From positions 19,415 to 83,414 of the IMG/VR virus record IMGVR_UViG_2913177423_000001: a stretch of DNA of 64,000 nucleotides; one strand, given 5' to 3'. The stretch is from a virus (lineage: Duplodnaviria; Heunggongvirae; Uroviricota; Caudoviricetes). A program made the position numbers and the translations under genes. This document shows positions 1 to 64,000 of this stretch, one piece after another. Each line of letters begins with the position of its first letter. Within the stretch, counting starts at the first letter, position 1. The notes below the pieces were generated by a model. The model did no database searches. It had not been told where the DNA came from and saw nothing but the letters and a program-made list of their open reading frames with translations.

Positions 1-1
1 A

Positions 2-424
2 ATCGATACCGTTAAACCGACAGAATCTTACCTTGAAGAAATTTTGCCGCAGGCGCTCAATGGCAGGAGTGAAGACGAGTTCCTGACAGTATATCTTGCT
101 GGGATGGTTGAAAGGCTAAAGAAAGATCCACAGCTTTATCACCTTTATGGTCCGTGGTGGCCTGCGCTTAAAACGATATTGCTGGAGCGCGGCGACACAT
201 CATTTGGACAGGTTGTAGATAGCGATGTGGCAGAGATCTACAGAATGAGTCGCCCGGCGCTTACGGTTTTAGCCGGGCATCTGTATTCGAGCGAGCGCCT
301 GGAAAATGACGCGGTATACAATCCAGTTCATGCTCTGGAAGTTGCACCTTATGCTGATGATACAGAGCCATACGTATACACTAGTTACGACGAGTCTATA
401 GAGAAATATCGAATTATGGGGTAG
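2..424 (+). CDS. hypothetical protein, 5' end probably outside window
   Basis: Frame is open from nt 2 with no stop before the TTG at 44 used by the ORF track; no motif recognised. Confidence 0.5.
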   Translation: MDTVKPTESYLEEILPQALNGRSEDEFLTVYLAGMVERLKKDPQLYHLYGPWWPALKTILLERGDTSFGQVVDSDVAEIYRMSRPALTVLAGHLYSSERLENDAVYNPVHALEVAPYADDTEPYVYTSYDESIEKYRIMG

Positions 425-426
425 TC

Positions 427-687
427 ATGCGAAAGAACCGTCGGTTTACGCTCGAAGACCTAAAGGAATATTCCATATCGAAGGGGTATGTCCTTGAGTT
501 CCACCGTTACAAGAAGGTTTTTACGCTGCGAAAAGCAGAAAAACCAGCGAGCTGGAGCTGGGTATACTTCCCTCATACAGAAGACAAACTGGTAGAGCTT
601 GTTGACGATTTGACCTATGAAGGTTGGCTAATCGCAATCGACAAGACAATCACAGAAATATCCGAACCGGATAAAATAAATCTTTAA
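427..687 (+). CDS. hypothetical protein (86 aa)
   Basis: ATG ORF starting 3 nt after the upstream stop; no motif recognised. Confidence 0.5.
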   Translation: MRKNRRFTLEDLKEYSISKGYVLEFHRYKKVFTLRKAEKPASWSWVYFPHTEDKLVELVDDLTYEGWLIAIDKTITEISEPDKINL

Positions 688-826
688 AAATAACAGGTTG
701 GGTAAATGCCATGCGATTTACCCGCCTTGTTGATTAAGGTCACTCTTTACTCTAAAAGCAAATCCGACCTGTTGCATATAGCCCAGCCTTGAGTAGTATC
801 TCTCTTGTTTTACAAATCTAACGTAG

Positions 827-1318
827 TTGTTATTATTTCGCTTATTTACTATCAATGGGTGTGTTAGAAAAATAGCGCGAAAAAGAAGGCGTCGCAGTGA
901 ATATTCTGAAACATCCCCACATGCCGCAGCTCTCAGAGAACTGGAGAAAAACCCAGATCTAATCAAAAGGAACCATGAGCATTACGAGCAGGTTCGCGTC
1001 CTGGACTGGTTGTATCGCAATATGCGCTATGTGTATGAGCATACTCACGCCACTCCAAACGGCGGTCTGCGAGGCATAAGGACGGCAATAAAGATGGTGG
1101 CAGAAGGCCAAAAGAAGGGATATCCCGATCTTTCTATAGACCTTGCTTGCGGGGGATACCACGGAATGCGCATTGAGATGAAACATGGGAGAAATCGCCT
1201 GACTCCCGAACAACTCGTCTGGATGACTCGCCTCACTGAAGCAGGTTACTACTGCTTTGAGGCGCGCAGTGCCGCTGAAGCCATAAAAGCTATCACGGAA
1301 TATGTTTGTCTTGATTAA
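827..1318 (+). CDS. VRR-NUC (PD-(D/E)XK) nuclease domain protein; start uncertain
   Basis: Residues HEHYEQVRVLDWL...PNGG...GYPDLSI...RIEMK...LTPEQLVW fit the VRR-NUC pattern. The only in-frame start upstream of the domain is a TTG at 827 without an SD; an operator-like 17-mer lies inside at 861. Confidence 0.6.
   Translation: MLLFRLFTINGCVRKIARKRRRRSEYSETSPHAAALRELEKNPDLIKRNHEHYEQVRVLDWLYRNMRYVYEHTHATPNGGLRGIRTAIKMVAEGQKKGYPDLSIDLACGGYHGMRIEMKHGRNRLTPEQLVWMTRLTEAGYYCFEARSAAEAIKAITEYVCLD
861..877 (+). promoter_or_regulatory. operator-like 17-mer GTGTTAGAAAAATAGCG
   Basis: Member of the GTGTTAGAAAATTAATT word family repeated about 16 times in the window. Confidence 0.45.
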
Positions 1319-1332
1319 ACGGAGAAATCGTT

Positions 1333-1533
1333 TTGCGTTTACTTAACGTGGCTGAACTTATCCCTGCTGGTGCTAACGTTGTTGCTCGCCGTCGGTCCTG
1401 GCAGCAACCATTGTGTGTTGAGTTGTCGAAACACAGCAATGGAACAATAGAGGCTCGCAATATTGTTACTGGTGATAAGGTTCACATTACCCCGGAAAGT
1501 ACAGGCGCTGATGATTGGGAGTTTGTACATTGA
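1333..1533 (+). CDS. minimal DUF2829 (Tad2-like) domain protein, 66 aa
   Basis: TTG start 8 nt after GGAG. The pattern ...VARRRSW...TGDK...ADDWEFV matches the DUF2829 signature (G..vaRr.W ... D.lA.DWe.v). Confidence 0.55.
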   Translation: MRLLNVAELIPAGANVVARRRSWQQPLCVELSKHSNGTIEARNIVTGDKVHITPESTGADDWEFVH

Positions 1534-1829
1534 GCAAAAAACATTATGTGAACCTGACGTTTGCTGATGACGCCGGGAGAACGCGGAGCATAACGCTCAA
1601 CACTGCCCGCAAGGTGGTAACCGCGCCGTTAATCCGTGAAGCCCTCAGGGAGCTGGATATGGGTGAGAACTCGGCCCTGTTGTCGGTTAGCTGGCTAGGG
1701 AAAATGTCAGAGAAAGAATACGTAGACGGACTTACTCCAATAACAGCTATGAGACTGCTTTCATTGTTGCAATGGGCTATCGTGCCTTTATGCATCGTGT
1801 ATTTTATCTACCAGGCAATGACACAATAA
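1530..1829 (+). CDS. hypothetical protein with C-terminal transmembrane anchor
   Basis: TTG at 1530 is preceded by GGGAG (8-nt spacing) and overlaps the upstream stop (TTGA). Hydrophobic C-terminus LLSLLQWAIVPLCIVYFIY. The track start at 1515 lacks an SD. Confidence 0.5.
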   Translation: MSKKHYVNLTFADDAGRTRSITLNTARKVVTAPLIREALRELDMGENSALLSVSWLGKMSEKEYVDGLTPITAMRLLSLLQWAIVPLCIVYFIYQAMTQ

Positions 1830-1835
1830 CCGCTC

Positions 1836-1865
1836 AAAAACCCGCCGACTAGCGGGTTTTTTGTT
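1836..1865 (+). terminator. intrinsic terminator
   Basis: AAACCCGC-cgacta-GCGGGTTTTTTG stem-loop plus T-run just after the stop at 1829. Confidence 0.8.
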
Positions 1866-1903
1866 TATCACATCTTTCGCTCTTGTTCTCATGCTAATAA
1901 AAT

Positions 1904-1920
1904 GTGTTAGAAAACTAATT
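1904..1920 (+). promoter_or_regulatory. operator-like 17-mer GTGTTAGAAAACTAATT
   Basis: Word-family member, 12 nt upstream of the 406-aa ORF. Confidence 0.55.
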
Positions 1921-1931
1921 TTGCAAAAGTA

Positions 1932-3152
1932 ATGGGAACTGCAATGAGTCAACAAACTGATACTTCTAATCTGGAAATCATCTCAGCCGCGATTGAAACG
2001 CTGCGGACACAGATCGCCCTTATTCAAAAGCGGAATCCGGGGGATGACCTGTCTAGGCGACTACATGAGAGCGTCATTGCCACTACTGATAACCTGGTCG
2101 CGGAGATCAACCAGCTACTTGAGGAAGGGACGGTTGATTACAACAAGCTGGTGGATCAGTTTGAGGAATATCAGCAAGCTGTTAATGATGGCCTGATTCG
2201 TTTTTCACAAGTCACAGGCGTATCAGCGACAGTTGAAAGCCTGGGCGATGCAGTTAATCAATTTGCCGCTAATATGCGTAGTGAGATCGGCAATCTGGAA
2301 GCGCGTCTTGAACAGGCAAATACACTGCGCAAATCTGCTGAAGCCGATTTGAGCCGTTACAAAAAAGACTATCCGCCCAGCCTGTCAAAACGTCTGGATG
2401 TTGCGGAGAAGGATAACCGCGCACTGAAAAGAGAGCGCCGGGAGCTGAAAGAGCGTTTAACAGAGCTGAATCAGCAATGTATTAAGTATCAAGGTGAAGG
2501 CGTCACTCTGCGTAAGAAGTTAGCAGCTGCGCAGAACATTATTGAAACTCTGAAACGAGAGTGCTCACAGCTTGGGCATGATCTGAATCGCGCTTGTGGC
2601 ATGGGGCAAAGACCAGAGACATTTCCGCTTATGTATGATGGGAGGGAAGCTATTGCCTATATCCATGAGTTTCCGCATGGCCTGGTCGCGGAGACTGGGC
2701 AGCGAGGAGAAGCATTACTGACGGCTAATTACCATCAGCAAATCAGAACTAGCCGCCTGCTGACTATGGATGTGATCCCATCTGTATGGGGAACGCCGCT
2801 TTACTATCGCCTCCCCGGCTTCGAAAAGGACTGGAACAACGACATAGACGAATGTCTGGCAGATAAAATAATGGCGTACCTGGAGACTGATTTCCCACGC
2901 CTGCATCGCCGGATTATGGACTCTAAGGACGCGCCGATCGATGAATTGAAAATGCGCCCAGAGACGCTGGAGGCAATCAAGCAGACGGAGTTTGACACTG
3001 TATTCAGTGTGGCCTGCATTCCAAGCTGTTTCCATGAAAGTATCCCGTTCATGCAAGGCGATCGTCGTCAGGAAATCATTGATGCTTGTCGCGTATGGGC
3101 GAACGAATGGGACAAGAAGAATGGGGGAGTAGAAGATCTTTACGGGAAATAA
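1932..3152 (+). CDS. coiled-coil protein, 406 aa, unknown function
   Basis: Long ORF; the N-terminal half is heptad-like and charged (LEARLEQANTLRKSAEADL...KRERRELKERLTELNQQ). Bracketed by operator-like sites at 1904 and 3154. Confidence 0.75.
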   Translation: MGTAMSQQTDTSNLEIISAAIETLRTQIALIQKRNPGDDLSRRLHESVIATTDNLVAEINQLLEEGTVDYNKLVDQFEEYQQAVNDGLIRFSQVTGVSATVESLGDAVNQFAANMRSEIGNLEARLEQANTLRKSAEADLSRYKKDYPPSLSKRLDVAEKDNRALKRERRELKERLTELNQQCIKYQGEGVTLRKKLAAAQNIIETLKRECSQLGHDLNRACGMGQRPETFPLMYDGREAIAYIHEFPHGLVAETGQRGEALLTANYHQQIRTSRLLTMDVIPSVWGTPLYYRLPGFEKDWNNDIDECLADKIMAYLETDFPRLHRRIMDSKDAPIDELKMRPETLEAIKQTEFDTVFSVACIPSCFHESIPFMQGDRRQEIIDACRVWANEWDKKNGGVEDLYGK

Positions 3153-3153
3153 T

Positions 3154-3170
3154 GTGTTAGAAATTTAATT
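3154..3170 (+). promoter_or_regulatory. operator-like 17-mer GTGTTAGAAATTTAATT
   Basis: Starts 2 nt after the stop at 3152; nearly identical to the site at 13374 (minus). Confidence 0.55.
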
Positions 3171-3309
3171 TCAACATACGAACATGTTGATTGTAGGTGT
3201 AACATAACATAGAATTTTCCTTGCTGGTGGAGCGTTGCCACATTTCGCTTGCTGGGCTTGATAGTCACTTATTGGTTGTTGTTCGCCCACCAGCAAATAA
3301 CAAATTAAA

Positions 3310-3326
3310 GTGTTAGAAAATTACAG
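3310..3326 (+). promoter_or_regulatory. operator-like 17-mer GTGTTAGAAAATTACAG
   Basis: Word-family member at the entry to the non-coding RNA island. A 10-bp stem, TTGCTGGTGG/CCACCAGCAA (3221-3297), lies between this site and the one at 3154. Confidence 0.5.
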
Positions 3327-3526
3327 GTATACAGGGACTCGCTTTGGCACCGAGCAAGCCAAAGTTCGGCAGGTTTAGTGCGTAAAGTGGTTTCAGAGAG
3401 AGCACTTTACGGAGTAAACGACAAGACATGTTGAGCCACGGAAGGTCTTTTTAAGATGTTCATTGATGATGGTCCGGAAGAGAGTAACGGGACTCACCGC
3501 ATCGAATCATCATCAATGCACATCCT

Positions 3527-3692
3527 CAACATTAAGGAGGCGCAGGGTTGGTTTTGTGCTCGCTTTTTTACTGACTCTGAGTCTCCTTAATGTTGCGGTA
3601 ATGCACCTATGCGGATGCGGCCTTGCATTGTGTCTTGAAAGAATGGGGTAAGGCCGGGGATATCCCCAGGGGGAGGCACCCCCGCCGCAACG
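3527..3692 (+). repeat. structured repeat unit, copy 1 (full)
   Basis: CAACATTAAGGAG...CTCCTTAATGTTG stem, CGGTAATGC tail, GGGGG-AGGCA-CCCCC hairpin, then GCCGCAACG. Confidence 0.5.
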
Positions 3693-3912
3693 AACAGCCA
3701 TAGACGGCAGTCGAGTGATGAAAACGTGAAAAGACTTTAAACCTCGTTACGGCTGGCGTGGCAAACGCGACAACCGGGATAGGACGGTGACGGGCGGAGA
3801 GAGTGCCGCATCAAGAAAGAAGCCGACTTGTGATTACTTTCTGCGGGCCTTTGAAAGTGAATCCAGCTCAGGCAGTCGGCTTCTTTCTTGTGTGAGATGT
3901 AGTAGCGTGTTT

Positions 3913-3936
3913 GCCCATCTTCGGGTGGGCTTTTTT
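3913..3936 (+). terminator. intrinsic terminator
   Basis: GCCCATC-ttcg-GGTGGGC followed by TTTTTT. Confidence 0.7.
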
Positions 3937-4119
3937 AGGGTTTTCGTCATTGTTAGCGACTTTGCGGCTGTTTATAAACTGACCATTAAAGTAAATGCAA
4001 ACGATGATCTGATGATGGTAGCGGCCTAATAAGCCTGACGCCACGGGGTATGAGTCGTCCCCCGTCAAAAAATCGACCACAGAGTGTCCCCGTCTGTGTA
4101 TTAGGGAACGGGGAGGCAT

Positions 4120-4196
4120 AACAGGCAAGGGCGCTGGTGTGATTAACCAGATGAATGAGAAGGGTCAGGTCTTTCTGGTCAGCGCCCTTACCTGTT
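4120..4196 (+). repeat. structured repeat unit, partial (stem module only)
   Basis: AACAGGCAAGGGCGCTG...CAGCGCCCTTACCTGTT, a 17-bp stem resembling the CAACAGGTAAG... stems of the other copies. Confidence 0.4.
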
Positions 4197-4397
4197 ACGT
4201 CCCTCCCGCGTAACAGCCATTGCTTGATGGTATAGGGGAAAGTTTGTTGGTTACGGGTATATCCCGTCATGCTGAAGGCGCTAATCACGCTGGAAGCCAG
4301 GGTTATGCATCCCCTGTTACCGAATTGCAGCCAGGGCGCGTTGCGCCGAAAAGCATACGGAGGTGGAAGCCCTCGCCGGAGACGTACCCGGCACAAT

Positions 4398-4474
4398 GGT
4401 GGTGTAGCTCAGTAGGATAGAGCAGCAGCCTTCTAAGCTGTCGGTCGGTGGTTCGAATCCACTCACCATCGCCA
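4398..4474 (+). tRNA. tRNA-Arg (anticodon UCU, reads AGA)
   Basis: Cloverleaf folded by hand: acceptor GGTGGTG/CACCATC, D arm GCTC/GAGC, anticodon loop CTTCTAA, T arm GGTGG-TTCGAAT-CCACT, encoded CCA. Confidence 0.9.
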
Positions 4475-4478
4475 AATT

Positions 4479-4554
4479 GCCGATTTAGCTCAGTTGGTAG
4501 AGCAGTCGCTTTGTAAGCGAATGGTCAGCGGTTCGATCCCGTTAATCGGCACCA
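4479..4554 (+). tRNA. tRNA-Thr (anticodon UGU, reads ACA)
   Basis: Acceptor GCCGATT/AATCGGC, anticodon loop TTTGTAA, T arm AGCGG-TTCGATC-CCGTT, encoded CCA; 4 nt after tRNA-Arg. Confidence 0.9.
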
Positions 4555-4557
4555 ACA

Positions 4558-4632
4558 CAACAGGTAAGGGCATTCTCCCTTATGGGGCTTGGCTTAAATG
4601 CATCGAGTGCTCTTACCGTTGTGATGAAGTGC
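4558..4632 (+). repeat. structured repeat unit, partial (stem plus tail)
   Basis: CAACAGGTAAGGGCA...TGCTCTTACCGTTG stem followed by TGATGAAGTGC; begins 4 nt after tRNA-Thr. Confidence 0.45.
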
Positions 4633-4813
4633 AGCTCTTTGAAGCAACCAGAAGATAAGCATCTGGCTTCACAACATAAACCGCAGGAACGACCAATAAA
4701 CGGTAGTCCGTATGGCGAACACCCCGTTGAGGAAGAGGCCTGGCCGGAACCGTAACCGGCACTACAACGTTGAGAGCATTGGCGTAACGGGGTCATATCC
4801 CAATCTATGAATA

Positions 4814-4900
4814 AATGTTGCGTTGCAGCGTGACAACCAGTGTTTTCAACATTGTGGTGAATGCACAGGCTGATGTGCCGCAACTACAGTAGTGCGCGCT
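4814..4900 (+). repeat. structured repeat unit, partial (stem, tail, CCGCAAC)
   Basis: AATGTTG...CAACATT stem, GTGGTGAATGC tail, GCACA-ggctga-TGTGC hairpin, then CCGCAACTAC. Confidence 0.4.
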
Positions 4901-4972
4901 TTGCGGGGCTTGCTACAACCCTGTGTCGGAGTTCAGCGCCGACCATCACAATTTATTTAGAAACTGTCATCC

Positions 4973-5386
4973 ATGAGCGCGAGAACAGTAATTATGCAGA
5001 AAGAGCAGTTTGTTATTTCTCTAGTGGTTAGCACCAGTTATCAGGTCGATAAAGTTTCGAAAGAAAGCGTACCTGAAATTGATGTTGTCGATGTGTTCGG
5101 CAATGAACTCAAAATACCACTTCGTGAATTTAATGAAATAGCAGCTCCGTTGGGCAAAATTGAAGGCCTGGAAGAATACCACAAGCGGATGATTATCGAG
5201 CGCGCCCAACTATGCCAGCGCATAAATAAGCTGGTTAGATTTATCGGAACAGATAACTTTCTCGCCATCGGCTTGGACAGTCAGTTGGAATTACAAAATC
5301 AGCTCGAAAGCATGATTGAGTATCGAAAAGCTCTTGATTCGCGGTTGATTAAATTAACCGAATATGACCCATCAGTAAGCGGTTAA
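4973..5386 (+). CDS. hypothetical protein, 137 aa, helical C-terminus
   Basis: ATG ORF with ordinary composition, embedded between RNA repeat units; no motif recognised. Confidence 0.55.
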   Translation: MSARTVIMQKEQFVISLVVSTSYQVDKVSKESVPEIDVVDVFGNELKIPLREFNEIAAPLGKIEGLEEYHKRMIIERAQLCQRINKLVRFIGTDNFLAIGLDSQLELQNQLESMIEYRKALDSRLIKLTEYDPSVSG

Positions 5387-5441
5387 TTATAAATTTGGGG
5401 CGGATGGTTAGTCCGCCGTTAACTCCATGAAACGGAGTACG

Positions 5442-5638
5442 CAACAGGTAAGAGCATTCTCCTGTAACGGGTTCATATCCCAATCTACAGGTCCACCAAG
5501 AATGCTCTTTCCGTTGCGGTGAATGCGGCTAAGCGCACGCGGAACAGTTAAAACAATCTTCCTTAATGTTTAAGTCAAACATCCCGGCGTTAATTGTTAA
5601 CTGGTTAACGTCACCTGGAGGCACCAGGCACCGCAATC
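5442..5638 (+). repeat. structured repeat unit, copy 3 (full)
   Basis: CAACAGGTAAGAGCATTCT...AGAATGCTCTTTCCGTTG stem, CGGTGAATGCGGCTAAGCGCAC tail, CCTGG-AGGCA-CCAGG hairpin, then CACCGCAATC. Confidence 0.5.
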
Positions 5639-5889
5639 TAATAAAGTTTCAAGCAATGGAGTTTTTGTTGTCAGACTACAGATATAGATGGTTGTGGAAG
5701 AATATCCTGTCCATATTCAAGTTTTTTCTTCCGCTATTTGTCTGCTTTGTCATGCTTCCTGAGCTGAAATACGCAATTTCAGACACCTTAAGCACTATCG
5801 TTACTTTTGTGTTTTATCTTTACTTTGATTACTTATTGAGCACTAAAATCTATGAATTATCCGATGAAATGCAAGGTGGCTGTAAGTGA
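5566..5889 (+). CDS. possible small membrane protein (AT-rich); weak call
   Basis: Hydrophobic segments (FKFFLPLFVCFVMLP, IVTFVFYLYF). The 5' third overlaps the conserved RNA hairpin, so a later start (ATG at about 5656) is more likely if the gene is real. Confidence 0.3.
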   Translation: MFKSNIPALIVNWLTSPGGTRHRNLIKFQAMEFLLSDYRYRWLWKNILSIFKFFLPLFVCFVMLPELKYAISDTLSTIVTFVFYLYFDYLLSTKIYELSDEMQGGCK

Positions 5890-6026
5890 TGAATTTTTGG
5901 GCGTTTGCCGATAAGAACCCTGGTTGGACATTTTTATTTCTGCTGGTGGTTGCATATGGGGTCGAGCAAGCGGCAAAAGCCTTACGCGGTTCTGGCAAAA
6001 AGCGTAAGCGGAATTGACAGTAATCT

Positions 6027-6102
6027 GGCCCCTTAGCTCAGTGGTTAGAGCTGGCGACTCATAATCGCACGGCCATCGGTTCAAATCCGGTAGGGGCCAC
6101 CA
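6027..6102 (+). tRNA. tRNA with CAU anticodon, Ile2 (ileX-like, AUA reader) rather than Met
   Basis: Acceptor GGCCCCT/AGGGGCC, D arm and anticodon stem-loop GGCGA-CTCATAA-TCGC match my memory of E. coli ileX/ileY; encoded CCA. Confidence 0.85.
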
Positions 6103-6290
6103 TATTTGGTTGTAACACGGCGTCTGGCACATGCGTCGTTAGCGGTCTGGTGACGTTAAAGGGATTCCCTCCCTCGCTTAGGCAAACAAATCAGGTAGCC
6201 GGAATGTGCAAGCCACCGTTTAGTTCTTTCTCGGATAAAGGGGCTCACCACCCTGGCGACGCGGTGTGACAGCCGGAAGAGCACGGCGCA

Positions 6291-6447
6291 CAACAGGAAA
6301 AGGCGTTTAATTAGCGTGAGCGCCGTTTCCGTTGTGGTAATTGCGGCTATGCGCTCGTGACGAAGCCATTTTCATTCATTGCGGTTCTGATAAGTGTCGT
6401 CGCCGGGCGTGGCTGACCTGGCAGGTGGAGGCACCACCGCCACAACT
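6291..6447 (+). repeat. structured repeat unit, copy 4 (full)
   Basis: CAACAGGAAAAGGCG...CGCCGTTTCCGTTG stem, TGGTAATTGCGGCTATGCGC tail, GGTGG-AGGCA-CCACC hairpin, then GCCACAACT. Confidence 0.5.
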
Positions 6448-6558
6448 CCTTTCAATTCATCATATAGCCGCTCAGGCTGTAACCCTTAATTAATACGAAG
6501 TTTCGACATCTCTATCGGTTTAACCGAGGGATGGTCGCGCGTGTAAAAAGGAGACGTT

Positions 6559-7134
6559 ATGTTAACGGCGAACGATAACGCGTATGCAGAAGCAGATCTC
6601 ATATTGAGTGACTTCATCGGTCAGCGGGAACGCTGGACACAAAAGCGAGAGGAACTTTATGCCTCGTTAGTTCGCAAAGGTGTCAACATTGAAACCGCTC
6701 AAAGCGGCGATATGACGGTAGTCAGTGTTGGATTACATGGTGTGAGCGTGTCCGCAGCCAATCATGAGCCATACGTAGCGTTATCCGAGTCGATGGCAAG
6801 GCTAATTAAGTTTCTGAAGCAAACAGAAGCCAATAATGTTTTCATCGCCAAAAAGAACATCAATTTTTCTGCCGCCGTGTTCTGGATGATGAAGGGGCTT
6901 GACGCCCGCCGGGCATCATGGCCTAAAGGGAGCTATATGTCGATGTTCCGTGGCAGTATTGGCAGTAAAGAAAAGCTCGTCGAATTCCTGCCGGAAGAAG
7001 CATTCGATATTGTGGAAGGGTGCGATGTGATGGTTATGCCTCGCCTGGTAATGATGAATGGAGATTTACAGGCACAGACAGACTGGTTCGCCACTGGCGT
7101 GGATATTATCGCGACTGACTGGGAGGCATTCTGA
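6559..7134 (+). CDS. two-domain protein with C-terminal DUF2829 (Tad2-like) module
   Basis: AGGAG RBS. C-terminal FSAAVFWMMKGLDARRASWPKG...TDWFATGVDIIATDWEAF fits DUF2829; the N-terminal ~100 aa is unrecognised. Confidence 0.75.
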   Translation: MLTANDNAYAEADLILSDFIGQRERWTQKREELYASLVRKGVNIETAQSGDMTVVSVGLHGVSVSAANHEPYVALSESMARLIKFLKQTEANNVFIAKKNINFSAAVFWMMKGLDARRASWPKGSYMSMFRGSIGSKEKLVEFLPEEAFDIVEGCDVMVMPRLVMMNGDLQAQTDWFATGVDIIATDWEAF

Positions 7135-7526
7135 TGTACGAGACTACAAAATTAAGCATTCATGAAGCCACCAATATGGAGTGGAATATCGTCACCTGTA
7201 AGATTGTATCGTGTAATGCTGCGCGTACTGATGCAGGCCATAAGAGCACGATAACAGGCTACATGGTAATGGCTTATAGGGGATTGAGAGTTCGCTTTAT
7301 CTGGAAAGCTCGGCAATTGACACCATTCAGAGAGCCGTCAATGCCATTAGAGGTAGAACAGGATTATTTAAGCCTGCCGGAAATAGACGGTGCAACGCTG
7401 GTGGATTCTGATGGTCGTAAGGCTGATTTTGAAGTCAGCTTAAAGGTGGCGCAGGCCGTAATTAATAACTCACGTGGTAAGTGGATCGCTAAGGTAAAAC
7501 ACGTCGTTCGCTTATCTCGCTGGTAA
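7134..7526 (+). CDS. hypothetical protein, 130 aa
   Basis: ATGA stop-start overlap with the upstream gene; no motif recognised. Confidence 0.65.
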   Translation: MYETTKLSIHEATNMEWNIVTCKIVSCNAARTDAGHKSTITGYMVMAYRGLRVRFIWKARQLTPFREPSMPLEVEQDYLSLPEIDGATLVDSDGRKADFEVSLKVAQAVINNSRGKWIAKVKHVVRLSRW

Positions 7527-7557
7527 TGTTAGATAAATGGAATTAATTTTCTAATAT
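7526..7557. promoter_or_regulatory. overlapping inverted pair of operator-like 17-mers
   Basis: ATGTTAGATAAATGGAA (plus) overlaps the reverse complement ATATTAGAAAATTAATT. Sits between the stop at 7526 and the gene at 7635. Confidence 0.55.
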
Positions 7558-7634
7558 AGCTAACTTTTTGCCAGTCTATACAGAAATAACATTCTCATTA
7601 TCATCCCCTCGGTCATTTCCTGCCTGGGGGATTA

Positions 7635-8027
7635 ATGGAGCATATCAGCAGCGCAGAAATTGCGGATATCATGATTAGGGCTGACTGCTATCTGACAGTC
7701 ACCGAAATCACCACTCTCGCTAAAGAAAAATATCCTCACCTTCATGTTTCACGCGTAAGTGTAACCAACATCATTCGGCATTTTGTGCGGTCAAGCCGAG
7801 CTATTTGTGAGCTTGATGATCGTGTTTACCCACGGAAATACTGGTTGCATGGCCTGAACGGATATCAGTTCAAGGTGCGCGGGCGTACCCCTGAATACGG
7901 CAGTTTGCTGGTTAAAAACTGTAGCAGGAAGTCTGCCGAACTGGCGCGACAAGAGCAGCGCGAGCTGGTGGACATGGCTAATAAGCTGTGGAATGCCGCA
8001 GTTAAAAAGCGTGGTGTTGCTTTATGA
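7635..8027 (+). CDS. putative late-gene activator (positional analogue of P1 Lpa)
   Basis: Small gene directly upstream of pacA and behind an operator pair, as lpa/Op86 is in P1. Assigned by synteny only; no sequence motif recognised. Confidence 0.4.
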   Translation: MEHISSAEIADIMIRADCYLTVTEITTLAKEKYPHLHVSRVSVTNIIRHFVRSSRAICELDDRVYPRKYWLHGLNGYQFKVRGRTPEYGSLLVKNCSRKSAELARQEQRELVDMANKLWNAAVKKRGVAL

Positions 8028-9388
8028 GCCTGGTTAATTGGGAAGAGCACCGCGCCAAATTTATAGCGTTGCGTGAAGAAAAAGGGATCACCGTAAAGGA
8101 ATACTGCGAGCAACACGACCTTAGCTTCAATACCGCCAGAAAGCATCTCAATATGAAAAAAAATGAGGTGCGGTCGCAGGTGAAGACTACAAAAAAAAGC
8201 ACCAAATCACCTGAAAAAAAACGGGCAGGAAGAGCAAAAAAAAGGCCAGAAGAGGGTACAGAAACAACAAAATTTACAGAAACTGACAATTCACAGAGCG
8301 GAAGTTCTTTCCGGAGCATGCCGAGAAAGAAAACTTCGGATCATAAAAATAACGACAATAATAACAATGAGATAAAAGAATCTGTCAGGAGATCATTGCG
8401 CGAAAAAATGGCGAAAATGATCCCCGCCGAAGATAAATGCGCCTCAAAAACCGAGGGATCTTCAGCAATGATCCCTGGCGGTGCTGTGCAGCGTGCCACG
8501 TTGCCCACTACGAGTGTGGCTCGCGACATGATGAAGAACGGCGCAGAAGAGCACCTGCGGTTAGCAATTCAAATGGCGCAAGAACGCGCACTTCAGTACC
8601 AAAGCATTGTTGATCAGGAGGCCGAACGCCTACAGGCGGAGATAGACGCCCTGGGTGATGAACAGCCAGAAGGAATGCACCCTGGGCAGCGACTTCTCGG
8701 TCTAATCAGTGACGCGGCCTACTACATGAACGATTTTATCAGTAGGTTGGCAGCGATATATCAGTCCGAACAAAAGCTGCGACAGGGTGATGAAAAACTT
8801 CGTCAGGGTGCTCGCCAGCAAGCATTCAGAGAGGCCGAGGCCAGAGAAAAACTCGAATTAGCACGCCTACAGGCCGAACAGCGCGGCAAAGAGATTGAAT
8901 ATCGAATTGGCGCTGACGCACGCGCAGCCAGAGTTATCGCCGCCGCTATACGTATGCGTGAGCGCGAGGAACTGGACGATATCGGTGTTGCTGAATACAT
9001 CGAGCGTCAGGGTGTCAGTGTCCCGGCTATCCTCGCGGCGCGCGCGGCAAAAGCTATCGATCTTCTCGAACCGCCAGTTTCTGACATCAATGATGTTGAT
9101 GATGAACAGCTGGACAAAGAGGCAAGGGAGTATGCATTGCTTCAGGCAAACCATTCTCAATGGCTGGCAGAGCGCCGGGCAGATGTGGCTACCATTGTTG
9201 AAGACCTGGGGTGCGGAGATTACGACAGCAATGGCGAGCGTAAGGCTGGGGAATTCGAGGCCAACGACGAAGAGTTAGATATTGACCCTTCGGCAACGGC
9301 TGAAATTTACGGTGATTATGATGCATCAGACGTAGGGTATGACGCCGGAGATGATGATATCGCGATAGAACCTCCGGAGGACGATTAA
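8024..9388 (+). CDS. pacA: PacA-like small terminase / pac-recognition subunit
   Basis: N-terminal HTH-like segment (ITVKEYCEQHDLSFNTARKHL), Lys-rich linker and acidic tail. ATGA-type coupling on both sides; sits directly upstream of the large terminase, as in P1. Confidence 0.7.
   Translation: MSLVNWEEHRAKFIALREEKGITVKEYCEQHDLSFNTARKHLNMKKNEVRSQVKTTKKSTKSPEKKRAGRAKKRPEEGTETTKFTETDNSQSGSSFRSMPRKKTSDHKNNDNNNNEIKESVRRSLREKMAKMIPAEDKCASKTEGSSAMIPGGAVQRATLPTTSVARDMMKNGAEEHLRLAIQMAQERALQYQSIVDQEAERLQAEIDALGDEQPEGMHPGQRLLGLISDAAYYMNDFISRLAAIYQSEQKLRQGDEKLRQGARQQAFREAEAREKLELARLQAEQRGKEIEYRIGADARAARVIAAAIRMREREELDDIGVAEYIERQGVSVPAILAARAAKAIDLLEPPVSDINDVDDEQLDKEAREYALLQANHSQWLAERRADVATIVEDLGCGDYDSNGERKAGEFEANDEELDIDPSATAEIYGDYDASDVGYDAGDDDIAIEPPEDD
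8339..8473. promoter_or_regulatory. candidate pac site: cluster of five GATC (Dam) sites inside pacA
   Basis: GATC at 8339, 8391, 8419, 8457 and 8470 within 135 bp (contexts GGATCAT, AGATCAT, TGATCCC, GGATCTT, TGATCCC). P1 pac is a cluster of TGATCA/G hexamers inside pacA. Confidence 0.35.
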
Positions 9389-10896
9389 TGGCTGGCGGGC
9401 GCAAGATTAAATGCGTCACCAGCGATCCACGCTGGCGCGATTGGGTAATCAAATACCGCTACAACTTTACCAAGGCTGTTATTGATATTTTTGGATTGTT
9501 TCCCTCACCTCAGCAGCAGGAGATTATCCAGTCCGTACAGCAAAAAGGGAGCAGAACCACTGTTACCTCTGGTCACGGTACAGGGAAATCGTCGTTAACG
9601 GCTATGTTGTTGCTGATTTATTTGATTCTGTTCCCCGATGCCCGTGTCATCATTGTTGCTAACAAGATAGGCCAGGTTAAAACAGGCGTATTCAAATACG
9701 TTAAACAGTATTGGGCGAATGCAGTTAAGCGTCACGGGTGGTTACAGACCTATTTTGTCCTGTCTGACACCATGTTTTATGAACGTTCCCGCAAAGGGAT
9801 CTGGGAAGTTCTCTGCAAAGGTTATCGACTCGGTAACGAAGAAGCACTGGCGGGGGAGCACGCGGCACATTTGCTTCTAATTCTGGATGAAGCATCAGGT
9901 ATATCTGATAAAGCGATCGGCGTAATGACTGGCGCTCTGACTGAAGAAGATAACCGAATGTTGATGCTATCCCAGCCAACAAGGCCAAGTGGTTATTTCT
10001 ACGATTCGCACCATTCTCAAGCTAAAACCCCAGACAACCCGAAAGGGATCTGGACAGCAATTGTTCTTAACTCAGAAGAATCACCGTTCGTCACACCACA
10101 ATTCATCAGGCAGAAACTCCTGGAATATGGCGGTCGCGATTCTATTGAGTACATGGTTAAGGTGCTTGGTCAGTTCCCTCGGGAGATTAACGGCTATTTG
10201 CTTGGTCGTGATGAATGCGATCGCGCAGCGCGGCGCAAGGTGTTGTTGGAGAAAAACTGGGGATGGGTGGCAACAGCTGACGTTGGTAACGGGCGAGACA
10301 AGTCAGTTCTTAATATCTGTAAAGTGTCTGGTCACCGGGAAAAGCGGCGTGTTGTTAACTTTAAGATAATGGAAATGCCAGGGACTATGGACCCGCTGGC
10401 TTTTGCTGACTTTATATACAACGAATGCACGCCGGATAAATACCCGAATATTACAATCGCGGTTGACGCTGATGGTTTTGGTTCAGATACCTGTGCGCAG
10501 TTGGTGCGCCGTGGTGCTAATCCGGTACGTATTCGGTGGGGGAAACCCATGTTTTCGAACAAAGACAAGGAGCGTTTTGTTAACCAGCGTGCCTACGCAA
10601 ATATTATGGCTCGTGATGCCATAAAGTCAGGCCGTATGCGTATAGACAGTGACCCTAAAACGGCAGAGCAAGCGTCAAAAATCCCTTTTTTACTGAATGA
10701 AGAAGGGAAGATGGCGATGATGCGCAAAGAGCACATGCGGCAAAAGCTAAACATCAAATCGCCTGACCGATGGGATACCTACTGCTTCACTATGCTGGTG
10801 GACTATGTGCCTGCAAATGAAGATATCGGTGCGGAAATGGCTACCTTCCGCGACCAGGTTCTTGCAGACATAGAAATGCCGGATCTGGATATATAA
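9388..10896 (+). CDS. pacB: PacB-like large terminase subunit (ATPase plus nuclease)
   Basis: Walker A SGHGTGKSS, Walker B LLLILDEASG, 502 aa; TAATG overlap with pacA. Confidence 0.85.
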   Translation: MAGGRKIKCVTSDPRWRDWVIKYRYNFTKAVIDIFGLFPSPQQQEIIQSVQQKGSRTTVTSGHGTGKSSLTAMLLLIYLILFPDARVIIVANKIGQVKTGVFKYVKQYWANAVKRHGWLQTYFVLSDTMFYERSRKGIWEVLCKGYRLGNEEALAGEHAAHLLLILDEASGISDKAIGVMTGALTEEDNRMLMLSQPTRPSGYFYDSHHSQAKTPDNPKGIWTAIVLNSEESPFVTPQFIRQKLLEYGGRDSIEYMVKVLGQFPREINGYLLGRDECDRAARRKVLLEKNWGWVATADVGNGRDKSVLNICKVSGHREKRRVVNFKIMEMPGTMDPLAFADFIYNECTPDKYPNITIAVDADGFGSDTCAQLVRRGANPVRIRWGKPMFSNKDKERFVNQRAYANIMARDAIKSGRMRIDSDPKTAEQASKIPFLLNEEGKMAMMRKEHMRQKLNIKSPDRWDTYCFTMLVDYVPANEDIGAEMATFRDQVLADIEMPDLDI

Positions 10897-10917
10897 AGCC
10901 CCGGCGATGCGGGGCTT
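10897..10917. terminator. hairpin between convergent pacB and the repressor-position gene
   Basis: AAGCCCCG-gcgat-GCGGGGCTT. Confidence 0.6.
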
Positions 10918-10921
10918 GTGA

Positions 10922-11959
10922 TTACCAGAGTTTGGCGGCGCGCTGTGTTTGGGAGAAAGTGAACCCGTAACGTTCTTCTATGGTTTTACCGTATCTTTTA
11001 CGGGCATCTGTCAGTTTTATGCCCGTAAGGTCATCTCCGGACATCATCATTACGTCTATTAACTCCAGATCCATTTTATTCAGTCTCGCCATTGCTTCGC
11101 GCGCAGTTTGTATTTTACGCTCAATGATATGGCGAATAGCCGGATCGGCTTCTTCAAGCATTTTGGTCGATTTGTTCTTTAAGCTCTCACTGCGGATATC
11201 GATGTTCCGCAAGATGTATGACTTCGCAACATAGCTTGGTTGGTGCTTCTCCAGATCGCGAACGCGATAAAGACTAAAATCACCAATCAGGCCACAAGGT
11301 ATCGACTCGACCCCAGAATAAATAGTAATGCTGCGACGTTCGCCGACATTATTAACAACGGGTACTGTGGTATCCGGAAGTTTTGCGAAAACTAAGGCGC
11401 CATGTGCGCCGACCCTGAATCGTGACAGAGTATTGCTGTCTTCGATGTTTGTTGTCAGCACGACATCTGTATATCCCTCTTTGCGCGCCCGGTAAATTTC
11501 ACCTTCAGGTTCCGCCGCAAAAAAGCGGCGCTCTTCTTCAAGCGCCCCAACAATTTGTGAAAAAATCTTGTTTTTCAGGCTCTTCTTAATAATTGCGTCA
11601 TACTTTTTGAGCAAATTTTCGCGTGTAAATGAGCGAGTAGTAGTCGCGCTTTGCACAACAATATGCGTGCTTTGATTCGTGTCCTCTATGATGATTGGGA
11701 TCGGAGAATATACAGACTCAACAATGTTAGACGCTTTGCCGTCGGCATTACGGCACAAGTCAACAAAGGCTTTCCATTCTGCGAGGCACTTTTCAGCTTC
11801 TTCTAGTACATTCTGGTCATGCGTTAGTGCAACGTGGCGGAATTCCTCGCCAGCATAACTGGTATCATGGAAAACAGAGTTTGCGACCACCAGCTCTTTC
11901 CACCGTTCAGCGGTTTGCAGGAACCGTTTGTACTCTTTCTCGATCGACTTCTTACTCAT
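10922..11959 (-). CDS. putative immunity repressor (positional analogue of P1 C1)
   Basis: Convergent with pacB and divergent from the recombinase gene, as c1 is in P1. Three operator-like words lie in its upstream region (11972-12166). Only faint sequence resemblance to C1 as I remember it. Confidence 0.45.
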   Translation of the reverse strand: MSKKSIEKEYKRFLQTAERWKELVVANSVFHDTSYAGEEFRHVALTHDQNVLEEAEKCLAEWKAFVDLCRNADGKASNIVESVYSPIPIIIEDTNQSTHIVVQSATTTRSFTRENLLKKYDAIIKKSLKNKIFSQIVGALEEERRFFAAEPEGEIYRARKEGYTDVVLTTNIEDSNTLSRFRVGAHGALVFAKLPDTTVPVVNNVGERRSITIYSGVESIPCGLIGDFSLYRVRDLEKHQPSYVAKSYILRNIDIRSESLKNKSTKMLEEADPAIRHIIERKIQTAREAMARLNKMDLELIDVMMMSGDDLTGIKLTDARKRYGKTIEERYGFTFSQTQRAAKLW

Positions 11960-11971
11960 TATTCCTACTCG

Positions 11972-11988
11972 ATTTAGTTTTCTAACAT
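11972..11988 (-). promoter_or_regulatory. operator-like 17-mer ATGTTAGAAAACTAAAT
   Basis: 13 nt upstream of the ATG of the 345-aa minus-strand gene. Confidence 0.55.
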
Positions 11989-12060
11989 AAAATTACTATG
12001 ACAAATCTATGTCGAATAACAGGGTGAGTAAAGGATCAAGATGCGTTTTTTTATCATCAA

Positions 12061-12077
12061 ATTTAGAAAATTCTGCT
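12061..12077 (+). promoter_or_regulatory. weak operator-like word ATTTAGAAAATTCTGCT
   Basis: Shares the TTAGAAAATT core only. Confidence 0.3.
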
Positions 12078-12149
12078 TAAAAACTGCCAGGCATAACTTA
12101 AAGCCCACGCCAGCAATGCATTGCCCATCTACGCGGGAAGGAAAAAAAT

Positions 12150-12166
12150 TCCTAATTTTCTAACTT
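12150..12166 (-). promoter_or_regulatory. operator-like 17-mer AAGTTAGAAAATTAGGA overlapping the rox-like site
   Basis: Word-family member; overlaps the left arm of the recombination site by 6 nt. Confidence 0.45.
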
Positions 12167-12192
12167 TAGATAATTGGCATTATTTAAAGTTA
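12161..12192. other. rox-like recombination target (14-bp arm, 4-bp spacer, 14-bp arm)
   Basis: TAACTTTAGATAAT-TGGC-ATTATTTAAAGTTA. The arms are inverted repeats with one mismatch (G at arm position 9). Equals the reverse complement of the D6 rox site as I remember it, except for that base. Lies 150 bp upstream of the recombinase gene. Confidence 0.8.
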
Positions 12193-12201
12193 GTATATAA
12201 T
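12174..12201 (+). promoter_or_regulatory. sigma70-like promoter overlapping the rox-like site, pointing at the recombinase gene
   Basis: TTGGCA (12174-12179), 16-nt spacer, TATAAT (12196-12201). Two GATC sites follow at 12204 and 12213. Confidence 0.4.
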
Positions 12202-12344
12202 AATGATCAAACGATCAGTATTGACAGACTCAAAAAGTCATGGTTCGAATCAAGGGCTTAAATTTTAAATTCTCACGGATAACTAGCCTGTCATTTTTTG
12301 TTTTTTCGCGTAGCGACACCAATTTATAGAGGTGAAATGATTAC

Positions 12345-13373
12345 ATGAGTAAACTTATTATCTCCGGTAATCCTGGCATGTTTCTTCGTGATATTGGTGC
12401 TGAGTACCAGGAAGCCGCCAAAAATTTCATGCAGTTCCTTAATGACCAGGGCGCTTACTCACCTAATACACTGCGCGATCTGCGCCTGGTCTTTCACTCC
12501 TGGGCGCGTTGGTGCCACGCTCGTGGTCTTGCGTGGTTTCCGATCTCCCCGGAAGCTGCCCGCGAATACCTGCTTCAACTGCATGATGCGGATCTGGCTT
12601 CAACCACCATTGAAAAGCATTACGCCATGCTCAATATGCTGTTGTCACAATGCGGACTGCCGCAACTCTCTGATGACAAAAGCGTATCCCTGGCGATGCG
12701 GCGCATCCGGCGCGAAGCTGCAACCGAAAAAGGCGAACGCACAGGCCAGGCTATACCGTTGCGGTGGAATGATCTGAAATGGCTCGACGTGTTGCTGTCC
12801 CGTTCCGAGCGGCTGGTGGACCTGCGCAACCGGGCGTTTCTCTTCGTGGCATACAATACCCTGTTGCGTATGGCTGAAATGTCCCGCGTGCGTGTTCGCG
12901 ATCTGGAACAGACTGGTGACACTGTAACGCTTCACGTATCCCACACCAAAACCATCACGACCGCCGCCGGACTTGATAAGGTGCTCTCCCTCCGGACAAC
13001 TGCGGTTCTCAATGACTGGCTGGACGAGTCCGGACTACGTGATCACCCGGATGCGATACTTTTCCCGCCAGTACACCGGAGCAACAAAGCGCGGATCACC
13101 ACCACGCCACTAACCGCGCCCGCGATGGAGAAGATTTTCAGTGACGCCTGGGCGCTGCTGGGTAAGAGTGATGCCACCCCAAATAAAGGCCGTTACCGGA
13201 CGTGGACAGGCCACAGTGCGCGTGTTGGTGCCGCCATAGATATGGCTGAAAAACAGGTGTCTTTGGTTGAAATTATGCAGGAAGGTACATGGAAGAAGCC
13301 CGAAACACTGATGCGTTATCTTCGTCGTGGCGGTGTGACAGCAGGTGCCAATAGCCGCCTCATGGATTCATGA
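12345..13373 (+). CDS. dre: Cre-family tyrosine recombinase, Dre-like
   Basis: Colinear with Cre over its full length (AFLFVAYNTLLRMAE, GHSARVGAA, W...LMRYLRR with the catalytic Tyr). The sequence matches my memory of D6 Dre closely. Confidence 0.9.
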   Translation: MSKLIISGNPGMFLRDIGAEYQEAAKNFMQFLNDQGAYSPNTLRDLRLVFHSWARWCHARGLAWFPISPEAAREYLLQLHDADLASTTIEKHYAMLNMLLSQCGLPQLSDDKSVSLAMRRIRREAATEKGERTGQAIPLRWNDLKWLDVLLSRSERLVDLRNRAFLFVAYNTLLRMAEMSRVRVRDLEQTGDTVTLHVSHTKTITTAAGLDKVLSLRTTAVLNDWLDESGLRDHPDAILFPPVHRSNKARITTTPLTAPAMEKIFSDAWALLGKSDATPNKGRYRTWTGHSARVGAAIDMAEKQVSLVEIMQEGTWKKPETLMRYLRRGGVTAGANSRLMDS

Positions 13374-13390
13374 GATTAAATTTCTAACAC
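13374..13390 (-). promoter_or_regulatory. operator-like 17-mer GTGTTAGAAATTTAATC
   Basis: Starts 1 nt after the recombinase stop codon and upstream of the 13448 operon. Confidence 0.5.
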
Positions 13391-13447
13391 ACCTTTTTAG
13401 ATTGTTATCTTTGCTGTAAAGTACCCTCTCCTATTTCGGAGGGTGCT

Positions 13448-13792
13448 TTGCAGAGTCAAATCACGGAATCAAGACGCTTTAAGGTTGATGGTTACACCGT
13501 AACCTTCGCCGCTGGTGTTAAGAACAGTCATGCTGTCGTTGTATTTGGCATCATGACCGGACTTGAGGCCGTCCCTGTGTTTACCCTCGAAAAAAACTGG
13601 CGAAATCTGGAGGAAGCGGAAAGCTACGTCCGGAGAGTAACCATCGCTGCCGCCGAAAAACTCCTGTCCCACTATCAGGAAAATTATCGCACTATGGTCG
13701 AGAAGATTAATCTCGCTTTCACTCGCCCCACTACAGGCTTTATCGCCCCGGAGACTAATGCAGGTCGCTATCCTGCAAGGGGGCGTCGGTGA
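13448..13792 (+). CDS. hypothetical protein, 114 aa
   Basis: TTG start preceded by GGAGGG; first gene of a tightly packed plus-strand operon. Confidence 0.55.
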   Translation: MQSQITESRRFKVDGYTVTFAAGVKNSHAVVVFGIMTGLEAVPVFTLEKNWRNLEEAESYVRRVTIAAAEKLLSHYQENYRTMVEKINLAFTRPTTGFIAPETNAGRYPARGRR

Positions 13793-14265
13793 AAAATTAT
13801 TACCCATCTCTGAATTGTTACCCGTCTTCGTATCCGGAATTGTCCGGGAAGCTGTTAGCTCTATTGGCTAAATCACCAACTGAATGGTTTAGGCCAGTCG
13901 TTATCAATCCGCACTTCCTGGATTACGGATCTGTTCGCACTCGTAACGAACTCAAAAACCTGCTGGCGCATGGATTCATTCGACATCGCGCCGGGAAAGG
14001 CTATCAGTTAGCGATTGCGCCAGAAGAGGCCGTGCGGCTATTCGCATATCGTGACAGCCAGACAAAAGCGCGGGTAATAGCTCAAATACTTCATAACGGC
14101 AGCACCTATGCCCGCCAGTTTGGCGGCGACACGTCGCAGTTCTTGCGGGCTGTGCGATCGCTGGAAGAACAAGGAGTTATTGAAAGTTCCTGTCTTCCTG
14201 TTCCTACCGTTCCACATATCAAACGTCGGGTTTACACCTTCACGCAGAGAGCAAAAAAACAATGA
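13789..14265 (+). CDS. hypothetical protein, possibly winged-helix DNA binding
   Basis: GTGA overlap with the upstream gene; two segments look wHTH-like (weak). Confidence 0.55.
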   Translation: MKNYYPSLNCYPSSYPELSGKLLALLAKSPTEWFRPVVINPHFLDYGSVRTRNELKNLLAHGFIRHRAGKGYQLAIAPEEAVRLFAYRDSQTKARVIAQILHNGSTYARQFGGDTSQFLRAVRSLEEQGVIESSCLPVPTVPHIKRRVYTFTQRAKKQ

Positions 14266-14756
14266 TTTACGTAAAAGTGAAACGCCTACATCCGGCAGCG
14301 AAACTTCCAGCTTATGCCACTGCCGGATCGGCGGCGATGGATTTTGAGGCTGTTGAAATAACACCGTGCGTCGATAGCAATGGTGCAATTTCCTCAAGCT
14401 GGTGGGTGCATACCGGGCTGGCTATGGAGATCCCGCCCGGCTGGTGTCTGAAACTCTATCCGCGTTCCGGATTGGGCTGCAAAAAACATACTCGCCTGGC
14501 TAACTGTGTAGGAATTATCGACTCCGATTATCGCGGTGAAATCATGGCAAAACTGATTACTGATCCCGGCGGTGAAGGCGTTTGCCTCAAGCCAGGAATG
14601 GCGGTCATGCAAGGCATTTTTGAGCGTGTTGAACAAGTCTCTCTTGTCGAAGTTGAGGAACTCAACGAAACGGAACGTGGTGCTGGTGGCTTTGGTAGCA
14701 CATCAGAAGGCCGCTTTGAAATTAAGCGTTCACCGCTTCAGTACGAAAAGTTATAA
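14262..14756 (+). CDS. dut: dUTPase (trimeric Dut family)
   Basis: Motifs AGSAAMD, GIIDSDYRGE and RGAGGFGST. Confidence 0.85.
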   Translation: MIYVKVKRLHPAAKLPAYATAGSAAMDFEAVEITPCVDSNGAISSSWWVHTGLAMEIPPGWCLKLYPRSGLGCKKHTRLANCVGIIDSDYRGEIMAKLITDPGGEGVCLKPGMAVMQGIFERVEQVSLVEVEELNETERGAGGFGSTSEGRFEIKRSPLQYEKL

Positions 14757-14770
14757 GCAGAGGGACAACT

Positions 14771-15457
14771 ATGAAGGAAAAGCTTTTGAAGACGCTCCCT
14801 GAGTACAAATACCACGGAACCATTCGCGCATCGAAAATCAAAAAGATCAAGCCTATTGGCGGATTAATTCCTCTCTGGGGTGATATTGAGGTCACCGAAC
14901 CAAAAGGGGTAACGATTCGTGTTGATTTAATGTTTTTACAAAAATACCGACCACAAATTGGCGGGTATTTGGTCGTTCATGAGGACGGATATTTGTCCTA
15001 TTTATCAGAAAAAACATTTAAAGAGGGCTTTAGTCGAATTGATGACATCTCAGAAAATGAAACAACAGTCATCATTGCCGATGACAAAGGCATGATGATT
15101 AATCTTGCCGGGATCGTATCTATTTATGCTGATGACATCACTAACCAACAAGAAGAAATCGACCTTGAGGCAGCCGACTTTTCTGACGCGCTGATGTGGC
15201 TGAAGGATGGCAAGAAAGTTGCTCGACGCGGGTGGAACGGCGAAAACCAATTCTGCTGGCTGGTTCCTGACAAACAGGGCGCTTCAAGACTAACCCCTAT
15301 AAAACATGCCGCAAGCGGAGAGCTTGAAATCAATTTCGGCTCGCCCCTTGCTCCTTATGGAGAGCATTTCACTTTGAAAAATGCACAAGGTGTCTTTCTT
15401 CCGTGGCTACCTTCTGTCGGCGACCTGCTGGCATGTGACTGGTTTGTAGTGGAGTGA
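14771..15457 (+). CDS. two-domain protein with C-terminal DUF2829 (Tad2-like) module
   Basis: C-terminal FSDALMWLKDGKKVARRGWNGENQF...PWLPSVGDLLACDWFVVE is a textbook DUF2829 pattern; the N-terminal ~135 aa is unrecognised. Confidence 0.8.
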   Translation: MKEKLLKTLPEYKYHGTIRASKIKKIKPIGGLIPLWGDIEVTEPKGVTIRVDLMFLQKYRPQIGGYLVVHEDGYLSYLSEKTFKEGFSRIDDISENETTVIIADDKGMMINLAGIVSIYADDITNQQEEIDLEAADFSDALMWLKDGKKVARRGWNGENQFCWLVPDKQGASRLTPIKHAASGELEINFGSPLAPYGEHFTLKNAQGVFLPWLPSVGDLLACDWFVVE

Positions 15458-15463
15458 TTTGAC

Positions 15464-16237
15464 ATGGAAAGCACCAAAACAACTCAATACCGCTTGCGTA
15501 ATGGCCTGCTGGTGGCTGTTAACGCCGACATGTCACTGCCGTTTGACACGATAGAACGCACTATCATGACGTATCTCGGCTTTAATGAAGAGCTGAATGA
15601 AGAGCATGGCGTAGCTATATGGAGTGATGCAGACAGCGGCGTTCGTCGTTACATCACTGCCAGAGGCAAAGACTACTCTCTGGAAGAACTGTTTACCCTT
15701 GCGCAGTCTTTCGAATGTGTAGCATTGGACCTGTTTAATGATCCTGCTATAGCGCAACGACTTATCCGCGAGCTTGGGCTGTCGGTTACCCCAATTATCT
15801 TTAAAAATGGCAGCCTGACTGGCACATGGCGCGTAGAGCGCATCTCAAACTACCTTCCATATAACCGCCAGTTAAACGGGGTAATTTCCGGCGTCAATCA
15901 GCCTGTAGCGTGTGAAAACGCAAACCTGGTTGTCGCTGTTTTGGCAACTGCATGTCGCGTTATTGGTTTGACTAAACAGGCATTTATCCATTTTCCCAAT
16001 GGTGCAGAAGGTGGCGTAGAAATTATCGCGTGTGATTTCGAATTTACCTGGATGCTTCGTGAATATCTGGACCGAACAGTGTTCCGCGCCGAAGAACTGG
16101 ATCTGTATATCACGTCAACGATTCCTGATGATGTGCGAGCTGAAGCAATCGCTACAGCCAGAGCGAAATGCCGTGCGTCGATTGCAGAACAAGCCAAAGA
16201 AGAAGTTACAGTTAAGGAAGTGGCAGATGGTAACTAA
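15464..16237 (+). CDS. hypothetical protein, 257 aa
   Basis: ATG ORF in the operon; its 3' end overlaps the next gene's ATG at 16227. Confidence 0.65.
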   Translation: MESTKTTQYRLRNGLLVAVNADMSLPFDTIERTIMTYLGFNEELNEEHGVAIWSDADSGVRRYITARGKDYSLEELFTLAQSFECVALDLFNDPAIAQRLIRELGLSVTPIIFKNGSLTGTWRVERISNYLPYNRQLNGVISGVNQPVACENANLVVAVLATACRVIGLTKQAFIHFPNGAEGGVEIIACDFEFTWMLREYLDRTVFRAEELDLYITSTIPDDVRAEAIATARAKCRASIAEQAKEEVTVKEVADGN

Positions 16238-17321
16238 GAGCAATATTTATAAAGATCCGCGCTGGCTGTCGCTGGTGGAGAAATATAAAGACAATTGGGT
16301 ACTGGCAGCAAAAGAATTGTTTGATATTGATTTAAGCCACCAGCAACAACAAATTGTTGAAGCTATACAGCCCAATAATGCAAAAGCTACTGTCACCACT
16401 CCGCATGGGATCGGACGACCGCAAGTGCTTGCTGTTATTAGTACCCTTTATACGATTATGTATCCTGATTCCCGGACAGTAATTGTTTATCCAAAATCAA
16501 ATGCTTGCAAAAGAGGAATTGTTGCATATGTGTGGCAATGTTGGGAGGCATTGCTGAAAAAACAACCTTTTATCATTGAGTATTTTAAGGTCGGTGATAG
16601 CGGTCTGATGTTCAATGAATTTTGGGGAATGTGCTTTTGTAACTACCGCCTTAACTATGAAGATAGCATTGCAGGTCACTACGCCGACCATCTTTTATTC
16701 ATTATTGTGGATTCCGCACATATCAGCGATCGGGCATACAGTATTGTGTGGGCAAGCATGACTAGTGGTGATTCACGCATATTGCTCACTTCAATTCCGT
16801 CACCAGAGGAAATAGGCTTTTTTTATGATTCACATCATGGACGTGCTTTAGCTGAAGATAATCCGAGTGGTGTCTATAAAGCCATTAAGCTGAGTGCTGA
16901 GGATTCACCATTTATTACCCAAGAATATCTTGATCATTTTGCCGAAAGGTATGGCGGGCGAAATAGTGATGACTATCGTCGTATGATTCTTGGTGAGTTC
17001 CCTGGTATTAGGGAGGCTGTTCTTGAATCAGATATGCCGAAGACAATGCGCTTTTCGATGCCTGATGGTAGTGAATGGACAATGCCATTACGAGTGATAG
17101 CCCGGCATCATGCGCAGCACCACGCCAAAAAACATAGCGTCACGACATTAGAATGGTTGAAATCGCACACTATTCCACTCTTCACTGCAGATCACAATGC
17201 TATCGTTGAGTGGGCCAAAACAATTCCGTGGGAGCATGTCGCTGAATACGCTCACATGCTAAAACCGCCGAAAGACAGACACGAAATTAGCTGGCTGACA
17301 GCCGAAAAAATCATTGAATGA
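16227..17321 (+). CDS. paralogue of the PacB ATPase domain with degenerate Walker motifs and an unrelated C-terminus
   Basis: Colinear with PacB residues ~10-290 (DPRW, QQQxI, FYDSHH, DNPxG, SPFxT, YGGRxS, LGxFP). Walker A is TPHGIGRPQ (PacB: SGHGTGKSS) and Walker B is LLFIIVDSAH (PacB: LLLILDEASG). The last ~90 aa are His-rich and unrelated to the nuclease half. Confidence 0.75.
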   Translation: MVTKSNIYKDPRWLSLVEKYKDNWVLAAKELFDIDLSHQQQQIVEAIQPNNAKATVTTPHGIGRPQVLAVISTLYTIMYPDSRTVIVYPKSNACKRGIVAYVWQCWEALLKKQPFIIEYFKVGDSGLMFNEFWGMCFCNYRLNYEDSIAGHYADHLLFIIVDSAHISDRAYSIVWASMTSGDSRILLTSIPSPEEIGFFYDSHHGRALAEDNPSGVYKAIKLSAEDSPFITQEYLDHFAERYGGRNSDDYRRMILGEFPGIREAVLESDMPKTMRFSMPDGSEWTMPLRVIARHHAQHHAKKHSVTTLEWLKSHTIPLFTADHNAIVEWAKTIPWEHVAEYAHMLKPPKDRHEISWLTAEKIIE

Positions 17322-17330
17322 TATCAACAA

Positions 17331-17360
17331 AAAGCCCGCCTGGTCTGGCGGGCTTCTTTT
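17331..17360 (+). terminator. intrinsic terminator
   Basis: AAAGCCCGCC-tggtct-GGCGGGCTTCTTTT. Confidence 0.8.
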
Positions 17361-17749
17361 CATAACACAGGGCAATCGTCAAATTCCCCACTCCGGGCAT
17401 CATTGATGATGTGGGTGATCACGCCAAACACAGCATTGCTGCCTGTATATCCATCGTCATCCTTCGGCAACGCTTCCTTCTTGCCGGATCTTAAATCCTC
17501 CAGGTGCTGATGCGGATGCTTCCGGTATCTCTTTACGCGATATTCCCCCTCTATAGCACATACAAGCAGCGAACCATCAACTGGAGTGAGTGAGGAATCG
17601 ACCACAAGCAACGCTCCTTGCAATATGCCTTCGCGGTAATGGCTGTCAGCCGCCCGCATGAAGTAGGTGGCTGATGGATGCCTGATTAGGTGCTGATCAA
17701 GAGATATGCGGCGTTCAGCGTAATCCGCCGCAGGAGAAGGGAAGCCCAT
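17360..17749 (-). CDS. humD: UmuD'-like SOS mutagenesis protein (P1 HumD-like)
   Basis: Starts MGFPSPAADYAE, which corresponds to the processed UmuD' N-terminus; S24 peptidase core. Confidence 0.85.
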   Translation of the reverse strand: MGFPSPAADYAERRISLDQHLIRHPSATYFMRAADSHYREGILQGALLVVDSSLTPVDGSLLVCAIEGEYRVKRYRKHPHQHLEDLRSGKKEALPKDDDGYTGSNAVFGVITHIINDARSGEFDDCPVL

Positions 17750-17767
17750 AGCGTTTTCACCTCTAAA

Positions 17768-17787
17768 TACTGTTTATATATACAGTA
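17768..17787. promoter_or_regulatory. LexA SOS box
   Basis: TACTGTTTATATATACAGTA, a perfect CTG-N10-CAG palindrome 19 nt upstream of humD. Confidence 0.85.
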
Positions 17788-17847
17788 TACATTAAAGAGG
17801 CTTGAAGTGTGCAATAGAGCGATGCTTTGCGCTCGCCTGGTGGCGCG

Positions 17848-18099
17848 TTATTTTTTGGCTATATCATCTTTCTGATATACCGGATCGTTCCCTTTTGGCA
17901 GCTGGAGGCTTAACTGCCGGTAGTGCCGTAGCCGTTCCATGAAATAGGTGCGCAGGTTCTCCGGCTGCTCACGGGCTACCTGTTCCGCTATGACGGGTAT
18001 GTTCAATCGCTCTTTGTAGGCTACGCCGCTGGCAGCAAGATCTACGTTTACCTTGTCTCGCTCTTCCTGATTTTTAGCCGCAATATTCCAGTCTGACAT
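17848..18099 (-). CDS. hypothetical protein, 83 aa (last gene of the leftward accessory operon)
   Basis: ATG ORF with ordinary composition. Confidence 0.55.
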
Positions 18100-18120
18100 A
18101 AAATAGCCCTAATTTATTGA

Positions 18121-18534
18121 TTAGTGTTCATCCCAGGGAGACATATCCGGAAGGGTATCAACAATACGGAATTTACCGGGATAACGGTATCTACAGCCCG
18201 CCTGAGTCCATACAGTAACGACAAATCCCCCGCCCTGTTCATCTTCAGGTAGCAGGCGATCTGCTTGCTCGGAAACCATGTGGACCACAAAAGGAGCATC
18301 ACTACCGTCTTCGAATAGCACCTCAAGGGCGTCCCGGCCTTCCAGGCTACCTCTGCTGATGATGACATATTCTGCACCGCGCATTTCTTTCAACAAATGC
18401 TTTGCGGAGTCAGGCACAAGCAACCTGGCTGCGCCAGCGTTCCACGAGAGATACACATATCCAGCTCGTGCATTTTCTGACTTCCAGTAGTCAGTTTCCT
18501 TTAACGCCTGACCTTCGTTCTTAATGAAAAACAT
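18121..18534 (-). CDS. hypothetical protein, 137 aa
   Basis: ATG at 18534 is preceded by GGGAG with 5-nt spacing; the track start at 18567 lacks an SD. Confidence 0.6.
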   Translation of the reverse strand: MFFIKNEGQALKETDYWKSENARAGYVYLSWNAGAARLLVPDSAKHLLKEMRGAEYVIISRGSLEGRDALEVLFEDGSDAPFVVHMVSEQADRLLPEDEQGGGFVVTVWTQAGCRYRYPGKFRIVDTLPDMSPWDEH

Positions 18535-18616
18535 AAAAACTCCCTTTTCAAATTTTCGAGTAAACAACTTAGCGCGGAATCAGTATTCGCCCCAAGATGT
18601 AAAAAGTCCACCAGCG

Positions 18617-18889
18617 TTATGGTTCGCATTTCCATATGGTGTTCTGAACGCCAGTACCGGGCGCGAGATGGGGGTTAGCGTTCGCGCTATGCTGATATAC
18701 GGCTTTAGACTTTCCATATTGCTGACAGGCTTTATCTGCGGTTTTTTGCAGGCTATCCAGCCCATACCAGCCATCTGACTGAATGCTTACCTTTTCACCG
18801 TCGTTGTATTGCACCATCGCACACCCGGACATAGCCAACATCGCACCGACAATAACGCTTTTCCATAAAACTCTATGCAACATATACAA
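18617..18889 (-). CDS. putative lipoprotein
   Basis: Signal peptide ending in the lipobox LAMSGC. Confidence 0.6.
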   Translation of the reverse strand: MYMLHRVLWKSVIVGAMLAMSGCAMVQYNDGEKVSIQSDGWYGLDSLQKTADKACQQYGKSKAVYQHSANANPHLAPGTGVQNTIWKCEP

Positions 18890-18952
18890 AAATCCCCTCT
18901 GTGAATTAAGGGGATTTTAACATGGTGATCGGATATCAGCTTTATCCGGAAT

Positions 18953-19687
18953 TTAATCAGCCTCCAGTGGCAATAACGCCTTAGCCATTTCATGAATCAG
19001 CATGGCATCAATGACGCCTAGCGTATGGCCCGGCTTAATCTTTAATGCGGCCTCAAGATAGCCTCTTTCCAGAGTGGTTTTTACGCTTTTCCTGGGCGCT
19101 TGTTGGGGACTATCCGGAAGATCCGGATGGTTGCCAGCCTCATAAGCTACCCGCAACCAGTGCATGAATGTTTCCGCAGACACACAACCACAGTCCACAT
19201 CGATTTTCCCGCGTTGCTGTTCCAGCCATTGCTCAAAATCTAACTTGCAAGCCTTACTTTCAAGTTCATCACCATTGAACTCGACTTTCTGCGACGCTAT
19301 GAGAGCGGCTTCGTACTGTTCGCGAGAGACAACTGACTGGTATTCATCGCTATCAAGGTCACGAATTGGAAGCTCAATCTCACGACAAAAATTCCGCCCA
19401 TAGAACTGGTCTTTTTTGTGGTCTGAGCCAAAAGCAAAAGTCGCGCATGGCGCCATTAAATTGACACTGAGTATGTGACAATAACTCATGCCATCAGGCC
19501 ATCCGCCGCACTTAGGCAACTCCTTCACTAATAAGTCGATCAGCTTCATTGTTTTACCATCTTTGCAAGTCGCCAAAGCCATTTGAGCAAGCGCCAATAC
19601 TTCATCTGCCGTATATCCAGCACCGTGACCATACATTTCTATTCGGGAAATAATCTCTGATATACGCTCTTTATTGATTCTGATCAT
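18953..19687 (-). CDS. hypothetical protein, 244 aa
   Basis: ATGA overlap with the upstream gene at 19684-19687. Confidence 0.65.
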   Translation of the reverse strand: MIRINKERISEIISRIEMYGHGAGYTADEVLALAQMALATCKDGKTMKLIDLLVKELPKCGGWPDGMSYCHILSVNLMAPCATFAFGSDHKKDQFYGRNFCREIELPIRDLDSDEYQSVVSREQYEAALIASQKVEFNGDELESKACKLDFEQWLEQQRGKIDVDCGCVSAETFMHWLRVAYEAGNHPDLPDSPQQAPRKSVKTTLERGYLEAALKIKPGHTLGVIDAMLIHEMAKALLPLEAD

Positions 19688-19908
19688 AGTTCTATTTCCT
19701 TGCATGGTTCGCCTTTACGGCACACAGTAGCGCGATCATTTCTCACATTAACCACTGTCACCGTCCCATCATCACATTGAGTAACAATGAAAGGGTATTC
19801 GCTCTCTTTTATGCAATGTTGCTGTTCTCCAGCCGTTACAACAAAGGGGATTAATAAAGTCAAAAGCACTGCTAATTTACTAAATGTAGCCATAGCGATC
19901 GTTACCAT
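19684..19908 (-). CDS. small secreted Cys-containing protein
   Basis: N-terminal signal-like segment FSKLAVLLTLLIPFVVTAG. Confidence 0.5.
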   Translation of the reverse strand: MVTIAMATFSKLAVLLTLLIPFVVTAGEQQHCIKESEYPFIVTQCDDGTVTVVNVRNDRATVCRKGEPCKEIEL

Positions 19909-20108
19909 AACTTTCCTCCTGACTCAAAGTCAGCTATAAGCCAGGCTGCAAAAAGCGGAAACCCGCTCCAAAAACCACACGCCTCCGTACCCCATGTCAC
20001 ACCACCAGCCAACAAAACAAATAAACCGCAAAAGCATACAAACAAAAAAGTAATCCAAATTTCTTTCTGTTTTTCATTATGGTTGACTCCAGTTATCTTC
20101 AATAACAA
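19902..20108 (-). CDS. small membrane protein (two TM segments)
   Basis: Hydrophobic stretches ITFLFVCFCGLFVLLAGGV and GFPLFAAWLIA. Confidence 0.5.
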   Translation of the reverse strand: MLLKITGVNHNEKQKEIWITFLFVCFCGLFVLLAGGVTWGTEACGFWSGFPLFAAWLIADFESGGKLW

Positions 20109-20370
20109 TACTTAACCTCTGAAGCCATTCAGCTAATTTCAACATGGCTTCTCTTTCGCTTAAACCACGCGGAAAATCATCAAGCGAAATTGCTGGCTTG
20201 ATGATCCCCGAATTATCCATTTCAACGGTCAGATTTTGCTCCAGCACGGTATTCCTTACGCGGCTATTGTGCCGAAGCAAATATACTGAACGTGATTTAT
20301 TGGTTTTGTGGTCGAACGTATATTCGGTAAGTATCATCTGGCTTCCGCCATGATTATTACCGCGCCACAT
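20077..20370 (-). CDS. hypothetical protein (start uncertain; ATG at 20337 is possible)
   Basis: ORF in the operon; no motif recognised. Confidence 0.5.
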   Translation of the reverse strand: MWRGNNHGGSQMILTEYTFDHKTNKSRSVYLLRHNSRVRNTVLEQNLTVEMDNSGIIKPAISLDDFPRGLSEREAMLKLAEWLQRLSIVIEDNWSQP

Positions 20371-20382
20371 AATTACTCCGTG

Positions 20383-20799
20383 TTAATAAGAGAAATAGAC
20401 CGTTGCAACACTGTTATATTGGTCGAACGAAATAGCATTTACTTCATAGCTGGTGGGCAGCTTCTTACCAAGAATGTAGCCTGGCCATGAGTTCCACGGA
20501 ATTTCTGCACGGTCGTCGTCTTGCCACATTACGCAACCAAGAGAGCCAACCATTTCACCATATCGCTTGCCACAAGTAACAAAGCCGATATTCGGCTTTT
20601 CTTGTGTTACTGATACCGTGGTGGTATTGGCAGATGCATTGATTGCAGTACGCCGCGCTTGCTCGCTAGCGATAGAAGCATTTACTGCCGCCGTGGTCGC
20701 TGCTGTTGCCGCCGCTCCAGCGGCAATAACTGACGCGTGGGATAAATGACTGGCTGATAACATAGCCAGAAAAATAATAGCTCTTTGAAATTTAGCCAT
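20383..20799 (-). CDS. secreted protein with Ala/Thr-rich linker
   Basis: Signal peptide MAKFQRAIIFLAMLSASHLSHA. Confidence 0.55.
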   Translation of the reverse strand: MAKFQRAIIFLAMLSASHLSHASVIAAGAAATAATTAAVNASIASEQARRTAINASANTTTVSVTQEKPNIGFVTCGKRYGEMVGSLGCVMWQDDDRAEIPWNSWPGYILGKKLPTSYEVNAISFDQYNSVATVYFSY

Positions 20800-21073
20800 T
20801 GATATTCACCTTTATTGCGTACACCTTTACCGGATTCTCTCCAAAGTGCGGATGTGTAATTGTCTTTATTTCATACCCTTCATACGGGACGTCTATTCTG
20901 CGACTGGAGTCGTCGCGCTTCGGATATCCCCTTGTGATAATCAGGCGGTCATACTCCCGGAACATAATTCGCTTATTCCAGTAGTCATTACACAGGCGAT
21001 ACTCTTCCGTTTTCTCTCCGCGAATGATGGCATCGAAGTATTCACCTTTAACGGCAAGTTGCAGGTTAGCCAC
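20792..21073 (-). CDS. ASCH-domain-like protein
   Basis: GTG at 21073 is preceded by GGAG and overlaps the upstream stop. The pattern KGEYFDAIIRGEKTEEYR...ITRGYP resembles ASCH. Confidence 0.5.
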   Translation of the reverse strand: MANLQLAVKGEYFDAIIRGEKTEEYRLCNDYWNKRIMFREYDRLIITRGYPKRDDSSRRIDVPYEGYEIKTITHPHFGENPVKVYAIKVNING

Positions 21074-21575
21074 GGTTAACTCCTTGCTGTGTGGCGTCGA
21101 GTAATAAATCCCACAACCGCTGAGAGCAATTTCCGCATGTACAGCGTTGACCCACAACGTTTATCGCGTTGCTGATTTCCGGCGTTACCTGTTTAGGAAC
21201 CATAACCCAACCATCCGGAGTTACCGGAGAGTTGCGCATTGCGACCTTTAATGCCTCATAGAAGCAACTTTTCAGATTGTTGAACTGACGCCCATTTAGA
21301 GGGCCGTGTTCAGTCAGCATGTTGTGTAATTTCCATGCCGCGTCGTTTACTTCGTTGGATGACAGGGGAGGCAGCTTGTAAGCCTGGCTTACAGGCTCGT
21401 CACCATTAAGCATGGCAGCGCGGAGTTTCTGTATCTCCCGTGCCATTATTGCGTCCTGACGAGGAGTGAACATATCACCTGCAATAATTCTGTTTAGTTC
21501 CTCGTCAGTGAACTCATAATCATCAGGAACATTGTTAACCTCAGCATAAAGAGGCTTTTTGGTAGAAATGGTCAT
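21066..21575 (-). CDS. hypothetical protein, 169 aa
   Basis: ATGA overlap with the upstream gene. Confidence 0.65.
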   Translation of the reverse strand: MTISTKKPLYAEVNNVPDDYEFTDEELNRIIAGDMFTPRQDAIMAREIQKLRAAMLNGDEPVSQAYKLPPLSSNEVNDAAWKLHNMLTEHGPLNGRQFNNLKSCFYEALKVAMRNSPVTPDGWVMVPKQVTPEISNAINVVGQRCTCGNCSQRLWDLLLDATQQGVNRG

Positions 21576-22198
21576 CGTAAAACACCCTCCACACTTACCA
21601 GTCCGTTCCGCAAAAGATAATCCATCGCCCTATCTGGTAATTTGCAATCAGGTTTTGCTTTTTTCAGTTGGCTGACCAATTGTTTAACCAGCATTGTTAA
21701 TTCGATAACCTGGTAGCGCGGCAATGGTGAATTATCGGATTTGTCCTGACTGTCTGCGCTGCATGAATGCCCTTCCAGCCAAGCCAATGCTTGTCGCATG
21801 AAATACGCAATATGTTTGCCGTGGTAATCGTCTTCATCGATGTGAAAAGCGATACTGCGGATGTATTCAATTGCGTTTTCAATGGCCTCCGGCGTTATCG
21901 GCGCTGACATATTTTGATTTTGGAATGCCAAGACGCGGCTGGCATCCTCAACACCTTTAACTGCATCTGCGCAGTAGTTATAGCGATTGCATTCCACTAA
22001 CTTCTGCTTGAGATTTTCAATTGCTTGCGCGATTTTATCCGGCACTGGCGGTTCTGCCCGGCCTTTCCAGCCTTCCCACATGGCAGCCATCATCACGAAC
22101 CAGGTGTTTCCACAGCCATCTTTTTTGTTATCAAAGAACCAGTCAGCGAACTCTAGGCTCATGCCATTTTGTTCTGCTATTTCATATCGATTATCCAT
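21572..22198 (-). CDS. hypothetical protein, 208 aa; C-terminal module shared with the DUF4406 protein
   Basis: C-terminal KLPDRAMDYLLRNGLVSVEG parallels PLPNDAMNYLKSCGVVSEDA in the gene at 25272..25895. Confidence 0.65.
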   Translation of the reverse strand: MDNRYEIAEQNGMSLEFADWFFDNKKDGCGNTWFVMMAAMWEGWKGRAEPPVPDKIAQAIENLKQKLVECNRYNYCADAVKGVEDASRVLAFQNQNMSAPITPEAIENAIEYIRSIAFHIDEDDYHGKHIAYFMRQALAWLEGHSCSADSQDKSDNSPLPRYQVIELTMLVKQLVSQLKKAKPDCKLPDRAMDYLLRNGLVSVEGVLR

Positions 22199-22213
22199 TG
22201 TTCATCTCCTTGT

Positions 22214-22495
22214 TTAGCATGGCGGCGCGGCGTATAGCTTACGGGTCTGAACGCCTTCCCCAAGGCGTTTCTCTCCCTCGGCAAACCATTCGAAAGCACA
22301 TTCCCCGCAATCTTCCCATTCCCCCCATTCATCATTTTCTGCATCCCACTGGCGATACTGATATGCCACAGGCTCTGCTCCCAGCGATGCCAGCGCAATT
22401 TCATAAGCACGGCGCTCAATATTGTCTCTAACGTCCAGGCTACCGATTCGCTCTTTGATTTCTTTAATCAGTTCTTTGTCTGTAAAAGTGTTCAT
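22214..22495 (-). CDS. hypothetical protein, 93 aa
   Basis: ATG ORF in the operon. Confidence 0.6.
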   Translation of the reverse strand: MNTFTDKELIKEIKERIGSLDVRDNIERRAYEIALASLGAEPVAYQYRQWDAENDEWGEWEDCGECAFEWFAEGEKRLGEGVQTRKLYAAPPC

Positions 22496-22498
22496 AGG

Positions 22499-22687
22499 TT
22501 ATCCTCTAAGTGCCACAACGCGCACTTCCGGGTCAAAGGATGATGAATTTTCATCTGTAATATCAGCGACATGGACTACGAAATCGTTATAGTCACCCTC
22601 TGATTGGTCATAGCCCTGCCAGACCACGACAGCCTCAGGAGGCATTTTTCTGAGCTTGCTGATTAACTGCCTCACTGTCAGTGACAT
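22499..22687 (-). CDS. hypothetical protein, 62 aa
   Basis: ATG at 22687 is preceded by AAGGAG and overlaps the upstream stop; the longer track ORF overlaps its neighbour. Confidence 0.55.
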   Translation of the reverse strand: MSLTVRQLISKLRKMPPEAVVVWQGYDQSEGDYNDFVVHVADITDENSSSFDPEVRVVALRG

Positions 22688-22688
22688 A

Positions 22689-23243
22689 TCACTCTCCTTT
22701 GATGCGAATGCCAGCGGCGCGGATAGATTTCCATTGTTCCCACATTCGGTTGAAGTCTGTGCCTGATAAGGTTGCGTTACGGTATCCAGTTTCGGTACGC
22801 AATCCTTCAAGCGTCGATTTGGAGATACAAATTGAATGCATTACCCATGATTCAAACAAATCACGCTCCCGAGCTTCGCAACTTTGCTTACTCATATATT
22901 CGATACGATCAGCCATCGCAGCGCACTCTTCAAAGTTGCTAAATGCCTTTCGCTCCCATTCAGCGCATTGTTTTCTAAGCTCTGCAATCAGCTTGTCTTT
23001 GCCTTCCAGCTCAACGCGCAGCTTCCCTACCGTTAGCGCAATATCCTCATTCTCCTGATCGCGGTGTTTGATGTATTGCTGGTTTCTTTCCCGTTCATCC
23101 AGAAGCGCTAGCACAATGTGTGGCGTTATCAAGGACTCAAATTCGGTAACAGCTTGCTCACCTCGCTTGTAATTCTTAATCCCACCTAAATTTTTCGCGT
23201 TCTGTGCCGCCTCACGCAGTGCCTGGTAATTAATTTCGCTCAC
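22689..23243 (-). CDS. Ead/Ea22-like coiled-coil protein (paralogue A)
   Basis: The segment ALTVGKLRVELEGKDKLIAELRK is shared with the gene at 24267..24968. Confidence 0.65.
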   Translation of the reverse strand: MSEINYQALREAAQNAKNLGGIKNYKRGEQAVTEFESLITPHIVLALLDERERNQQYIKHRDQENEDIALTVGKLRVELEGKDKLIAELRKQCAEWERKAFSNFEECAAMADRIEYMSKQSCEARERDLFESWVMHSICISKSTLEGLRTETGYRNATLSGTDFNRMWEQWKSIRAAGIRIKGE

Positions 23244-23947
23244 TGGCTGCCTCCTTTGCGAAGCTCTGCGGCAAAGTCAGTGGCATGTTCACCGAGTAGT
23301 TTCCAGTTATCGCGTATATCAGATGCAAGCGACTGTTCGGATTTTGAGTTACATTTCTGTGCAAACATCTCCACCCCCTGCGCCCGCACTTCAGCCAGGA
23401 AAGCGCCAGTAGCAGGAGTGTCAATGCAAACACTGTCACGAAGGATGAAGAACGCATTAAGCATTCCTCTTTCTGGTACATCGTCCTGGCATTCCTCATA
23501 TGCAGCCAATGCATCCATCATTTTCTGACCGAATTGCGGAGGTTGTGCAGATTTCAGTGCTATATTCTCCGCCGCCAGCGTCGCGCGATTGCTCTCCAGT
23601 TCTGCAATGCGCTGTTTTGCGGCATCAAGTTCAATCGACAATTTTTCCAACTGCTCTTTATGCTTTTTGTATGCCTGATATGCGTGCCAGGACTGTCCTT
23701 TGCGCACACTTTCAGTAATATCAGAAATCTGTTCTGGTGTTAGCGTGGTCAGTGGCTGCGCCGGGAAAATCAGCACTTTCCCGGCATCCCAATCAAAACC
23801 CGCCTGAATTGACTGAACCTCAACTGATGGTGTTGAACCAATGCTACCTGGTGAATGGATAACAATCGCCATGTCCATATCACGATGCTGGCAGTGTTTG
23901 TTGGACAAGATACGATTCACCAACTCAGAAAATTTGGAAAATTTCAT
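23240..23947 (-). CDS. Ead/Ea22-like coiled-coil protein (paralogue B)
   Basis: ATGA overlap at 23944-23947. [23 protein letters not shown] parallels [23 protein letters not shown] in paralogue C. Confidence 0.65.
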
Positions 23948-24270
23948 GCTGATTCCCTTTGCTCTTCTTGGATAATGTTGTTGCAATCTTTCACGCACTC
24001 GTCACAGATGAAAACGTTGTCCCCGGCAATTAACTTTTTGACGGTGTGCTGGGATTTATTGCAGAAGCTGCAATAAAGCGTTGGACTGGCTGATACGGAT
24101 GGTGCTCCGGATGTCAGCCGCGCGATGTCGTCCTTGCGGCGCAACATCACACGGCAGCACTCAGCAAGTTTCTCCGGGGAGATTCCTTCCTCCGTGGCGA
24201 GTGCCTCCAGTCGTTCAAGCACGTGGAAGGCTTTTTCCTGGGTAAATGCAGAATGTGATATGGCCATCAT
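23944..24270 (-). CDS. small protein carrying a ClpX-type C4 zinc-binding domain
   Basis: C-terminal [39 protein letters not shown] is nearly superimposable on the E. coli ClpX N-domain ([39 protein letters not shown], from memory). Confidence 0.8.
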
Positions 24271-24968
24271 CTCTCCCCTTCAAAGTTCGGGCGCAGGCAG
24301 GATTGTCCTTTACGAAGCAGGGCTGCGAACCTGTCAGCCGCATCCGCGCAAGCAGAAGCAACGGAATCAAAAAATGGATCATCTCCGGTATCGCGCATCG
24401 TCAAAGCGAATGCCTCCAATCCCTGAGCCTGTATTTCTACAAGATAAGCCTCAGATATAGTGCTTTTCGCTTCACCTAACTCGTTATGAGCTATGTTCGC
24501 TACACATGCGATGTCTATATCTGGATGATTAATTGGGAGATGGCTAAGAATTGCCTCAAGTGCTGCTTTTTTGTTTTGGCATTCCGCCACCAGCGCCCCG
24601 CTATTGCTTTCCAGCTCTGCAATACACTTTTTAGCGGCCTCCAGCTCAACACGCAGCTTCTCAAGCGTTAGGGCCATCTCCACTTTCTCGTCCAGCAGTT
24701 CAATCACATCAGGATCGCTACCATCAACTACTGATATGCGCGAATTTTTGTAATGCTCGTCAGCATAAGTTCGTCCAGTTTTGAAGCGTCCGTCAGCCTC
24801 CATGCCGGAACAGGCATAAACAACATGTGATCCAGATATGCGTTCCATTGACATTTCCTCGCCACAAACAGAGCATTTAGGCGCTGGTTTCGGTGAATAA
24901 CGTTCACGTAACGGATAGTAAAGCTCGATCTCCGCCAGTTGCTCTGGCGTTAAACCTTCAGACTTCAT
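24267..24968 (-). CDS. Ead/Ea22-like protein with N-terminal zinc ribbon (paralogue C)
   Basis: CSVCGEE...YACSG Cys cluster plus the shared coiled-coil segment. Confidence 0.65.
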
Positions 24969-25275
24969 GCACTCTCCTTTCGAAATAAACGTACTGATTA
25001 ATCATGCCCAGGGGCATTTCGAGTTTTTCCGCGATCTCACGGCGGGGAACGCCACACTGATGAAGCTGCCGCGCCAGCTCTATATCGCTCTGCCGATATT
25101 TGGCTGACTGGTGAAAGTCACCTTTCAGAATCATTCTGATCCCCAGTTCCCGCGCTTTAGTCCTGACAGCATCTCCGGTACGCCCGATCAGCCTCCCGAT
25201 ACTCTCGACTGTCATAGTTCCGGCGCACTGGCGGAGTATCATGATTTCTGCCCTTCTCCATCCCCGCCATCTCAC
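24958..25275 (-). CDS. small DNA-binding-like protein (two HTH-like segments)
   Basis: GTGA overlap with the upstream gene; contains MTVESIGRLIGRTGDAVRTKARELGI and RREIAEKLEMPLGMINQY. Confidence 0.55.
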   Translation of the reverse strand: MRWRGWRRAEIMILRQCAGTMTVESIGRLIGRTGDAVRTKARELGIRMILKGDFHQSAKYRQSDIELARQLHQCGVPRREIAEKLEMPLGMINQYVYFERRVHEV

Positions 25276-25895
25276 GCTGACATCCTCTGAGACATAAACT
25301 CCACAAAACGAACTGCATCTTCAGAAACAACGCCGCATGACTTCAGATAATTCATTGCGTCATTAGGTAGCGGATTAGTTGGTTCGGCATTTGCCAGGGG
25401 TTGAGATAAACGCGTGATTAATTTGACCATTCTCCGCTGCCGGAGGTTGTATCCTTCAGCTAAAGACAGGTAACTGGAAAGGGTATTGCTTAAGCGGGCG
25501 CGAAGCTGATCCGTGCCGTGACATTCAATAGCAACATCACGTAACGCATCGACCAGTTCACGGTAAATATGCGCAGCCATTCTGCAATCTGAGTCAGACG
25601 GCGCTTCATAAATTACCGTCAGCTCCAGTTTTTCAGCCAGGGCGTGTTCTGCTCGTGCTCCTGCGGACGCTTCCCAGCCATTAAGCAGATAGATAGCATC
25701 AGCAGAACGCACCATTGCCAGGCAAATATCCATGTATTCGCTCTGACAAAGGCCACCAGGTAATACCGCCGGATTAAGAACGATATGCCCTTCAGCCATC
25801 AGCTCGCTCGCTTTCGCATTAAACGCCGCGCGGTTGTAATCTGGATAACCAGTCATCGGACCCGCGATGTAAATTTTCAAAACACGTTTCACCAT
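25272..25895 (-). CDS. DUF4406 (nucleoside 2-deoxyribosyltransferase-like) protein with C-terminal extension
   Basis: KIYIAGPMTGYPDYNRAAF...NPA...AIYLLNGWEASAGARAEHALA fits DUF4406. The ATG at 25895 overlaps the upstream stop (TGATG). Confidence 0.7.
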   Translation of the reverse strand: MVKRVLKIYIAGPMTGYPDYNRAAFNAKASELMAEGHIVLNPAVLPGGLCQSEYMDICLAMVRSADAIYLLNGWEASAGARAEHALAEKLELTVIYEAPSDSDCRMAAHIYRELVDALRDVAIECHGTDQLRARLSNTLSSYLSLAEGYNLRQRRMVKLITRLSQPLANAEPTNPLPNDAMNYLKSCGVVSEDAVRFVEFMSQRMSA

Positions 25896-26050
25896 CAAAA
25901 TTTCCCCAGCATCGTGACGCAAAACATAAGCACTGCAAAAAGCTCAATACCAAGCTCAAGTAGCGCCAACGCGCCGAAAAACAGCACATAAAACAGGCCG
26001 ATCTCATTCACAGGTGGCTGGTGGATCGCACTTAAGGCTATAAGCATCAT
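25895..26050 (-). CDS. 51-aa membrane peptide, first gene of the leftward operon (not in the ORF track)
   Basis: GGAGGAC then ATG. Translation is MMLIALSAIHQPPVNEIGLFYVLFFGALALLELGIELFAVLMFCVTMLGKF. Its stop overlaps the next ATG. Confidence 0.5.
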   Translation of the reverse strand: MMLIALSAIHQPPVNEIGLFYVLFFGALALLELGIELFAVLMFCVTMLGKF

Positions 26051-26089
26051 GTCCTCCAAACAGTAAACAGCGACTGATATTAATGTTTT

Positions 26090-26121
26090 GTGTTAGAAAA
26101 TCAATTTTGAATATCTAACAA
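26090..26121. promoter_or_regulatory. overlapping inverted pair of operator-like 17-mers in the divergent control region
   Basis: GTGTTAGAAAATCAATT (plus) and TTGTTAGATATTCAAAA (minus). Located between the leftward operon (start 26050) and ref (start 26169). Confidence 0.6.
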
Positions 26122-26168
26122 ATATGATCAATCATAAAAAAATCGCTGATAAGTAAGAGGCAGCCAAC

Positions 26169-26747
26169 ATGCAGAGACAGAGTTATTGGGAGAAACAGAG
26201 ACAAAAAGCCATGCAAAAACTGGCTGATCCGGAATGGCGGGAAGAGCAAAGGGCAAAACGTCTTCAGCAGGCTCAACGCCAGCAGCAACGCGCAAGGGAA
26301 AAAGCCGCATCGCCTGAATATCGTCAAAAGAAACTTGAAAAAGTGAGGCAAAGTGAACAGCGCAGAAGAGAGAGGGCGGCGTCAGCCCTCCCCAAAAAAA
26401 CGCGCCCGTCACGCGGATTAAAAGGGAGATCACTCACAGCAGAAGAGCGCCGGATACAGGAGGCTATAGGCAAACTCCCCTGTATTGCCTGCCATCTTCA
26501 CGGGAAGCATAGCCCTGTCGTATCTCTCCACCACATATTTGGCAGAACGGCTAAAGATGCCCATAAATACGTTCTCCCTTTGTGTAAATGGCACCACCAG
26601 CACGCAGCGCCAGCAGAGATCCGCGAACAATATCCCTGGTTGGTTCCTGTTCATGCTGATGGAAAAATAGGCGGGAAAGCAGATTTTATACGGCACAATG
26701 CCGAAGAGATGACGCTCTATCAGACGGTGCAAGAAATGGTGAATTAA
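26169..26747 (+). CDS. ref: Ref-like RecA-dependent HNH endonuclease
   Basis: Charged N-terminus, then SRGLKGRSLTAEERRI, LPCIACH, VSLHHI, LPLCKWHHQHAAPAEIREQYPWLVPVHADG; matches P1 Ref as I remember it. Confidence 0.85.
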   Translation: MQRQSYWEKQRQKAMQKLADPEWREEQRAKRLQQAQRQQQRAREKAASPEYRQKKLEKVRQSEQRRRERAASALPKKTRPSRGLKGRSLTAEERRIQEAIGKLPCIACHLHGKHSPVVSLHHIFGRTAKDAHKYVLPLCKWHHQHAAPAEIREQYPWLVPVHADGKIGGKADFIRHNAEEMTLYQTVQEMVN

Positions 26748-26758
26748 TTTTCTAACAT
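26742..26758 (-). promoter_or_regulatory. operator-like 17-mer ATGTTAGAAAATTAATT
   Basis: Overlaps the ref stop codon and sits just upstream of a possible promoter (TTGAGT...TGTACATT) for the immI-like region. Confidence 0.55.
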
Positions 26759-26875
26759 TTTATGTTGAGTTTGAAATTTACTGATTGTACATTTTGATTA
26801 GATTGGTTCACCGCTCGACGCAACGAGACAAATCCTCAAGGATTTCGTATGATTGCCAATGTCATAGTTATGGCA

Positions 26876-26942
26876 GCGCAATACAGGTGGCTAAAAGCCC
26901 CCGTTGACTCACGGTGTTCCAACCTGTATTGCGCCGCCACCA
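26876..26942 (+). ncRNA. candidate C4-like (tRNA-like) antisense regulatory RNA
   Basis: Perfect 13-bp closing stem GCGCAATACAGGT/ACCTGTATTGCGC enclosing two small hairpins (GGC-taaaa-GCC and CCGT-tgactc-ACGG), followed by CGCCACCA. Position (operator, RNA, small ORFs, antirepressor-like gene) mirrors P1 immI. Confidence 0.35.
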
Positions 26943-26986
26943 GACCGTGGAACAGTCTGTGACGGCTTCGAAAGCAAGGAGTCACT

Positions 26987-27082
26987 ATGAACAATTACAA
27001 ACTTTTCCCATCACTCACCGTCTACTCACGCAATAACCTGCGTTCTTTGCTCCCATCAAAACTGGAGGGAGTATCAAAATGA
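26987..27082 (+). CDS. 31-aa leader ORF (weak call)
   Basis: AAGGAG RBS; its stop overlaps the next ATG (ATGA). Confidence 0.3.
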   Translation: MNNYKLFPSLTVYSRNNLRSLLPSKLEGVSK

Positions 27083-27246
27083 CCGTTCGCTACCTGAATT
27101 ATCAAATCCAGAACATCACTGGCGGTTGCTATGACTGGTTTGTCACTCTTGGTAAAGAAGTGATCACCGGGAAGCTGGATGAAGTGAAAGCTAAAGCAAT
27201 GGCCTACGCCTGCAAGCAAGCCCAAAAGAAGAAAAGAAAAGCATAA
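27079..27246 (+). CDS. 55-aa basic-tailed protein (not in the ORF track)
   Basis: GGAGGGAG RBS 7 nt upstream. Translation is MTVRYLNYQIQNITGGCYDWFVTLGKEVITGKLDEVKAKAMAYACKQAQKKKRKA. Confidence 0.5.
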   Translation: MTVRYLNYQIQNITGGCYDWFVTLGKEVITGKLDEVKAKAMAYACKQAQKKKRKA

Positions 27247-27352
27247 GAAAACACACTGTTGCGCCCTGGCATTATCGTGGGGTATATTTCTACGGCACCT
27301 TAGAAAAACGGGTGCCGGGATTGGTCTCCCGGTAATGTCAAAGGCGACACAT

Positions 27353-27374
27353 AGACGCCGCAAGCGTCTTTTTT
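27353..27374 (+). terminator. intrinsic terminator inside the immI-like leader
   Basis: AGACGC-cgcaa-GCGTCT followed by TTTTT. Confidence 0.7.
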
Positions 27375-27538
27375 GTTGTCGGCGCACTCGCACACCTATC
27401 AATGGTGGGCTGTGTGGTGGCTTCCTCGGAAGCGCCGGTTCCCTTTGACGCCGGTAAGACCAACTCCACACAGTCCACCGCCAGTAAGATTGGTCTCTTC
27501 GGCGGTGGTATCGTTCACTGTCAAAGGAGGCTGCCAAT

Positions 27539-27754
27539 ATGGCTACTACCCCTACCCCAACTCATTCTGAATTTATCTGGCGTTTCTATTCCTGCCAAAA
27601 ACACCTGTATATCTGCGTAATGGCTGCTACCGAAGCAGAAGCTCGCTCATACCTTCCTGATACTCCCTGCATTTTTGCTGCCCGCTTCACTCTTGATGCG
27701 ATGGAGATCCTCAATTACTGGAATCTGCCGATGAACTGCGTGGAGGTGCACTGA
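27539..27754 (+). CDS. 71-aa protein in the position of P1 icd
   Basis: AAGGAGG RBS; its stop overlaps the ATG of the antirepressor-like gene (TGATG). Assigned by position only. Confidence 0.5.
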   Translation: MATTPTPTHSEFIWRFYSCQKHLYICVMAATEAEARSYLPDTPCIFAARFTLDAMEILNYWNLPMNCVEVH

Positions 27755-28680
27755 TGAATCTGTCCATCTCTCAAAAAGCGACAATGACCAGCATTGAGAT
27801 CGCGGAGCTGGTAGGTAAGCGTCCTGATAACGTTAAACGCACCATTGAACACCTAGCGGAACGGGGCGTAATATCTTTTCCTCAAATTGAGGAAAAGCCC
27901 ACCGCAGGGCGCCCGGCGAGCTATTACGTCTTCGAAGGCGAGCAAGGCAAGCGCGACAGCATTATTGTCGTCGCACAGCTTTCTCCTGAATTTACCGCCC
28001 GGCTGGTGGACCGCTGGCGCGAACTGGAGAATGCCAGGGGACCGTTAAAAACAAAGGCCGAAATTCTGGCTGAAATGGCGCAAATGCATCTTGAGCATGA
28101 ACGCAGGATCAACGCCGTAAATGCCCAGGTAGCCGAAGTTTCGGCACAAGTGTCCAGGGTCGCTGAAACCGTCGAGCAAATAAAGAAAGGCAATATGCCG
28201 GAAGGTTACATTGGCTACCGCCAGCTGGCGGCGAAATGTGGCTTGACTGAAGCCAAATGTCGCAACCTGGTCAACGCTTACCGTATCCCCACCGATACGC
28301 ATGAGTTTTTAACGCCCGATGGTTTGCTTGCCCGACGCTCCATTGTGGCCCTGGCCCCCTTCCGGAAAGCCTTTAAGCAGGTTATGTCGGAGGCCGAACC
28401 ACGTAATAAACGCTGGTATCATCCAAAAATGGGCCTCTTTCAGGCAATCCACCATCCTTTACCGAAAATCCCAAAAGATAATCTGTCACTGCATACAGCC
28501 AGAGAGAAGATCAGAAGTGGATATGCAACGGTATGCCGTCGTGCCTCATGGTCTGAAGGTGTATGGGTATGGCCCGAAGGCGGATCAAGGAAGCACTGGC
28601 GCACTATCCGAGATGGTAAAATTCATGCTATTGATTTAGCGCCAGAGGATATGGTTGCTATGGACTGGATTGTTAGTTAA
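27754..28680 (+). CDS. Rha-family antirepressor-like protein fused to a C-terminal DUF2829-like module
   Basis: N-terminal MTSIEIAELVGKRPDNVKRTIEHL fits Phage_pRha. C-terminal ...CRRASWSEGVWVWPEG...APEDMVAMDWIVS fits DUF2829. Confidence 0.7.
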   Translation: MNLSISQKATMTSIEIAELVGKRPDNVKRTIEHLAERGVISFPQIEEKPTAGRPASYYVFEGEQGKRDSIIVVAQLSPEFTARLVDRWRELENARGPLKTKAEILAEMAQMHLEHERRINAVNAQVAEVSAQVSRVAETVEQIKKGNMPEGYIGYRQLAAKCGLTEAKCRNLVNAYRIPTDTHEFLTPDGLLARRSIVALAPFRKAFKQVMSEAEPRNKRWYHPKMGLFQAIHHPLPKIPKDNLSLHTAREKIRSGYATVCRRASWSEGVWVWPEGGSRKHWRTIRDGKIHAIDLAPEDMVAMDWIVS

Positions 28681-28688
28681 TTACTGTT

Positions 28689-28710
28689 GCCCCGGCCTGT
28701 CCGGGGCTTT
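28689..28710 (+). terminator. intrinsic terminator
   Basis: GCCCCGG-cctgt-CCGGGGC followed by TTT. Confidence 0.7.
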
Positions 28711-28739
28711 AACTGCTAAATAATCGGATTCTCCGCACG

Positions 28740-29051
28740 ATGAAGAAAATAGATTTCACTTACTCTGCCGCCACAGTCCAGCGACGTTTCAGTCTCATAA
28801 GGGAAGTGGAACTATCAAAAACCGGGTATCAGGTTCTGTTGGATGAAGAGTTATCACTGATGGTAATAGCAGAAAAATTGGCTATGCCGAATGATCGGCA
28901 CAAAGTCATTGCAAGCCTTGACCTGGTAACAAACAGATACTGGGAAGCAGAGGGACCACATGGAGATGGTGTAATACGCGAAATGATTGAACAAGCGACG
29001 CCCCTACGCTATCGGATACGAAATGAAGTCACCATAATTGAAAGGTCTTAA
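28740..29051 (+). CDS. hypothetical protein, 103 aa
   Basis: ATG ORF; no motif recognised. Confidence 0.5.
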   Translation: MKKIDFTYSAATVQRRFSLIREVELSKTGYQVLLDEELSLMVIAEKLAMPNDRHKVIASLDLVTNRYWEAEGPHGDGVIREMIEQATPLRYRIRNEVTIIERS

Positions 29052-29182
29052 CGATAGTCTGCCACGAATAGTAACTTCCACTGCCTTAAGTTATTTAATT
29101 GCATTACAAAGTGTAAATTAGTAATATTAGAGTCTCACACAGCACTATAACTATATGTTTTTTATGTAAAAGGACGATAATT

Positions 29183-29533
29183 TTGGCTACTAAAGTTAAA
29201 CTAGAAAATCCGCAAACTGGCGAGTCAATAACAGGTTTTTATGGCTTTTCCTGGACTACATTCTTGTTTGGCGCTTTTCCAGCTTTGTTCAGGAAAGACT
29301 TTATAACTTTTGTTGGGGTATTCGTTGTGATGCTGATACTGGCATGCCTCACATTCGGAATTGGCCCTTGGATAGCCTCGTTTATCTGGGCGTTCATGTA
29401 CAATAAATATTTCACCGTAAATAAGATAAAACAAGGATTCGTATTTGCTAGTTCTCACACAGAAAATGAGTTAGCCGCCAGCAAACTTGGATTAGCCTTA
29501 AATCAAAACAACTGCAAAACTATTACCGCGTGA
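29183..29533 (+). CDS. small inner-membrane protein (DUF2628-like), AT-rich moron
   Basis: TTG start; two TM segments after the FYGFSWTTFLFGAFPALFRKDF motif. Confidence 0.5.
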   Translation: MATKVKLENPQTGESITGFYGFSWTTFLFGAFPALFRKDFITFVGVFVVMLILACLTFGIGPWIASFIWAFMYNKYFTVNKIKQGFVFASSHTENELAASKLGLALNQNNCKTITA

Positions 29534-29537
29534 AACC

Positions 29538-29570
29538 AAAAAAGCAGGCTTATTTTAAGCCTGCTTTTTC
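29538..29570. terminator. bidirectional intrinsic terminator
   Basis: AAAAAAGCAGGCTTA-tttt-AAGCCTGCTTTTT between convergent genes. Confidence 0.8.
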
Positions 29571-29575
29571 GATTA

Positions 29576-30451
29576 CTAGTCCTGCTGACAATTAAGGAAC
29601 ATAAACGCACGTTTGTCCGTTAAATCAGTAACATAATATTCACGAATACCATTCGGTTTTATGCGGCGAGCATACACAAACTTATGAACTGGCTGGTCGC
29701 TGCCATAACTAACCTCAGTGCGAAATTCATCGACCGTGCTACCATCCTTTTCTGTCTCTTTGCGTATCAGTTTATTGTTCAGATCTGGCTGAGTCTCATC
29801 CATTCCGCTAAATGCATCTTGCCCGGTACTATTACCCCGGTTGCCACGTGGTAAATCCCACGAAAAATAAGTCCCATAGTCTGTAATTACCTGATCCCAC
29901 GCCCCGGTTTCATCCATATAATGACTACGCTTCCCTTGGTATGTTACGTCAACCTTACAGGAAAACGTTGGCGCGCTATTACTTGCAGCTGAGGCCGTTG
30001 AAGATTGTGTAACACTGCCATTGTTGGCATTTCCATAGTTCCAGCCATCATGCAACGCTTTAACCCACAGATTAGTCAGGGATAGCGTAACATCATTCCC
30101 CAACGCCTGGCTGATTCGAAGCCTCTGTATCCGGCGTAACCCATACTCATAGGCTTCATCGTCATTAATCACTCGCCCACGTTGAGCGGCTACCACCCCA
30201 GATTGCCACGCACGATTAATTTCACGAATAAGATACACTTGTGGATCAACGCCGTATCTGTTGTATTCATAGTAAAGGCTCATTGCGCCGTGTTGGCTCT
30301 GGTATTCATTAGCCCATGATATAACCGCGTTTCTTCCATAATCCGCGAGCGCAGAATGACTTGACAGAAGAAGAGCAACGCCAACAGTCTTCAGTAATTT
30401 GAATCGGCACAACTTTTTAATAATACGATTGGGAAATGTTTTTTTGCTCAC
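29576..30451 (-). CDS. secreted protein of unknown function, 291 aa (moron)
   Basis: Signal peptide LLKTVGVALLLSSHSALA; own terminator; surrounded by AT-rich DNA. Confidence 0.65.
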   Translation of the reverse strand: MSKKTFPNRIIKKLCRFKLLKTVGVALLLSSHSALADYGRNAVISWANEYQSQHGAMSLYYEYNRYGVDPQVYLIREINRAWQSGVVAAQRGRVINDDEAYEYGLRRIQRLRISQALGNDVTLSLTNLWVKALHDGWNYGNANNGSVTQSSTASAASNSAPTFSCKVDVTYQGKRSHYMDETGAWDQVITDYGTYFSWDLPRGNRGNSTGQDAFSGMDETQPDLNNKLIRKETEKDGSTVDEFRTEVSYGSDQPVHKFVYARRIKPNGIREYYVTDLTDKRAFMFLNCQQD

Positions 30452-30573
30452 TTTTCAACCTTTTGCCACAAATCCAGACCAACTACCTAATAATAATAAC
30501 TAACCACTCTGTTTTTTTGATAAGCACCAAATCGTTTACAAAAAAAATAGCAAATGACTATTGACACTATTCT

Positions 30574-30596
30574 GGAAATCACAAACTGCACATAAT
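30574..30596 (+). promoter_or_regulatory. late-promoter-like box GGAAATCACAAACTGCACATAAT
   Basis: 20 of 23 positions identical to the box at 62260; family consensus is GAAATCACAAA, N6-7, then a -10-like hexamer. Confidence 0.55.
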
Positions 30597-30680
30597 CCAT
30601 CGCGCTAACGGCTCCCGTTGAAGGTTCTTTTGACGATTAACTTTCAGCCGAAGCGCGGTAGGGAGTCATAACGCCAAAGC

Positions 30681-30706
30681 AGGCCGCCATGTGCGGCCTT
30701 TTTTTG
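30681..30706 (+). terminator. intrinsic terminator between a late-promoter-like box and its first gene
   Basis: AGGCCGC-catgt-GCGGCCT followed by TTTTTTT; lies 27 nt before the ATG at 30733. Confidence 0.7.
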
Positions 30707-30732
30707 TATCCGTCATCCGTGGAGGAAGGACA

Positions 30733-31386
30733 ATGGAAAAGATCGCAATATTCAGCCTGACCACCAGCAAACCGCAAATGCTCACTGCAATACTGAAAGA
30801 CGGCGCTCTCGTGATTAACGAAGTAAAACCCCTTCCCGCGTCAGCATTGGAACAAAAGCAAAAAATTCCTCCAGCTATAGCAGCCCTGCGGAAAAGCAAA
30901 TTTAAGGTGCTGGTTGACGAAATTACGCCAACGATCTCCGCTGGCACCGGAGCAAGCCAGGTAACACTCAAGACACGTCATGCCGACGGCAGAGCTGCGA
31001 TCATCGTAGGGATGGAAAGATACAGAGAGCTAAAACTCCAGAAGCTATTATCCCTGCCGCAAAATAACAAAGGAGCTTTCGAAATCCCCGACTCCATCGT
31101 TGACACCGAATACAACGGTAACGGAGAAGAAGTCTACCGAGTGAACTGGCAGGATATCAGGCCGGAACATATTCTGATGATCCTGTGTTGCTACGCGACC
31201 GTATACCACAACGTTGCCAGCGCGGATTACGTGGAACAGATGACAGGCACAGTCGAGAAAGAGCACAAAACAGGCATCCTCGCTTCGTTCCTGTCCATTA
31301 TTGGGCATGAAAAGGTTAAAGCAGGCACCTCCCAGCCAAAGTCACTGGCTGGGAAAGAAGTTGATGAAGATACCGTGATACTTTGA
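30733..31386 (+). CDS. hypothetical late protein, 217 aa
   Basis: ATG preceded by GGAGGAAGGA; the track start at 30691 lies inside the terminator. Confidence 0.65.
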   Translation: MEKIAIFSLTTSKPQMLTAILKDGALVINEVKPLPASALEQKQKIPPAIAALRKSKFKVLVDEITPTISAGTGASQVTLKTRHADGRAAIIVGMERYRELKLQKLLSLPQNNKGAFEIPDSIVDTEYNGNGEEVYRVNWQDIRPEHILMILCCYATVYHNVASADYVEQMTGTVEKEHKTGILASFLSIIGHEKVKAGTSQPKSLAGKEVDEDTVIL

Positions 31387-31715
31387 TCACATCAGTAGCT
31401 TTGTTAACTCCCTCAATACCAGGTAGAAGAGTAACAAAAATACTGACGCCAGTATTTGCGTGGTCAATGAAGCGTTCATAAACAGATCAATTAGCATTAT
31501 TAATTCGAAAATAACATCCATGTCATTCGCTCAGTTTAATTTTTAATCTACTGCCAGTAAGTAATGAAGCTGGCCCCGCATAAAGATTAATGAAAGTCAC
31601 TTGTCACCAGTGAGGGGATTTATGAATCACATCTCCCTGAGCTGGTGGCCTGTCTGTTTCTCGCATTTCACACCCTGCATACAGTTTCCCCAGGTTATGA
31701 CTGAGGATTTTTGTT

Positions 31716-32045
31716 ATGGGCTATAGCAGACTCGACGATCGATACATTGAAGACGATATTCTGCGCGCACTGTTCCACCAGGAGATGATTAAACGGGTAT
31801 CGGAATATCACCCGGATAACTTCCAGTACACGATAAAAATTGATGAAGTCTATCGTTCAGACCTGGCTGCCTACCGGGCGTATGGGAACGCAGATTTACG
31901 CTGGGTATTCAGAGTGCTGGTGGGGCATGAATCAGAAATGGAAGAAATGCCCGCCGGGACCACGTTAACTCTCCCTGATGTGGCATGGCTGAGAAACAAG
32001 ATCCGTGATTATGCTGGCGCTGAACCGGAGATAAAAAATGCCTGA
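31716..32045 (+). CDS. hypothetical late protein, 109 aa
   Basis: ATG ORF; overlaps the next gene by 8 nt. Confidence 0.6.
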   Translation: MGYSRLDDRYIEDDILRALFHQEMIKRVSEYHPDNFQYTIKIDEVYRSDLAAYRAYGNADLRWVFRVLVGHESEMEEMPAGTTLTLPDVAWLRNKIRDYAGAEPEIKNA

Positions 32046-33234
32046 TTTCCTGAAAAACCAGGACGGGCGCTATATCACTGACGGCCTGTCCTCTAAGGAC
32101 TTCACGCGTATATTCGACCTTATCAGGAAAGAACAAACCCGTAAGCGCCGACAAGCTCACCGAACGCTTACACCTGGCAGACTGAGGAACAAATCCGCCG
32201 AAGATATTCTCAAGTTAGGGAAGAAGAAAGGCGGCACGTTCTTTACGCGAGACGATCTGAAAGGTTTCGAAAAGCTACGGAGTAAAACGCGCGAAAAATA
32301 TGACAGCAAGACGGCTGGCATTACATACGCCCAGCTGGTGGCGTCCAGCCAGGCTATCGATATTAAGCGTGCAAATAACGCCGTAGACGACGGTTCCGGT
32401 ATCAAAAGAGCTACGCCCGTATCTCTTCGCCACAACGTGATTAATATCCGCGTAGAAGCATCAGATATATCCGTCCACCAGCATCATATCGTCCGGATAC
32501 GCTTTGAAGAATGGGATCAGATGGTCGATGACATCGCAGAAGACGATAAATCAGCCCTGAAAGTCACTAAATCACTGTGTGCTGGGCGGGTATCTTTCGA
32601 TTGTGACTGTGGTCGTCATCAATACTGGTATCGTTACATCGCCACTGCGGGTAACTTTGCCCTGGCACCGCCAAAAGAATACGCCTATCCAAAAGTTCGC
32701 AACCCGAAGCTGCAAGGCGTCGCCTGTAAACACGTGATCCACTCAATGACGCGGTTACAGTCCGCCAGTTGGCAAATGAGTATTGCTCGTGCGCTACAAA
32801 AGGCTGCAACGCAAATTGCATTTGGTGACGATCGCCGCCGTACAACCAAACACTTCTCAAAAGAAGACGAGAAGGAGTTTAATCGCAATCGTAGCAGTAA
32901 AACGAACGTTGAAGCCGCCAAACGCGAATGGAGGCTCTATCAGAAACGCCAGGCCGCTTTAAGCACAAAACTGGCAAAGGACAACGGCAAGATTGACATG
33001 CTACGTGACCAGCTGACCAGGGCCAGAAAGTTGTCAGACGCACAGAAAAAACGAGCGGCAGCAAAAGAAGCGGCCTTGCAACGCGAGAAACAGAAAAACA
33101 AGGAGCTTCAGCAACGCCTTGCCGATCAGTTCGCACTGAAGAAGCAGGCGTTCATTGATGCGCTTGTCATGGCAGGAACGTCACCTGAGCAAGCTGAAAA
33201 AATGTTTATGGAGTATGTGAAGAAAGGTTCTTAA
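32038..33234 (+). CDS. SWIM-zinc-finger-like protein with basic coiled-coil tail
   Basis: CDCGRHQYWY...GVACKHVIH matches the CxC...CxH SWIM pattern; the C-terminus is Lys/Arg/Gln-rich coiled coil. Confidence 0.6.
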   Translation: MPDFLKNQDGRYITDGLSSKDFTRIFDLIRKEQTRKRRQAHRTLTPGRLRNKSAEDILKLGKKKGGTFFTRDDLKGFEKLRSKTREKYDSKTAGITYAQLVASSQAIDIKRANNAVDDGSGIKRATPVSLRHNVINIRVEASDISVHQHHIVRIRFEEWDQMVDDIAEDDKSALKVTKSLCAGRVSFDCDCGRHQYWYRYIATAGNFALAPPKEYAYPKVRNPKLQGVACKHVIHSMTRLQSASWQMSIARALQKAATQIAFGDDRRRTTKHFSKEDEKEFNRNRSSKTNVEAAKREWRLYQKRQAALSTKLAKDNGKIDMLRDQLTRARKLSDAQKKRAAAKEAALQREKQKNKELQQRLADQFALKKQAFIDALVMAGTSPEQAEKMFMEYVKKGS

Positions 33235-33267
33235 TTTACAACAAAGGCGGTTATCCCGCCTTTTATA

Positions 33268-34005
33268 TTACTTGTCCTTTGATGTCGATTGAGACTCATA
33301 TATTGCCTCTACGTCATCTATTAGTTTATTAATACCCCACAATCCAGTGTCTTTATAAAAATCGCTTTCTTCAATTGCTTTTAATAAATCGGCAAAATCT
33401 TCTTGGGTGGAAATTCTTTTCTTTTTTGCTTTATATACATCGACAATTACTTTTATGCCGTGATACAGAGCCACTCTGGCACTCTCAATCTCTCTCTTCT
33501 TCTCTTCAATTGCAGACAATAATTTATATTGATCTTCTGTTTGCTTTTCTAGACTTAAAAGCTTGTTCTCTTTTTGCTTCAGGTTGATCTGCAATTCTTT
33601 TATTCTTGCTCTCTCTTCTAAATCAAACTCATAGTCAATGTATCTGATTCTTGCATAGTTCCTCCCTGTTGCTTTTGATATACACATTGTTATATAAGGC
33701 ATTACCACTGACGCAGTGGTTCCATATATAAATGGCATAACAAAATGAGCCACAAACGGAGATACAACGATGGGACCAATATAAGGAAAGTGATATTTCT
33801 CGCCAACCCATACTATAGACAATGTTGTATATATATCGTACTTTGATTTAAATAAAATAATAATATCCTGCCAGTTAACGACAAAAAAAGAAACCACAAC
33901 ATATGCAAACAACTTATTAAATAACTTGTCTCTTATGGCTTCTTCGATTGTGTTCTTGACTGTGACATTTTCATCTTTATTTTCTAGTGATGAATCTTTG
34001 CTCAT
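33268..34005 (-). CDS. membrane-anchored coiled-coil protein on an AT-rich island; candidate exclusion/abortive-infection factor
   Basis: Three hydrophobic segments followed by heptad-rich LEERARIKELQINLKQKENKLLSLEKQTE. Visibly lower GC than its neighbours. Start could be the ATG at 34005 or the TTG at 34017. Confidence 0.6.
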   Translation of the reverse strand: MSKDSSLENKDENVTVKNTIEEAIRDKLFNKLFAYVVVSFFVVNWQDIIILFKSKYDIYTTLSIVWVGEKYHFPYIGPIVVSPFVAHFVMPFIYGTTASVVMPYITMCISKATGRNYARIRYIDYEFDLEERARIKELQINLKQKENKLLSLEKQTEDQYKLLSAIEEKKREIESARVALYHGIKVIVDVYKAKKKRISTQEDFADLLKAIEESDFYKDTGLWGINKLIDDVEAIYESQSTSKDK

Positions 34006-34066
34006 ATAAACAATCAAACCTTCTTATCTTTATTTTTGGTAAAGGCGGTCATCCAGACCGCCAAAC

Positions 34067-34426
34067 TCAAACACCAACCAGGCTTTCAAGAGGAATACCA
34101 AACTGGGAATGTAAACGACGAATCATAGGTAACGTCAAATTTCGTGTCCCATTAAGCACTTCGTAAACACGGTTTGACTTACCAATTGCCGGTTCCAGAT
34201 CCTTCACTGTCAGCCCTTGCTGTTCCATACGAAACTTAATGGCTTCAATAGGTGATGGTGGCTCTATTGGGTAATGCTTTTTCTCGTACTCTTCAATGAG
34301 CAGGCACATTACTTCAAAGAAATCGCCTTCCGGTGTGTTCATTTCCGGTTCGTTATCGAACATCGGTTCGACCGCACGCAGTGCGGCCTCATAATCTTGT
34401 TCTGTACGGATAGGTTTAATGTTCAT
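34067..34426 (-). CDS. higA: HigA antitoxin (XRE HTH)
   Basis: C-terminal GLTVKDLEPAIGKSNRVYEVLNGTRNLTLPMIRRLHSQFGIP resembles E. coli HigA; lies downstream of higB in the reversed TA order. Confidence 0.8.
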   Translation of the reverse strand: MNIKPIRTEQDYEAALRAVEPMFDNEPEMNTPEGDFFEVMCLLIEEYEKKHYPIEPPSPIEAIKFRMEQQGLTVKDLEPAIGKSNRVYEVLNGTRNLTLPMIRRLHSQFGIPLESLVGV

Positions 34427-34429
34427 GAT

Positions 34430-34732
34430 TTACTCCAGTTCTATTGTATCCGCTTCAATGGCATCGTATTCCTTATGTGTTCCAATAAACTTAACGAACA
34501 TCCATCCTCGCTGATAAGCAATTGCGACAATTAACCTGTAATCATTTCCCTTAATATTGAACACCACGCGCCTGTTTTTAAGGATGCTGGCTGTCCGGTA
34601 CTGTTCTTTGATCTCAGCCGGATTTTTCCAGTCAGCCTTTGTTGCTTCATCAACCCATGCCTTTAATGGCTGTTCTGCATCGGGATTCTTCGCCCAGAAA
34701 TCCCTTAGTGTTTTTACCGAAATTATTTTCAT
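34430..34732 (-). CDS. higB: HigB mRNA-interferase toxin
   Basis: MKIISVKTLRDFW...FNIKGNDYRLIVAI...GTHKEYD; GAAGGAA RBS before the ATG at 34732. Confidence 0.8.
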   Translation of the reverse strand: MKIISVKTLRDFWAKNPDAEQPLKAWVDEATKADWKNPAEIKEQYRTASILKNRRVVFNIKGNDYRLIVAIAYQRGWMFVKFIGTHKEYDAIEADTIELE

Positions 34733-34762
34733 CACAGATTCCTTCTCTCTGAAAGCAGAGTA

Positions 34763-34807
34763 GTCCCAATATGGGACAATGTAAAGCACTTTAGTCCCAT
34801 GCTGGGA
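34763..34807. promoter_or_regulatory. two palindromes upstream of higB (likely HigA operators)
   Basis: GTCCCAATATGGGAC (34763-34777) and TCCCATGCTGGGA (34795-34807). Confidence 0.55.
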
Positions 34808-34814
34808 TATGAAT

Positions 34815-34837
34815 TGAAATCACAATCTCCAGACAAT
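34815..34837 (+). promoter_or_regulatory. late-promoter-like box TGAAATCACAATCTCCAGACAAT
   Basis: Family member; its -10 overlaps the track ATG at 34836, which argues for a downstream start. Confidence 0.5.
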
Positions 34838-34877
34838 GCACCTTCGATACCTGATACATCGACCTTTGAGGATGCTT

Positions 34878-35669
34878 ATGGGCCGTTTTGACGAATGGTT
34901 TGCTGACGATGCAAACCTGGTAAGTAAGGAGTCAGAACATGACAGCACGCAGAGAGAAACGCCAGCGCCGATTGAAGAGGATGCAGGAGGCGCGCCGGAA
35001 CATGGCAATACCGGATCGGATTCATTCAGCATTCTGGAAGAGCAATCCACCGCCGAAGCTGATCGCCATGATAATTTCCCTGGTAGCGGCGGTAGTTTTA
35101 CTCCGGACACTGGAGAACCTGATATAGCCATTCTGCCATCTTCCCTGGCAGGCAGAGAACCAACTCCACAGCTAAAAACACGCTATAACGGGCATAAAGC
35201 CTTTAACGACCAGATCCGTGCTGACTGGATGTTAATTATTGAATCCAGCCCAGACGCGTTCCAGGCGCTCTTATACCGACCTGATGTCGGCACATATGGC
35301 GTGGTCAGCGACGAAACTGGAGAAGAGTCATTCACTGAACTGGATAACAACCAGCGCGAACTGACTTACCAGGAACCTGAAATCGTTTATGTGCTGGATA
35401 ACCCTGATGGGCGTGACTCTTTCCATGCTCTTGACTCAGACGGTGAGCAGGACGGTCTGACTGATGACGTCCTTATTCTGCGAATCGCCGCAAATAACGT
35501 ACCCGTCGGCTCAATTCTTGAGTGGAATGAAGAGATGGCAAATGGTGTAGCTCGCCGCTGGTGGTATGTACACCGTATTTTCAGTTACGGCACACAGCAT
35601 GTCGGCTCGCTTTACTACTGCATACCCGCAAGAAACTTTGATACGACTCAGAATGGGGTGATCGAGTAA
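34878..35669 (+). CDS. acidic late (virion/baseplate module) protein
   Basis: ATG at 34878 lies 6 nt after GAGG and downstream of the promoter box; TAATG overlap with the next gene. Confidence 0.6.
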   Translation: MGRFDEWFADDANLVSKESEHDSTQRETPAPIEEDAGGAPEHGNTGSDSFSILEEQSTAEADRHDNFPGSGGSFTPDTGEPDIAILPSSLAGREPTPQLKTRYNGHKAFNDQIRADWMLIIESSPDAFQALLYRPDVGTYGVVSDETGEESFTELDNNQRELTYQEPEIVYVLDNPDGRDSFHALDSDGEQDGLTDDVLILRIAANNVPVGSILEWNEEMANGVARRWWYVHRIFSYGTQHVGSLYYCIPARNFDTTQNGVIE

Positions 35670-36433
35670 TGTCAAACAATACCCTCCTGGCGCGGATCGG
35701 CGAATGGCAGACAACACGCACAGGGAAATTCCAGACTACTGGCCTTGAGAGCGTGGATAACGCGTTCGCTTCGCTCATTAGCAACATTTTTTCAGATATC
35801 TTGCTGGTGGAACCTACGCGAGAAGAAAAGCGTTTTGCATCGTTTCTGAATCGCCCACCAGCCGAACGTGTTTACGTGGCTCGTTTCGATAATGCTATTG
35901 AGTTTCTTAAAGCCGTGCGCCGCGCAAATGCCGGGCAAGGAAGAAAACCGGAAAACCAGAACATTAATCGCGATGCCTTGCCGTTGATCAACATCTCCCG
36001 GTCTATGGATATCAGCTATATCAATGATGATCAGCAGATAGACCGCAGGCAAACTGCCAGTTTTTGCAACCCGGATACTGGAATGCCTTTAGCGACTCTG
36101 GAATACACCCAGGCTATCCTGACTTATGACGTTACGTTAATGGCTACTGATAAAGCAACCATGAGTCTGATGTGTAATTCGCTGGGCGCGCGGCTCCGCC
36201 TGATGACCGGAACACAATTTGAGGCAAACACTAACCTGGTGCGTGTTCCTGTTCCTCTGATTTGCTCCATTCAGGATGCTAAAGACGTTGGATTTACGGA
36301 TGTTTCGGCACCCGTGGGAGAAGAGAGGATTTATGCTACTCAGGCACCTGTAAGCGTCATTGCGGATGTAATCACAGCCTGGGAATTGGACGCGAAACGC
36401 GTTGTTACTGAAACCTCGCTGGCTATGGGGTAA
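35669..36433 (+). CDS. late structural-module protein, 254 aa
   Basis: Translationally coupled within the baseplate gene block; no motif recognised. Confidence 0.6.
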   Translation: MSNNTLLARIGEWQTTRTGKFQTTGLESVDNAFASLISNIFSDILLVEPTREEKRFASFLNRPPAERVYVARFDNAIEFLKAVRRANAGQGRKPENQNINRDALPLINISRSMDISYINDDQQIDRRQTASFCNPDTGMPLATLEYTQAILTYDVTLMATDKATMSLMCNSLGARLRLMTGTQFEANTNLVRVPVPLICSIQDAKDVGFTDVSAPVGEERIYATQAPVSVIADVITAWELDAKRVVTETSLAMG

Positions 36434-36436
36434 TCA

Positions 36437-37417
36437 ATGTCCCAGGAGTTACAACAATACTTCCTCCAGTCAGTCACAATTAACGATAACAAAGTGCCAC
36501 GAGACTGGATTTTTACCGCAGTGTACGTGGAAAAGAGCAGCCTTAAAGCGCCGTTATTGAAGCTGGAAATTCATGACATGACAGGCACCATAATTGATGA
36601 CTGGAAAGCTAAATACGGTGCATCGCTGGTGGCTGAAATGGGCGATCCAAACGGTAATGCTGGCACTTTTAAAACAACTTTTTTTGTTACGTCAGCAATG
36701 CTGGCTGGGGATGTAGTTACCGTTATTGCGGTCAGTGAAGACGTGCATCGGTTTAAGATCCCCTCCCCTCGCACCAATCTACACACGAACAAAACGCCGG
36801 ACACCATATTCAAGGCGTATAGCGGCAATCTTAAAATTTCCAGCAGTGTCCTAAAGCGTGCGGTTACATATCACCTGAACGCAGGCGACAAGCCGTCAAA
36901 AATGCTCTCAGAGATAGCACGCGACAAAGGTGCATTGTGTTGGGTCTGCCGGGGAGAATTTAACTTTTACACCCTGGCTGATCTGATGAAGCAAACTCCA
37001 TCCTTCACCTACGAAGGTAATAATCCACAAGCGAAATACACCTTGTCAAAAATGCGCATGATTCAACAGGAACATGCGACAACAGCAAAGAATCAGTACC
37101 GTTTTGTGGGCTATTCCATGACTGATGGTTATATCGAATATGGCGATAGTTCCCTGCCTGTACGTTACATATCCGATTCCGATATGGAAACTCTTCGCAA
37201 TATGCAGCTGTCTCTCGTCCCCAAAATGGATATAGAAGTTGCAGGCAATCCGGATATAAAGCCAGGAATGCTGATAGAGATTCTTGTATACCGTTATGAT
37301 CAAGAAAACCGTATCGATGAATCAATGCCACGTAAGCTCATAGTGAAAAACGTCGCTCACTTTGAAGATCGTATAGGCTACACAACCAGAATGATATTAG
37401 GAGTGCCAAATAAGTGA
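36437..37417 (+). CDS. baseplate hub / gpD-like tail protein
   Basis: The size, position before the spike gene, and C-terminal ...VKNVAHFEDRIGYTTRMILG resemble P2 gpD-family ends. Confidence 0.5.
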   Translation: MSQELQQYFLQSVTINDNKVPRDWIFTAVYVEKSSLKAPLLKLEIHDMTGTIIDDWKAKYGASLVAEMGDPNGNAGTFKTTFFVTSAMLAGDVVTVIAVSEDVHRFKIPSPRTNLHTNKTPDTIFKAYSGNLKISSSVLKRAVTYHLNAGDKPSKMLSEIARDKGALCWVCRGEFNFYTLADLMKQTPSFTYEGNNPQAKYTLSKMRMIQQEHATTAKNQYRFVGYSMTDGYIEYGDSSLPVRYISDSDMETLRNMQLSLVPKMDIEVAGNPDIKPGMLIEILVYRYDQENRIDESMPRKLIVKNVAHFEDRIGYTTRMILGVPNK

Positions 37418-38067
37418 AGCGTAGAGCGCAGATAGTAGGAACCGAACACCCGGCAGGACTCATGCGCGCTCAGGTTCGAATTTTACCTGACTGGAATGGA
37501 GTTCCCGACGATGATCTCCCCTGGGCAGAATACCAGTTACCCATAGGTAACGCGTTTGTACCTACAGTAAAAGGCGACCTGGTATGGGTAGAGTTTCCTT
37601 ATCTGGATGTTAATGGTCGAATTGATACCAGACGCCCAATGATAGTTGGCGCGGCTCAGGATGCGCCTGGTGGAGTACCAAACGTCGCGCCGGAGGCGTC
37701 AGGCAATGGTAGCGGCTGGACGCCACCTGAAGTAGACGGAGCGCCTCCCCGCCCGCAATTTTCGGCGACAAAAGATTTCGTTATTCACCGCAACAATGTG
37801 CTCGAAGTGCGAACGGTTGGCGGTGGATATGAAATAGCGAATACGGCAGCAGGCTCAAGGATAGGAATGAATGAATCAGGGCAGATATACATCATTGGCC
37901 CGGCTGATGTAGTAGTGAATGCGGGAGGGAGTGTTAACGTCAAATCAGCCGATAACATCAGCGTTAATGGCAAAAACATTTCTGTGACAGCCGACGAAAA
38001 TATTGATTTCAAGGCAGGAGGCACCTTCCAGGCTATCGCAAGCAACTTTGATTTCAAGAAGGGATAG
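37414..38067 (+). CDS. baseplate spike (gpV / Mu gp45-like)
   Basis: N-terminal OB-like GDLVWVEFPYLD...PMIVGA, then a repetitive beta-helix-like tail (VVNAGGSVNVKSADNISVNGKNISVTADENIDFKAGG). Confidence 0.65.
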   Translation: MKRRAQIVGTEHPAGLMRAQVRILPDWNGVPDDDLPWAEYQLPIGNAFVPTVKGDLVWVEFPYLDVNGRIDTRRPMIVGAAQDAPGGVPNVAPEASGNGSGWTPPEVDGAPPRPQFSATKDFVIHRNNVLEVRTVGGGYEIANTAAGSRIGMNESGQIYIIGPADVVVNAGGSVNVKSADNISVNGKNISVTADENIDFKAGGTFQAIASNFDFKKG

Positions 38068-38077
38068 AAAACACATC

Positions 38078-38120
38078 CAATTGTGTTAGATAATTGAATA
38101 GAATTTTCTAACACAATTGG
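38078..38120. promoter_or_regulatory. 43-bp palindrome containing an inverted pair of operator-like 17-mers
   Basis: CCAATTGTGTTAGATAATTGAATAGAATTTTCTAACACAATTGG, located 7 nt upstream of rdgC. Confidence 0.65.
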
Positions 38121-38126
38121 TGAAAC

Positions 38127-39032
38127 ATGAGATCTGTCGCTTTCAAAAACATCTTCATCTATCGTCTTTCACGTGAAGTTAACTGGAGTGCCGCAGAAGT
38201 ATCCGATGCTCTTAGCAAATTCGTGTTTACTCCTTGCGGTTCTCAGGACACAGCTAAAGTCGGTTGGACACCTGTTCTTGGTGACAACCTCACCCATGAA
38301 TACCAGGGTTTTCTGCTAATACAGCATAAGCGAGAAGAAAAAATTCTCCCTTCGCAGGTGCTCAAGGAAGAGTTGCAGAAAAAAGTCCTGAAACTCGAAG
38401 AAGAGCAAGCACGCAAGCTGAAGAAAACGGAAAGAGACAGTCTTAAAGATGAAGTCCTGCATTCCCTTTTGCCTCGCGCGTTCACGAGAAAATCACTCGC
38501 CAAAATCCTGATCGACCGCAGCAACCATCTGGTATTCGTTGAGGCAAGCAGCGCCAAAAAGGCAGAGGATCAGCTGGCTTTATTGCGAAAATCGCTCGGC
38601 AGCCTGCCCGTCATTCCATTCACACCACGCGAACCGCTGGAAATCACAATGACCGAGTGGTTTAAAAACGGCTTCCCTGCCGGATTCACAGCAGGTGAAG
38701 ATGCCACATTAAAGGCTCTGTTTGATGATGGTGGTGCCGTTCGCTGCAACAAAGTTGATCTACAGTCCGACGAGATTATGTCTCACATTGAGGCGGGGAA
38801 AGTAGCTACGACCGTTGCAATTAACTGGATGGACCGCGCGTCGTTCAGAGTAAACGATGATATGAGTATCAAAGCCCTGACATTCTGTGATGATCTCTAT
38901 GACCAGAATGACGATATCGACCGGGAGGATGTAGCACAACGATTTGATGCTGATTTCGTGCTCTTTACGGGCGAATTATCTGCACTGTTTAACGCGCTGG
39001 TGGAGGCCATTGGCGGTGAAGCAGAACGATAA
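38127..39032 (+). CDS. rdgC: RdgC recombination-associated protein
   Basis: Colinear with E. coli RdgC as remembered ([67 protein letters not shown]). Confidence 0.9.
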
Positions 39033-39048
39033 TAACCGACCGCTTGTT

Positions 39049-39696
39049 GTGAGTGTGTGTGATTTTACGGGGGGAATGGTTGCCCCCTGGCTGGAATACG
39101 GTGTCGATGCCGCTATCGTCGATCCACAGCACTTATCGACCAGTGACGAGCTGATGCAATCAGGTGCCGTTCTGACGCGTATTAGTGCGATCATCGATAG
39201 CGATGAAGTATACGCTTTTCTCCGTAAGAATTTGCAGCGCATCGTGTTTCTGGCCGGGTTCCCACCGTGTACTGACCTGGCTGTTTCCGGCGCGCGCTGG
39301 TTTTCGGACAAGGCTAATAAAGATCCGGTCTTCCAGTTCAAAGCAATGCAGGTTGTCTGGCAGTGTTATGACATTGCAAAGATGATCGGTTGTCCGTACA
39401 TGATTGAAAATCCGGTCAGCAAAATATCGACATTCTGGCGTAAGCCAGATCACATCTTTCACCCTTACTTCTTCACTGCATATTGTCAGGAAGATAACTA
39501 CACCAAAAAAACATGCCTCTGGAGCGGCCAGGGCTTTGTCATGCCTGATGCCCTAATGGACGAATCATTAGGCAAGCCAGATAACAGAATCCATGCCGCG
39601 CCACCAGGGCCTGACAGGGCTAATTTTAGAAGTGCTACTCCACATGGATTCGCAAAGGCAGTTTTCGAAGCGAATAAGGGGGTGCTCTATGAGTAA
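39049..39696 (+). CDS. C5-cytosine-methyltransferase-like protein (short)
   Basis: CDFTGGM (motif I-like), GFPPCTDLAVSG (motif IV, PC dipeptide) and MIENPV (motif VI, ENV). GTG start chosen just after the rdgC stop; start uncertain. Confidence 0.6.
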   Translation: MSVCDFTGGMVAPWLEYGVDAAIVDPQHLSTSDELMQSGAVLTRISAIIDSDEVYAFLRKNLQRIVFLAGFPPCTDLAVSGARWFSDKANKDPVFQFKAMQVVWQCYDIAKMIGCPYMIENPVSKISTFWRKPDHIFHPYFFTAYCQEDNYTKKTCLWSGQGFVMPDALMDESLGKPDNRIHAAPPGPDRANFRSATPHGFAKAVFEANKGVLYE

Positions 39697-40594
39697 ATCT
39701 ATAGCAAGCATAGCCATAGAAAAACGGGATACGATGGCTGAAATTAGCTATATGCGCACCATTCGGACTCCGGATGAATATGAGCGTCCGATCTTCAAAT
39801 GGGTAGGTGGTAAATTCTCAGAATTGCCTACAGTGCTTGAGCATCTACCACACGGCAAGCGGTTAATAGAACCGTTCGTTGGTGGCGGTTCCGTATTTAC
39901 GAATGCAGGATTTCGCCACAACCTGCTTAATGATATTAACGGTGACCTGATTAACTTCTATCAGACATTGCAGCGGGAAGGACATTCGCTCGTCACGCTG
40001 TCATATAGTTTTTTCAAAAATTACAACAACGCTGACGCTTACCTCGAAGTGCGTGAGGCATTTAACAGAGGAAAGTATGACCAGCTACATCATGCTGCCG
40101 CCTTTTTGTACCTTAATCGGCACTGTTTTAATGGCGTAACACGGTACAACCAAAATGGCGATTTCAACGTGGGGTATGGCAAATACAAAGCGCCCTACTT
40201 CCCACATGCAGAGATGGAGGCGTTTTTGGCTGATGACGTACTCAAAAACACATCCTTTGTATCAGGTGACTTTGCTGGCGTCATCGAGGCGGCTGGTGAA
40301 GACGATGTGATTTTTTGCGATCCGCCGTATGAACCGCTGCCGGATACAGAGGGATTTACCAGCTATTCAGGAAATAGCTTCCGTTTCGATGAACAAAAAA
40401 GGCTTGTATCACTGTTGGTGGCTGCCCACCAGCGCGGCGCGAAGGTAGTGATAACAAACAGTGGCGCGCCCAAAATTCGCGAATTGTACGAAAGAAACGG
40501 TTTTAAGCTGTACCACATGCCAGCCAGACGGTCCGTGTCATGCAAAGCATCCACGCGAATAGTCGCTAACGATATCATTGCAACGCTCAAATAG
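39689..40594 (+). CDS. dam: Dam-type N6-adenine DNA methyltransferase
   Basis: FKWVGGK, EPFVGGGSV and DPPY motifs; its ATG overlaps the upstream stop. Confidence 0.9.
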   Translation: MSKSIASIAIEKRDTMAEISYMRTIRTPDEYERPIFKWVGGKFSELPTVLEHLPHGKRLIEPFVGGGSVFTNAGFRHNLLNDINGDLINFYQTLQREGHSLVTLSYSFFKNYNNADAYLEVREAFNRGKYDQLHHAAAFLYLNRHCFNGVTRYNQNGDFNVGYGKYKAPYFPHAEMEAFLADDVLKNTSFVSGDFAGVIEAAGEDDVIFCDPPYEPLPDTEGFTSYSGNSFRFDEQKRLVSLLVAAHQRGAKVVITNSGAPKIRELYERNGFKLYHMPARRSVSCKASTRIVANDIIATLK

Positions 40595-40595
40595 A

Positions 40596-40617
40596 AAAAG
40601 CCCCAGGCGGGGCTTTT
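40596..40617 (+). terminator. intrinsic terminator
   Basis: AGCCCC-aggc-GGGGCT followed by TTT. Confidence 0.7.
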
Positions 40618-40661
40618 GATGCCGATACAGTGTCAATTTGATATCAATATGGTTGTATATT

Positions 40662-40720
40662 AACACCATTACGGCACCACTTTGACACCATTATTGCACC
40701 GGTACATGATAGACACCAAT
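40662..40720. repeat. RCACCA repeat cluster downstream of the ParA/RHH operon
   Basis: aaCACCAtt, ggCACCAct, gaCACCAtt, tgCACCggt and gaCACCAat at roughly helical spacing. Confidence 0.5.
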
Positions 40721-40737
40721 GAGGCATCAAATCGGTA

Positions 40738-41022
40738 TCATTTTGCATCCTCTGACTCAGCAAGCATGAGGATGGCATGTCGAATCAGGTTCAATTTGCT
40801 GCGGTTAAGCTTTTTGCTTAACGCATCGAGCACCCCGTACTCATATTCATTAAAGCTCACGCGTATGGATTTAAAGTCACGCGGCGCATCTTTATCTGGA
40901 GTTTGAGTTGCAGCCTCAACGCCCGGCACCAAATCGGCTTTAATGGCGAACTCTTCAATGCGGCGCTCTAGTTCAGGGTCTTTTACAGCTTGTGCATTCA
41001 CTGGCTCACGGCGCTTAATCAC
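40738..41022 (-). CDS. ribbon-helix-helix partition/centromere-binding protein (ParG-like)
   Basis: C-terminal RVSFNEYEYGVLDALSKKLNRSKLNLIRHAILML is RHH-like; overlaps the parA stop. Confidence 0.65.
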   Translation of the reverse strand: MIKRREPVNAQAVKDPELERRIEEFAIKADLVPGVEAATQTPDKDAPRDFKSIRVSFNEYEYGVLDALSKKLNRSKLNLIRHAILMLAESEDAK

Positions 41023-41651
41023 GATAACAACTCCTTAATCAACATCTGGATCTCGCCCTTTGCTTTCCCGTTGTCCATTTCAACAACACCCTTCCCTTCT
41101 GCCATGCAGTCACGATAAATCTTACGGTCACGGACGACAGTTTTCAGGAGTTCAAGTTGCGGGTATTCAGCAAGATATTCCCTTGCCTCATTGGCTTCGT
41201 TAACGACCGGGTTGGATGGTGCCATAGTCAGCATGGCATACGCCTTAAGTTTAGGGTTGAAATCCATCGCCTCAGCTATAACCTCAACAAGGTGCGGTAG
41301 AGTATCCAGATCCGGCTGGGAAGGACGGAACGGCACCAGAAGCACATCTGCCGCTGTCATGCCTGTACGCATCTCACGACTGTCGCGACCAGCAGTATCG
41401 ACGACAACGTACTCGTAACGTTTATCCAGATCGAGCAGCGTCTCACGAATATTATCGAACTTCTGCACGCAGTGAATGACAGGGGCAACCTCACCTGCAT
41501 TACGGTCTGACGCCCATCGAGCTGCCGTTCCCTGTTTATCAGCATCAATCAAGACGACATCTTTGTTTTTTCGGGCCAGCTCGGCACAAATATTGACGCT
41601 GGTGGTTGACTTGCCACAGCCTCCCTTTTGACTTGCTACCAGGATAATCAT
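41019..41651 (-). CDS. parA: small ParA-family partition ATPase (type Ib, ParF-like)
   Basis: Deviant Walker A SQKGGCGKST; 210 aa with no N-terminal HTH. Confidence 0.85.
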   Translation of the reverse strand: MIILVASQKGGCGKSTTSVNICAELARKNKDVVLIDADKQGTAARWASDRNAGEVAPVIHCVQKFDNIRETLLDLDKRYEYVVVDTAGRDSREMRTGMTAADVLLVPFRPSQPDLDTLPHLVEVIAEAMDFNPKLKAYAMLTMAPSNPVVNEANEAREYLAEYPQLELLKTVVRDRKIYRDCMAEGKGVVEMDNGKAKGEIQMLIKELLS

Positions 41652-41727
41652 GTCCGCACCTCGGCTTTATTACGGCTCTATTTTCACACTAAAACAGTAC
41701 CGATTTAACACATCAACGGTACAGCAA

Positions 41728-41890
41728 TAGCACCATTCTTAATGCCAGGAGTATAACATCAAATCCGATGGATACTGGTACACGTTTTGCGCCTGAATAG
41801 CACTAAATTAGCACCAAATATGCACCAGTACATTAACAACACCAATTCGGCGTTGTTTTGGTGCCACTTCAACACCATTTTGACACCAAA
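41728..41890. repeat. RCACCA repeat cluster upstream of parA (candidate centromere/operator)
   Basis: agCACCAtt, agCACCAaa, tgCACCAgt, aaCACCAat, inverted GGTGcc, aaCACCAtt, gaCACCAaa. Confidence 0.55.
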
Positions 41891-41897
41891 ACTGAAC

Positions 41898-41922
41898 AAA
41901 AAAGGCTGCAATTTGCAGCCTT
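41898..41922 (-). terminator. intrinsic terminator of the parMR operon
   Basis: On the minus strand: AAGGCTGCA-aat-TGCAGCCTT followed by TTTTT. Confidence 0.75.
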
Positions 41923-41940
41923 AAGATAGTGTATGAACCG

Positions 41941-42285
41941 TCAATCAGGTAGAGAGTCAGCCAGATTGCGCGCCGACGCGCTTTTGGCAACAACTTGCTC
42001 CTTCACTGGCTCAATGGAGGCAGGTCGCTCTTCAACCGCAGCAGGTAGTTCCAGGAAGGACGCCAGCATTTTTCGGATCAGATCCGGGTTATTGTCTTCG
42101 GTTAGCAGGGAAGCCAGTAATCCTGGAAGCCTGCTATCGACTTCTCCCAGCGCAAGCCCTGCCAACAATGCAGTTCTTGCCATATCGCTATGTTTTTTTA
42201 TCTTCTCGCTCGCCGCCTTTTCATTGGCATAAGCCTCTGGGCGAAGATAAATCATCACTTTCTTACGTTCCTGAGACATGGACAT
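41941..42285 (-). CDS. parR: ParR-like centromere-binding protein
   Basis: Small RHH-like N-terminus (KKVMIYLRPEAY) directly downstream of parM. Confidence 0.6.
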   Translation of the reverse strand: MSMSQERKKVMIYLRPEAYANEKAASEKIKKHSDMARTALLAGLALGEVDSRLPGLLASLLTEDNNPDLIRKMLASFLELPAAVEERPASIEPVKEQVVAKSASARNLADSLPD

Positions 42286-42291
42286 ACCTCG

Positions 42292-43248
42292 TTAACCGAT
42301 TGCTTTCAGGCCATGAACAAGAGCAAGTTGCGGGTCATCCGCCACGAAGAAACGGTCATCGCGAATATTAACTTGCTCGCGAATTGCATCAGCCACCAGT
42401 GGTGCGCCGCCACCGATCACCATGACATGCGTATATCCTTTAAAGTCGCCAATCACATCAAGAACGCGGGTACGCAGACGGTCAATACTTGCAGCAATGG
42501 CCTTTTTCACATCACCAATAGCTGATGGGTCATTGATATTGTCGTTCAGATAATCTTCATCGTGGCGGTTAATAATGAGCTGATCGACATTGTAATTTGA
42601 CGTTTCGGTATTGGCTCTGGCAAGTGCTTGCCTTACTTCCCTGGTAACCAGAGAGACGCCAAGATTCGAATCGCCAAAAACACGGGAAACTGCCGTCATT
42701 TGCCCGGCGACCATTGAAACATCAAGGGTAGTTCCACCCAAATCGACGATAAGAACAGAGTGGGCAGGGTTCAGATTGTCGCACAGGCCAATTCCTGCCG
42801 GAATAGACTCCGGGCGTACCGTAACTTTCTTAATCGTGAACACATTGCCTTTATTCAGCGTGACGGGGCGCATAAGGCTGGCTTTTTTGCGCTCGATGTT
42901 ATCGAGATTGTATTGCGCGTCGTCGTCGTAAAACTCCGCCAGAGGCAGCGTGACCACGATTTCTACTTCCTGCGGCTCAATGCCACTGGTCAGCAAAGCA
43001 TGGTGAACAGCCAGGACGTTAAGCGGGCTGTATTGCCATTCCACGTTATTCGTCGGCAGAACATCTGGCGAGATCAAATCATACGAATACTTTTCGTCGT
43101 CAATGACATAGTTAAACGGCTTGCCAGCACCAAATGTTGCGGACCAGCCGCGCTTAAAGCTGTTAGGACTGATGTGCGTGCGAGTTTCCCCGTCGTGTTC
43201 CCACAGCATTTTGATATTTGTTGAACCATCGTCGATAAAAATGCGCAT
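42292..43248 (-). CDS. parM: ParM actin-like segregation ATPase
   Basis: MRIFIDDGSTNIKMLW matches the ParM/StbA N-terminus. The ATG at 43248 follows GGAG with 8-nt spacing. Confidence 0.85.
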   Translation of the reverse strand: MRIFIDDGSTNIKMLWEHDGETRTHISPNSFKRGWSATFGAGKPFNYVIDDEKYSYDLISPDVLPTNNVEWQYSPLNVLAVHHALLTSGIEPQEVEIVVTLPLAEFYDDDAQYNLDNIERKKASLMRPVTLNKGNVFTIKKVTVRPESIPAGIGLCDNLNPAHSVLIVDLGGTTLDVSMVAGQMTAVSRVFGDSNLGVSLVTREVRQALARANTETSNYNVDQLIINRHDEDYLNDNINDPSAIGDVKKAIAASIDRLRTRVLDVIGDFKGYTHVMVIGGGAPLVADAIREQVNIRDDRFFVADDPQLALVHGLKAIG

Positions 43249-43272
43249 CTTCTTGCTCCACTTCTGAGACAC

Positions 43273-43430
43273 ATTTGAGAATCAAATCATGATTTTAAAA
43301 GAGAAGGAATCGAAAATCCACACAATTCGAGATGAAAGAGAGTCGTTATTGAGATTATTTTGAGAATATCTTTAACCACTTTCTGGGTTTGATGCAAAGG
43401 TGAGAACAATTCGAGAATAAAACGAGAATT
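43273..43430. repeat. parC-like iteron array (YGAGAAT words, partly at 11-bp phase)
   Basis: TGAGAAT 43276, CGAGATG 43328, TGAGATT 43350, TGAGAAT 43361, TGAGAAC 43401, CGAGAAT 43412, CGAGAAT 43423. Confidence 0.6.
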
Positions 43431-43449
43431 TTAAATATTTCGTGATTTC
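43428..43449 (-). promoter_or_regulatory. late-promoter-like box on the minus strand (GAAATCACGAAATATTTAAAAT)
   Basis: Matches the family spacing with a TAAAAT -10; points through parC towards parM. Confidence 0.3.
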
Positions 43450-43466
43450 ACTCTCTCTTTGAGTGA

Positions 43467-43489
43467 CGAAATAACAAAGTGATGACAAT
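43467..43489 (+). promoter_or_regulatory. late-promoter-like box CGAAATAACAAAGTGATGACAAT
   Basis: Family member 25 nt upstream of the PAAR gene. Confidence 0.5.
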
Positions 43490-43513
43490 AGGCGAATAAC
43501 CAGGAGATGAAGA

Positions 43514-43798
43514 ATGAGCGCAATAGCCACCAGCGACACACTTTGTTCCGGTCACGGAGGATTCCCGCCGCGGCTGGTTGCTGAAACCGTTCCCTGGTTC
43601 ACCGTCAACGGTAAGCCAGTTGTTGTGGATGGTGCCATGTTCCCCAGCCATACAGACGGTAACAGCACACATCCGGGATCGGCTGTATCGACGCGGGCAT
43701 GGTATTCAATAGGTGGAAAGGGAGTCGTCTGCGTAGGCGATCCGCTTTCTTGTGGTTCTGTTATCGCCAACGGCGAGGATATTTTTCAGGTCGCATAA
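43514..43798 (+). CDS. PAAR-domain spike-tip protein
   Basis: CSGHGG...VNGKPVVVDGAMFPSH...H...IGGKGVVCVGDPLSCG fits the PAAR repeat pattern. Confidence 0.75.
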   Translation: MSAIATSDTLCSGHGGFPPRLVAETVPWFTVNGKPVVVDGAMFPSHTDGNSTHPGSAVSTRAWYSIGGKGVVCVGDPLSCGSVIANGEDIFQVA

Positions 43799-44601
43799 TG
43801 CTTGATTCAATAGGTGAAGTTAAAGCCTTCCAAATTCTGTCCGGCGCTGGTGCCTCCACACCGGAATCAATATCCATAAGCCGGGCGGCTTCTTCAAAAG
43901 CTTCGTCACTCGCAAGCGACATACAGGAAATGGTTCATCCTGATAAAACCTATCCTGATTCAGTGTCTGCCTGGACGACTCAATTGCTTGGATTTTCCGA
44001 ACAACTCAATGAGGCAAGCAAGGCATCATCAGCCCTGGCTGACTCTCTTTCCCCATACACGACGCCATCAGAGCTGTTACAGATGAAGATTGGCTGGGAG
44101 TGCCACGCAAAAGGTAATGAACTGATCCCCACGCCAGCGTTCGCCCTGGTTGAGGGGATGGGGAATGTTTCCATACCGCAATCACTAACGGACGCATTGG
44201 CGGCGCTGAAACTTGACGATCTGAATACCGCCATGAACGCCATAAACGCAAAAATTGAAGCTGCCGGGAGTGCTGGGGGTGATAGTGATGGTGGACAGGC
44301 TGGTGGTGGGGCAGCTCAGGCTCCGGACATTACTCAGGATGAAATTGATGATTTACGGGAAGCTGTAACAGTAGCTGAAGTTTCACTCTCCGGGATTAAT
44401 TCAGCAAGTGAGAGTGTCGTAGCCCTTGCTGACCGCATTAAAACGTCAACAACTCAGGCCGCCAAGGGGCTAGAGAACGCTGTAGCCATCACCTTAACAG
44501 GTTCTCTACTGGGCGATGCAGTAATGAGTCCGGCAATCAGTTTAATCATGCCACAAGGCGTTATCGATGCGCTCCAAAAGAGCACCAAAAAGGAACCATA
44601 G
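43798..44601 (+). CDS. hypothetical late protein, 267 aa
   Basis: ATG overlaps the PAAR stop (TAATG); the track start at 43699 would overlap the PAAR gene. Confidence 0.6.
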   Translation: MLDSIGEVKAFQILSGAGASTPESISISRAASSKASSLASDIQEMVHPDKTYPDSVSAWTTQLLGFSEQLNEASKASSALADSLSPYTTPSELLQMKIGWECHAKGNELIPTPAFALVEGMGNVSIPQSLTDALAALKLDDLNTAMNAINAKIEAAGSAGGDSDGGQAGGGAAQAPDITQDEIDDLREAVTVAEVSLSGINSASESVVALADRIKTSTTQAAKGLENAVAITLTGSLLGDAVMSPAISLIMPQGVIDALQKSTKKEP

Positions 44602-44656
44602 CAGCACCACTTAGGCACATAAACGGATGTAAATTGGTACATGTTTAACACCAAAA

Positions 44657-45130
44657 GTGAACCTGAAGAGGATGGTTTTGAAAAAGATAATTTTGATTGT
44701 AATTGCGCTTTTAGCCATTTCTGGAATTTACCGAACAACGACGGCAGTTATCGAACACATCAGGTATGTCCGGTCGCTTGAAGACTCAAAATCACTACTG
44801 GAAAGCACAAACAACACGCTTTCTACCGCATTACAGTTAAGTGAGAACGCTCGCTCTGCCATGCAGGCCGAAAACGAAAGAGTCAAAGCTCTGGAAAAGG
44901 AGTACCAGCGAAAAACAGCAGAACTGAATACCAAACTGATCAAACAACGGGAGGAAAGCCAGAATGAAATCACTCGTCTTGAAACTGCGTTACGCCGTGC
45001 TGGGATTAACGATGTGCGTGTGCCTGATGACGTTATCAGGATGCAGCGGGAACGGGCAAAAGCCATCAACCAGCGTGCCAGTGAAAATTACCGTAGAAGC
45101 CACCAGCAAGCCGCAGGCAAATCTGATTGA
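44657..45130 (+). CDS. i-spanin (Rz-like)
   Basis: N-terminal TM anchor KKIILIVIALLAISGIY followed by coiled coil; the o-spanin gene is overlapped in another frame. True start is probably the TTG at 44678 (GAAGAGG with 6-nt spacing) or the ATG at 44672. Confidence 0.7.
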   Translation: MNLKRMVLKKIILIVIALLAISGIYRTTTAVIEHIRYVRSLEDSKSLLESTNNTLSTALQLSENARSAMQAENERVKALEKEYQRKTAELNTKLIKQREESQNEITRLETALRRAGINDVRVPDDVIRMQRERAKAINQRASENYRRSHQQAAGKSD

Positions 45131-45296
45131 TTACTCCCCTTGTTTAGTGCCAGAGGACACGCCAGTGCTGTTAAACAAGTATCCAACATACACAGAACAG
45201 TTATTCAGCACGATCGATGAATGCAACCAACGAAACGCACTGAATAACCAAAGGAATAGGGAGATTTGGGAAGGGAAGGGGGATCACGGCTCCTGA
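44964..45296 (+). CDS. o-spanin (Rz1-like lipoprotein), overlapped architecture
   Basis: Lipobox LMTLSGC and a Pro-rich mature part; starts inside the i-spanin gene in a different frame. Confidence 0.7.
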   Translation: MKSLVLKLRYAVLGLTMCVCLMTLSGCSGNGQKPSTSVPVKITVEATSKPQANLIDYSPCLVPEDTPVLLNKYPTYTEQLFSTIDECNQRNALNNQRNREIWEGKGDHGS

Positions 45297-45742
45297 AGCC
45301 AGATATCCTGGCTGTCAGCTTCTTCGAAACCGTGGCAGACGTTAAAGTCACTCAAACGATACTGACGCTGACGGCCTCTATTTCGCTCATGCCAATGCAT
45401 ATATCCACCAGCAAATGCCAGCGGGCAATCGCTATAGTCTATATAGCCAATACCATTCCCCAGGCGGGCCTCGCGTGCGCCAGCTTTCCAGGACAACAAA
45501 AACGAGTCACGATCTGCCAGCATGACAACAAAATCATCCGGCTCACCTATGCAGTGAAGAATCCCTGCTTTACATAACTGTTTTAGCGCCTTCGATTGGC
45601 CCAGGATGTCTTCGCCATAATACTGAAAACAATCATCAACAACAGCGGGATAACCAGCAGGGGGATTCAGGCTGGTTGGTATCGCTGACGCGATTGCCAG
45701 CATTAAGCGATATTGTGATTTTGATGGATTTGCGTGACTCAT
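45284..45742 (-). CDS. hypothetical protein (about 152 aa)
   Basis: ATG at 45742 follows AGGCAGGAAAAA; the alternative ATG at 45769 overlaps the upstream gene. Confidence 0.55.
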   Translation of the reverse strand: MSHANPSKSQYRLMLAIASAIPTSLNPPAGYPAVVDDCFQYYGEDILGQSKALKQLCKAGILHCIGEPDDFVVMLADRDSFLLSWKAGAREARLGNGIGYIDYSDCPLAFAGGYMHWHERNRGRQRQYRLSDFNVCHGFEEADSQDIWLQEP

Positions 45743-45756
45743 TTTTTCCTGCCTGT

Positions 45757-46149
45757 TCACTGTCGCCATGCGTTTTTTAACTCTGGGATATCAGCCATTT
45801 CAATTAACTTTCGCAGTCCAGCACTGACTTTCCCATTGCCAATCATAGCAAGCCAGTCTCTCACAGCTTTCGGCATATAGAGCGTAGCTGTTACCGGCTC
45901 TTCAACTCTCGCGGGACATCCGCATACAGGCCATTTAATTGATTCCATAACTTCGGAGGCCGGGGTGAGGGCGGGAACATTAAGAATATCTCTACCAGAA
46001 AACTGGATGACGATTCGTTCAGCGAGGGAGAGTATCTCACTTTCAGCAAGAATTGATGCCAGTTGCGCCTCAACAAGAAAGCGGCTCGTTGTGTTCAGGG
46101 AGTGGCTTTTCGCGCCATTTTTATACGAAACAAAGATCCGATACGCCAT
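45757..46149 (-). CDS. hypothetical protein, 130 aa, operator-controlled
   Basis: ATG ORF with an operator-like word 15 nt upstream. Confidence 0.6.
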   Translation of the reverse strand: MAYRIFVSYKNGAKSHSLNTTSRFLVEAQLASILAESEILSLAERIVIQFSGRDILNVPALTPASEVMESIKWPVCGCPARVEEPVTATLYMPKAVRDWLAMIGNGKVSAGLRKLIEMADIPELKNAWRQ

Positions 46150-46163
46150 AACCGTAATGATTT

Positions 46164-46180
46164 ATGTTAGAAAATTAAAA
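46164..46180 (+). promoter_or_regulatory. operator-like 17-mer ATGTTAGAAAATTAAAA
   Basis: Word-family member in the divergent region between the 45757 operon and the head-like gene. Confidence 0.5.
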
Positions 46181-46235
46181 TTAAACCACATAACAACGTG
46201 CGTGTTAATAGATTTTATTTTACTAATGCTATTGA

Positions 46236-46258
46236 CTAAATCACAAAGTTGGTATTGT
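46236..46258 (+). promoter_or_regulatory. late-promoter-like box CTAAATCACAAAGTTGGTATTGT
   Basis: Family member 50 nt upstream of the 565-aa ORF. Confidence 0.5.
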
Positions 46259-46307
46259 TAGCGCGTCAAAAGAACCTTCACGCCGCGCCCGAATTTAGGG
46301 CTTAACC

Positions 46308-48005
46308 GTGAATAAAAACATTCAGCCAGCTCGTGATCGCGAGCGCGATATTATGAATCGGGCGGCAAGCGTCATGGCTATGACCGTCGATCCGACCACC
46401 GATGCTGCGGGCAATATGATTGCTGATCAGGCAGTGATGATGGAGAACCTGGACAAAGCTATCCAGAAGGAGGCTATGTTTGAAGGCGTAAATCCAGAGG
46501 TTGCACGTCAGATCGCTGGTGGGTGGGCTATGTCTCTGCATGAGTACAAGCGCCAGCATGGTCACTACCCGGCAAGCGACATCCTGGCAAACGCACACAT
46601 GGCACTTGAGCGCCTGATGACTGAATGTGCCAGCGATAAGCATGAAGGTACTGGCAGGGCAATGTTTGAGTCTGTCGCTCAATCGATGCGCAGCTCTGAT
46701 GGTGTAATGAAAGTAGCTCAGTATGCAGCTCTGATTCTGCCTGCATCGCTGGGTGCTGCTACCAGTGATGCCTGTACTTTTGTTCCTTGTGAACGTGACG
46801 AGTCAAATATCTATGAACTGGTCAACGTAGCAGGCACAAAATTCGGCACCTTCAAGCAAGGTGACGAACTGAATATGCAGTCCGCAGGTGTTTATTCTCA
46901 AATGAAACGCCTGTATACCCTTTCCACTAAAGGTGATGGCAGCACCAAAACTTTCCAGTTCGACATCCAAAATTTTGAGGGCCAATCCTGCCCGCTGCGC
47001 GCTGGTTATAACAAACTGCTGATCAACCGCAAACCGTCCAAGGTTGACGACGGCGATGGCAACCTTTATTTCAATGATAAAGACAGCAAAGGCAATGCTT
47101 TCTCCGCCACCGCAAAAGTCGCTTATGACACTGGCGTCATCGACATTACCTTCACTCAAGCGCCAGCAGAAGGGACTGAAATTGCTGTTCAGGTCGAAAT
47201 TAACATCGAGCGCAATCCAAGCCTGATTCCGGTAATCAACCAGGCTATGCGCAAGTATGAAGTTCGCCCATCTCAGTACGTAATTGCTTCCGAACACACA
47301 GTAATGTCCGCTTCCGATTTAAGCCGCGAACACGGCCTTGAATTGGCAGCTCTTCAGTTCTCTGCAATGCGCAACTGGATCTCCCATGAAACCGACATCA
47401 TGCGTCTTCGCACCCTGGTATTCCATACCGTTTATGGTCGTGAATTTGATGTGGCTCTGCCTGAAGCTCAAAACTATGAGTCCTGGGTCGGCCTCCTGCG
47501 CCACGCAGTAAACGCCCTGTCTCAGGAAATGGCAAACCGCACCCTGACCACGGGTATTCGCGGCGGCTTCGCAGGTGGTGACGCAGCTAACTTCCTGCGT
47601 TCTCTGCCTCCACAGCACTTCCAAATCGCGCCGGGCTACGTTCAGTCACCGTATGTGCAGTACATCGGCACCCTGTTTGGCACGATTCGTATTTACGAAG
47701 TGCCGCAGCCTGTATGTGAGCAATTCCAGGCACAGGGATATGACTTAGGTCTGGATGACATTTATTTCTATGGTCGCGGTGAAGGCATCGGTAAAGCCGG
47801 GCTGATCGCTGGTGATGCGGTCCCAGCAATCCCGTATGTGCACGAAACCAATCCATCTCTCGTTAACCGCACCACTCTCTGGGGTAGTGCTATCAACGAA
47901 GTCCACCCGCGCAACGGTGAGAATTATTTCGCCCGCCTGCGTCTGACTCGTGCCAAAGAAGGTGCAATCGACATGCTGACCGGGAAGGTCAACGAAAAAA
48001 AGTAA
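46308..48005 (+). CDS. putative major head protein precursor (P1 gp23-sized)
   Basis: 565-aa late ORF behind a late-promoter-like box, followed by an Ig-like decoration ORF, and ending in a -1 slippery site (a head/tail-structural habit). No direct motif; the start could be the GTG at 46308 or the ATG at 46353. Confidence 0.5.
   Translation: MNKNIQPARDRERDIMNRAASVMAMTVDPTTDAAGNMIADQAVMMENLDKAIQKEAMFEGVNPEVARQIAGGWAMSLHEYKRQHGHYPASDILANAHMALERLMTECASDKHEGTGRAMFESVAQSMRSSDGVMKVAQYAALILPASLGAATSDACTFVPCERDESNIYELVNVAGTKFGTFKQGDELNMQSAGVYSQMKRLYTLSTKGDGSTKTFQFDIQNFEGQSCPLRAGYNKLLINRKPSKVDDGDGNLYFNDKDSKGNAFSATAKVAYDTGVIDITFTQAPAEGTEIAVQVEINIERNPSLIPVINQAMRKYEVRPSQYVIASEHTVMSASDLSREHGLELAALQFSAMRNWISHETDIMRLRTLVFHTVYGREFDVALPEAQNYESWVGLLRHAVNALSQEMANRTLTTGIRGGFAGGDAANFLRSLPPQHFQIAPGYVQSPYVQYIGTLFGTIRIYEVPQPVCEQFQAQGYDLGLDDIYFYGRGEGIGKAGLIAGDAVPAIPYVHETNPSLVNRTTLWGSAINEVHPRNGENYFARLRLTRAKEGAIDMLTGKVNEKK
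47996..48002 (+). promoter_or_regulatory. canonical -1 frameshift heptamer A_AAA_AAG in the zero frame
   Basis: The last sense codons are gaA AAA AAG, then TAA. An SD-like GGAAGG lies 7 nt upstream. The -1 frame is open for 35 codons, to 48109. Confidence 0.5.
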
Positions 48006-48152
48006 TGGTGGCGAACGTGTCGGTATCACCTACGTCAGTTGACGTAAATGAAGGTGAAACTATCGCCGCGAGCACTTCAAAGGCACAGAAAAAAACAAAG
48101 CAGAAGTAAGGCAAAAACACGCCCCTGAATAAGGGGCGTTCAGGAGAAAAGA

Positions 48153-48431
48153 ATGGCAAACATTCAAGTAACTATCACGCCATCTGACGCAACAGACAAA
48201 TCTTTCACTGTTGAGTCCGATCACCCTGAAATTGTCCAGGTTGATGGCACTACATGTACCGCTCTTAAGGCAGGGCAGGCAGTGCTGACAATCAAAACTA
48301 ATGACGGCAATAAAACCGCACAGTGCACGGTCACTGTTAGGGAGGCACCTAAAAGCGTAAGCGCCGTCAGTGTTGAACCGACTACGAAAGAAGTAACCGT
48401 AGGCGACAACTTCACGGTAAGCGAATCCTGA
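48153..48431 (+). CDS. Big_2 (bacterial Ig-like) domain protein, likely decoration
   Basis: ITPSDATDKSFTVESDHPEIVQVDGTTCTALKAGQAVLTIKTNDGNKTAQCTVTV fits Big_2. It ends with the opening strands of a second Ig-like repeat (VSVEPTTKEVTVGDNFTV). Confidence 0.75.
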   Translation: MANIQVTITPSDATDKSFTVESDHPEIVQVDGTTCTALKAGQAVLTIKTNDGNKTAQCTVTVREAPKSVSAVSVEPTTKEVTVGDNFTVSES

Positions 48432-48499
48432 TCAGAGGCTACCCATTAACCGTGGGTAGCCTTGCCTCGTTCTCTCGCTTTAGAGGATAAGAACACAGC

Positions 48500-50155
48500 A
48501 TGAATAAGATTAGTTTTTCGGTAGGGCAGGCAGCTGGCGTTGCTGTAATGGCGGTAAATGCTGACGCTACCCTCACCAATACCAGCGGTGGCGCATCCGT
48601 CTTTGCTGGACTTGTAATATCGCGTCGTGGCGCACCGGGTAAAGTGCTGAAAGTTGACGATACGACTTTTCAAAGCGTATTAGGTTCACCTATTCACCCT
48701 CGCCAGGGATCGGCATTTGAACCATACCGCCACGTGGAACGTGCCGTAAAAGGCGGCTCTGGTTATGTCGTTCGTGTTTGCGCTAAAGACATGAAGGTGC
48801 CGGGTATTTCTGTTTCCGTTGCGGGCAGAGCAAAAGCGGCTAAGGCGAACAAAACACTTACCGTGGAACCTACTGAAACCACAGTAAATCCAGGTGACAC
48901 ATTGAGCGTTGCCGTTGCTTCAACTGCAACAACGAAATCAGTAACCTTCACTCCAAAAGAGACACCCCAGATTGATGATGGGATGGCCGTATTCTTCATC
49001 AAAGATGGTGATGCATCTCAAAACCGCATGTTATCACTAACTCGCGATGATGAAGAAAGCGAACTCTTTACGCTGACGCTGAAAGAAAAACAAACCGATG
49101 GGTCCGTTGAGGTGCTGGAAAGCCACCAGGTGTCCTTCAATCCAGAAGGCACTAACGACATGGGCCAACCAGCATGGATTCCGACACTGCTTGAAAGCCA
49201 GTCCACTCGCATTGGTGCCGTCCTGGCAGATAATGCGGAAGCATCTGCTGCTCAACTCATGTTTGAGGATGTGGCTTTTGAAGGCGGCACTGATGGCGAT
49301 CTGTCCACCATTGACACTGAAGACTATCTGGAAGCATTAAAAGTCCTCGAAGCTTCAGAGGTTAATTACACCGCATTGCTGTCACTGGGCTGCTATGACG
49401 CTTCCGTCTTAGCCGCGCTCAAAAATCTGGCTGAAGACGTTCGCGTAGACATGTTCTACGACCTGAATGGCAATCAGATGCCAGAAAATGCCATTTCAGA
49501 AGCCAAAAGCCATAGTTTTGGTGGCTCACATCAACCAAGTCGTTATTACTTCCCATTCTCCTGTCGAGACACCTTCACTGGTATGAATGTTGTTTACGGC
49601 ATCAGTTGCGACGCATTTGTCGCAAAAGCGAAAGGTGTTGCGCTGGTTTCTGATGTTGGTGGCTGGCACTACGCTCCGGCAGGTGTATCTCGCGCGACGA
49701 TTGATCGACAGAATATTGCCCGAATACCAAATATCGGTGCCGTTGATCGCGAAGCGTTCGTCCTTGCACGCATTAATCCAGTTTCTGTTGCTGCTGATGG
49801 TTCTGTCTACATCGACGACTCTTTAACAACTTTCAGTAAAAACAACTACCTGCGATTCCAGCACGTTTCGTCTCTGATGAATGCTATTGCCCGCAATTTC
49901 TATGAAGTTGCTCAGACAATTAAGCATGAACCTGACGGCATTACCCAAGCGACGCTGATGAAAGCAATGACTGAATTGCTTGATCGATTCTATGCCTCAG
50001 GTGCGCTAGTGACGCCTCGTGACAAGTCTCAAGGCGAAGATCCATATGTTGTCCAGGTTGTCCAAAAAGACATCGACCTGTGGGAAGTATCCTGGTCTGT
50101 CTGCCCAACTGGAACTGCTCGCCGAATTGTCGGCAAACCAATTCTGATGCGCTGA
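48500..50155 (+). CDS. contractile tail sheath protein
   Basis: 551 aa. The N-terminal region (...VISRRGAPGKVLKVDDTTFQSVLG) and overall size are sheath-like; contains an inserted Ig-like stretch (LTVEPTETTVNPGDTLSVAV). Confidence 0.65.
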   Translation: MNKISFSVGQAAGVAVMAVNADATLTNTSGGASVFAGLVISRRGAPGKVLKVDDTTFQSVLGSPIHPRQGSAFEPYRHVERAVKGGSGYVVRVCAKDMKVPGISVSVAGRAKAAKANKTLTVEPTETTVNPGDTLSVAVASTATTKSVTFTPKETPQIDDGMAVFFIKDGDASQNRMLSLTRDDEESELFTLTLKEKQTDGSVEVLESHQVSFNPEGTNDMGQPAWIPTLLESQSTRIGAVLADNAEASAAQLMFEDVAFEGGTDGDLSTIDTEDYLEALKVLEASEVNYTALLSLGCYDASVLAALKNLAEDVRVDMFYDLNGNQMPENAISEAKSHSFGGSHQPSRYYFPFSCRDTFTGMNVVYGISCDAFVAKAKGVALVSDVGGWHYAPAGVSRATIDRQNIARIPNIGAVDREAFVLARINPVSVAADGSVYIDDSLTTFSKNNYLRFQHVSSLMNAIARNFYEVAQTIKHEPDGITQATLMKAMTELLDRFYASGALVTPRDKSQGEDPYVVQVVQKDIDLWEVSWSVCPTGTARRIVGKPILMR

Positions 50156-50196
50156 TTTATTACCCCCGCAGGAATGCGGGGGAGAGAGGTTTGAAA

Positions 50197-50931
50197 ATGA
50201 AAAATTATACTGCTGATCCTTTTATGCGTGCGATTTTTGGTTCTGGCTGCTTTGAAAGCGGTGATAAATCCACGCTGGGAAATGATGATAAAGCCATGCT
50301 GGAAAGCGCCGAACAGAAAGGAACTAACACTCAAGCAAAGCCAAAAGAAGATATTGAAACCGCGATGATGGAAGCGGTTGAGTCTCGCGCACAAGGAGAT
50401 ATGCGCAGCCTGGCGGCTTCCATGCTTGCTGGCTGGATTGAGGATGGCGATCCGGAAGCTGACTCATTTGATGCGTTAGCAATCACTATGGCTGGCCTGG
50501 CTGATATCGATGAAGACACCGATTTTACCGATGAACAAGTCGATGCTTATAACGATGCTCTTGCAGCCCTTGCAGATGCTGCTGTTGCGCTTGGCGCAGA
50601 CCAGGACGACGTAACCGAGATGATCGACGATGAAGATGACTCTGCTGCCGAACGTGTATATGACGCGCTTTCCGAAAGCGACGCCGACATGATGGAAGCG
50701 GCTATTGCCATTTACACCGTTGCTGGTGGTGACAGCGCAATGCTGGAAGCGGTACGTAAAAAAGTGGTCCGTGATGGCAAGGTTACCATTATCCGTAAGC
50801 GCCCGCGCCCTCGCCGCATGACATCATTGCAAAAACAGGCGCTGAAAAAAGCACGCCGCAAAGCGCACACATCCGTAGCAAATATCAACCGCAAAAAATC
50901 AATGCGCATTCGCAAAAAACGCGGTTTGTAA
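50197..50931 (+). CDS. very acidic protein with a strongly basic C-terminal tail (scaffold/internal-protein-like)
   Basis: ATG at 50197 follows GGGGAGAGAGG. The Asp/Glu/Ala-rich body ends in IRKRPRPRRMTSLQKQALKKARRKAH...RIRKKRGL. Confidence 0.6.
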   Translation: MKNYTADPFMRAIFGSGCFESGDKSTLGNDDKAMLESAEQKGTNTQAKPKEDIETAMMEAVESRAQGDMRSLAASMLAGWIEDGDPEADSFDALAITMAGLADIDEDTDFTDEQVDAYNDALAALADAAVALGADQDDVTEMIDDEDDSAAERVYDALSESDADMMEAAIAIYTVAGGDSAMLEAVRKKVVRDGKVTIIRKRPRPRRMTSLQKQALKKARRKAHTSVANINRKKSMRIRKKRGL

Positions 50932-50979
50932 GTGACACAGGCCGCCTGCAAAGGTGGCCTCTTTCTGGGAGGAATAGCT

Positions 50980-51576
50980 GTGTATTGCGGGGCAAGTTTA
51001 GCTGATGGCATAAGCCCTTTTTTAAAGGTTTATATTATAAACGAGTCCAATACAGATATGGTGGTTGGCTATATCGGAGAAGGTTCGTCTGCGGAATTAG
51101 CATCACTATGGCAATCTCCATTTGAAGATAAAGCTATGGGAAGTTTGTTAGGAACAATTAGTGATGCAGCTTCATCATTGACTGGCATAGTACAAACTTT
51201 AAGTGGCCGTACAAGCAAAAGCCGATTCAATTCCACGTTAATCTGGGAAGGGCAACAACCACCAGAGTTCAATCTAGTGCTGGATTTCTTAGCAACATCC
51301 AATGCGAAAATTGAAGTTAATGACGCAATTACAACCTTATTAAAAATGGCCTCTCCAGAGTTAAATGACGTTGCGCCAATGGGAAGGATTCCTGAAACAG
51401 TCACAATTAATATTGGCAGAAACGTCCTGCTGACTGGCGTTGTTATCAAAAGCGTAAGTTACCAGCTGGACGCCCCGCGCACACCGGAAGGCTATTTCAC
51501 TCATAACACGGTAACCCTGCAATGCAGCGGAAATACCTCGATTAACCGTAGCAACATATCATCTGTTTTTGTGTAG
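50980..51576 (+). CDS. tail-module structural protein, 198 aa
   Basis: GTG at 50980 is preceded by GGGAGGAA with 7-nt spacing; the track start at 50932 lies inside a hairpin. Confidence 0.55.
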   Translation: MYCGASLADGISPFLKVYIINESNTDMVVGYIGEGSSAELASLWQSPFEDKAMGSLLGTISDAASSLTGIVQTLSGRTSKSRFNSTLIWEGQQPPEFNLVLDFLATSNAKIEVNDAITTLLKMASPELNDVAPMGRIPETVTINIGRNVLLTGVVIKSVSYQLDAPRTPEGYFTHNTVTLQCSGNTSINRSNISSVFV

Positions 51577-51584
51577 GAGTATTT

Positions 51585-52076
51585 ATGTCCGGTTTTGCAA
51601 ATACAAAAGCCGATATCGCCTTTCTGAAATCTCGGTTTAATAAAAACCTGGCTGCGGGCGAAAAACTTATTGGCTCTGAATATTGGATGACCATTAAAGG
51701 TTATGAGCATTTGTCTGTGCTGGTTCGTACTGCTCAGTTACCAGAAATGACACGCGAAGATGTGGAAGATTACGCTCCTGGTGGCATGAAATTCAACCAG
51801 CACGGACCACTACGCAACTCTGGTGAATTTCAGGTCACATGTGCGGAAACCATCGAGGGCGCAGTTCTCGCTGCTGTAAAACAAATGGTATACGGCAAAG
51901 AATATCTGGAAATTACATTACAGGCAGCTGCTGAATCCAATAGCGGTAACCATAAAGGTCTGATCCGCACATATTCTCACTGCAAAGTGTATTCCGACGC
52001 CGTGGACTTCTCCTCCGAAGACGTAACGGCTGTTGTTAAACCTTCTCTGCGTATTGTTTACAACTGGGCAGAATAA
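51585..52076 (+). CDS. possible tail tube protein, 163 aa
   Basis: Size and position downstream of the sheath gene; no strong motif. Confidence 0.4.
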   Translation: MSGFANTKADIAFLKSRFNKNLAAGEKLIGSEYWMTIKGYEHLSVLVRTAQLPEMTREDVEDYAPGGMKFNQHGPLRNSGEFQVTCAETIEGAVLAAVKQMVYGKEYLEITLQAAAESNSGNHKGLIRTYSHCKVYSDAVDFSSEDVTAVVKPSLRIVYNWAE

Positions 52077-52130
52077 TCCCCGCTCCCGCCCTTGTGGCGG
52101 GAACATCTTTGTTTTGGAGTTGTAGGCACG

Positions 52131-52682
52131 ATGACACCAACCGAATTATTAGAAAGCGTTAAGGCACGATTTAATCCACTGCTTGTGCGTGAAGAAGAAA
52201 CGCTGAAAGCCTTCCTGATCAAAGCTCTGACCACGTATCAGGACAGGGCAGGGGTAGTGAAAACGTTAAAACTTGAAAAAGCTGGTGGTACTGCAATTCC
52301 ATTGCCAGAAGATTATCTCTCTCTGGTTCATGTTACCGACAACAATGGCCTGTTGGTCTATTCGGATGAATTATCCGGCTTTATTGAATTAGAGCTAACA
52401 GGTTCAGAACGCTGGCCTTTTCGGATGCTCTATCTGGTTAATCTACGCGACAGAAAGCTGGATGAATGGCAAGTGCCTCCTGCAATCATTGGAATGCTGG
52501 AGGAATATCTGGAGGCGCTTATCAATGTCAGAAATGTCGCCCGGCAGCGTAGAGCGTCCATCGACGGGAAATTTGACTACTCCGATCTGCCCGATGAAGC
52601 CACGCTATATGCCCGCGTGCAGGAGATTGAGGAAAAAATGTCCTCAAACCGGGCCATTATTCCGGGGGCTACCATTTTTTAA
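52131..52682 (+). CDS. late structural-module protein, 183 aa
   Basis: ATG downstream of the hairpin CCCGCC-cttgt-GGCGGG. Confidence 0.55.
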   Translation: MTPTELLESVKARFNPLLVREEETLKAFLIKALTTYQDRAGVVKTLKLEKAGGTAIPLPEDYLSLVHVTDNNGLLVYSDELSGFIELELTGSERWPFRMLYLVNLRDRKLDEWQVPPAIIGMLEEYLEALINVRNVARQRRASIDGKFDYSDLPDEATLYARVQEIEEKMSSNRAIIPGATIF

Positions 52683-52697
52683 CGCTGGAGGCGCAGA

Positions 52698-53405
52698 GTG
52701 AGTATTTTCAGCAGCGTTGGTAGAACGTTGACCACCGCATTGTCATTTAACACGAAATCATTCACCAGCAACCTCATTAGCGACATTCTTGATAAAGCCA
52801 TATCAGGCGGCGGGGTAAGCGGGAATTACAGTAGCGATATTGCCTACGGGAAAAATATTGTTGCTACCGCTATGCGTATCCGTTACGCCCAGGGGTGGCA
52901 GTGGACCGTTGAAGTGGATGGTCTGAACGGCTTCGATATGTTCGTGAAGGATATCACCTACAGCAGTGGGAACATTGAGACAGAAAGCAAGGTGATAGGC
53001 AGCGTGGAGTTCAGTAAGCCAACCTACGTTAGCGCCGGGCCTGTCACTATGACCGTAAGGGATACCGAAGACGGCAAGATCATGAACTGGTTCAAAGAGC
53101 GTCGCTCTCGCGTAACAAATCCGGACGGAACAATAAACCTTCCTCCTGAATATCTGATGAAAATCCGTCTCTACCGGGTAACTCAGGACGGAGGAAAAGA
53201 ACTGGAAGAAGAAATGCGCGTATTTCCTACGCAACTTGGGGAAATCACACGTTCACGTGATCAGGTGTCAGAGTTCTTGTCATACCCAATCACTTTCCAG
53301 AAATACACATCCGCAGGCTCAGGTGTTTCTGCTTTGGTCAACGGTGCAGCAGGTATGGCCACAAGTGCGTTAAAGGGGGCTATCAGTGGAGTGATCAAAT
53401 TCTGA
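52698..53405 (+). CDS. late structural-module protein, 235 aa
   Basis: GTG start after GGAGG; no motif recognised. Confidence 0.55.
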   Translation: MSIFSSVGRTLTTALSFNTKSFTSNLISDILDKAISGGGVSGNYSSDIAYGKNIVATAMRIRYAQGWQWTVEVDGLNGFDMFVKDITYSSGNIETESKVIGSVEFSKPTYVSAGPVTMTVRDTEDGKIMNWFKERRSRVTNPDGTINLPPEYLMKIRLYRVTQDGGKELEEEMRVFPTQLGEITRSRDQVSEFLSYPITFQKYTSAGSGVSALVNGAAGMATSALKGAISGVIKF

Positions 53406-53495
53406 AACGCTTTAATTATGTGTGCTGGCGGGATGATCATTTCCCGTCAGCAACCACGCCCCCAACGATAGCGGGTAGGGAAGGATGCGCAATTT

Positions 53496-53789
53496 TGAGG
53501 GCATTTTTTACATCATCAATCCATCTGTAATGATGGCATTCTTTACACATTCCAATGTAATCAATAAGTTAACCTAACAAACGATTAAGGAAAATAGCAA
53601 TAAGAATGCCAGACACACACGATATAGACTGAGGGTGATTTTTACATAATCATTGTATATCAATAGGTTACATGAAAACCTAAACTATAAACGACAAGAT
53701 ACATGCGATTTAGATGTAAAAATTGCCCTCAATTGCCGATCGTTGAGGGCAAATTCTACACCTACAGAGTGGTGTAAAAATTGCCCTTA
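53496..53789. repeat. incA-like iteron field downstream of repA (five 19-bp iterons, mixed orientation)
   Basis: TGAGGGCATTTTTTACATC 53496(+), TGAGGGTGATTTTTACATA 53630(+), 53713-53731(-), TGAGGGCAAATTCTACACC 53744(+), 53771-53789(-). Confidence 0.7.
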
Positions 53790-54542
53790 AGACTGTTGAT
53801 AGGTAAATTTTATCCTGGAAACTTTGCCGCCTTCCGTCACTTCTGAGAAGACTATTTTCATTTTTGTATTTTTTTCAATCTCTGCTACAGCCTTCGTTAA
53901 AAAACTTCTCTTAAATTCAGCATACCGCTGGTAGCTTTTTGGCAGCCCGTAACGCTCCCGCATCCATTCGACGCCCAGTATGGCAAAACCGCTTCCATCA
54001 TCCTTTCTGTACTGGCATAAGGACTCATAAAGCCGCATAGAATAAGGATTTGTTAGGCGAGATACTTCGGTAAAATTCAGCCTTGTGAATCTCTTATCAA
54101 GCAGAGTAAAAAATGGCATGAGATATGGATTCAGATGAATAATGTAAGTCCCGCGCCGTGGTGAATAGGCATCCTTAATCATCCAAGGATAAGACTCATA
54201 ACTGTCTTCTGATTCAGTCGATTCATCAGGGTTATATATCGTGACTTTCTTCTCGCTAAGTCCTGAGATGGCCTTACGAATATCCTTGCTGGCTTCGGCA
54301 GAGGGCAAATTATACATCTCTGCATATTCGTTGACCGTTAACTCACAGGCACCTGAACCAAGAACGCCATCCTTAGAAGCATAACGAAGTCTTCCCACCA
54401 CAATAAACAACAATCGCTTTTGGTCGCGCGTCAGGTGATAAGCCGCCTCTGTGATCTCGTTGGCCTGGGCCAGACTACGACTAATTGGTGTCGCTGATTC
54501 AATAAGACTGACGGCTTTTGCCGTTAATTCCGCTCTGTTCAT
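53787..54542 (-). CDS. repA: iteron-binding replication initiator RepA (Rep_3-like)
   Basis: Flanked on both sides by 19-bp iterons. ATG at 54542 chosen; the track TTG at 54575 lies inside an iteron. Confidence 0.75.
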   Translation of the reverse strand: MNRAELTAKAVSLIESATPISRSLAQANEITEAAYHLTRDQKRLLFIVVGRLRYASKDGVLGSGACELTVNEYAEMYNLPSAEASKDIRKAISGLSEKKVTIYNPDESTESEDSYESYPWMIKDAYSPRRGTYIIHLNPYLMPFFTLLDKRFTRLNFTEVSRLTNPYSMRLYESLCQYRKDDGSGFAILGVEWMRERYGLPKSYQRYAEFKRSFLTKAVAEIEKNTKMKIVFSEVTEGGKVSRIKFTYQQS

Positions 54543-54566
54543 AACCCTGTGTGATCCTTCAAATGG

Positions 54567-54684
54567 TGAGGGCAATTTTTACATCACTTTGAGGGTAATT
54601 ACTACACCTTTTGAGGGCAAATCTTACACCTTCTGAGGGCAAATCTTACACCGATCACGCTTAGTTGAGGGCAAATCTTACACC
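54567..54684 (+). repeat. incC-like array of five direct 19-bp iterons upstream of repA (origin core)
   Basis: TGAGGGCAAATCTTACACC-type repeats starting at 54567, 54590, 54612, 54634 and 54666. Confidence 0.8.
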
Positions 54685-54724
54685 TTCCTCCTCTACAGGC
54701 CGCGCCACCACTGGCTCCAGCGAT

Positions 54725-54788
54725 GCCTAAAAAGGATCTAAAAATGATTAAAAATGGAAAAAGGTTTATAAAAATACTCTGTGGATAT
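54725..54788. promoter_or_regulatory. AT-rich unwinding-type block with one GATC, followed by a DnaA-box-like 9-mer
   Basis: Tandem A5-rich words AAAAAGGATC, TAAAAATGATT, AAAAATGGAA, AAAAGGTTTA, TAAAAATACT. TGTGGATAT at 54780-54788 matches 8 of 9 positions of TGTGGATAA. Confidence 0.55.
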
Positions 54789-54806
54789 GTGAATAGCGTC
54801 ACTTAA

Positions 54807-54825
54807 GGTGTAAAAATCACCCTCA
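54807..54825 (-). repeat. inverted outlying iteron
   Basis: Reverse complement is TGAGGGTGATTTTTACACC. Confidence 0.6.
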
Positions 54826-54868
54826 ATAATCACTACACGATTGACAAAATCATCACTCAATCCCCCTC

Positions 54869-54891
54869 CGAAATCACACACTCCCTATCCT
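54869..54891 (+). promoter_or_regulatory. late-promoter-like box CGAAATCACACACTCCCTATCCT
   Basis: Family member 39 nt upstream of the 54930 gene. Confidence 0.45.
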
Positions 54892-54929
54892 CTGGAAAAT
54901 GAACAGATACCTGCTTATCGGAGGAATAC

Positions 54930-55751
54930 TTGAACATTCCAAAATTCCCATTGCCTTCCCGCCCTGAGACAGAAATTCAGTTCCACGCACCCACCGTGAA
55001 GGATGCGCTGAAATATTCTGACCTGAACCCGGCAGAAGATGAAGCAACTACTACAGAGTACCTGAACTCTATGCAGGATGGCGAAATTAACGACAGTGCT
55101 TACTGGACAGTCCAGGATCGCAGAACTGCCCTTTGGTGGATATTTGTTAATTCACGTCCCGATGCAGTAATGACCTACTCCTATGAGTGCAGTCACTGCG
55201 GTAATACGCATCACGCTGATATAAACCTGAGCGATCTGGCTCAAACAGTAGAGATACTCACTGTACCGCCTTACGTAAAAACCAACGTACCGGTAAACGG
55301 TGTACCAACTGACTGGATACTTAAACCATTAACCGGGAAAGGCGCGGAACTCCTTGAACGTATGCGTGCGTCACTTCCTGATATGAAAAGCCCTGAATAC
55401 AGTGCAGGCGTGGCCCGTATGCGCATTGCAGAACTCGCTTTATGCACGGCACTGGACGACGATCCGGAAGACTTCACTCAAGCAGCTAACCGCCGTTTCG
55501 ACATCATTGAAAGCATGGCGCTTGAAACGGAGTTTACTCCGCTTGTAGCTCGCATACAGCTTATGCAAAAAGACCTTCGCCACGGCCTGAAAATGTCTAT
55601 TGAGAGAGGCAAAAGCCGCCTAATCCTGCCTCCGCAACATTGCAAAAACGCTAAGGAGGGTGCAGACGTGACTACCACGCTGTACGTCCCCTTTCTCAAT
55701 AGAGAGTTTATCCCATCAATTAGATCTGAATGGATGGCTAACCATTATTAA
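54930..55751 (+). CDS. putative tail assembly chaperone (gene preceding the tape measure)
   Basis: TTG start, position immediately upstream of the tape-measure gene, and a CSHCGNTHH Cys/His cluster. A second frame continues to the tape-measure start. Confidence 0.5.
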   Translation: MNIPKFPLPSRPETEIQFHAPTVKDALKYSDLNPAEDEATTTEYLNSMQDGEINDSAYWTVQDRRTALWWIFVNSRPDAVMTYSYECSHCGNTHHADINLSDLAQTVEILTVPPYVKTNVPVNGVPTDWILKPLTGKGAELLERMRASLPDMKSPEYSAGVARMRIAELALCTALDDDPEDFTQAANRRFDIIESMALETEFTPLVARIQLMQKDLRHGLKMSIERGKSRLILPPQHCKNAKEGADVTTTLYVPFLNREFIPSIRSEWMANHY

Positions 55752-55871
55752 CAACCTGACTCTGTATGGATATCAGCCTGTTAGTGACGTTGAACAATTA
55801 CCGCAATGGCGAGCACTCCACATGTCAAAAGCCCTGGAAGAAAAATACAAAGCTCAAGCCGGGAATAAACG

Positions 55872-58800
55872 TTGATCGCCGCTGGCAAAAGAGAGGTTAT
55901 TTTGAAAGAGAATAAAGACCGCATCGCAATAATTGACGCTATTCAGGGGGCGAGCACAAACGAACTCAAGGCTCTTGCTGAGATCAAAGACGCCATTCTC
56001 TCTGGTAGAGGGTCTATAACTCAACTTAATGAAAGGCAGGGTAAAGTTAGTCAAAGACTATCCCGTAGACGCATAGCAAGCGAACCCGATGCCTCTGATG
56101 ATGCCAAGAATACCCAGGCCAACCCATATATAAAGCGCCTTCCGATGAAAAAAGGGAGGACACAGGTCAACAACGGAGAAAAACGACTCATTGTTGCAAC
56201 CAACACATCAGAGCGCGTTCATTTTGCGTCATCACGCCAGTCCGCCCAAAAGTTGAAAGGTTCTGTACCAGTAGCCGCCAATTCTGCCCCTCTTGAACCA
56301 CAATCCCCCCAAAGCCAAAAAGGACCGCTTCGGGATAGTAATGGACGCTTTGTATCCCAGAAAAACAACGAGGATATAGCCAGAAAAAAAGAATGGCAGA
56401 ACGCACGTAAGGCCGACGCCAAACTACAAGAAGGCTTCCTCCGGAAATTAGGCTCCATTATGGGGGTAGATGGCAATCGGTCTTCCAGTGAAGAGTCCTT
56501 AACAGATGCCGCAGGTGTCGGCGCTGGTGGCCCGTTGTGGATGGCTGCTCGCGGCATGTACGACATTACTAAAGAGATCACAGGTAAAGCAGAATCTCTT
56601 AAAGAATGGGTAGAAAAGGGGAAAGGTGAGGCTTCAGCTTCAAAAGTGACATCGCCAGCAATCACTTATCCGGCAGCGGTGAATGCTCAAAAAGCAACAT
56701 CCGCAAAAGCGTTTAATAATGCTGTTGAGACAAAATCCACACAGGCAGTAGAAGAGCAAACAAAAATCCTTCAGACCAATGACAACAAAATAATTGATGG
56801 TCTGGAAAATGTCTCTGACGAAGTAGTTAAACTCCGCAAATCGGTGTCTTCTGGGAATAAGTTCGGCTTAAGTGATCTCTGGAGAAATCGACAAGGCGGA
56901 AGAAATAAAATCAATTTTGGCGATCAGACAAGTAAAAACAAAAGGCGTAAATCGAAAAGGAAAGGTCGCAATCTGGGGAAAAAAGCCCTTTCCGTTGGTG
57001 AAAAAGCCGCTGCCGGAACCGCTGCCGCTGGAGCTGGTGCCGGAGCTGCAAAGACTGTTAAAACAAAGGTTAGTAAAGCCAAAGACATCAGCACCACTAG
57101 CGACGTATCTAAGGGTATTGGTAAAGAGGCAAAAAACACTGCAAAGGCAGTTAAGCCAGTAGGTGTAGTTGCCGAAGAGGCCACAATTAAAACAGGTGAA
57201 ACTGTTGCAAAGAAAAAAACCGAATCCGTAGCCCTCAAAAGTGCTGCAAAAATAGGCGTTAAATCAGCTGCATCTACAGCTGCAAGAGCTATCCCGATCA
57301 TCGGATCGCTGGCTATGGCGGGATATGACGCAATAGATGGTTACACTGATACAGATGCGCAAAAGGCAGCCTTTGGCTTAAGTGATGATGATGCAGTATC
57401 CACACAGCAAAAATCCGCTTACGCAACAGCTAATGTGCTTGATATGGGCGGCTTAGTGTCGGGCGCAACCAACCTGATAGGCAAAGGGATTTCTGCGTTA
57501 GGCTTCGAAAGGGCAGGTGAAAAACTTCAGAATTTTGATACCGGAGATATTGCTCGTGGTGTTAATGGCGCAGTAGATATCACTAAATCTGCTTTTGGAA
57601 GCCTTAAGGATAAATTTTTATCCACTGATGAAAACACGAAGCAAGTAAAAAAAGCGGTTGAGGATGGCACCAAGAAGACTGTCGATGCGATTCATTCTTT
57701 AGGTGAGCAGCTACAAGGCGGGCGTGATGGTGAAGATGGTGTTGGTGAGCACGGGTATACTTCCCCGGCTGAATTTAATGCCCCTACCAGCAACACCATT
57801 GCAGCGGATCTGAATATTGGTGGCAGCAACGCTAAAAACCGCAATTACCGGAATAATAATCTCGGCAACCTTGTTTTCGCTAATCAGGAAGGGGCGACGC
57901 TGGAAGCGCCAAATGCAAAAGGTGAGCAACGTTTTGCGCGATTTAACACGCCTGAAGAAGGGATCAGGGCGCTGGCAAACCAGGTGTCAAGCTATTACAA
58001 CGGCACCAGTGCCGCAGCGGGACACCAGAAGTTACAGACGGTATCAAGCATCATTTCCAAATGGGCGCCGCCAAATGAGAACAATACCAATCAATATATT
58101 GATAACGTCAGTAAATATCTTGGCGTCTCGCCTAATGAAAAAATAGATGTCAGCAACCCAGAGGTTATGACGCAATTAGTTCGTGCAATAGCAACGAAAG
58201 AAGGCGGAAACCCGGCGGTTAACAATGAGTTCATAAAGAATGCTCTTGGGACATTCAACGCAAATACTGGTCGTTGGGAAGGGCGTTTCTCCGATGAAAC
58301 ATTGGCGCGACTTAATAAAATTCAGAAAGAGAATGGCGGTCAGCTAATTGCTCGTGATTCGCAATATAGCGTTGGTCGCAAGGTGAAATATGCTGATGGA
58401 ACATCTCCGGCAAAATCTGTATTGAATGCAGTTCCAACAGCAACACCTAAGCCAATTGAAGTTGCACAACATGCCCAGGCAGCCAAAAAGCCACTAAAAC
58501 CAGGCAACCAACCACAACCGATTAATCCAGAGAACGCTGATGTTAATACCGGCACGCCATCAAGTTTGCCTGAGCGGTTAATCGCCATAAATGAAAGCGG
58601 AATTAGTGGCGTAACTAATTTGTTTGGCGGCGCGGCTACCAGCCTTGCTGGAACACACCTGGACTTGGTGAAGGATTTTGCGTCGGCTACTTCATTAGGT
58701 TCTGTATCTTCGCTTTCCGAAAAAGCGAAGGGAATGGACCAGGCTCTGACTGAAAAAATATCCGGATTAACAGGCAAACCTTTTGGATTCAAAAAAGCCT

Positions 58801-59561
58801 CCCAGGTAGCTGATATCAGAGAGGCTATACAAAAAAGGCCAACCCATGAACGCGATATATCTTCAGTCGATCTTCTCGCTGGCGCGTCACAGCCAACAGA
58901 GAATAAAAAAACACCTGTAAACCCAAAAGGGATTCCGGTCTATGACAATGGCTACAAGGTAATAGACGGCGAAGATAAGGGATTTCTTGGCTCTTTGTTT
59001 GATTCGTCATTAACAGGCATGAAGCGCATTGGTTCGGCTGTATTACCTGCAATTGGTGACAACGTTTCACAACTTGTAGGCGGCATCGATGGCACTGGCA
59101 TATTGAATGATTTTGTCTATCAGGCTACAGGGCAGAATTCAACAATCGCCAGGGCGATTAGCCCACTTACAAGAAGTGCTGGTGGTTGGCTAAATAATGG
59201 CATTCAACAAACCGCTGATAGCATCAGGGGAATATCAACTGAGGCAAATAATGCCATATTTGGCTCTGCGTCAGCCGTGCAGGAACCTTTTCTTGCTATG
59301 CCGCCACAGCTTCCCACTGTAACCGATCTTGCTCGAAGCGGAATAAGGCAACCATTAACTACTGACACTGCAAATAACGATCCTGCTATGTTGAAGGCAT
59401 TGGATAACGTCTGTTCTATCCTGAACGACCTTCTGAATGTGAGCAAAAATAATACGAAAGGCGATCCGGATAAGGTTGTCAAAACATCGCAGCCACAGCC
59501 GCGACCACGTGCGAGCACAACCATTAATGACCCGTCGCTGGATGCTCTGCTTGAGGATTAA
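55872..59561 (+). CDS. tape-measure / injection protein (P1 Sit-like), 1229 aa
   Basis: Very long Ala/Lys/Gly-rich ORF with an internal globular module (NLGNLVFANQEGATLEAPNAKGEQRFARFNTPEEGIRALANQV...ISKWAPPNENNT). TTGA coupling to the upstream alternative frame. Confidence 0.75.
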   Translation: MIAAGKREVILKENKDRIAIIDAIQGASTNELKALAEIKDAILSGRGSITQLNERQGKVSQRLSRRRIASEPDASDDAKNTQANPYIKRLPMKKGRTQVNNGEKRLIVATNTSERVHFASSRQSAQKLKGSVPVAANSAPLEPQSPQSQKGPLRDSNGRFVSQKNNEDIARKKEWQNARKADAKLQEGFLRKLGSIMGVDGNRSSSEESLTDAAGVGAGGPLWMAARGMYDITKEITGKAESLKEWVEKGKGEASASKVTSPAITYPAAVNAQKATSAKAFNNAVETKSTQAVEEQTKILQTNDNKIIDGLENVSDEVVKLRKSVSSGNKFGLSDLWRNRQGGRNKINFGDQTSKNKRRKSKRKGRNLGKKALSVGEKAAAGTAAAGAGAGAAKTVKTKVSKAKDISTTSDVSKGIGKEAKNTAKAVKPVGVVAEEATIKTGETVAKKKTESVALKSAAKIGVKSAASTAARAIPIIGSLAMAGYDAIDGYTDTDAQKAAFGLSDDDAVSTQQKSAYATANVLDMGGLVSGATNLIGKGISALGFERAGEKLQNFDTGDIARGVNGAVDITKSAFGSLKDKFLSTDENTKQVKKAVEDGTKKTVDAIHSLGEQLQGGRDGEDGVGEHGYTSPAEFNAPTSNTIAADLNIGGSNAKNRNYRNNNLGNLVFANQEGATLEAPNAKGEQRFARFNTPEEGIRALANQVSSYYNGTSAAAGHQKLQTVSSIISKWAPPNENNTNQYIDNVSKYLGVSPNEKIDVSNPEVMTQLVRAIATKEGGNPAVNNEFIKNALGTFNANTGRWEGRFSDETLARLNKIQKENGGQLIARDSQYSVGRKVKYADGTSPAKSVLNAVPTATPKPIEVAQHAQAAKKPLKPGNQPQPINPENADVNTGTPSSLPERLIAINESGISGVTNLFGGAATSLAGTHLDLVKDFASATSLGSVSSLSEKAKGMDQALTEKISGLTGKPFGFKKASQVADIREAIQKRPTHERDISSVDLLAGASQPTENKKTPVNPKGIPVYDNGYKVIDGEDKGFLGSLFDSSLTGMKRIGSAVLPAIGDNVSQLVGGIDGTGILNDFVYQATGQNSTIARAISPLTRSAGGWLNNGIQQTADSIRGISTEANNAIFGSASAVQEPFLAMPPQLPTVTDLARSGIRQPLTTDTANNDPAMLKALDNVCSILNDLLNVSKNNTKGDPDKVVKTSQPQPRPRASTTINDPSLDALLED

Positions 59562-59941
59562 TGCTGATGCTTTACGAAATAGACGCAAGACTTCAAACGA
59601 ATGAGAGTGGCGTCATTATTGCAGAGGGTAGTAACGCTACCTGGATGGCCCGCCTTGACGAGTGGCTACGAACCCCCGAAGGGAGCGTTTATGGCTTACC
59701 GTCATGGGGAAACCCAATGGAAGAGTTTAAGCACGAACCATTCGGTTCTGAAACTTCGCACATAGTTGAAGTGGCTATCGAAGGGAGAATGATGACAAAA
59801 CTACGACAAGACCTGCCCGGTTTAGATGTGCAGGGGATTCGCTGTACATCCATTTCTGAAGATTCTTTATTAATCAGTTTTTATGCGAAAGGGGGGAGCA
59901 TGGATATTGTTATGCAGAAATCAAGCGAGGTGGGTGCGTGA
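59561..59941 (+). CDS. gp25/gpW-like baseplate wedge protein
   Basis: 126 aa with the pattern ...G..YGLPSWGNP......IVEVAIEGRMMTKLRQDLPGL.V; ATGA-type couplings on both sides. Confidence 0.55.
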   Translation: MLMLYEIDARLQTNESGVIIAEGSNATWMARLDEWLRTPEGSVYGLPSWGNPMEEFKHEPFGSETSHIVEVAIEGRMMTKLRQDLPGLDVQGIRCTSISEDSLLISFYAKGGSMDIVMQKSSEVGA

Positions 59942-61368
59942 CGATTACCGAATTACTCGACAAATTTAATACCAAGCTGAATGAAAACCCCTGGTGGTCA
60001 CGTTTTGTAAACAGTCAGTTTGTACAGATGCAGGCGGTGTTCGGTGCGCAGGTGATTTATATTGCGCGCACATTTGCAAGTCGCGCTCTGACCGAGGGAT
60101 TTATTTCAACGGCCACACGGAGAGCAAGCATTTTAGCGGGAGCTGAAGACCGCAGTTACGTCGGGCGATTTGTGAGTGCTTCATACGGCACAATTTCGAT
60201 AACGAATAAAACAGATCGGGATATAACGTTGCCTGCGGGAGCAGAGTTGCTTGCCAGCGACCAAACGCCACTTGCAATTATTAACAGTGTTATTGTTCCT
60301 GCCGGGGGAGCTGTTCACGGTGTTGAAACCAAACAGCATGAAGCCGTGAGCGTGACATTTGATGTTGAAAAAGAAACCGCCTTTCTTACGCTGTTGCTTT
60401 CCAGGGAACTGACAAAAGAAGTGTCCAGCCTCGATGTTACTGTGATTATTAATGGTGCAGAAGAGAAATGGACCTACAACCCATTATTTCGAATGTCCAG
60501 AGACAAGAGCAAACACTATGTATTGGCATATAAGCCAACGGAACAACTTGGCGTCAAATTTGGTGATGGTTCTATGGGGATGATGCCGCCAGCTGGGTGC
60601 CAGGTGCGAATTGATGTAATGGCAAGTCTCGGTGACTACACTTTGGCTGAAGGACAAAAGTTAGAACCTGCTGGAAATATTGCTCAATATGTAGAGTCAC
60701 TGGAAATTAAAACCGATTCGATTATTACCGGAGGCGGTGGAATGGAAACCACAGAAGAAACCCGAAACCGTGCACAGTATTATGTTGCATACGATGAACA
60801 AGTCGTATGGGGAGGTGATTATCGTCAATTCATCCAGAACGTGGTACACGGCACGTCATGGCTTAACGTTTGGGGGGAAGCGTTACAAGAAAAAATAACC
60901 GGATTTGATGTGCGCAACATCAATAAGATTTTCTTTTGTGGGCATAAGCCGGGCGTAAGCCAGGAACAACTAAAGTCAGAAATACTTAAAGCCCTGGAGA
61001 ATGTGCCAAACGAATTGAACAAGCGGTTCGAATATGTGGACACAAATGAGCAGCCATTTACTATAACTTTCACAGGCATTGCACGTAAAAACGTTCTGAT
61101 AGATGACGCTAAAAACGCCATTAGAAAGGCGTTAGAGGATAATTTTGGTCGTGATTCGTCTTCATTTAGTTTGTTGTTACAGAGCGATGATGATTCCCAG
61201 CAATGCTATGCGCAGGTAAAAGTTAAAGACATTTGGCGCGTTATAGAATCACTGGATATGTTTCTCTCTTACGATATTACAACACAGAATATGAAGGATG
61301 CTGTTTACTTCAATGACTTTATATACCTTGACGTAAATTCATCTACCTTCAGTATTTCCTATCCGTAA
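59938..61368 (+). CDS. baseplate J-like protein
   Basis: 476 aa immediately after the gp25-like gene, the conserved myovirus order. Confidence 0.55.
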   Translation: MTITELLDKFNTKLNENPWWSRFVNSQFVQMQAVFGAQVIYIARTFASRALTEGFISTATRRASILAGAEDRSYVGRFVSASYGTISITNKTDRDITLPAGAELLASDQTPLAIINSVIVPAGGAVHGVETKQHEAVSVTFDVEKETAFLTLLLSRELTKEVSSLDVTVIINGAEEKWTYNPLFRMSRDKSKHYVLAYKPTEQLGVKFGDGSMGMMPPAGCQVRIDVMASLGDYTLAEGQKLEPAGNIAQYVESLEIKTDSIITGGGGMETTEETRNRAQYYVAYDEQVVWGGDYRQFIQNVVHGTSWLNVWGEALQEKITGFDVRNINKIFFCGHKPGVSQEQLKSEILKALENVPNELNKRFEYVDTNEQPFTITFTGIARKNVLIDDAKNAIRKALEDNFGRDSSSFSLLLQSDDDSQQCYAQVKVKDIWRVIESLDMFLSYDITTQNMKDAVYFNDFIYLDVNSSTFSISYP

Positions 61369-61378
61369 TGAGGCTGAA

Positions 61379-62224
61379 ATGAAAGAGAATTGGTTTAAGG
61401 AGCGGTTAACTAAAGCAAAACAGGATTCTAAGCTCTGGAGCGCCTTCATAGGCGCTTTACAGGACGTCTGGGATGAAGCTGTAGAACCGATATTAACCAG
61501 AATAAGTAACAGAAAATCATTCTTCACGATGGCAAGTGAAGATATGGATACTCGTATCGCGGAATACGGGCGCTTTTTCGTTATTACCGAAAAAGATAAG
61601 ACCCGTAGACCAATGCTTCTGGCCCAACGTTTAGATGAAGTGCATTTTAAAGGAACTCTCCGCCCGATTGAGCAGACGTTCTGGCGTGAATTCGGCACAA
61701 TCCCTGTAACATGGGAGCCTCTTTACGCCCCCGTAGATTTAGAAAAGCATCCCTATGGTTCGTATTTTGCTACAGCAATTGAGATACCTACAGCGCAGGC
61801 CCAATTTGGAGAATTCTTTCTAACATCACGAGGGCTGGTTGTTGTTGATCAGAATAAGCTCTATCGCTCATATGGCGAGTATAATAAAGGTACGGCAGTA
61901 CAGAAATTATTAGCAGATTTTGAAACAGTAATCGCGCCTTTGTTACCGCTGCATATTGTTTTTGATGGAGTGTCCTTCCAGCTTAGTGCTGTATTCCCTG
62001 AAGTGGCAGAAATACTAAATTGCTTGTCTACGGACGTTTCGGTAATTGAAGGTGTTTATGTTACTGATAGTATGACTGATATGCTATCCCGTAGTGATAA
62101 CTCCTGCCAGGTAGACAATATTTCGCTTGATGCTATTCCGAACAGAACGGCAGAAAAGCAACTACATCTTGATATAATCCCACTAGATGCCTGGCCTTTA
62201 GATTACCACCTTCAGCCTGTTTGA
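61379..62224 (+). CDS. baseplate/tail protein (gpI-position)
   Basis: Position after the J-like gene and before the fibre genes. Confidence 0.5.
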   Translation: MKENWFKERLTKAKQDSKLWSAFIGALQDVWDEAVEPILTRISNRKSFFTMASEDMDTRIAEYGRFFVITEKDKTRRPMLLAQRLDEVHFKGTLRPIEQTFWREFGTIPVTWEPLYAPVDLEKHPYGSYFATAIEIPTAQAQFGEFFLTSRGLVVVDQNKLYRSYGEYNKGTAVQKLLADFETVIAPLLPLHIVFDGVSFQLSAVFPEVAEILNCLSTDVSVIEGVYVTDSMTDMLSRSDNSCQVDNISLDAIPNRTAEKQLHLDIIPLDAWPLDYHLQPV

Positions 62225-62259
62225 TAATTCTTCCCCCGGGCGTGCGGGGGAAGAACAAC

Positions 62260-62282
62260 GGAAATCACAAACTGAGCATACT
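62260..62282 (+). promoter_or_regulatory. late-promoter-like box GGAAATCACAAACTGAGCATACT
   Basis: Family member following the hairpin CTTCCCCC...GGGGGAAG (62230-62253); 39 nt upstream of the gene at 62321. Confidence 0.55.
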
Positions 62283-62320
62283 CTCCTTCGGTTCATTGCT
62301 TATGAAGGGGCTATGTTCGT

Positions 62321-62767
62321 ATGGCAGAAAATTTAAAGGCAAGAGATGGCAATAGCCTGTATAAGGCACAATTGCTTTCCTACTACTATTCACGCCGTGC
62401 CGAATCAGCGATCGGTAAAGGTGCGCGTTTCGTTATCTCTAAGGCGTATTGGTGCAAATCTGGACTGGTAACTGCAAATGGTGCTGGTGGCTGGAATATT
62501 GCTGACATTCCACTCGATTTTAAATTGAGTGACGCTCAACAGTTTGCTGCTTCCGATCTGATATTGTCCAGTGTGGATGGAATTATCACTATCAATGCTG
62601 CCTTCCCTCAAGAAAGAATGCCGGATAACACGCCCTATGACTTTAACACGCTTGTGCTTGTTGATGCTGAAGATCAGGCTTTTGGCGTGCTTTGTACCCA
62701 ACAGGATACTCTCTACAAAGGTAAGCGTTACAGCATTCTCATGACAATCGAGCAAGTTGAGGGATGA
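62321..62767 (+). CDS. tail-fibre-associated protein (P1 R-position)
   Basis: 148-aa gene directly upstream of, and coupled to, the tail fibre gene. Confidence 0.5.
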   Translation: MAENLKARDGNSLYKAQLLSYYYSRRAESAIGKGARFVISKAYWCKSGLVTANGAGGWNIADIPLDFKLSDAQQFAASDLILSSVDGIITINAAFPQERMPDNTPYDFNTLVLVDAEDQAFGVLCTQQDTLYKGKRYSILMTIEQVEG

Positions 62768-62769
62768 TT

Positions 62770-64000
62770 ATGGGAGCTGATAAAACGAAAAGCATAATGA
62801 CACTATCTTCACGTGTCACGCAGCCACTGCTTGCTGATGTTCAATATTTCGAACTGTATAGTAGTTCGGCTCTTAACAGGAAGTTAAAAAATATTGTTTT
62901 GCCAGGTTTTTACTGCGGATTTGAACCAGTTCCCGGCACAGGATTGAGTGTCCGTATTACTTCTGAAAATTCAGATGGTAAGGGTGCTGCTTCAGTAGAT
63001 GTAAATAATGTTCAGATATCCGTTCAACAAATAGAAGATGTGATTGTTCCGGTAAAGGCCGGGGCTACGAACATTATTGTGCTGGAAGCTAATTTTGAAC
63101 ATGGTGTAAAAACTACCCAGGTAGATATCACATCTTCTGTCAGTGCTGCCAGAATATACGCTCGCACGGACAACACTATCGGGCAGAATCAAATTGAATT
63201 ATGTCGAGTTGTCGTGCCTAGCGGTGCTACAGCCGTGACTAAAGAAATGATTGTGCTTAAATACCGCGTCAATCGTGCTGTTGGCGTTGAGTTCTCTAAT
63301 GAAATAAGCAGTACAGAAGAGAGAAAAGCGGCTACTCCCCTGGCTGTCAAAACCCTCCATGATTTGGTTGATACAAAAGCCCCGATCGACAGCCCGAATC
63401 TGACAGGGACGCCAACTTCGCCTACACCAGAACCTGGTACAAACAACACACAGATCGCAAATGCGGCCTTTGTCTATGCGGCTATAAATGCGCTGATCAA
63501 TGGCGCACCAGGGACTCTGGATACACTGAAAGAAATTGCGTCCGCCATCAACAACGATCCGAAGTTCAGTGAAACTATTAATAAAGCACTGGCTCTTAAA
63601 GCACCTTTGGCAAGTCCTGCATTAACGGGAATCCCTACTGCGCCTACCGCTGCACAGGGAACAAATAATACTCAGATCGCTACGACTGCTTACGTACGGG
63701 CTGCTATATCTGCATTGGTCGGCTCATCACCAGAAGCTCTTGATACCCTGAATGAGCTTGCAGCAGCACTTGGCAATGACCCGAACTTTGCGACAACAAT
63801 GACAAATGCGCTGGCAGGCAAACAGCCCCTTGACGCAACTTTAACCGCACTTGCGGGGCTTGCAACTGGCGCAAATAAATTGCCGTACTTTACAGGTAAA
63901 GATACTGTTGCCCAGACTGATTTAACTTCAGTCGGTCGCGATATCCTGGCTAAAACAAGTGTCCTTGCTGTTATCCAATACCTTGGTTTAAGAGAACTCG
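62770..64000 (+). CDS. tail fibre protein (P1 S / Mu S-like), 3' end outside window
   Basis: My own translation from the ATG at 62770 stays open to the window end. Contains SPNLTGTPTSPTPEPGTNNTQIANAAFV and SPALTGIPTAPTAAQGTNNTQIATTAYV repeats plus DTLNELAAALGNDPNFA, typical of these fibres. Confidence 0.8.
   Translation, partial: MGADKTKSIMTLSSRVTQPLLADVQYFELYSSSALNRKLKNIVLPGFYCGFEPVPGTGLSVRITSENSDGKGAASVDVNNVQISVQQIEDVIVPVKAGATNIIVLEANFEHGVKTTQVDITSSVSAARIYARTDNTIGQNQIELCRVVVPSGATAVTKEMIVLKYRVNRAVGVEFSNEISSTEERKAATPLAVKTLHDLVDTKAPIDSPNLTGTPTSPTPEPGTNNTQIANAAFVYAAINALINGAPGTLDTLKEIASAINNDPKFSETINKALALKAPLASPALTGIPTAPTAAQGTNNTQIATTAYVRAAISALVGSSPEALDTLNELAAALGNDPNFATTMTNALAGKQPLDATLTALAGLATGANKLPYFTGKDTVAQTDLTSVGRDILAKTSVLAVIQYLGLREL

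Follow-up and report, generated by a model that had tools for sequence, protein, structure and literature searches.

The DNA stretch that we analyzed (64,000 nucleotides of a phage-plasmid, hereafter the window) encodes, at positions 16227..17321 of the plus strand, a 364-residue protein, dPacB, whose N-terminal ~260 residues are by sequence a paralogue of the ATPase domain of PacB, the large terminase. That this domain is a dead copy of the PacB ATPase is the part of our reading that we hold with high confidence. The full proposal, in which dPacB is a non-catalytic, early-made mimic that works by binding, is plausible to us, if short of an even chance.

The gene has the coordinates and length given in the initial annotation, with an ATG start at 16227 and a TGA stop ending at 17321, and a Shine–Dalgarno sequence, AAGGAAG (16214..16220, plus strand), can be read in the sequence 7–8 nt before the ATG. 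The start codon overlaps the stop codon of the isaA-like gene upstream (ATGGTAACTAA), giving an ORF overlap of 11 nt. We rejected a longer ORF call (429/438 aa) from a GTG at 16032, as homologues in all clades start at the position of the ATG at 16227, which has a ribosome-binding site. A strong intrinsic terminator hairpin at 17332..17355, with a 9-bp stem containing 7 GC pairs, an A-tract before it and a T-tract after it, follows dPacB and is shared with a convergent humD-like gene.

The window also carries a live large terminase gene, pacB (9388..10896, plus strand, 502 aa), in which the GTGKS, DEASG and SQPTR motifs are intact. In a BLASTP comparison with this PacB, residues 7–259 of dPacB align with residues 10–264, with 96 identities over 258 positions (37%), 62% positives and an E value of 7e-61. 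The colinearity with the PacB N terminus that had been described for this product is therefore significant, over ~258 residues rather than the ~290 originally given, and all the landmarks listed for it (DPRW, QQQxI, DxRxxIV, FYDSHH, DNPxG, SPFxT, YGGRxS and LGxFP) are found in the alignment. Profile searches match dPacB to phrog_5902 (E=1.7e-165) and to phrog_2, the TerL family (E=2.6e-9), with nothing above threshold in Pfam or NCBIfam. The AlphaFold2 model is of moderate confidence only (pLDDT 72.6), and its top Foldseek matches are the terminases of T4 (gp17), Sf6 (gp2), D6E and P74-26. Together, the alignment and the model assign a TerL/PacB-like ATPase fold to residues 1–259 (16227..17003, plus strand). 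Sequence searches of the PDB with profiles of the dead family and of the C-terminal tail, and with IsaA, returned no match.

The erosion of both Walker motifs, as first noticed, is borne out by alignment with live relatives and goes further than was claimed. The Walker A remnant (16398..16424, plus strand) reads TPHGIGRPQ where PacB has SGHGTGKSS, such that the lysine is replaced by arginine and the following serine by proline, leaving no GK[ST] P-loop. All 52 live relatives (100%) have this lysine, and the dead relatives carry R, Q, H, E, T, M, C or I in its place. The Walker B remnant (16692..16721, plus strand) reads LLFIIVDSAH in place of LLLILDEASG; in addition to the reported loss of the catalytic glutamate, which is an aspartate here, the Mg-binding aspartate has become valine, and no hhhhDE pattern is left. 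In the same 52 live relatives, the aspartate is conserved in 92% and the glutamate in 100%, and other dead members carry other residues at these positions. The aspartate is gone from every dead member compared save P0052, which has an asparagine at the position of the catalytic glutamate. The coupling motif S-Q/N-P-T(R) appears in dPacB as SIPS(P), with the serine and proline kept and the Q, T198 and R199 lost. H158 is invariant in live relatives, T198 is found in 88% and R199 in 75%, and all three are lost in the dead family. Thus, catalytic residues that are 75–100% conserved in live relatives are missing across all dead relatives compared, and the dead family shows no common replacement residue at any of these positions. 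From this pattern, we infer that dPacB is unable to hydrolyze ATP, and ATP binding is probably absent as well; a protein with neither property must therefore act by binding something.

Several lines of comparative evidence indicate that dPacB is a real, conserved protein under purifying selection. All 33 of the 33 IMG/VR copies are intact, and dN/dS within clades is 0.116 for clade A and 0.231 for clade C, with constraint on each of the two domains. A survey of P1/D6-like plasmids found the full-length gene in about 163 of 753 (22%); among the matches listed, carriers always hold pacB too. Phage D6 itself lacks the gene, as does P1. A word-indexed protein search recovered only 7–10 close relatives, and distant ones needed an exhaustive search; scans of IMG/VR for P0009 and P0013 found nothing, and P0016 had no plasmid match. 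The dead lineage extends over Escherichia, Salmonella, Citrobacter, Klebsiella and Leclercia. A neighbor-joining tree places 13 of the 14 dead members in a single clade outside the live PacB proteins (moderate bootstrap support), and dPacB is roughly evenly distant from every PacB type (33–39% identity) and does not track the resident one. By these comparisons, dPacB belongs to an old, separate line of dead PacB-like ATPase domains; a recent duplication of the resident pacB was rejected on the same identities and on the position outside the live clade.

The N-terminal domain, judging from DNA comparisons, is swapped as a discrete low-GC cassette between close relatives with near-identical backbones. 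Identity to locus L017 drops to 38–78% between about 16202 and 16950, with flanks at 90–98%, and the GC content over the N-terminal domain is 0.415–0.43 compared with about 0.48–0.50 around it.

As the initial annotation held, dPacB closes an operon that contains a dUTPase and a DUF2829 protein and lies apart from the packaging genes. This tightly packed operon of six genes, all on the plus strand, opens with two small genes of unknown function (114 and 158 aa; 13448..14265) that overlap by 4 nt, are conserved in D6-like relatives and are preceded by a GGAGG 5–6 nt ahead of a TTG start. These are followed by the dUTPase gene (14262..14756; PF00692, E=3.9e-14), a gene with a C-terminal Tad2-like (DUF2829) domain (14771..15457; PF11195, E=1.1e-20) and the translationally coupled isaA-like gene (15464..16237; 257 aa, phrog_2326), whose product is 47% identical to P1 IsaA and 94% identical to D6 orf113. 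The isaA gene precedes dPacB in E. coli clades A, B and C and in the P0007 type, and in the P1-like locus L021 a Tad2-like gene again lies upstream of isaA and dPacB. An obligate partnership with IsaA was rejected: an isaA of 94% identity accompanies a paralogue of 64% identity, and no isaA occurs in clade D or in the P0012 and P0014 types. Elsewhere, the P1-like site of dPacB adjoins the Dar antirestriction operon, and genes for a PAPS reductase, a queuine-tRNA-ribosyltransferase-like protein, DUF551 and Ead/Ea22 surround P0014. A PADLOC search, which uses a library of defence systems and not of anti-defence genes, gave no match at E<=0.1 for dPacB, the IsaA-like protein or the Tad2-like protein.

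In the window, c1, cre and five other genes stand between pacAB and dPacB, and in no lineage examined is dPacB in or near pacAB. It is instead found at the distal end of non-packaging, early-type operons that contain ssb, ban, ref or cre/dut/Tad2-like/isaA. A candidate D6-type C1 operator, ATTTCTAACA, occupies 13380..13389 (plus strand) within the 75 nt that separate cre from the operon, its identity being assigned from its position and from a 7/10 core resemblance to the P1 operator. The motif TTTTCTAACA occurs at 11 sites in the window where 0.65 are expected, with further copies ahead of c1 and of an rdgC-like gene, at the cre promoter and flanking ref; the P1 C1-operator consensus itself has no match in the window. 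In locus L001, a P1 C1 operator with one mismatch lies upstream of ssb-isaA-dPacB, and in L035 two operator-like sites precede a ban operon whose last gene is dPacB. On a Citrobacter plasmid, dPacB is joined to a Ref-family nuclease gene by a 4-nt overlap, and no operator match was found at this ref locus. A rough pattern built from a single P1 late promoter showed no enrichment, so late expression is neither supported nor excluded. Because dPacB is distal in early-type operons with operator matches before ssb and ban and a candidate here, it appears to be expressed early and under control of the prophage repressor.

Where PacB has its nuclease half, dPacB carries a C-terminal tail domain (17004..17318, plus strand) with no significant BLASTP similarity between its residues 260–364 and the PacB C terminus. 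The replacement of the nuclease by something unrelated was thus correctly recognized; the tail is 105 residues long rather than ~90, and it is no orphan but comes from a very large, unnamed family of ~100-residue stand-alone phage proteins. Its profile matches 1482 clusters with E<=1e-3, the dPacB tail is 30–39% identical to stand-alone members, and the family also forms the C terminus of phrog_17928. Across 118 family sequences, P26, A31, F58, W68, W74 and W95 are invariant and M17, P18, D19, S21, W23, T54, P56 and L57 nearly so. The window's tail keeps this core (P, A, F and three W; MPD..S.W; T.PLF), with TIPW instead of NNMNW and without GW.NG; the latter two losses, together with a His-rich helix, HHAQHHAKKH, are confined to the E. 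coli clades. The predicted fold is a β-hairpin, four helices and two strands (pLDDT 85.5), with no nuclease-like structural match. In one Klebsiella relative, the tail is fused to the dead domain in reverse order; fusions of the two domains occur independently and in both orders. Tail-less dead versions are common (P0007, P0009, P0012, P0013, P0016 and P0052), with no separate tail gene within 7 kb of them, and the core function is therefore not carried by the tail.

Among the mechanisms that we considered for dPacB, the most likely, and still a rather doubtful one, is that its terminase-like fold blunts host sensors of the terminase ATPase domain. dPacB would be made early under prophage-repressor control, well ahead of PacA and PacB, and by mimicking the fold of the terminase ATPase domain it would engage Avs2-, Avs1- and Avs3-type STAND proteins and Upx. 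An isolated TerL ATPase domain is enough to activate EcAvs2 and Upx; a bridging ATP connects EcAvs2 to the ATP bound to the terminase, and SeAvs3 senses both ATP and residues of the active site (PMC13601566). dPacB would present no ATP-Mg active site of the kind that Avs2 and Avs3 reportedly read, and by engaging the sensors it would make the real terminase harder to detect at later stages of infection, with the exchange of N-domain cassettes as the trace of an arms race. In its most specific form, an early decoy that occupies or mis-assembles Avs1–3 and Upx without an ATP-Mg site, and whose swappable N-domain alleles track sensor diversity, the proposal is unlikely. The early-operon placement and the anti-defence neighbors somewhat favor an Avs decoy over a packaging poison or a PacA adaptor; this evidence from the neighborhood is weak, however, because accessory genes generally gather at the 3′ ends of early operons. 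Upx reportedly acts independently of the terminase catalytic residues (PMC13601566), so the dead domain could instead be a trigger, which argues against a decoy. The mimic is also disfavored by analogy, as the only characterized stand-alone TerL-ATPase paralogue, T4 vs.8, activates EcAvs2 and does not inhibit it, and the usual neighbors of the tail family, which are replication and recombination genes, would point away from it.

The surfaces that dPacB shares with PacB allow another reading, somewhat less probable than the fold mimic, in which the dead domain modulates or poisons packaging by binding PacA (the small terminase, encoded at 8024..9388 on the plus strand and named DNA pacase A subunit in a 99%-identical plasmid), PacB or the portal. 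It might slow or control pac cleavage and the assembly of the motor in its own phage, or, by joining the terminase proteins of competing P1/D6-like phages or satellites, it might give mixed complexes that do not function. The regions most conserved with live PacB lie away from the active site, namely the N-terminal arm (DPRW..Y..QQ) and residues 197–259 (FYDSHH..NPxG..SAEDSP..YGGRxS..LGxFP), and they could just as well serve to bind PacA, the portal or PacB. The latter stretch opens with the FYDSHH motif (16821..16838, plus strand), in which F199 and Y200 are invariant and H203 and H204 are conserved in 92% of dead and 63–71% of live relatives. Residues conserved only within the dead family (W13, L16, W24, A27 and L36) fall in the N-terminal helices, and the N terminus of TerL is a TerS-binding region in other phages. 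Allelic cassette exchange would also suit a specificity determinant, and packaging blockers encoded by prophages have a precedent in Listeria TERi (10.1101/2025.02.27.640495). Against a role in packaging, dPacB lies outside the pacAB neighborhood in every lineage, 78% of P1/D6-like plasmids pack without it, and it is about equally far from all PacB types. Apparently repressor-controlled operons, moreover, argue against exclusion by a lysogen, and a ring poison would harm its own phage too unless an immunity factor exists.

It is decidedly less likely that dPacB is an accessory of DNA replication or recombination whose dead ASCE fold and tail bind DNA or a replication or recombination protein early, with no link to packaging or immunity. 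Its recurrent neighbors do include ssb, ban/DnaB, the Ref-family nuclease gene, cre, dut and humD/hot; stand-alone tail-domain genes directly follow DnaB/O-P replication genes in lambdoid prophages and ban in phage JK004; and in Xanthomonas phage SAC, the tail forms the C terminus of a 470-residue protein encoded next to recombinase, exonuclease and SSB genes. The same positions are, however, classic insertion sites for accessory genes, Pfam and PDB searches yielded no DNA-binding or nuclease signature for dPacB, and the frequency of tail-less versions weighs against this role as well. In P1, isaA is dispensable for lytic growth (PMC10695390), a finding that does not bear directly on dPacB.

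That dPacB might still be an active NTPase with a non-canonical site is very improbable. The Q-motif glutamine, Q40, is conserved in 100% of dead and live members, and in clades B and D a K[ST] pair persists shifted by one residue (GIGQKT, GIGHKS and GVGTKT). The window allele, clade C and P0007 (GIGRPQ, GIGETS and GIGRAP) have no lysine there at all, and the losses at Walker B (P0052 with its Asn included) and at H158, T198 and R199, with no alternative residue conserved, extend through the family. The idea of a pseudogene in decay, or of a neutral leftover from a duplication of pacB, is hardly credible and was rejected, for although all catalytic motifs and the nuclease domain are gone and the gene is absent from D6, P1 and most relatives, the 33 copies are intact at a dN/dS of 0.12–0.23 in both domains, the ribosome-binding site is good and translation is coupled, the lineage is old and diversified over five genera, and fusions to the same tail arose independently in both orders.

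The large terminase is seen as essential to the phage and hard for it to change, and for that reason as a protein that bacterial immune sensors can dependably target. dPacB could be the phage's answer to terminase sensing, or it could be a new kind of packaging regulator; were the decoy reading true, it would represent a counter-defence made from the phage's own conserved, "immutable" target. Roughly one in five P1/D6-like phage-plasmids, which are clinically common in E. coli and Salmonella, carries the gene, and the protein appears to be made early. It defines an undescribed family of pseudo-enzymes, and fusions with either domain first link this family to a very abundant group of small phage proteins of unknown function. 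For annotation, the family is relevant in that public records name dPacB either "terminase large subunit" or "hypothetical protein", and these dead copies share PHROG 5902 with real PacB.

A literature search for dead or decoy terminase paralogues found no description of the dPacB family, and its closest comparisons are with PacB itself and with two phage systems. Like the PacB proteins of P1/D6-like phages, encoded in the same genome and homologous in fold, dPacB has the N-terminal arm, the Q motif, the G-x-G of the P-loop, the FYDSHH, SP and YGG motifs and the LGxFP end of the domain. It differs from them in lacking the Walker A Lys/Ser, the Walker B Asp/Glu, SQPTR and the RNase H-like nuclease domain, in lying away from pacA and the portal gene in an apparently early operon, and in its presence in only ~22% of relatives. 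T4 vs.8 is likewise a phage-encoded, nuclease-less TerL-ATPase paralogue that is confined to a single phage lineage and whose function is unknown; it binds the same EcAvs2 pocket as the terminase and has been discussed as a possible anti-defence protein (PMC13601566). Compared by description, vs.8 keeps Walker A and B and activates EcAvs2 (PMC13601566), whereas the dPacB family has lost both motifs; the dPacB family derives from PacB-type and vs.8 from gp17-type terminases, and dPacB often bears the extra tail domain. The Listeria TERi system (TerI with anti-TerI1/2) shares with the packaging reading of dPacB that it is an accessory function of temperate phages aimed at the terminase complex (10.1101/2025.02.27.640495). 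Again compared by description, TerI is a 65-residue protein not described as terminase-like, as against the 364 residues of dPacB, and it is transcribed constitutively, including in lysogeny, with dedicated self-immunity proteins in the system (10.1101/2025.02.27.640495). Finally, the last 105 residues of dPacB are a clear member of the unnamed family of ~100-residue stand-alone proteins, and here this domain is fused to a dead ATPase domain.

The gene for the 364-aa paralogue, here termed dPacB, runs on the plus strand from an ATG at 16227 to a TGA at 17321, with a ribosome-binding site (AAGGAAG) on the same strand and an 11-nt overlap between its start and the stop of the upstream isaA-like gene. 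In a BLASTP comparison with PacB (9388..10896, 502 aa), the live large terminase (TerL) of the window, dPacB matches PacB residues 10–264 with 37% identity and 62% positives (E=7e-61), far beyond chance, which bears out the initial annotation of a paralogue of the PacB ATPase domain. The colinear N-terminal homology stands as well, although it spans 258 aa rather than the ~290 aa claimed. Every landmark motif listed there is found in the alignment, and the Walker strings are the same as those quoted, with Lys replaced by Arg and Ser by Pro in Walker A, and Asp by Val and Glu by Asp in Walker B. The reported absence of the nuclease half is likewise correct, as the last 105 aa of dPacB display no BLASTP similarity to that part of PacB. 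By its sequence, dPacB is a copy of the terminase ATPase fold that is kept by selection and predicted to be non-catalytic.

The catalytic losses are a family trait. An exhaustive protein search returned 838 matches, mostly ordinary terminases of 450–570 aa, along with short or truncated relatives of 244–268 aa (P0009, P0012, P0013, P0016, P0043 and P0052) and a 444-aa relative with a different C terminus (P0014). In a 70-sequence alignment, GxGK[ST], [DE]E and S/G-Q/N-P-T occur in every live relative, and the same three catalytic motifs are gone from 14/14 short relatives; the Walker A lysine is also missing in P0027, a truncated form of P0315. Comparing 12 dead with 52 live sequences position by position (PacB numbering), we find that the dead family has lost S61, G62, H63 and K67 of the P-loop, D167, E168, S170 and G171 of the Walker B stretch, the otherwise invariant H158 (n=52 live), and T90, A91, Q96, G182, T198 and R199. 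The Q-motif Gln is 100% conserved in both sets (n=12 and n=52), and G64, G66, G156, G202-F-Y, H208, H209, S232-P233, G248-G249, Y255, G261 and F263 are also common to dead and live proteins. Positions conserved in the dead family only (paralogue numbering) lie in the N-terminal helices (W13, L16, W24, A27 and L36) and at W106, H155, D182, L186 and R251. A Lys-Thr/Ser pair shifted by one position (GIGQKT, GIGHKS, GVGTKT) is present in some alleles and is not conserved family-wide.

The AF2 model of dPacB, built from a shallow alignment, is of moderate quality (pLDDT 72.6) and weak at the P-loop and residues 190–225. Its best PDB matches are large terminases, namely T4 gp17, Sf6 gp2, D6E and the P74-26 ATPase domain; further matches include the PhiV-1 terminase bound to Avs3. 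dPacB keeps this fold. Of the traits, in sequence or context, that define a large terminase, it lacks five: Walker A, Walker B, the C motif, the nuclease domain and a place in the packaging module. It should accordingly be classed as a TerL-derived pseudo-enzyme rather than a terminase. In public records it is labelled a ‘hypothetical protein’ or, wrongly, a ‘terminase large subunit’, the latter label being attached to the dead paralogue in GenBank MH422554.1 (16006–17100). The nr entry P0001 (438 aa) has its protein start ~74 codons too early, inside isaA, and PHROG 5902 mixes dPacB with real PacB. Our literature search found no paper describing the dPacB family.

Full-length dPacB homologues are open in 33/33 loci of an IMG/VR scan, which we sorted into four groups: clade A, the window type (97–99% identical to dPacB); clade B (64%); clade C, in P1-like elements between ssb and hxr (52%); and clade D, a single copy (37%). 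Within-clade dN/dS (Nei-Gojobori) is 0.116 for clade A and 0.231 for clade C, with both the N-domain (residues 1–259) and the tail (260–364) under constraint. In PLSDB, 163 of the 753 plasmids bearing a PacB homologue (22%) carry a full-length paralogue, always in addition to pacB among the rows listed. Intact reading frames, low dN/dS and this spread lead us to reject a decaying pseudogene. Carriage is not universal: most of these plasmids, and D6 itself, lack the gene. A neighbor-joining tree places 13/14 dead sequences in one clade outside the live PacB-type clade, with moderate bootstrap support (97/200 replicates), and on this basis we judge the dead lineage to be old and a single origin to be probable. 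Recent duplication of the resident pacB is rejected: dPacB falls outside the live clade, and its identity is 33–39% to PacBs of every type compared, D6-type and P1-type among them; these two share ~56% identity with each other. The remaining sequence, P0043 (268 aa, metagenomic), nests among live sequences as a second, apparently independent, dead PacB-like short protein. In P0014 (L094 7001–8332) the C-terminal domain fused to the dead ATPase domain is a different one, of ~180 aa; the gene lies amid PAPS-reductase, queuine-tRNA-ribosyltransferase-like, DUF551, Ead/Ea22, UmuC and SRAP genes.

The tail is a member of a very large protein family that has no Pfam model; it matches at least 1482 clusters of phage and prophage proteins, ~100 aa long and encoded by stand-alone genes. 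In lambdoid prophages these genes lie between the DnaB/O-P replication genes and ninB, just 3′ of the former, and in Xanthomonas phage SAC the tail forms the C terminus of a 470-aa protein adjoining recombinase, exonuclease and SSB genes. The Klebsiella relative P0315 (366 aa) has the tail fused N-terminal to the dead ATPase domain; fusion in this opposite order speaks for the two modules being functionally linked. Versions without a tail are common, with no separate tail gene within 7 kb; the P0007 type looks like a deletion derivative. In Cronobacter phage JK004 (L005 4718–5297), ban is followed by a 96-aa ORF and a stand-alone tail gene where the related contig L035 (6007–7095) has the full dead-PacB-plus-tail gene, which suggests that the ATPase part was deleted or split off in JK004. 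DNA identity between the window and the clade-B locus L017 is 90–98% in isaA, 38–78% from ~16202 to 16950 (the N-domain) and 90–96% in the tail; against L084 the pattern is reversed, with 83–95% in the N-domain, 60–70% in isaA and the tail absent. Given these sharp shifts and a lower GC content (0.415–0.43), the N-domain, with which isaA does not co-vary, behaves as an exchangeable allelic cassette.

The window represents a D6-like E. coli phage-plasmid with the gene order lpa, pacA, pacB, c1 (minus strand), cre, two small ORFs, dut, a Tad2-like (DUF2829) gene, isaA-like and dPacB, followed by a hairpin terminator and the convergent humD and hot. The strong hairpin between dPacB and humD (17332..17355; AAGCCCGCC-loop-GGCGGGCTT) stands between an A-tract and a T-tract and is likely a bidirectional terminator. 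In clade-B relatives, ~700 additional bases, probably one gene, separate the dPacB stop from humD (L016 7099–7813, L017 6472–7186); the window lacks this segment. At the DNA level the dPacB gene is matched in 44 plasmids, at ≥95% identity in 34 of them. It is absent from D6, where isaA is followed directly by pdcA-doc-phd, and from P1, where isaA is followed by IS1 and isaB, a known variable region in P1-like elements (PMC9603915, PMC6906374). The P1 IS1 and isaB segment sits where related P1-like elements have dPacB. The isaA-like neighbor (15464..16237; L001 7208–8002 in a P1-like locus) is a homologue of P1 IsaA (‘IS1-associated’), which is non-essential by CRISPRi (PMC10695390). In the 228-aa Tad2-like protein (14771..15457), a variable N-terminal half precedes the Tad2-like (Thoeris anti-defence 2, PF11195) domain at the C terminus. 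The protein is a likely candidate for an anti-Thoeris sponge; its identity is just 59–68% between plasmids that otherwise hardly differ, and D6 has a truncated form.

The window contains no match to the P1 operator consensus. It does contain 11 copies of an asymmetric motif, TTTTCTAACA (in a rough extension, AATTAATTTTCTAACAC), against 0.65 expected (862, 1905, 3155, 3311, 11978, 12156, 13380, 26091, 26748, 38104 and 46165). One copy lies 19 nt before c1, others flank ref and precede an rdgC-like gene, and the one at 13380 falls in the 75 nt that separate cre from the six-gene operon ending with dPacB. This placement parallels that of P1 C1 operators, from which we infer a candidate D6-type C1 operator. 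Another copy adjoins the −35 of a strong, near-consensus sigma-70 promoter 5′ of cre (TTGGCA-16-TATAAT, 12174..12201), and a partial inverted copy, AAGTTAGTA, covers the spacer and −10, both copies lying within 12156..12196; this arrangement suggests repressor control of cre in D6-like elements. In clade C the order is ssb, isaA, dPacB, with a P1 C1 operator bearing one mismatch immediately 5′ of ssb, where one is also annotated in P1. In clade D the gene lies 3′ of ban, and two operator-like sites precede the ban operon. In a Citrobacter phage-plasmid, a Ref-family nuclease gene and a tail-less member share a 4-nt overlap at the stop of the former; that locus has no C1-operator match. The gene is never within the late pacAB operon. 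Its operon placement, together with these operator matches and candidates, suggests that dPacB is an accessory gene under repressor control whose product is probably made early.

Being non-catalytic, dPacB would have to act through binding. We tentatively favor a counter-defence mimic of the terminase ATPase domain, as a possible reading, because the apparent early expression, the Tad2-like and antirestriction neighbors, the patchy distribution in relatives and the allelic cassette exchange point that way, and because exactly the ATP-Mg features reportedly read by Avs2 and Avs3 sensors are lost. The main rival, a modulator or poison of PacA/PacB/portal assembly, is doubtful; it draws on the conserved N-terminal arm and residues 197–259 and on the precedent of TERi, a packaging inhibitor encoded by a Listeria prophage. 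A DNA replication or recombination accessory, as the ssb, ban and ref neighbors and the contexts of the tail family might indicate, is improbable. The counter-defence mimic is directly testable against known terminase sensors. EcAvs2 and Upx are reported to be activated by the TerL ATPase domain alone; EcAvs2 reads terminase-bound ATP via a second, bridging ATP, and SeAvs3 senses ATP together with residues of the active site (PMC13601566). T4 vs.8, a stand-alone TerL-ATPase paralogue, fits that Avs2 pocket too, and an anti-defence role is considered possible for it (PMC13601566); it keeps its Walker motifs intact, whereas dPacB has lost them.

Follow-up and report, generated by a model that had tools for sequence, protein, structure and literature searches.

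A phage protein that joins an orphan helical hairpin to a free ClpX-type zinc-binding domain: a possible decoy for ligands of the ClpX N-domain

A gene on the minus strand at positions 23944..24270 of the window (the whole 64-kb stretch of DNA analysed here) encodes, according to the open reading frame list, a protein of 108 amino acids in which a helical hairpin and a linker are followed by a ClpX-type zinc-binding domain (ZBD) at the C-terminus. The gene is phage-borne, as a sequence-only reading of this DNA had proposed, and belongs to a D6/P1-like phage-plasmid. The same reading took the ZBD to be free of the AAA+ module, and the protein indeed ends 5 residues past the ZBD helix. It is possible, and this is the reading that we tentatively favour, that the protein is a dimeric mimic of the ClpX N-domain competing for N-domain-dependent adaptors or substrates. 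Much of the selectivity of ClpXP passes through the N-terminal ZBD, and the ClpXP clients that are relevant to temperate phages and plasmids include the replication initiator lambda O, the transposase MuA, the SOS proteins UmuD', LexA fragments and RecN, and also RpoS, FtsZ, antitoxins and HsdR.

The window protein matches PHROG 6797, whose function is listed as unknown, over its full length (E=2e-53). A RefSeq protein that is 100% identical to it carries the product name 'ClpX C4-type zinc finger protein'. The RefSeq relatives start at the second ATG (24267 in the window), which gives 107 residues. An older RefSeq/GenBank name for the family, 'Carboxylate--amine ligase', was rejected, as there is no match to ATP-grasp or carboxylate-amine ligase models in Pfam or NCBIfam. 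A chain of 108 residues made of a helical hairpin and a ZBD cannot be a carboxylate-amine ligase, and the name is therefore a mis-annotation.

The ZBD comprises residues 64-106 (23953..24081, minus strand), as supported by Pfam, the PDB match and AF2 (pLDDT 83-91). Its assignment to ClpX, first made from the letters, is borne out by profile and structure databases. The Pfam family zf-C4_ClpX (PF06689) matches at E=6.6e-18 with a score of 64.8 bits, where its curated gathering cut-off is 27, and is aligned over positions 2-39 of its 39; the match proper covers residues 66-102 (23965..24075, minus strand). A phmmer search of the PDB retrieves the ClpX ZBD structures 1OVX (E=2.4e-16) and 2DS5 (E=9.3e-16), both with E-values around 1e-16. 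The zinc ligands C67, C70, C89 and C92 have the spacing C-x2-C-x18-C-x2-C and are invariant in 23 of 23 aligned sequences, namely 21 family members (the window protein included), the chimera P0031 and the ClpX fragment P0041. F69, G83, V86, I88 and C96 are also invariant in this alignment. The AF2 model of the domain has a treble-clef-like layout with strands at residues 80-82 and 87-89 and a helix at 90-107 (block-mean pLDDT of about 83-91).

The ClpX-like string on which the sequence-only reading was based is present, but it is 39 residues long (65-103) and not 40. Furthermore, its description as 'almost residue-for-residue' that of ClpX was overstated because identity to E. coli K-12 ClpX is 28 of 40 aligned residues (70%). 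The phage domain shares with the host N-domain this identity, the C4 zinc site with its spacing, the predicted strand-strand-helix layout and the F16/I46 patch residues. However, the ZBD of host ClpX is N-terminal and linked to the AAA+ module, whereas that of the phage protein is C-terminal and lies behind the orphan helical domain. The protein is not a ClpX orthologue: the full-length models NF003745 and TIGR00382 require 359 and 371 bits, of which the protein reaches 48 and 44, and only their positions 5-50 are matched. Having no linker to an AAA+ module, it would not deliver ligands by itself.

The surface on which adaptors dock is partly kept and partly changed. The counterparts of ClpX F16 and I46 are kept as F69, one of the invariant residues, and I99. 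Mutation of F16 or I46 in ClpX abolishes enhancement by trigger factor (TF) and leaves degradation of lambda O unaffected; the hydrophobic region around these residues coincides in part with the site that binds lambda O and adaptors (PMC7804408). The concept of an adaptor-docking loop comes from PMC7647994, and the spacing suggests that the human SSTR loop corresponds to AGPS (A29-G-P-S32) in E. coli. This loop aligns with AGDN in the window protein (residues 82-85; 24016..24027, minus strand). E23 is replaced by T, and L42, which lies one helical turn from I46, by D; the relatives have V, A or L at the latter position. Within the family the docking loop is acidic and hypervariable (AGDN, AGED, AGDD, TGEG, AGPS and others) and varies more than any other part of the ZBD. 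G-P-x is kept in 15 of 17 ClpX or ClpX-like N-terminal sequences from the same match list. The differences from ClpX are not random and fall at the positions expected to set adaptor specificity. With the loop changed to AGDN and L42 to D, binding or titration of SspB cannot be assumed. Small differences in the N-domain are known to alter specificity (PMC5422525, PMC7647994), so the ligand may lie outside the known ClpX partners.

The orphan N-terminal domain occupies residues 11-53 (24112..24240, minus strand; AF2 pLDDT 91-95). The earlier statement that the N-terminal ~55 residues are unrelated to ClpX held up, there being no Pfam, PDB or fold match. AF2 confidently predicts a two-helix hairpin with helices at residues 11-28 and 32-53, and the conserved motifs are EKA..LERLE.LA.EE and (V/I)xLRRxxD. 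In an HMM search of 1.84 billion representative proteins, the domain was found only where a ZBD follows it, or in truncated pieces of genes with this arrangement. Long matches in several stretches were also returned by the N-domain profile search and represent coiled-coil or low-complexity noise. Helix 2 contains an XB-like basic/hydrophobic motif, RVMLRRK; that this might be an intramolecular pseudo-ligand of the ZBD was considered as a possibility and is not claimed. The two domains are joined by a Ser/Pro/Ala-rich linker (residues 54-63; 24082..24111, minus strand), which is the most variable and most indel-prone stretch of the family alignment; the AF2 pLDDT is about 64 for residues 51-60.

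The ZBD coding sequence is identical to E. coli K-12 clpX at 72 of 120 nucleotides. The same codon is used at 13 of the 28 identical residues, which means that synonymous sites are essentially randomised. A ZBD with 28 of 40 residues but 72 of 120 nucleotides in common with clpX indicates an old capture kept by selection and not a recent copy. Recent capture from the host was indeed rejected, given the nucleotide identity of 60% and the absence of a blastn match between the family gene and clpX across 5,426 E. coli genomes. Protein identity of 70% on a background of randomised synonymous sites further indicates that selection has preserved the ClpX-like surface, beyond the fold alone. In both domains most pairwise dN/dS values are 0.2-0.5; larger values are confined to a handful of closely similar pairs that differ by few substitutions. 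Thus purifying selection acts on both domains.

A copy of the family gene is found in about 221 of 5,426 complete E. coli genomes (about 4%). It is carried by D6/P1-like phage-plasmids and by P88-like prophages of the P2 family (Peduoviridae), in which it occupies the interval from gpA, which is accompanied by ParM/StbB, to the portal gene gpQ. That the family is shared by two unrelated types of temperate phage whose replication and maintenance genes differ suggests a target in the host and not one specific to a phage. Stand-alone ZBDs are found elsewhere too: Pseudomonas phage PP9W2 has one of 65 amino acids named 'Clp protease', Caulobacter phage Cr30 has one in an unannotated open reading frame of about 72 amino acids, and PHROGs 12435, 5259 and 20296 are further examples from phages. 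These proteins share the ClpX-type ZBD and the lack of an AAA+ module with the window protein, whose ZBD matches a phage stand-alone ZBD with a Foldseek probability of 1.00. Unlike it, they have no helical domain at the N-terminus; their hosts are different, some of the phages are lytic, and they seem to have been acquired independently. Such independent occurrences argue for recurrent selection of free ZBDs. In full-text literature searches, neither a paper about a stand-alone ClpX ZBD encoded by a phage nor an experimental study of the family was retrieved.

The gene is tightly embedded between two others on the minus strand. Upstream is an Ead/Ea22-like gene (24267..24968; PF13935, E=3e-9), the TGA stop of which shares letters with the start codon of the ZBD gene (ATGATG), so that the two genes may be translationally coupled. 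The downstream gene (23240..23947) encodes 235 amino acids if translation begins at the ATG overlapping the stop of the ZBD gene (ATGA). The 235-residue protein and the upstream Ea22-like protein share a coiled-coil/C-terminal module (BLASTP, 30% over 135 residues, E=2e-9). A conserved partner gene was sought, but the neighbours proved to be mosaic Ea22-like genes, and those of the D6-like and P2-like elements show no homology to each other beyond the Ea22 N-terminus. A candidate leftward promoter of this accessory operon is located at 26077..26105 on the minus strand (TTGATT, 16 nt, TAATAT), although it agrees with the consensus at only 8 of 12 positions. It is overlapped by an operator-like 17-bp motif, TGTGTTAGAAAATTAAT (26089-26105), which occurs at 12 sites in the window where 0.29 are expected, one of them just upstream of a c1-like gene. 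The operator of the P1 type of C1 was searched for and is absent from the window, which has this different dispersed 17-mer instead; TGTGTTAGAAAATTAAT may be a C1 operator of the D6 type. The accessory operon is probably repressor-controlled and early. The sequence-only reading had invoked the P1 antitoxin Phd as a known ClpXP substrate, an argument that does not apply to this element because phd/doc is absent from the window, where tblastn with the P1 and D6 Phd and Doc proteins gave no match. The humD gene is present (88% identical to the D6 protein), and phd/doc, which adjoins it in D6, is missing. The P2-like prophages with a family member also lack phd/doc.

In the mechanism that we tentatively prefer, the accessory operon of a temperate phage-plasmid would produce a free, probably dimeric mimic of the docking domain, and its ZBD would capture ligands that normally dock on the ClpX N-domain. 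These could be adaptors with short hydrophobic/basic tether peptides, of the SspB, RssB or UmuD type, or N-domain-dependent substrates of the lambda O, MuA or FtsZ type. As the phage protein has no AAA+ motor, captured ligands would be sequestered and not delivered. Proteolysis and remodelling by ClpXP that depend on the N-domain would be selectively lowered, and substrates recognised by the pore would be spared. The acidic docking loop and the orphan helical domain may tune which ligand is caught, the latter probably being an extra oligomerisation or partner-binding module that substitutes for the scaffold of the AAA+ ring. We infer dimerisation, ligand binding, competition with ClpX, the time at which the gene is expressed and which ligand is bound. 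The idea of titration by a decoy is mechanistically reasonable: the isolated ZBD reportedly dimerises stably and in vitro binds the tails of SspB as well as lambda O, competing in trans. XB peptides are bound by the ZBD at 35-80 nM (PMC12373786). Besides the changes in the docking loop and at L42, two considerations count against a decoy, namely that a strictly co-inherited N-terminal domain has no obvious place in a pure one and that stoichiometric titration needs high expression. On a broader and slightly more speculative version of the same reading, phage mimics of the ClpX docking domain, in enterobacterial temperate phages and independently in Pseudomonas and Caulobacter phages, might reprogramme host ClpXP during induction or infection. 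In that version, the acidic, re-engineered loop and the dedicated oligomerisation or partner domain could allow the protein to out-compete ClpX for a particular adaptor or substrate.

The presence of two domains connected by a flexible linker is reminiscent of adaptors, and the protein could instead be a hijacker of ClpX, although we consider this unlikely. The ZBD would dock on ClpX, either as an N-domain heterodimer or on the AAA+ ring, and the N-terminal domain would hold a host or competitor-phage protein, so that ClpXP destroys the target or the specificity of ClpX is re-programmed. Such a role would suit two domains that are both under purifying selection and are never found apart. The helix that bears C39/C43 and most of the core residues is conserved, which is compatible with ZBD-ZBD pairing, but the family varies at helix positions 41, 42, 45 and 48. 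A precedent is Gp00X of T5, a phage peptide that triggers degradation by way of ClpXP (conference report). However, the genes next to the ZBD gene suggest no target, as the mosaic Ea22-like genes differ between phage types. The N-domains of the ClpX hexamer are tethered at a local concentration that is very high, and they dimerise stably. This makes it unfavourable for a free ZBD to invade the hexamer other than co-translationally.

It is doubtful, too, that the protein acts independently of ClpXP, with the ZBD as a zinc-stabilised dimerisation or peptide-binding module of a small regulator or of a ribbon-helix-helix (RHH)-like DNA-binding protein. Such a regulator might act in lysogeny, SOS or replication, for example, together with the neighbouring Ea22-type genes, and the ZBD gene does recur beside Ead/Ea22-like genes in both phage types. 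Fusions of zf-C4_ClpX to non-ClpX modules exist (to an HTH-like tail in P0046 and to a coiled coil in P0049), and cyanobacterial sigma factors also carry this domain (PMC11119718), which counts in favour of such a role. The N-terminal domain has weak fold matches to the helix-helix parts of the RHH proteins MatP, MazE6 and CopG (E=3.7-8.8, probability at most 0.44). These Foldseek matches are not significant, and with no Pfam or PDB sequence match the domain was not identified as RHH. A DNA-reading RHH strand would also fit poorly, since the domain ranges from nearly neutral to acidic and helix 1 of the P2-type members is preceded by hardly any residues. Furthermore, if dimerisation alone were the function, there would be no need for the exposed, ClpX-like F16 and I46 to persist at 70% identity with saturated synonymous sites.

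Mu-type transposable phages require ClpX for remodelling of the MuA transpososome. A block of the ClpX N-domain by a prophage gene could serve to exclude superinfecting phages that need N-domain functions, Mu-type phages being one example; we regard this as improbable. It concerns the purpose of the gene and is compatible with a decoy mechanism. The gpA-gpQ locus that the gene occupies in P2-like prophages is a hotspot of anti-phage systems (Rousset et al. 2022, PMC9122126), and the supplementary tables of that study list gene orders like 'StbA + Plasmid_stab_B + zf-C4_ClpX + hypothetical' there. However, the study does not report the gene as a tested or an active system, ClpX is absent from the main text, and the cargo of the hotspot includes non-defence genes, such as ParM/StbB, DinI and UmuDC-like genes (PMC9122126). 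A PADLOC-DB search with the protein matched 0 families at E<=1. In addition, the operon in the window appears to be repressor-controlled and would be off in a lysogen, unlike what a resident defence gene needs. The least credible possibility, a decaying and functionless fragment of a captured clpX, could draw on the truncated or frameshifted copies P0054, P0056, P0057 and P0059, but is effectively refuted by full-length copies conserved across divergent phages with the dN/dS values given above for both domains, by the invariant zinc ligands, by the number of E. coli genomes that carry a copy and by the tight packing of the gene in its operon with ATGA overlaps.

If the decoy reading is correct, the protein would be the first example in nature of an 'AAA+ protease N-domain decoy', an anti-adaptor of viral origin that mimics the protease itself, and would represent a new viral route for editing host proteolysis without blocking the protease. 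It would also be a ready-made tool for separating N-domain-dependent from pore-dependent functions of ClpXP in vivo, and would account for a cargo gene that recurs in phage-plasmids and in the P2 defence hotspot and has been overlooked until now. Variation in the docking loop provides a natural experiment on how adaptor specificity is coded in the ZBD.

The closest parallel is the recombinant isolated ClpX ZBD, reportedly employed as an in vitro competitor by Wojtyra (JBC) and by Dougan (Mol Cell) in 2003, which shares with the proposed mechanism a free dimer that blocks N-domain-dependent reactions. That protein is a laboratory construct with the host sequence, whereas the phage protein is natural, diverged and equipped with an added domain. 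The small E. coli proteins IraD, IraP and IraM sequester the adaptor RssB and stop delivery of RpoS to ClpXP, leaving the protease uninhibited (PMC7226468). These anti-adaptors differ from the phage protein in having unrelated folds, in being chromosomal stress-response genes and in showing no mimicry of ClpX. Phages are known to modulate host proteases: PinA of T4 and Gp4.5 of T7 act on Lon, CIII of lambda acts on FtsH, and RexB of lambda protects lambda O and antitoxins from ClpP-dependent proteolysis. Gp00X of T5 drives RpoS to ClpXP (conference report). All five are products of accessory, non-essential and early phage genes that alter the choice made by a host AAA+ protease, as is proposed for the protein described here, and they provide a precedent for it. 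None of them, however, is known to copy a domain of the protease, nor is any relationship of sequence or fold known.

The 108-aa protein encoded at 23944..24270 (-) ends in a zinc-binding domain (ZBD) of the ClpX type, as the sequence-only reading had claimed; Pfam, a phmmer search of the PDB, AlphaFold2 and invariant cysteine ligands agree on this. The Pfam model zf-C4_ClpX matches residues 66-102 over its whole 39-position profile (E=6.6e-18, 64.8 bits, cut-off 27). ClpX is the sole significant match among all PDB chains, the best matches being structures of the isolated E. coli ZBD, 1OVX (E=2.4e-16) and 2DS5 (E=9.3e-16). The NCBIfam equivalog models for ClpX are matched over their first ~50 positions only, with a score far under the cut-off, and thus the protein is a ZBD and not a ClpX. 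The AlphaFold2 model of the full protein was calculated from a 23-sequence alignment, consisting of 21 family members (including that of the window), the chimera P0031 and the ClpX fragment P0041, and has a mean pLDDT of 82.9. It contains two to three helices at residues 11-53, a low-confidence linker, and the ZBD, which is composed of two short strands and a long helix. A pTM of 0.38 means that the orientation of the two domains is not fixed. The four Cys ligands, F69, G83, V86, I88 and C96 are invariant in the alignment.

The N-terminal domain is an orphan. Residues 11-53, modelled alone, form a two-helix hairpin with a pLDDT of 91-95. Each helix has a wide hydrophobic face (A14/F15, V17/L18, L21 and L24/A25; L35, C38/C39, V41-L43, I49 and L52), a hydrophobic surface larger than a single hairpin needs, suggesting that the domain may oligomerize, for example as a four-helix bundle. 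Neither Pfam (at E<=10) nor a profile search of the PDB gave a meaningful match to this domain, and the best Foldseek match of its model in the PDB is non-significant (E 3.7), the matches being helix pairs of RHH proteins. A profile HMM of the domain, run against 1.84 billion representative proteins, found only about four clusters, each of which either includes the ZBD or consists of truncated or frameshifted forms; the other matches are coiled-coil noise. The two domains therefore constitute one obligatory unit. Residues 40-46 in helix 2 (~24133-24153) form a conserved hydrophobic and basic motif, (R/Q)(V/I)(M/I/V)LRR(K/E). Peptides bound by the ClpX ZBD include the SspB tail LRVVK and MuA RRKKAI. 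It is pure speculation that the motif, which loosely resembles these ligands, could serve as an intra- or intermolecular pseudo-ligand.

The window is a phage-plasmid of the D6-like (P1-related) type. When 2.5 kb surrounding the ZBD gene served as the query, Escherichia phage D6 matched with ~90% identity over 60% of the query, and a 24-kb query retrieved non-mobilisable Escherichia and Salmonella plasmids of ~85-95 kb with a phage tail, cre, c1, ref, mat and humD. The public collection contains a 100%-identical protein, encoded on an 83-kb Escherichia sp. E14S1 contig. The ZBD gene is positioned mid-way in a dense minus-strand block of small accessory genes, which begins at ~26100, opposite ref, and reaches the terminator-like sites at 20581-20599 and 18889-18918 or beyond. 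In the order of transcription, the block begins with a very hydrophobic 54-aa peptide ORF (25895-26059, minus strand; …LFYVLFFGALALLELGIELFAVLMFCVTMLGKF), the counterpart of D6 orf88, followed by a DUF4406 gene, a 105-aa ORF, an Ead/Ea22-like gene (24267..24968, -), the ZBD gene, a 235-aa gene (23240..23947, -), a second Ea22-like gene and further unknowns. The ZBD gene starts with ATGATG, the first ATG overlapping the TGA of the upstream gene; the second is the start in the RefSeq relatives, giving 107 aa. At its other end, an ATGA junction joins its TGA to the ATG of the 235-aa gene. The products of the two flanking genes have in common a coiled-coil and C-terminal module, 30% identical over 135 aa and ending in ...LRKG, behind N-terminal parts that are unrelated to each other, an arrangement typical of Ea22-type mosaicism. 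The upstream flanking protein also contains a CxxC...C motif, which may be another zinc ribbon.

The family corresponds to PHROG 6797 (full-length match, E=2e-53), an entry without an assigned function. Its name in newer RefSeq records is 'ClpX C4-type zinc finger protein'. In many entries of GenBank and older ones of RefSeq (e.g. NC_050154 gp034 and NC_026014 gp19) it appears as 'carboxylate--amine ligase', a mis-annotation that no profile search supports. The gene is found in two settings. One comprises D6-like and 107-110-kb P1-like phage-plasmids of Escherichia and Salmonella, where it usually lies between Ea22-like genes. The other comprises chromosomal P88-like and other P2-family prophages, where it follows gpA, often accompanied by ParM/StbB, as the early operon ends, and precedes the portal gene. 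Beyond the presence of some Ea22-like gene, the two phage types have no conserved flanking genes in common. Stand-alone ZBDs occur in other phages: the unrelated Pseudomonas phage PP9W2 encodes one of 65 aa (Foldseek probability 1.00), PHROGs 12435 and 5259 contain more, and a ~72-aa ORF at ~1507-1725 of the Caulobacter phage Cr30 locus is another. The Cr30 record annotates only the C-terminal 41 codons of this ORF, as gp170, leaving out the first zinc knuckle.

The ZBD is an old copy under selection. It shares 28 of 40 residues with the product of E. coli K-12 clpX and 72 of 120 nucleotides with that gene, and the codon is the same at only 13 of the 28 identical residues, which rules out a recent pick-up from the host clpX. 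A sensitive blastn search with the ZBD gene matched 221 of 5,426 complete E. coli genomes; the matches listed all bear the annotation 'ClpX C4-type zinc finger protein', and clpX itself is not among them. Beyond the family, the nearest ZBDs are those of metagenomic N-terminal ClpX(-like) sequences (75-79% identity), E. coli ClpX being slightly less close. Since N18, K25 and F34 are already present in these metagenomic ZBDs, such substitutions lie within the natural variation of ClpX. Pairwise Nei-Gojobori dN/dS among eight family members is mostly ~0.2-0.5 in the N-domain and the ZBD alike, higher values being confined to a small number of very similar pairs that differ by few substitutions; purifying selection thus maintains both halves. 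These conservation data exclude a dead remnant of a captured gene.

Recombination appears to have reshuffled the family. Two relatives, at loci L005 (6001-6333) and L011 (7001-7318), have near-identical N-domains (pS 0.03) and divergent ZBDs (pS 0.32; KKLIAGDDVFIC versus VKLIITGEGVCIC), so that ZBD alleles have apparently been swapped behind a constant N-domain. The chimera P0031, 115 aa long and from a 66.6-kb Logan contig, has a different N-terminus and a ZBD 95% identical to that of the window. We read its coiled-coil segment as resembling that of the window's 235-aa gene, which suggests that the ZBD gene has recombined with the mosaic Ea22-type genes beside it.

Departures from ClpX were identified by comparing 33 family ZBDs (31 distinct members, the chimera and P0032, a fragment) with 17 ClpX(-like) N-termini that the same search had listed; ClpX residue numbers for these changes leave out Met1. 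E23 of ClpX is replaced by T or A, P31-S32 by D/E and then N, D, A or G (AGDN in the window versus AGPS in ClpX), and L42 by V, A or D, the window having D. G-P-x is kept in 15 of the 17 ClpX(-like) N-termini, and P88-type family members retain the host-like AGPSVYIC. The E. coli segment A29-G-P-S32 is presumably the counterpart of SSTR in human CLPX, because the 18-residue spacing between the two zinc knuckles is invariant. What is termed the 'adaptor-docking loop', the equivalent of human CLPX 120-123, diverges between species, and its mutation abolishes adaptor docking but leaves peptide binding unchanged (Strack et al., PMC7647994). F16 and I46 make a hydrophobic side pocket of ClpX; when either is mutated, enhancement by trigger factor (TF) is lost and lambda O degradation is unaffected, and the surrounding region overlaps both the lambda O site and the area to which SspB and RssB bind (Rizzolo et al., PMC7804408). 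Both are retained in the window protein, as F69 and I99. L42, one helical turn from I46 and probably on the same face, is not. ClpX N-domains of two species are not interchangeable in vivo (Vass et al., PMC5422525). The window protein very probably still has the predicted ZBD-type peptide-binding surface, and its adaptor specificity is in all probability altered and variable among family members: the differences from ClpX sit at the very positions that would determine what the protein could bind.

The best-supported reading is that the protein mimics the ClpX N-domain, and that the free ZBD would capture N-domain ligands without delivering them. Alternatively, it could dock on ClpX as an adaptor or hijacker, or the fold could be used independently of ClpXP. 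At the level of biological purpose, a further rival is that the gene would act from the P2 hotspot to exclude competing phages. The P2-family locus is a cos-proximal hotspot of anti-phage systems, with arrangements such as 'StbA + Plasmid_stab_B + zf-C4_ClpX + hypothetical' in the supplementary tables; gpA-gpQ arrangements with zf-C4_ClpX usually include ParM (StbA) and StbB too, and other cargo at the site includes DinI and UmuD/UmuC-like genes (Rousset et al. 2022, PMC9122126). This neighbourhood, flavoured with SOS functions and ClpXP substrates, may or may not be meaningful. ClpX is absent from the main text of that study, so there is no sign that the zf-C4_ClpX gene was assayed there, and PADLOC has no model for the ZBD gene.

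As for targets of the proposed N-domain mimic, the sequence-only reading had invoked the P1 antitoxin Phd, a rationale that fails here: the window has humD (17360..17749, -; UmuD'-like, Peptidase_S24, 88% identical to the D6 protein), and phd/doc are found nowhere in its 64 kb. In D6, phd/doc come directly after humD, the full order being humD and then orf109-phd-doc-pdcA; in the window, orf109-phd-doc-pdcA is missing next to humD and a plus-strand 429-aa ORF (16032-17321) abuts instead. That the same strand encodes a UmuD'-like HumD is noteworthy, because Neher et al. in 2003 reportedly found the N-domain tether to be used in UmuD/UmuD' turnover by ClpXP. HumD cannot be a general target of the ZBD protein, however, because humD is absent from the P2-like carriers.

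The P1 C1 operator consensus does not occur in the 64-kb window. An asymmetric dispersed 17-mer, TGTGTTAGAAAATTAAT, has 12 sites in the window with <=3 mismatches, versus 0.29 expected (860, 1903, 3153, 3309, 7542(-), 11973(-), 13375(-), 26089, 26743(-), 38082/38099(-) and 46163), and probably serves the D6-type C1 repressor as its operator. The site at 11973-11989 (-) is directly upstream of the c1-like gene, that at 7542-7558 (-) is upstream of an lpa-like region, sites lie at both ends of ref, and an inverted pair is found at ~38090. Where ref and the accessory operon diverge, a site at 26089-26105 overlaps with the -35 element and the spacer of a weak candidate promoter that points leftward (TTGATT, 16 nt, TAATAT). 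C1 operators are dispersed over the P1 genome, and by this analogy we infer that the operon with the ZBD gene would be repressed in the plasmid-prophage and become active upon induction or infection.

Public records already annotate both the ZBD gene and its domain, and a full-text literature search found no study of a phage-borne free ZBD. The lead, which is based on domain homology and comparative genomics, is clean, widespread and easily testable, and the mechanism that it suggests is a sensible one. If the protein is indeed a decoy for ClpX N-domain ligands, it would represent a new form of phage-encoded modulation of a host protease, an action similar to that of anti-adaptors but achieved by mimicry of the protease's own docking domain.

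Follow-up and report, generated by a model that had tools for sequence, protein, structure and literature searches.

The immI region of phages P1 and P7 comprises, in order, Oc4/Op51, a1 and b1, the c4 RNA, a2 and b2, icd and ant1/ant2, and the P1 C4 RNA was reportedly found by Citron and Schuster in 1990 to act in trans. The CI RNA of satellite phage P4 is cut, with the involvement of RNase P, out of the leader of its own target operon, and it base-pairs at two places within that transcript; it acts through transcription termination, not by blocking a ribosome-binding site. At the Salmonella prophage Gifsy-1 locus and the isrK and C4 pairs of Stx-converting and APSE phages, an IsrK-family RNA is followed by a C4-family RNA and then by an antirepressor-type gene (PMC7313666), and translation of the Gifsy-1 antirepressor requires an upstream coupled ORF (PMC4825925). 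The D6-like plasmid pYU39_89 is listed (Table S1) with ref, a hypothetical gene, isrK, c4, icd and rha, and the same table has another c4-icd-kilA region following repL (PMC6799933; Silva et al. 2019).

Here, we analysed positions 26742-28680 of a 64-kb stretch of viral DNA (the window). This region shares 85.6% identity with phage D6, in which the gene order is ref, three hypothetical genes, an Icd-like gene and Ant. We read it, with a probability of about 0.75, as the immI-type region for antirepressor control that lies next to ref in a D6-like phage-plasmid of the P1 family, carrying two tandem C4-type antisense modules on the + strand: module 1 at 26742-27246 (operator, promoters, C4#1, 31-codon ORF and 55-aa ORF) and module 2, the canonical one, at 27259-28680 (IsrK-like RNA, C4#2, icd and a Rha/Ant-type gene). 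That figure applies to the whole two-module reading, with processing, action in trans and gating of the 55-aa protein included. The reading draws on homology, structure, complementarity and covariation computed here from sequence; processing, trans action, promoter use and the part assigned to the 55-aa protein are inferred. The IsrK-like RNA, the C4 antisense RNA, icd and the antirepressor gene are known in this region, and relatives differ in their immunity alleles. They are preceded by a second C4-like RNA, so far unannotated, which probably governs a separate pair of small genes. The features of module 2 are as follows.

27259-27288, + strand: putative promoter of the IsrK-like RNA, read by eye (TTGCGC at 27259-64, 18-nt spacer, TATATT at 27283-88)
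27295-27374, + strand: IsrK-like RNA (Rfam isrK 61 bits, threshold 50), ending at the terminator
27321-27, + strand: a1 (UUGGUCU), decoy site in the IsrK-like RNA
27337-44, + strand: b1 (GUCAAAGG), decoy site in the IsrK-like RNA
27353-69 plus U run, + strand: intrinsic terminator of the IsrK-like RNA (terminator scan)
27404-27482, + strand: C4#2, predicted canonical C4 antisense RNA (Rfam C4 73.7 bits, E = 4e-13)
27403-19 with 27464-80, + strand: closing stem of C4#2
27442-49, + strand: b' CCUUUGAC, hairpin loop of C4#2
27457-63, + strand: a' AGACCAA, junction of C4#2
27490-96, + strand: a2 (UUGGUCU), target of C4#2
27520-27, + strand: b2 (GUCAAAGG), target of C4#2, overlapping the icd Shine-Dalgarno AAGGAGG (27524-30)
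27539-27754, + strand: icd, 71 aa (NF033153 50.2 bits, cut-off 25; Icd-like in the D6 annotation)
27754-28680, + strand: Rha/Ant-type antirepressor gene, 308 aa (PF09669 30.6 bits, cut-off 29.9; phrog_63 'anti-repressor Ant', E = 4e-64)

The layout of this module corresponds element by element to the P1 annotation (operator, a1, b1, c4, a2, b2, icd, ant), which bears out the proposal of an earlier note on this DNA that an immI-like antirepressor-control module lies here. The full-length Rfam C4 match of C4#2 covers 27398-27485, and its stem arms, GGTGGGCTGTGTGG and CCACACAGTCCACC at 27404-17 and 27466-79, form 13 Watson-Crick pairs out of 14 plus one G.U. The a2/b2 sites are perfect complements of the C4#2 junction and loop. 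The two copies of GATTGGTCTC, at 27319-28 and 27488-97, are the a1 and a2 sites, and GTCAAAGG occurs as b1 at 27337 and as b2 at 27520; in the window, the bipartite target turns up in just three places, against 0 expected: a1b1, a2b2 and the C4 gene, where it is on the opposite strand. The helices of C4#2 covary in relatives, as do its pairings with a2/b2. Across 14 sequences including P1, 97.8% of the cells are paired and 19 pairs are changed on both sides (0/500 shuffles as high; slid controls 27-50%). The a1/a' and b1/b' pairings likewise covary across relatives, where a has three alleles and b has two, each switching jointly in the C4#2 RNA and both target sets. The promoter of the IsrK-like RNA lies just 5' of isrK match position 1 and is variable at 3 of its 30 columns. 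The icd product is 64% identical to P1 Icd (E = 3e-28), and the icd stop shares one base with the ATG at 27754; the two genes are translationally coupled. Homology of the 308-aa antirepressor to P1 Ant1 was undetectable (E = 0.025).

The earlier note had already placed the 71-aa ORF in the icd position and called the last gene Rha/Ant-like, and both assignments held. The terminator that it reported at 27353-27374 is present and belongs to an IsrK-like RNA carrying a1/b1, which had been missed; similarly, the direct repeats GATTGGTCTC and GATTGGTTCA exist, the role of the GATTGGTCTC copies as target sites having gone unrecognised. Its "structured leader" has a real stem, with coordinates given one base too high, but the element is in fact the canonical C4.

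It had also offered a single-RNA scheme, which we consider highly improbable: a single C4-like RNA at 26876-26942 would be the P1 c4 counterpart, repressing both the 31-aa ORF and icd/ant, and 27404-27480 would be merely a structured leader. The upstream RNA is indeed C4-like, and CCCCCGTTGAC matches GTCAAAGGAGG at 9 of 11 positions. However, this string at 26898-908, opposed to the icd ribosome-binding site, matches no better than chance, falls partly within a stem and does not follow the b2 allele changes among relatives. Where GTCAAAGG at b2 is replaced by GCAAAAGG, C4#1 remains invariant, and its match to the icd site is therefore not maintained. Moreover, its CCCCCG lies largely within helices or the inter-helix linker, and its loop pairs with the icd ribosome-binding site at -5.0 kcal/mol, compared to -14.4 for the cognate C4#2, the full-length match whose complementarity covaries in relatives. 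Control of icd/ant by one upstream RNA is thus contradicted by the covariation of C4#2 with a2/b2. For icd/ant, the P1 c4 homologue does lie elsewhere, as the earlier note had allowed, and is C4#2; the C4-like RNA at 26872-26941 still stands. The features of module 1 are as follows.

26742-26758, + strand: operator word AATTAATTTTCTAACAT, presumed from its sequence to be a C1-type repressor site, overlapping the ref stop codon
26766-26794, + strand: putative operator-adjacent promoter, read by eye (-35 TTGAGT at 26766-71, 17-nt spacer, -10 TACATT at 26789-94)
26801-26810, + strand: GATTGGTTCA, a weak candidate, probably a vestigial a1-type site of the upstream module
26825-26853, + strand: candidate own promoter of C4#1 (GAGACA, 17 nt, TATGAT; simple consensus promoter scan)
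26872-26941, + strand: C4#1, putative divergent C4-type antisense RNA, with ends placed by analogy with P1 C4
26889-99, + strand: hairpin 1 of C4#1
26901-14, + strand: hairpin 2 of C4#1
26905-10, + strand: b'* UGACUC, hairpin-2 loop of C4#1
26915-21, + strand: a'* UGUUCCA, junction of C4#1
26948-54, + strand: a2* UGGAACA, predicted target of C4#1
26979-84, + strand: b2* GAGUCA, predicted target of C4#1 within the Shine-Dalgarno AAGGAG (26976-81) of the 31-aa ORF
26987-27082, + strand: leader ORF of 31 codons occupying the place of icd, probably icd in truncated form
27079-27246, + strand: 55-aa ORF, payload of the upstream module (phrog_7786, E = 6e-41)

C4#1 scores 39.7 bits against Rfam C4 (E = 4.6e-4 over the 64-kb window with all 4227 families), below the gathering threshold of 45. 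Its perfect 13-bp stem (26876-88 with 26922-34) extends to 18 positions (26871-88 with 26922-39; 17 pairs and one A.C mismatch) and is followed by the 3' CGCCACCA at 26935-42; an NCCA motif comes after the closing stem. The minimum free energy is -36.2 kcal/mol (z = -4.4; 0/200 shuffles fold equally well), the three-helix fold is common to C4#1 and P1 C4, and a model built on C4#1 recovers canonical C4 RNAs at 36-41 bits. The a'* and b'* elements occupy the same positions as a' and b' in P1 C4 and are invariant across D6-like loci. Their bipartite target, TGGAACA-N-GAGTCA, is found once in 64 kb (0.06 expected), 6 nt 3' of C4#1, and the start-to-start a2-b2 spacing is 31 nt in module 1, 30 in module 2 and 29 in P1. 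GATTGGTTCA resembles the a1 loop GATTGGTCTC and pairs with the C4#1 junction at just 6 of 8 positions. Most of what the earlier note had described here was confirmed: the C4-like RNA with a tRNA-like 3' end, its 13-bp closing stem, two hairpins and CGCCACCA, the exact complementarity of loop TGACTC to GAGTCA at the 31-aa ORF, the ATGA junction of the 31-aa and 55-aa ORFs, and the operator word, of which the window holds 8 copies at up to 3 mismatches (0.23 expected). The "faint resemblance" of the C4#1 stem to repeats elsewhere found no support: the window contains no further C4-like match beyond C4#1 and C4#2, and no close copy of the stem word was found elsewhere.

C4#1 might be a decaying C4 duplicate without present function, the small ORFs being expressed, or not, independently of it. 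This we regard as unlikely. Consistent with decay are the score under the Rfam threshold, the short b pairing (6 bp, -8.7 kcal/mol, vs at least 8 bp and -14 to -17 kcal/mol in canonical pairs), the truncation to 31 codons of the icd that follows, the decayed copy with a damaged ribosome-binding site at locus L071, and locus L035, which has the 55-aa ORF homologue and lacks the upstream C4. Against it, C4#1 is present in 119 plasmids and varies less than any other segment of the region (6/71 columns variable) whereas its flanks vary, and the targets, promoter-like hexamers, reading frame and ATGA overlap are all retained. In the D6-like set, one-sided stem changes preserve G.U pairs on the + strand only, most copies have a U.U mismatch in the stem, and no pair is changed on both sides within this closely related set. 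With L105 and L106 added, 18/26 helix pairs are changed on both sides (0/500 shuffles as high) in an alignment that was fitted to the model, holds few divergent loci (L075, L105, L106) and includes one canonical C4.

Loop and target pairs also survive sequence change, a further point against decay. At L007, L069, L070, L075 and L105, a C4#1 counterpart lies directly 5' of a real Icd-like ORF, then of a 55-aa ORF homologue; at L007, L069, L075 and L105 the ORF in the leader position is a full Icd-like one (NF033153, 48 bits). In L075, a G-C pair replaces A-U in a'/a2, and the b pairing, at 9-10 bp, is longer than that of the window. The closing stem of L105 is unrelated in sequence, and its loop differs, with a corresponding ribosome-binding-site change; its cognate duplex, at -13.6 kcal/mol, is far better than those with the window-type site (-7.5) and the L075 site (-9.9), but the comparison is not specific by energy alone, since the same hairpin-2 loop pairs almost as well with module-2 icd sites (-13.5 kcal/mol) and with the P1 site (-11.9), being complementary to the GGAGGCU Shine-Dalgarno context. 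The tandem layout is retained in L106, whose upstream C4 exceeds the threshold (48.1 bits) and lies directly before the 55-aa ORF homologue, preceded by a c4-a1b1-like element (26 bits); this C4 has good a1/b1-like partners, and no convincing a2/b2 for it was found in the leader of the 55-aa ORF homologue.

The 26872-26941 structure could instead act in cis only, as a site of processing, by RNase P or otherwise, or as a leader fold setting mRNA stability or ribosome access, and no diffusible immunity repressor would then be made. C4#1 and its targets do lie on one transcript, 6 nt apart, in the folded L075 precursor the leader is paired in cis to the loop and junction, and the homologous Gifsy-1 IsrK region acts both in cis and in trans (PMC4825925). 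In the window precursor, however, the minimum-free-energy fold has the C4#1 domain folding alone, with the leader forming separate small hairpins. The NCCA end and long closing stem are features of the excised P1 RNA, and P1 C4 is the trans-acting precedent mentioned above. We therefore judge a purely cis-acting structure to be quite unlikely.

The operator word is kept in D6, L007, L035 and L075, as is the adjacent TTGA(G/T/C)N-17-(T/C)A(C/A)ATT pattern despite unrelated spacers. For the candidate C4#1 promoter, the -35 hexamer is invariant among 25 D6-like sequences, the -10 has a single variable position (G or T), and 9 of the 17 spacer columns are variable; (G/A)AGACA-N17-TATGAT, TAATAT or TATCAT is found again in L007, L075 and L105. 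The 31-codon ORF peptide is variable, with the frame and ATGA overlap retained in all variants. The 55-aa ORF is represented by 16 clusters, almost all of them from contigs or plasmids ~90 kb long, and its predicted structure (AlphaFold pLDDT 84) has four strands and a basic C-terminal helix, for which fold searches with the model returned no match.

In module 2, the conserved promoter would produce an IsrK-like RNA with the a1 and b1 sites, stopping at the intrinsic terminator. Read-through transcripts would contain C4#2, which, by analogy with P1, may be excised by RNase P; its a'/b' would pair with a2/b2, covering the icd ribosome-binding site, and with icd untranslated the coupled antirepressor would not be produced. 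In P1, loss of icd translation also leads to Rho-dependent termination. The short IsrK-like RNA could pair with a'/b' and relieve the block in trans, as suggested by Gifsy-1 IsrK. In module 1, the C1-type operator and promoter, followed by the second promoter-like site, would drive C4#1, whose UGUUCCA and UGACUC would pair with 26948-54 and 26979-84 and occlude the ribosome-binding site of the leader ORF. The stop of that ORF overlaps the 55-aa ORF start, and C4#1 would therefore gate the 55-aa protein.

Compared with known systems, module 2 matches P1/P7 immI in order and spacing, C4#2 has the three-helix shape of P1 C4, where the loop of hairpin 2 likewise holds b' and the junction a', and the covarying allelic versions of RNA and targets are like those of P1/P7 heteroimmunity. 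Unlike P1 immI, the module adjoins ref, not sim, its antirepressor is of the Rha family without clear similarity to Ant1, its a1/b1 element scores as isrK, not c4-a1b1, and ~500 bp (the second C4 paralogue and two small ORFs) separate the operator promoter from a1/b1. Related plasmids also have a separate c4, nearly identical to that of P1, in a c4-icd module adjoining repL, outside the window. The order in pYU39_89 is the same as here, its hypothetical gene being the 55-aa ORF; the upstream C4-like RNA (14583-14702 there) and leader ORF are missing from its annotation and likewise unannotated in the D6 and RefSeq records. P4 CI, as outlined at the start, would be a further parallel. Finally, the Gifsy-1 IsrK-orf45-AnrP region and the isrK and C4 pairs of Stx-converting phages and APSE share with this locus an IsrK with terminator, a C4 within ~25 nt and an antirepressor-type gene. 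The Gifsy-1 work describes activation by IsrK without mention of C4; the coupled ORF here, in contrast, is a recognisable icd, and the host element is a plasmid prophage. From coordinates alone, counted from the first base of IsrK, Gifsy-1 IsrK G28 and G31, for which compensatory mutations with C162 and C159 were described, would fall at the a1/a' pairing seen here.

The region from 26742 to 28680 is a real immI-type module, so the overall reading of the earlier note holds and every structural item it listed is present in the sequence, although the assignment of the parts needs correction. Escherichia phage D6, a P1-family plasmid prophage, is 85.6% identical to the window over 26100-28800, and its record lists Ref, three hypothetical proteins, an Icd-like protein and the anti-repressor Ant at the matching region, with no RNA annotated there. 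The window carries a canonical C4 RNA (C4#2), which together with an IsrK-like RNA, icd and a Rha/Ant-type gene forms module 2, and a divergent upstream C4-like RNA (C4#1), which with a 31-codon ORF and a 55-aa ORF forms module 1.

Features of the immI-type region, in window coordinates
26742-26758, + strand: candidate C1-type operator word (P1 Oc4/Op51 type), 17 bp, asymmetric
26825-53: promoter-like site GAGACA-17-TATGAT, upstream of C4#1
26872-26941: C4#1, C4-like RNA of module 1
27404-27482: C4#2, C4 RNA of module 2; Rfam C4 gathering score (45 bits) passed
27539-27754: icd (71 aa); NF033153 at 50.2 bits, above the curated cut-off of 25 bits; 64% identical to P1 Icd
27754-28680: Rha/Ant antirepressor gene (308 aa); PF09669 at 30.6 bits (cut-off 29.9); phrog_63, E = 4e-64

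Ref was confirmed in the window by PF16786. By its family match, the product of 27539-27754 is a predicted member of the Icd-like cell-division inhibitors, and that of 27754-28680 is, by family membership, a predicted Rha/Ant-type antirepressor, the PF09669 and phrog_63 matches confirming the gene as it had been named before; no homology of this protein to P1 Ant1 was detectable. The 17-bp word is found in 8 copies in the window at up to 3 mismatches (0.23 expected), and 7 nt separate its end from the -35 of the conserved promoter. In sequence and position it resembles a repressor operator of the immI promoter. In addition, ref is probably under repressor control, because copies of the word lie on both of its sides, at 26090-26106 (-) and 26742-26758 (+).

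Rfam C4 (RF01695) matched in full length (1-87) at 27398-27485, with 73.7 bits against a threshold of 45 and E = 4e-13; the element read earlier as a structured leader is therefore the C4 itself. The stem described for that leader, GGTGGGCTGTGTGG (27404-17) with CCACACAGTCCACC (27466-79), is present, but its coordinates had been set one base too high. As in P1, AU-GG precedes the stem and GCCA follows it, a sequence context in which RNase P would make the 5' end of a putative immunity repressor acting in trans. Upstream, isrK (RF01394) matched at 27295-27374 with 61 bits (gathering score 50, model positions 1-77), and the terminator noticed earlier exists but belongs to this IsrK-like RNA, as its intrinsic terminator (27353-69 and a U run). 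A minus-strand ORF of 171 aa (27022-27537), which overlaps both RNAs and is without a family match, was treated as spurious.

The junction of C4#2 (a', AGACCAA, 27457-63) matches UUGGUCU at the upstream decoy site a1 (27321-27) and at the target a2 (27490-96); the GATTGGTCTC direct repeats of the earlier note are present and can now be identified as these two sites. Its hairpin-2 loop (b', CCUUUGAC, 27442-49) matches GUCAAAGG at 27337-44 (b1) and at 27520-27 (b2), the latter overlapping the Shine-Dalgarno sequence of icd. All of these matches are exact, over 7 nt and 8 nt, downstream as well as upstream, and the bipartite word of module 2 occurs in the window only as a1b1, as a2b2 and, on the opposite strand, as the C4 gene (0 expected). 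The c4-a1b1 motif (RF03163) scored 17.6 bits at 27282-27335, below its gathering score of 46.7 and compared with 51 bits in P1 and 54 bits in pTB423; despite this low score, the a1 and b1 sites are present in the window and covary.

The isrK (RF01394, no clan) and c4-a1b1 (RF03163, C4 clan) models match overlapping stretches of one element upstream of C4, here at 27282-27374 and also in a distant related locus (L035, 2697-2786), P1 (L034, 918-1012) and pTB423 (L081, 29516-29610). The strength of the two matches is reciprocal between phages, and the two families appear to model one homologous RNA. Also, in related plasmids a RefSeq CDS for a 39-aa "ash family protein" sits exactly on the C4 gene, just upstream of icd (window equivalent 27401-27520 (+); related loci L072, 2059-2178, and L073, 3553-3672). 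This ORF had no NCBIfam or Pfam match; the protein call is probably spurious, made on top of an RNA gene.

Covariation was analyzed in 32 viral-contig loci found via the 55-aa ORF, together with P1 and the distant locus L035. For the helices of C4#2 and its a'/a2 and b'/b2 pairings, 97.8% pairing was observed, and both sides had changed in 19 pairs; none of 500 shuffles scored as high, and the slid controls gave 27-50%. The a1/a' and b1/b' pairings covary likewise. Three a alleles (UUGGUCU, UUGGAAC and UUGAGAC) and two b alleles (GUCAAAGG and GCAAAAGG) are found in the relatives, each matched in the RNA, the same pattern as in the heteroimmunity of P1 and P7. Among the distinct variants aligned, the window allele is common to one other locus only (L018). 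Module 2 is an ordinary module of an already known kind: the detailed annotation of P1 shows the same layout, Stx-converting and APSE phages are known to have isrK directly 5' of C4 (PMC7313666), and isrK, c4, icd and rha have already been annotated in the D6-like plasmid pYU39_89 (PMC6799933).

C4#1 had been proposed in the earlier note as a tRNA-like, C4-like RNA, and this was borne out by an end-to-end match to Rfam C4 (RF01695) at 39.7 bits, below the gathering score of 45 (E = 4.6e-4 with all 4227 Rfam families run against the whole window; 36.5-42.7 bits in close relatives). C4#1 shares the architecture of P1 C4: 26871-88 pairs with 26922-39 in a closing stem of 18 positions, interrupted by a single A.C mismatch, and the RNA further has two hairpins and a 3' CGCCACCA, with ACCA directly after the closing stem; the MFE z-score is -4.4. 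Conversely, canonical C4 RNAs are recovered at 36-41 bits by a covariance model trained on C4#1 sequences. We class C4#1, by this sequence and structure comparison, as a second C4 paralogue, which current annotation misses because its score lies below the Rfam threshold.

The junction of C4#1 (UGUUCCA, 26915-21) is the exact complement of 26948-54, and its loop (UGACUC, 26905-10) that of 26979-84, inside the Shine-Dalgarno sequence of the 31-codon ORF, as had been seen earlier for the loop. This bipartite target (7 nt and 6 nt) is unique in the 64 kb, where 0.06 would be expected, and the spacing of the target sites is 31 nt in module 1, 30 in module 2 and 29 in P1. The loop pairing comprises only 6 bp, and the loop and junction complementarity is longer in P1. 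Pairing of C4#1 with the ribosome-binding site of icd, which had also been suggested, is not conserved: C4#1 stays unchanged where b2 switches allele, and the predicted duplex is weak, at -5.0 kcal/mol where the cognate C4 gives -14.4 kcal/mol.

Conservation in the region peaks in C4#1, where 6/71 columns are variable; the upstream segments on either side vary at 8/18 and 9/17 columns. The promoter-like site has an invariant -35, one variable position in the -10 and a variable spacer. Among close D6-like relatives, in which the RNA is nearly invariant, no pair was changed on both sides; in four cases a change on one side leaves a G.U pair, and does so on the + strand only, and a single U.U mismatch occurs in most copies. 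When the C4#1-type RNAs, including those of the related loci L105 and L106, were aligned with one canonical C4, 18/26 pairs changed on both sides (0/500 shuffles as high), in a model-fitted alignment that leans towards structure by construction. An exact 20-mer of C4#1 was found in viral contigs only in the same D6-like contigs. The resemblance of the closing stem to the repeats of the "RNA island" is without support, as we found neither a further C4-like element nor another copy of the stem word in the window.

The window also contains a sub-threshold Rfam STnc100 match at 5515-5635 (+) (42.4 bits, threshold 47, E = 8e-6), between tRNA genes at 4398-4554 and 6027-6102.

The canonical C4 of most D6-like relatives has the junction GUUCCAA, equal in specificity to the C4#1 junction, and by sequence the two modules could there cross-talk through the a site. 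In the window they are orthogonal because the a allele of the canonical C4 is another one (AGACCAA, 27457-63, versus the C4#1 junction at 26915-21).

Counterparts of module 1 were identified in several relatives. In five loci (L007, L069, L070, L075 and L105) the same RNA lies directly 5' of a genuine Icd-like ORF (48 bits for NF033153), and a homologue of the 55-aa ORF comes next; no second module was found in the 1.5-2.5 kb flank of L007, L069, L070 and L075, nor in L105. The complementarity between loop or junction and target is maintained through sequence change in L075 and L105. In L075 hairpin 1 is lost, the loop pairing has grown to 9-10 bp, and G-C replaces A-U in one a'/a2 pair. L105 keeps the RNA core, with an unrelated closing stem of 15 bp and a different loop, UUGUAGGCUUC; the match of this loop to the ribosome-binding site of L105 itself, GGAGCCACAA, is far better than that to the window-type or L075 sites. 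This loop pairs almost equally with the module-2 icd sites (-13.5 kcal/mol versus -13.6 with its own site) because it is complementary to the Shine-Dalgarno context. The tandem layout is kept in L106, where a c4-a1b1-like element comes first, then an upstream C4 that exceeds the threshold (48.1 bits) and lies directly 5' of the 55-aa ORF homologue, and after these isrK and a second C4; no clear a2/b2 was seen there in the leader of the 55-aa ORF. The distant locus L035 has the 55-aa ORF homologue without any upstream C4, and one locus was obtained when viral contigs were searched with Icd#1. The plasmid pSa1423-90k carries the whole region in decayed form (L071, 1498-2110; isrK 29.6 bits, C4 54 bits), with the upstream C4 kept and its target ribosome-binding site damaged.

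The 31-codon ORF encodes 29-31 aa of variable sequence in its variants, all of which keep its frame and its ATGA overlap with the 55-aa ORF. It is without the Icd domain; similarity to the N-terminus of the full-length L007 Icd-like ORF is seen in its first codons and in an LP.SK stretch, and we read it as a putative truncated icd that would now serve as a coupling leader. The 55-aa ORF is conserved, with 16 clusters that come almost entirely from contigs of about 90 kb. It belongs to phrog_7786, a PHROGs family with no assigned function, and in Pfam it matched only DUF3319, sub-threshold. A fold of four strands and a basic helix was confidently predicted for the protein, with no Foldseek match of E < 0.1 in PDB or BFVD, and no similarity to P1 Coi was detected. 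Its distant homologues (L108-L110) stand in unrelated contexts without C4, and a profile search of genome contigs with the 55-aa ORF alignment found nothing relevant.

Two further observations concern this ORF. In some D6-like plasmids (L036 and L037, 2672-4361, also L038) an IS200/IS605-family element (TnpB/OrfB and Y1 transposase) has inserted immediately behind the 55-aa ORF, reaching slightly into its end, at the expected start of the IsrK-like RNA, and alters the C-terminus of the protein. Moreover, a 23-nt inverted repeat (27054-27076 / 27658-27680, 87% complementary, 581 nt apart) links the ribosome-binding region of the 55-aa ORF to the coding region of icd; it is confined to the window-type lineage (19/23 in L042) and absent from most D6-like loci.

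A further module, consisting of c4-a1b1, C4, icd and Rha, adjoins repL in two related plasmids:

L081 (pTB423), 29516-29721: repL-side module
L080 (pYU39_89), 290-490: repL-side module

The repL-side C4 of pTB423 has the P1 b' loop, and that of pYU39_89 differs from P1 C4 only in the b' loop. In front of the pYU39_89 module lies the operator word in inverted orientation. pTB423 is about 93% identical to the window and, by synteny, the corresponding module would lie about 8 kb before the window start. D6-like phages probably have three C4-type RNAs, because both plasmids carry the repL-side module.

We propose that D6-like phage-plasmids may run three separate C4 channels (the repL-side one, nearly identical to that of P1, C4#2 and C4#1), with a/b specificities that are largely orthogonal and diversifying, and that the previously unannotated C4#1 may gate the 55-aa protein, possibly a new small anti-immunity or lysis-lysogeny effector, via a truncated-icd leader. 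We give this tentative reading roughly one chance in three. What is new here is an unannotated C4 paralogue that comes with targets of its own and an uncharacterised 55-aa payload. If it works as proposed, immunity in the D6-like plasmid prophages, a large and clinically common family, would be set by several parallel antisense locks and not by one; allelic a/b variants would then define heteroimmunity groups, and the lysis-lysogeny switch would gain a candidate new regulator in the 55-aa protein.

The P1 studies behind our expectations on promoters, processing and in-trans action are reportedly those of Citron and Schuster (1990), Biere et al. (1992) and Hartmann et al. (1995). We infer these three properties for the RNAs described here from P1 and from the IsrK of Gifsy-1 (PMC4825925). 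Hfq binding and in-trans activation of the downstream antirepressor by IsrK are known for Gifsy-1 only (PMC4825925). When compared with window 27295-27540 by coordinates only, the Gifsy-1 "orf45" (+107 to about +244, counted from where IsrK starts) covers the positions of C4 and a2/b2, so that its equation with C4 is one of coordinates. Likewise by coordinates, the IsrK/orf45 pairs G28-C162 and G31-C159, proven by compensatory mutation (PMC4825925), fall on a1 and a'. A 2025 review treats the IsrK and P1 a1b1-C4 systems separately; by this analogy, the Salmonella IsrK system may be the same kind of circuit as the a1/b1-C4 of P1.
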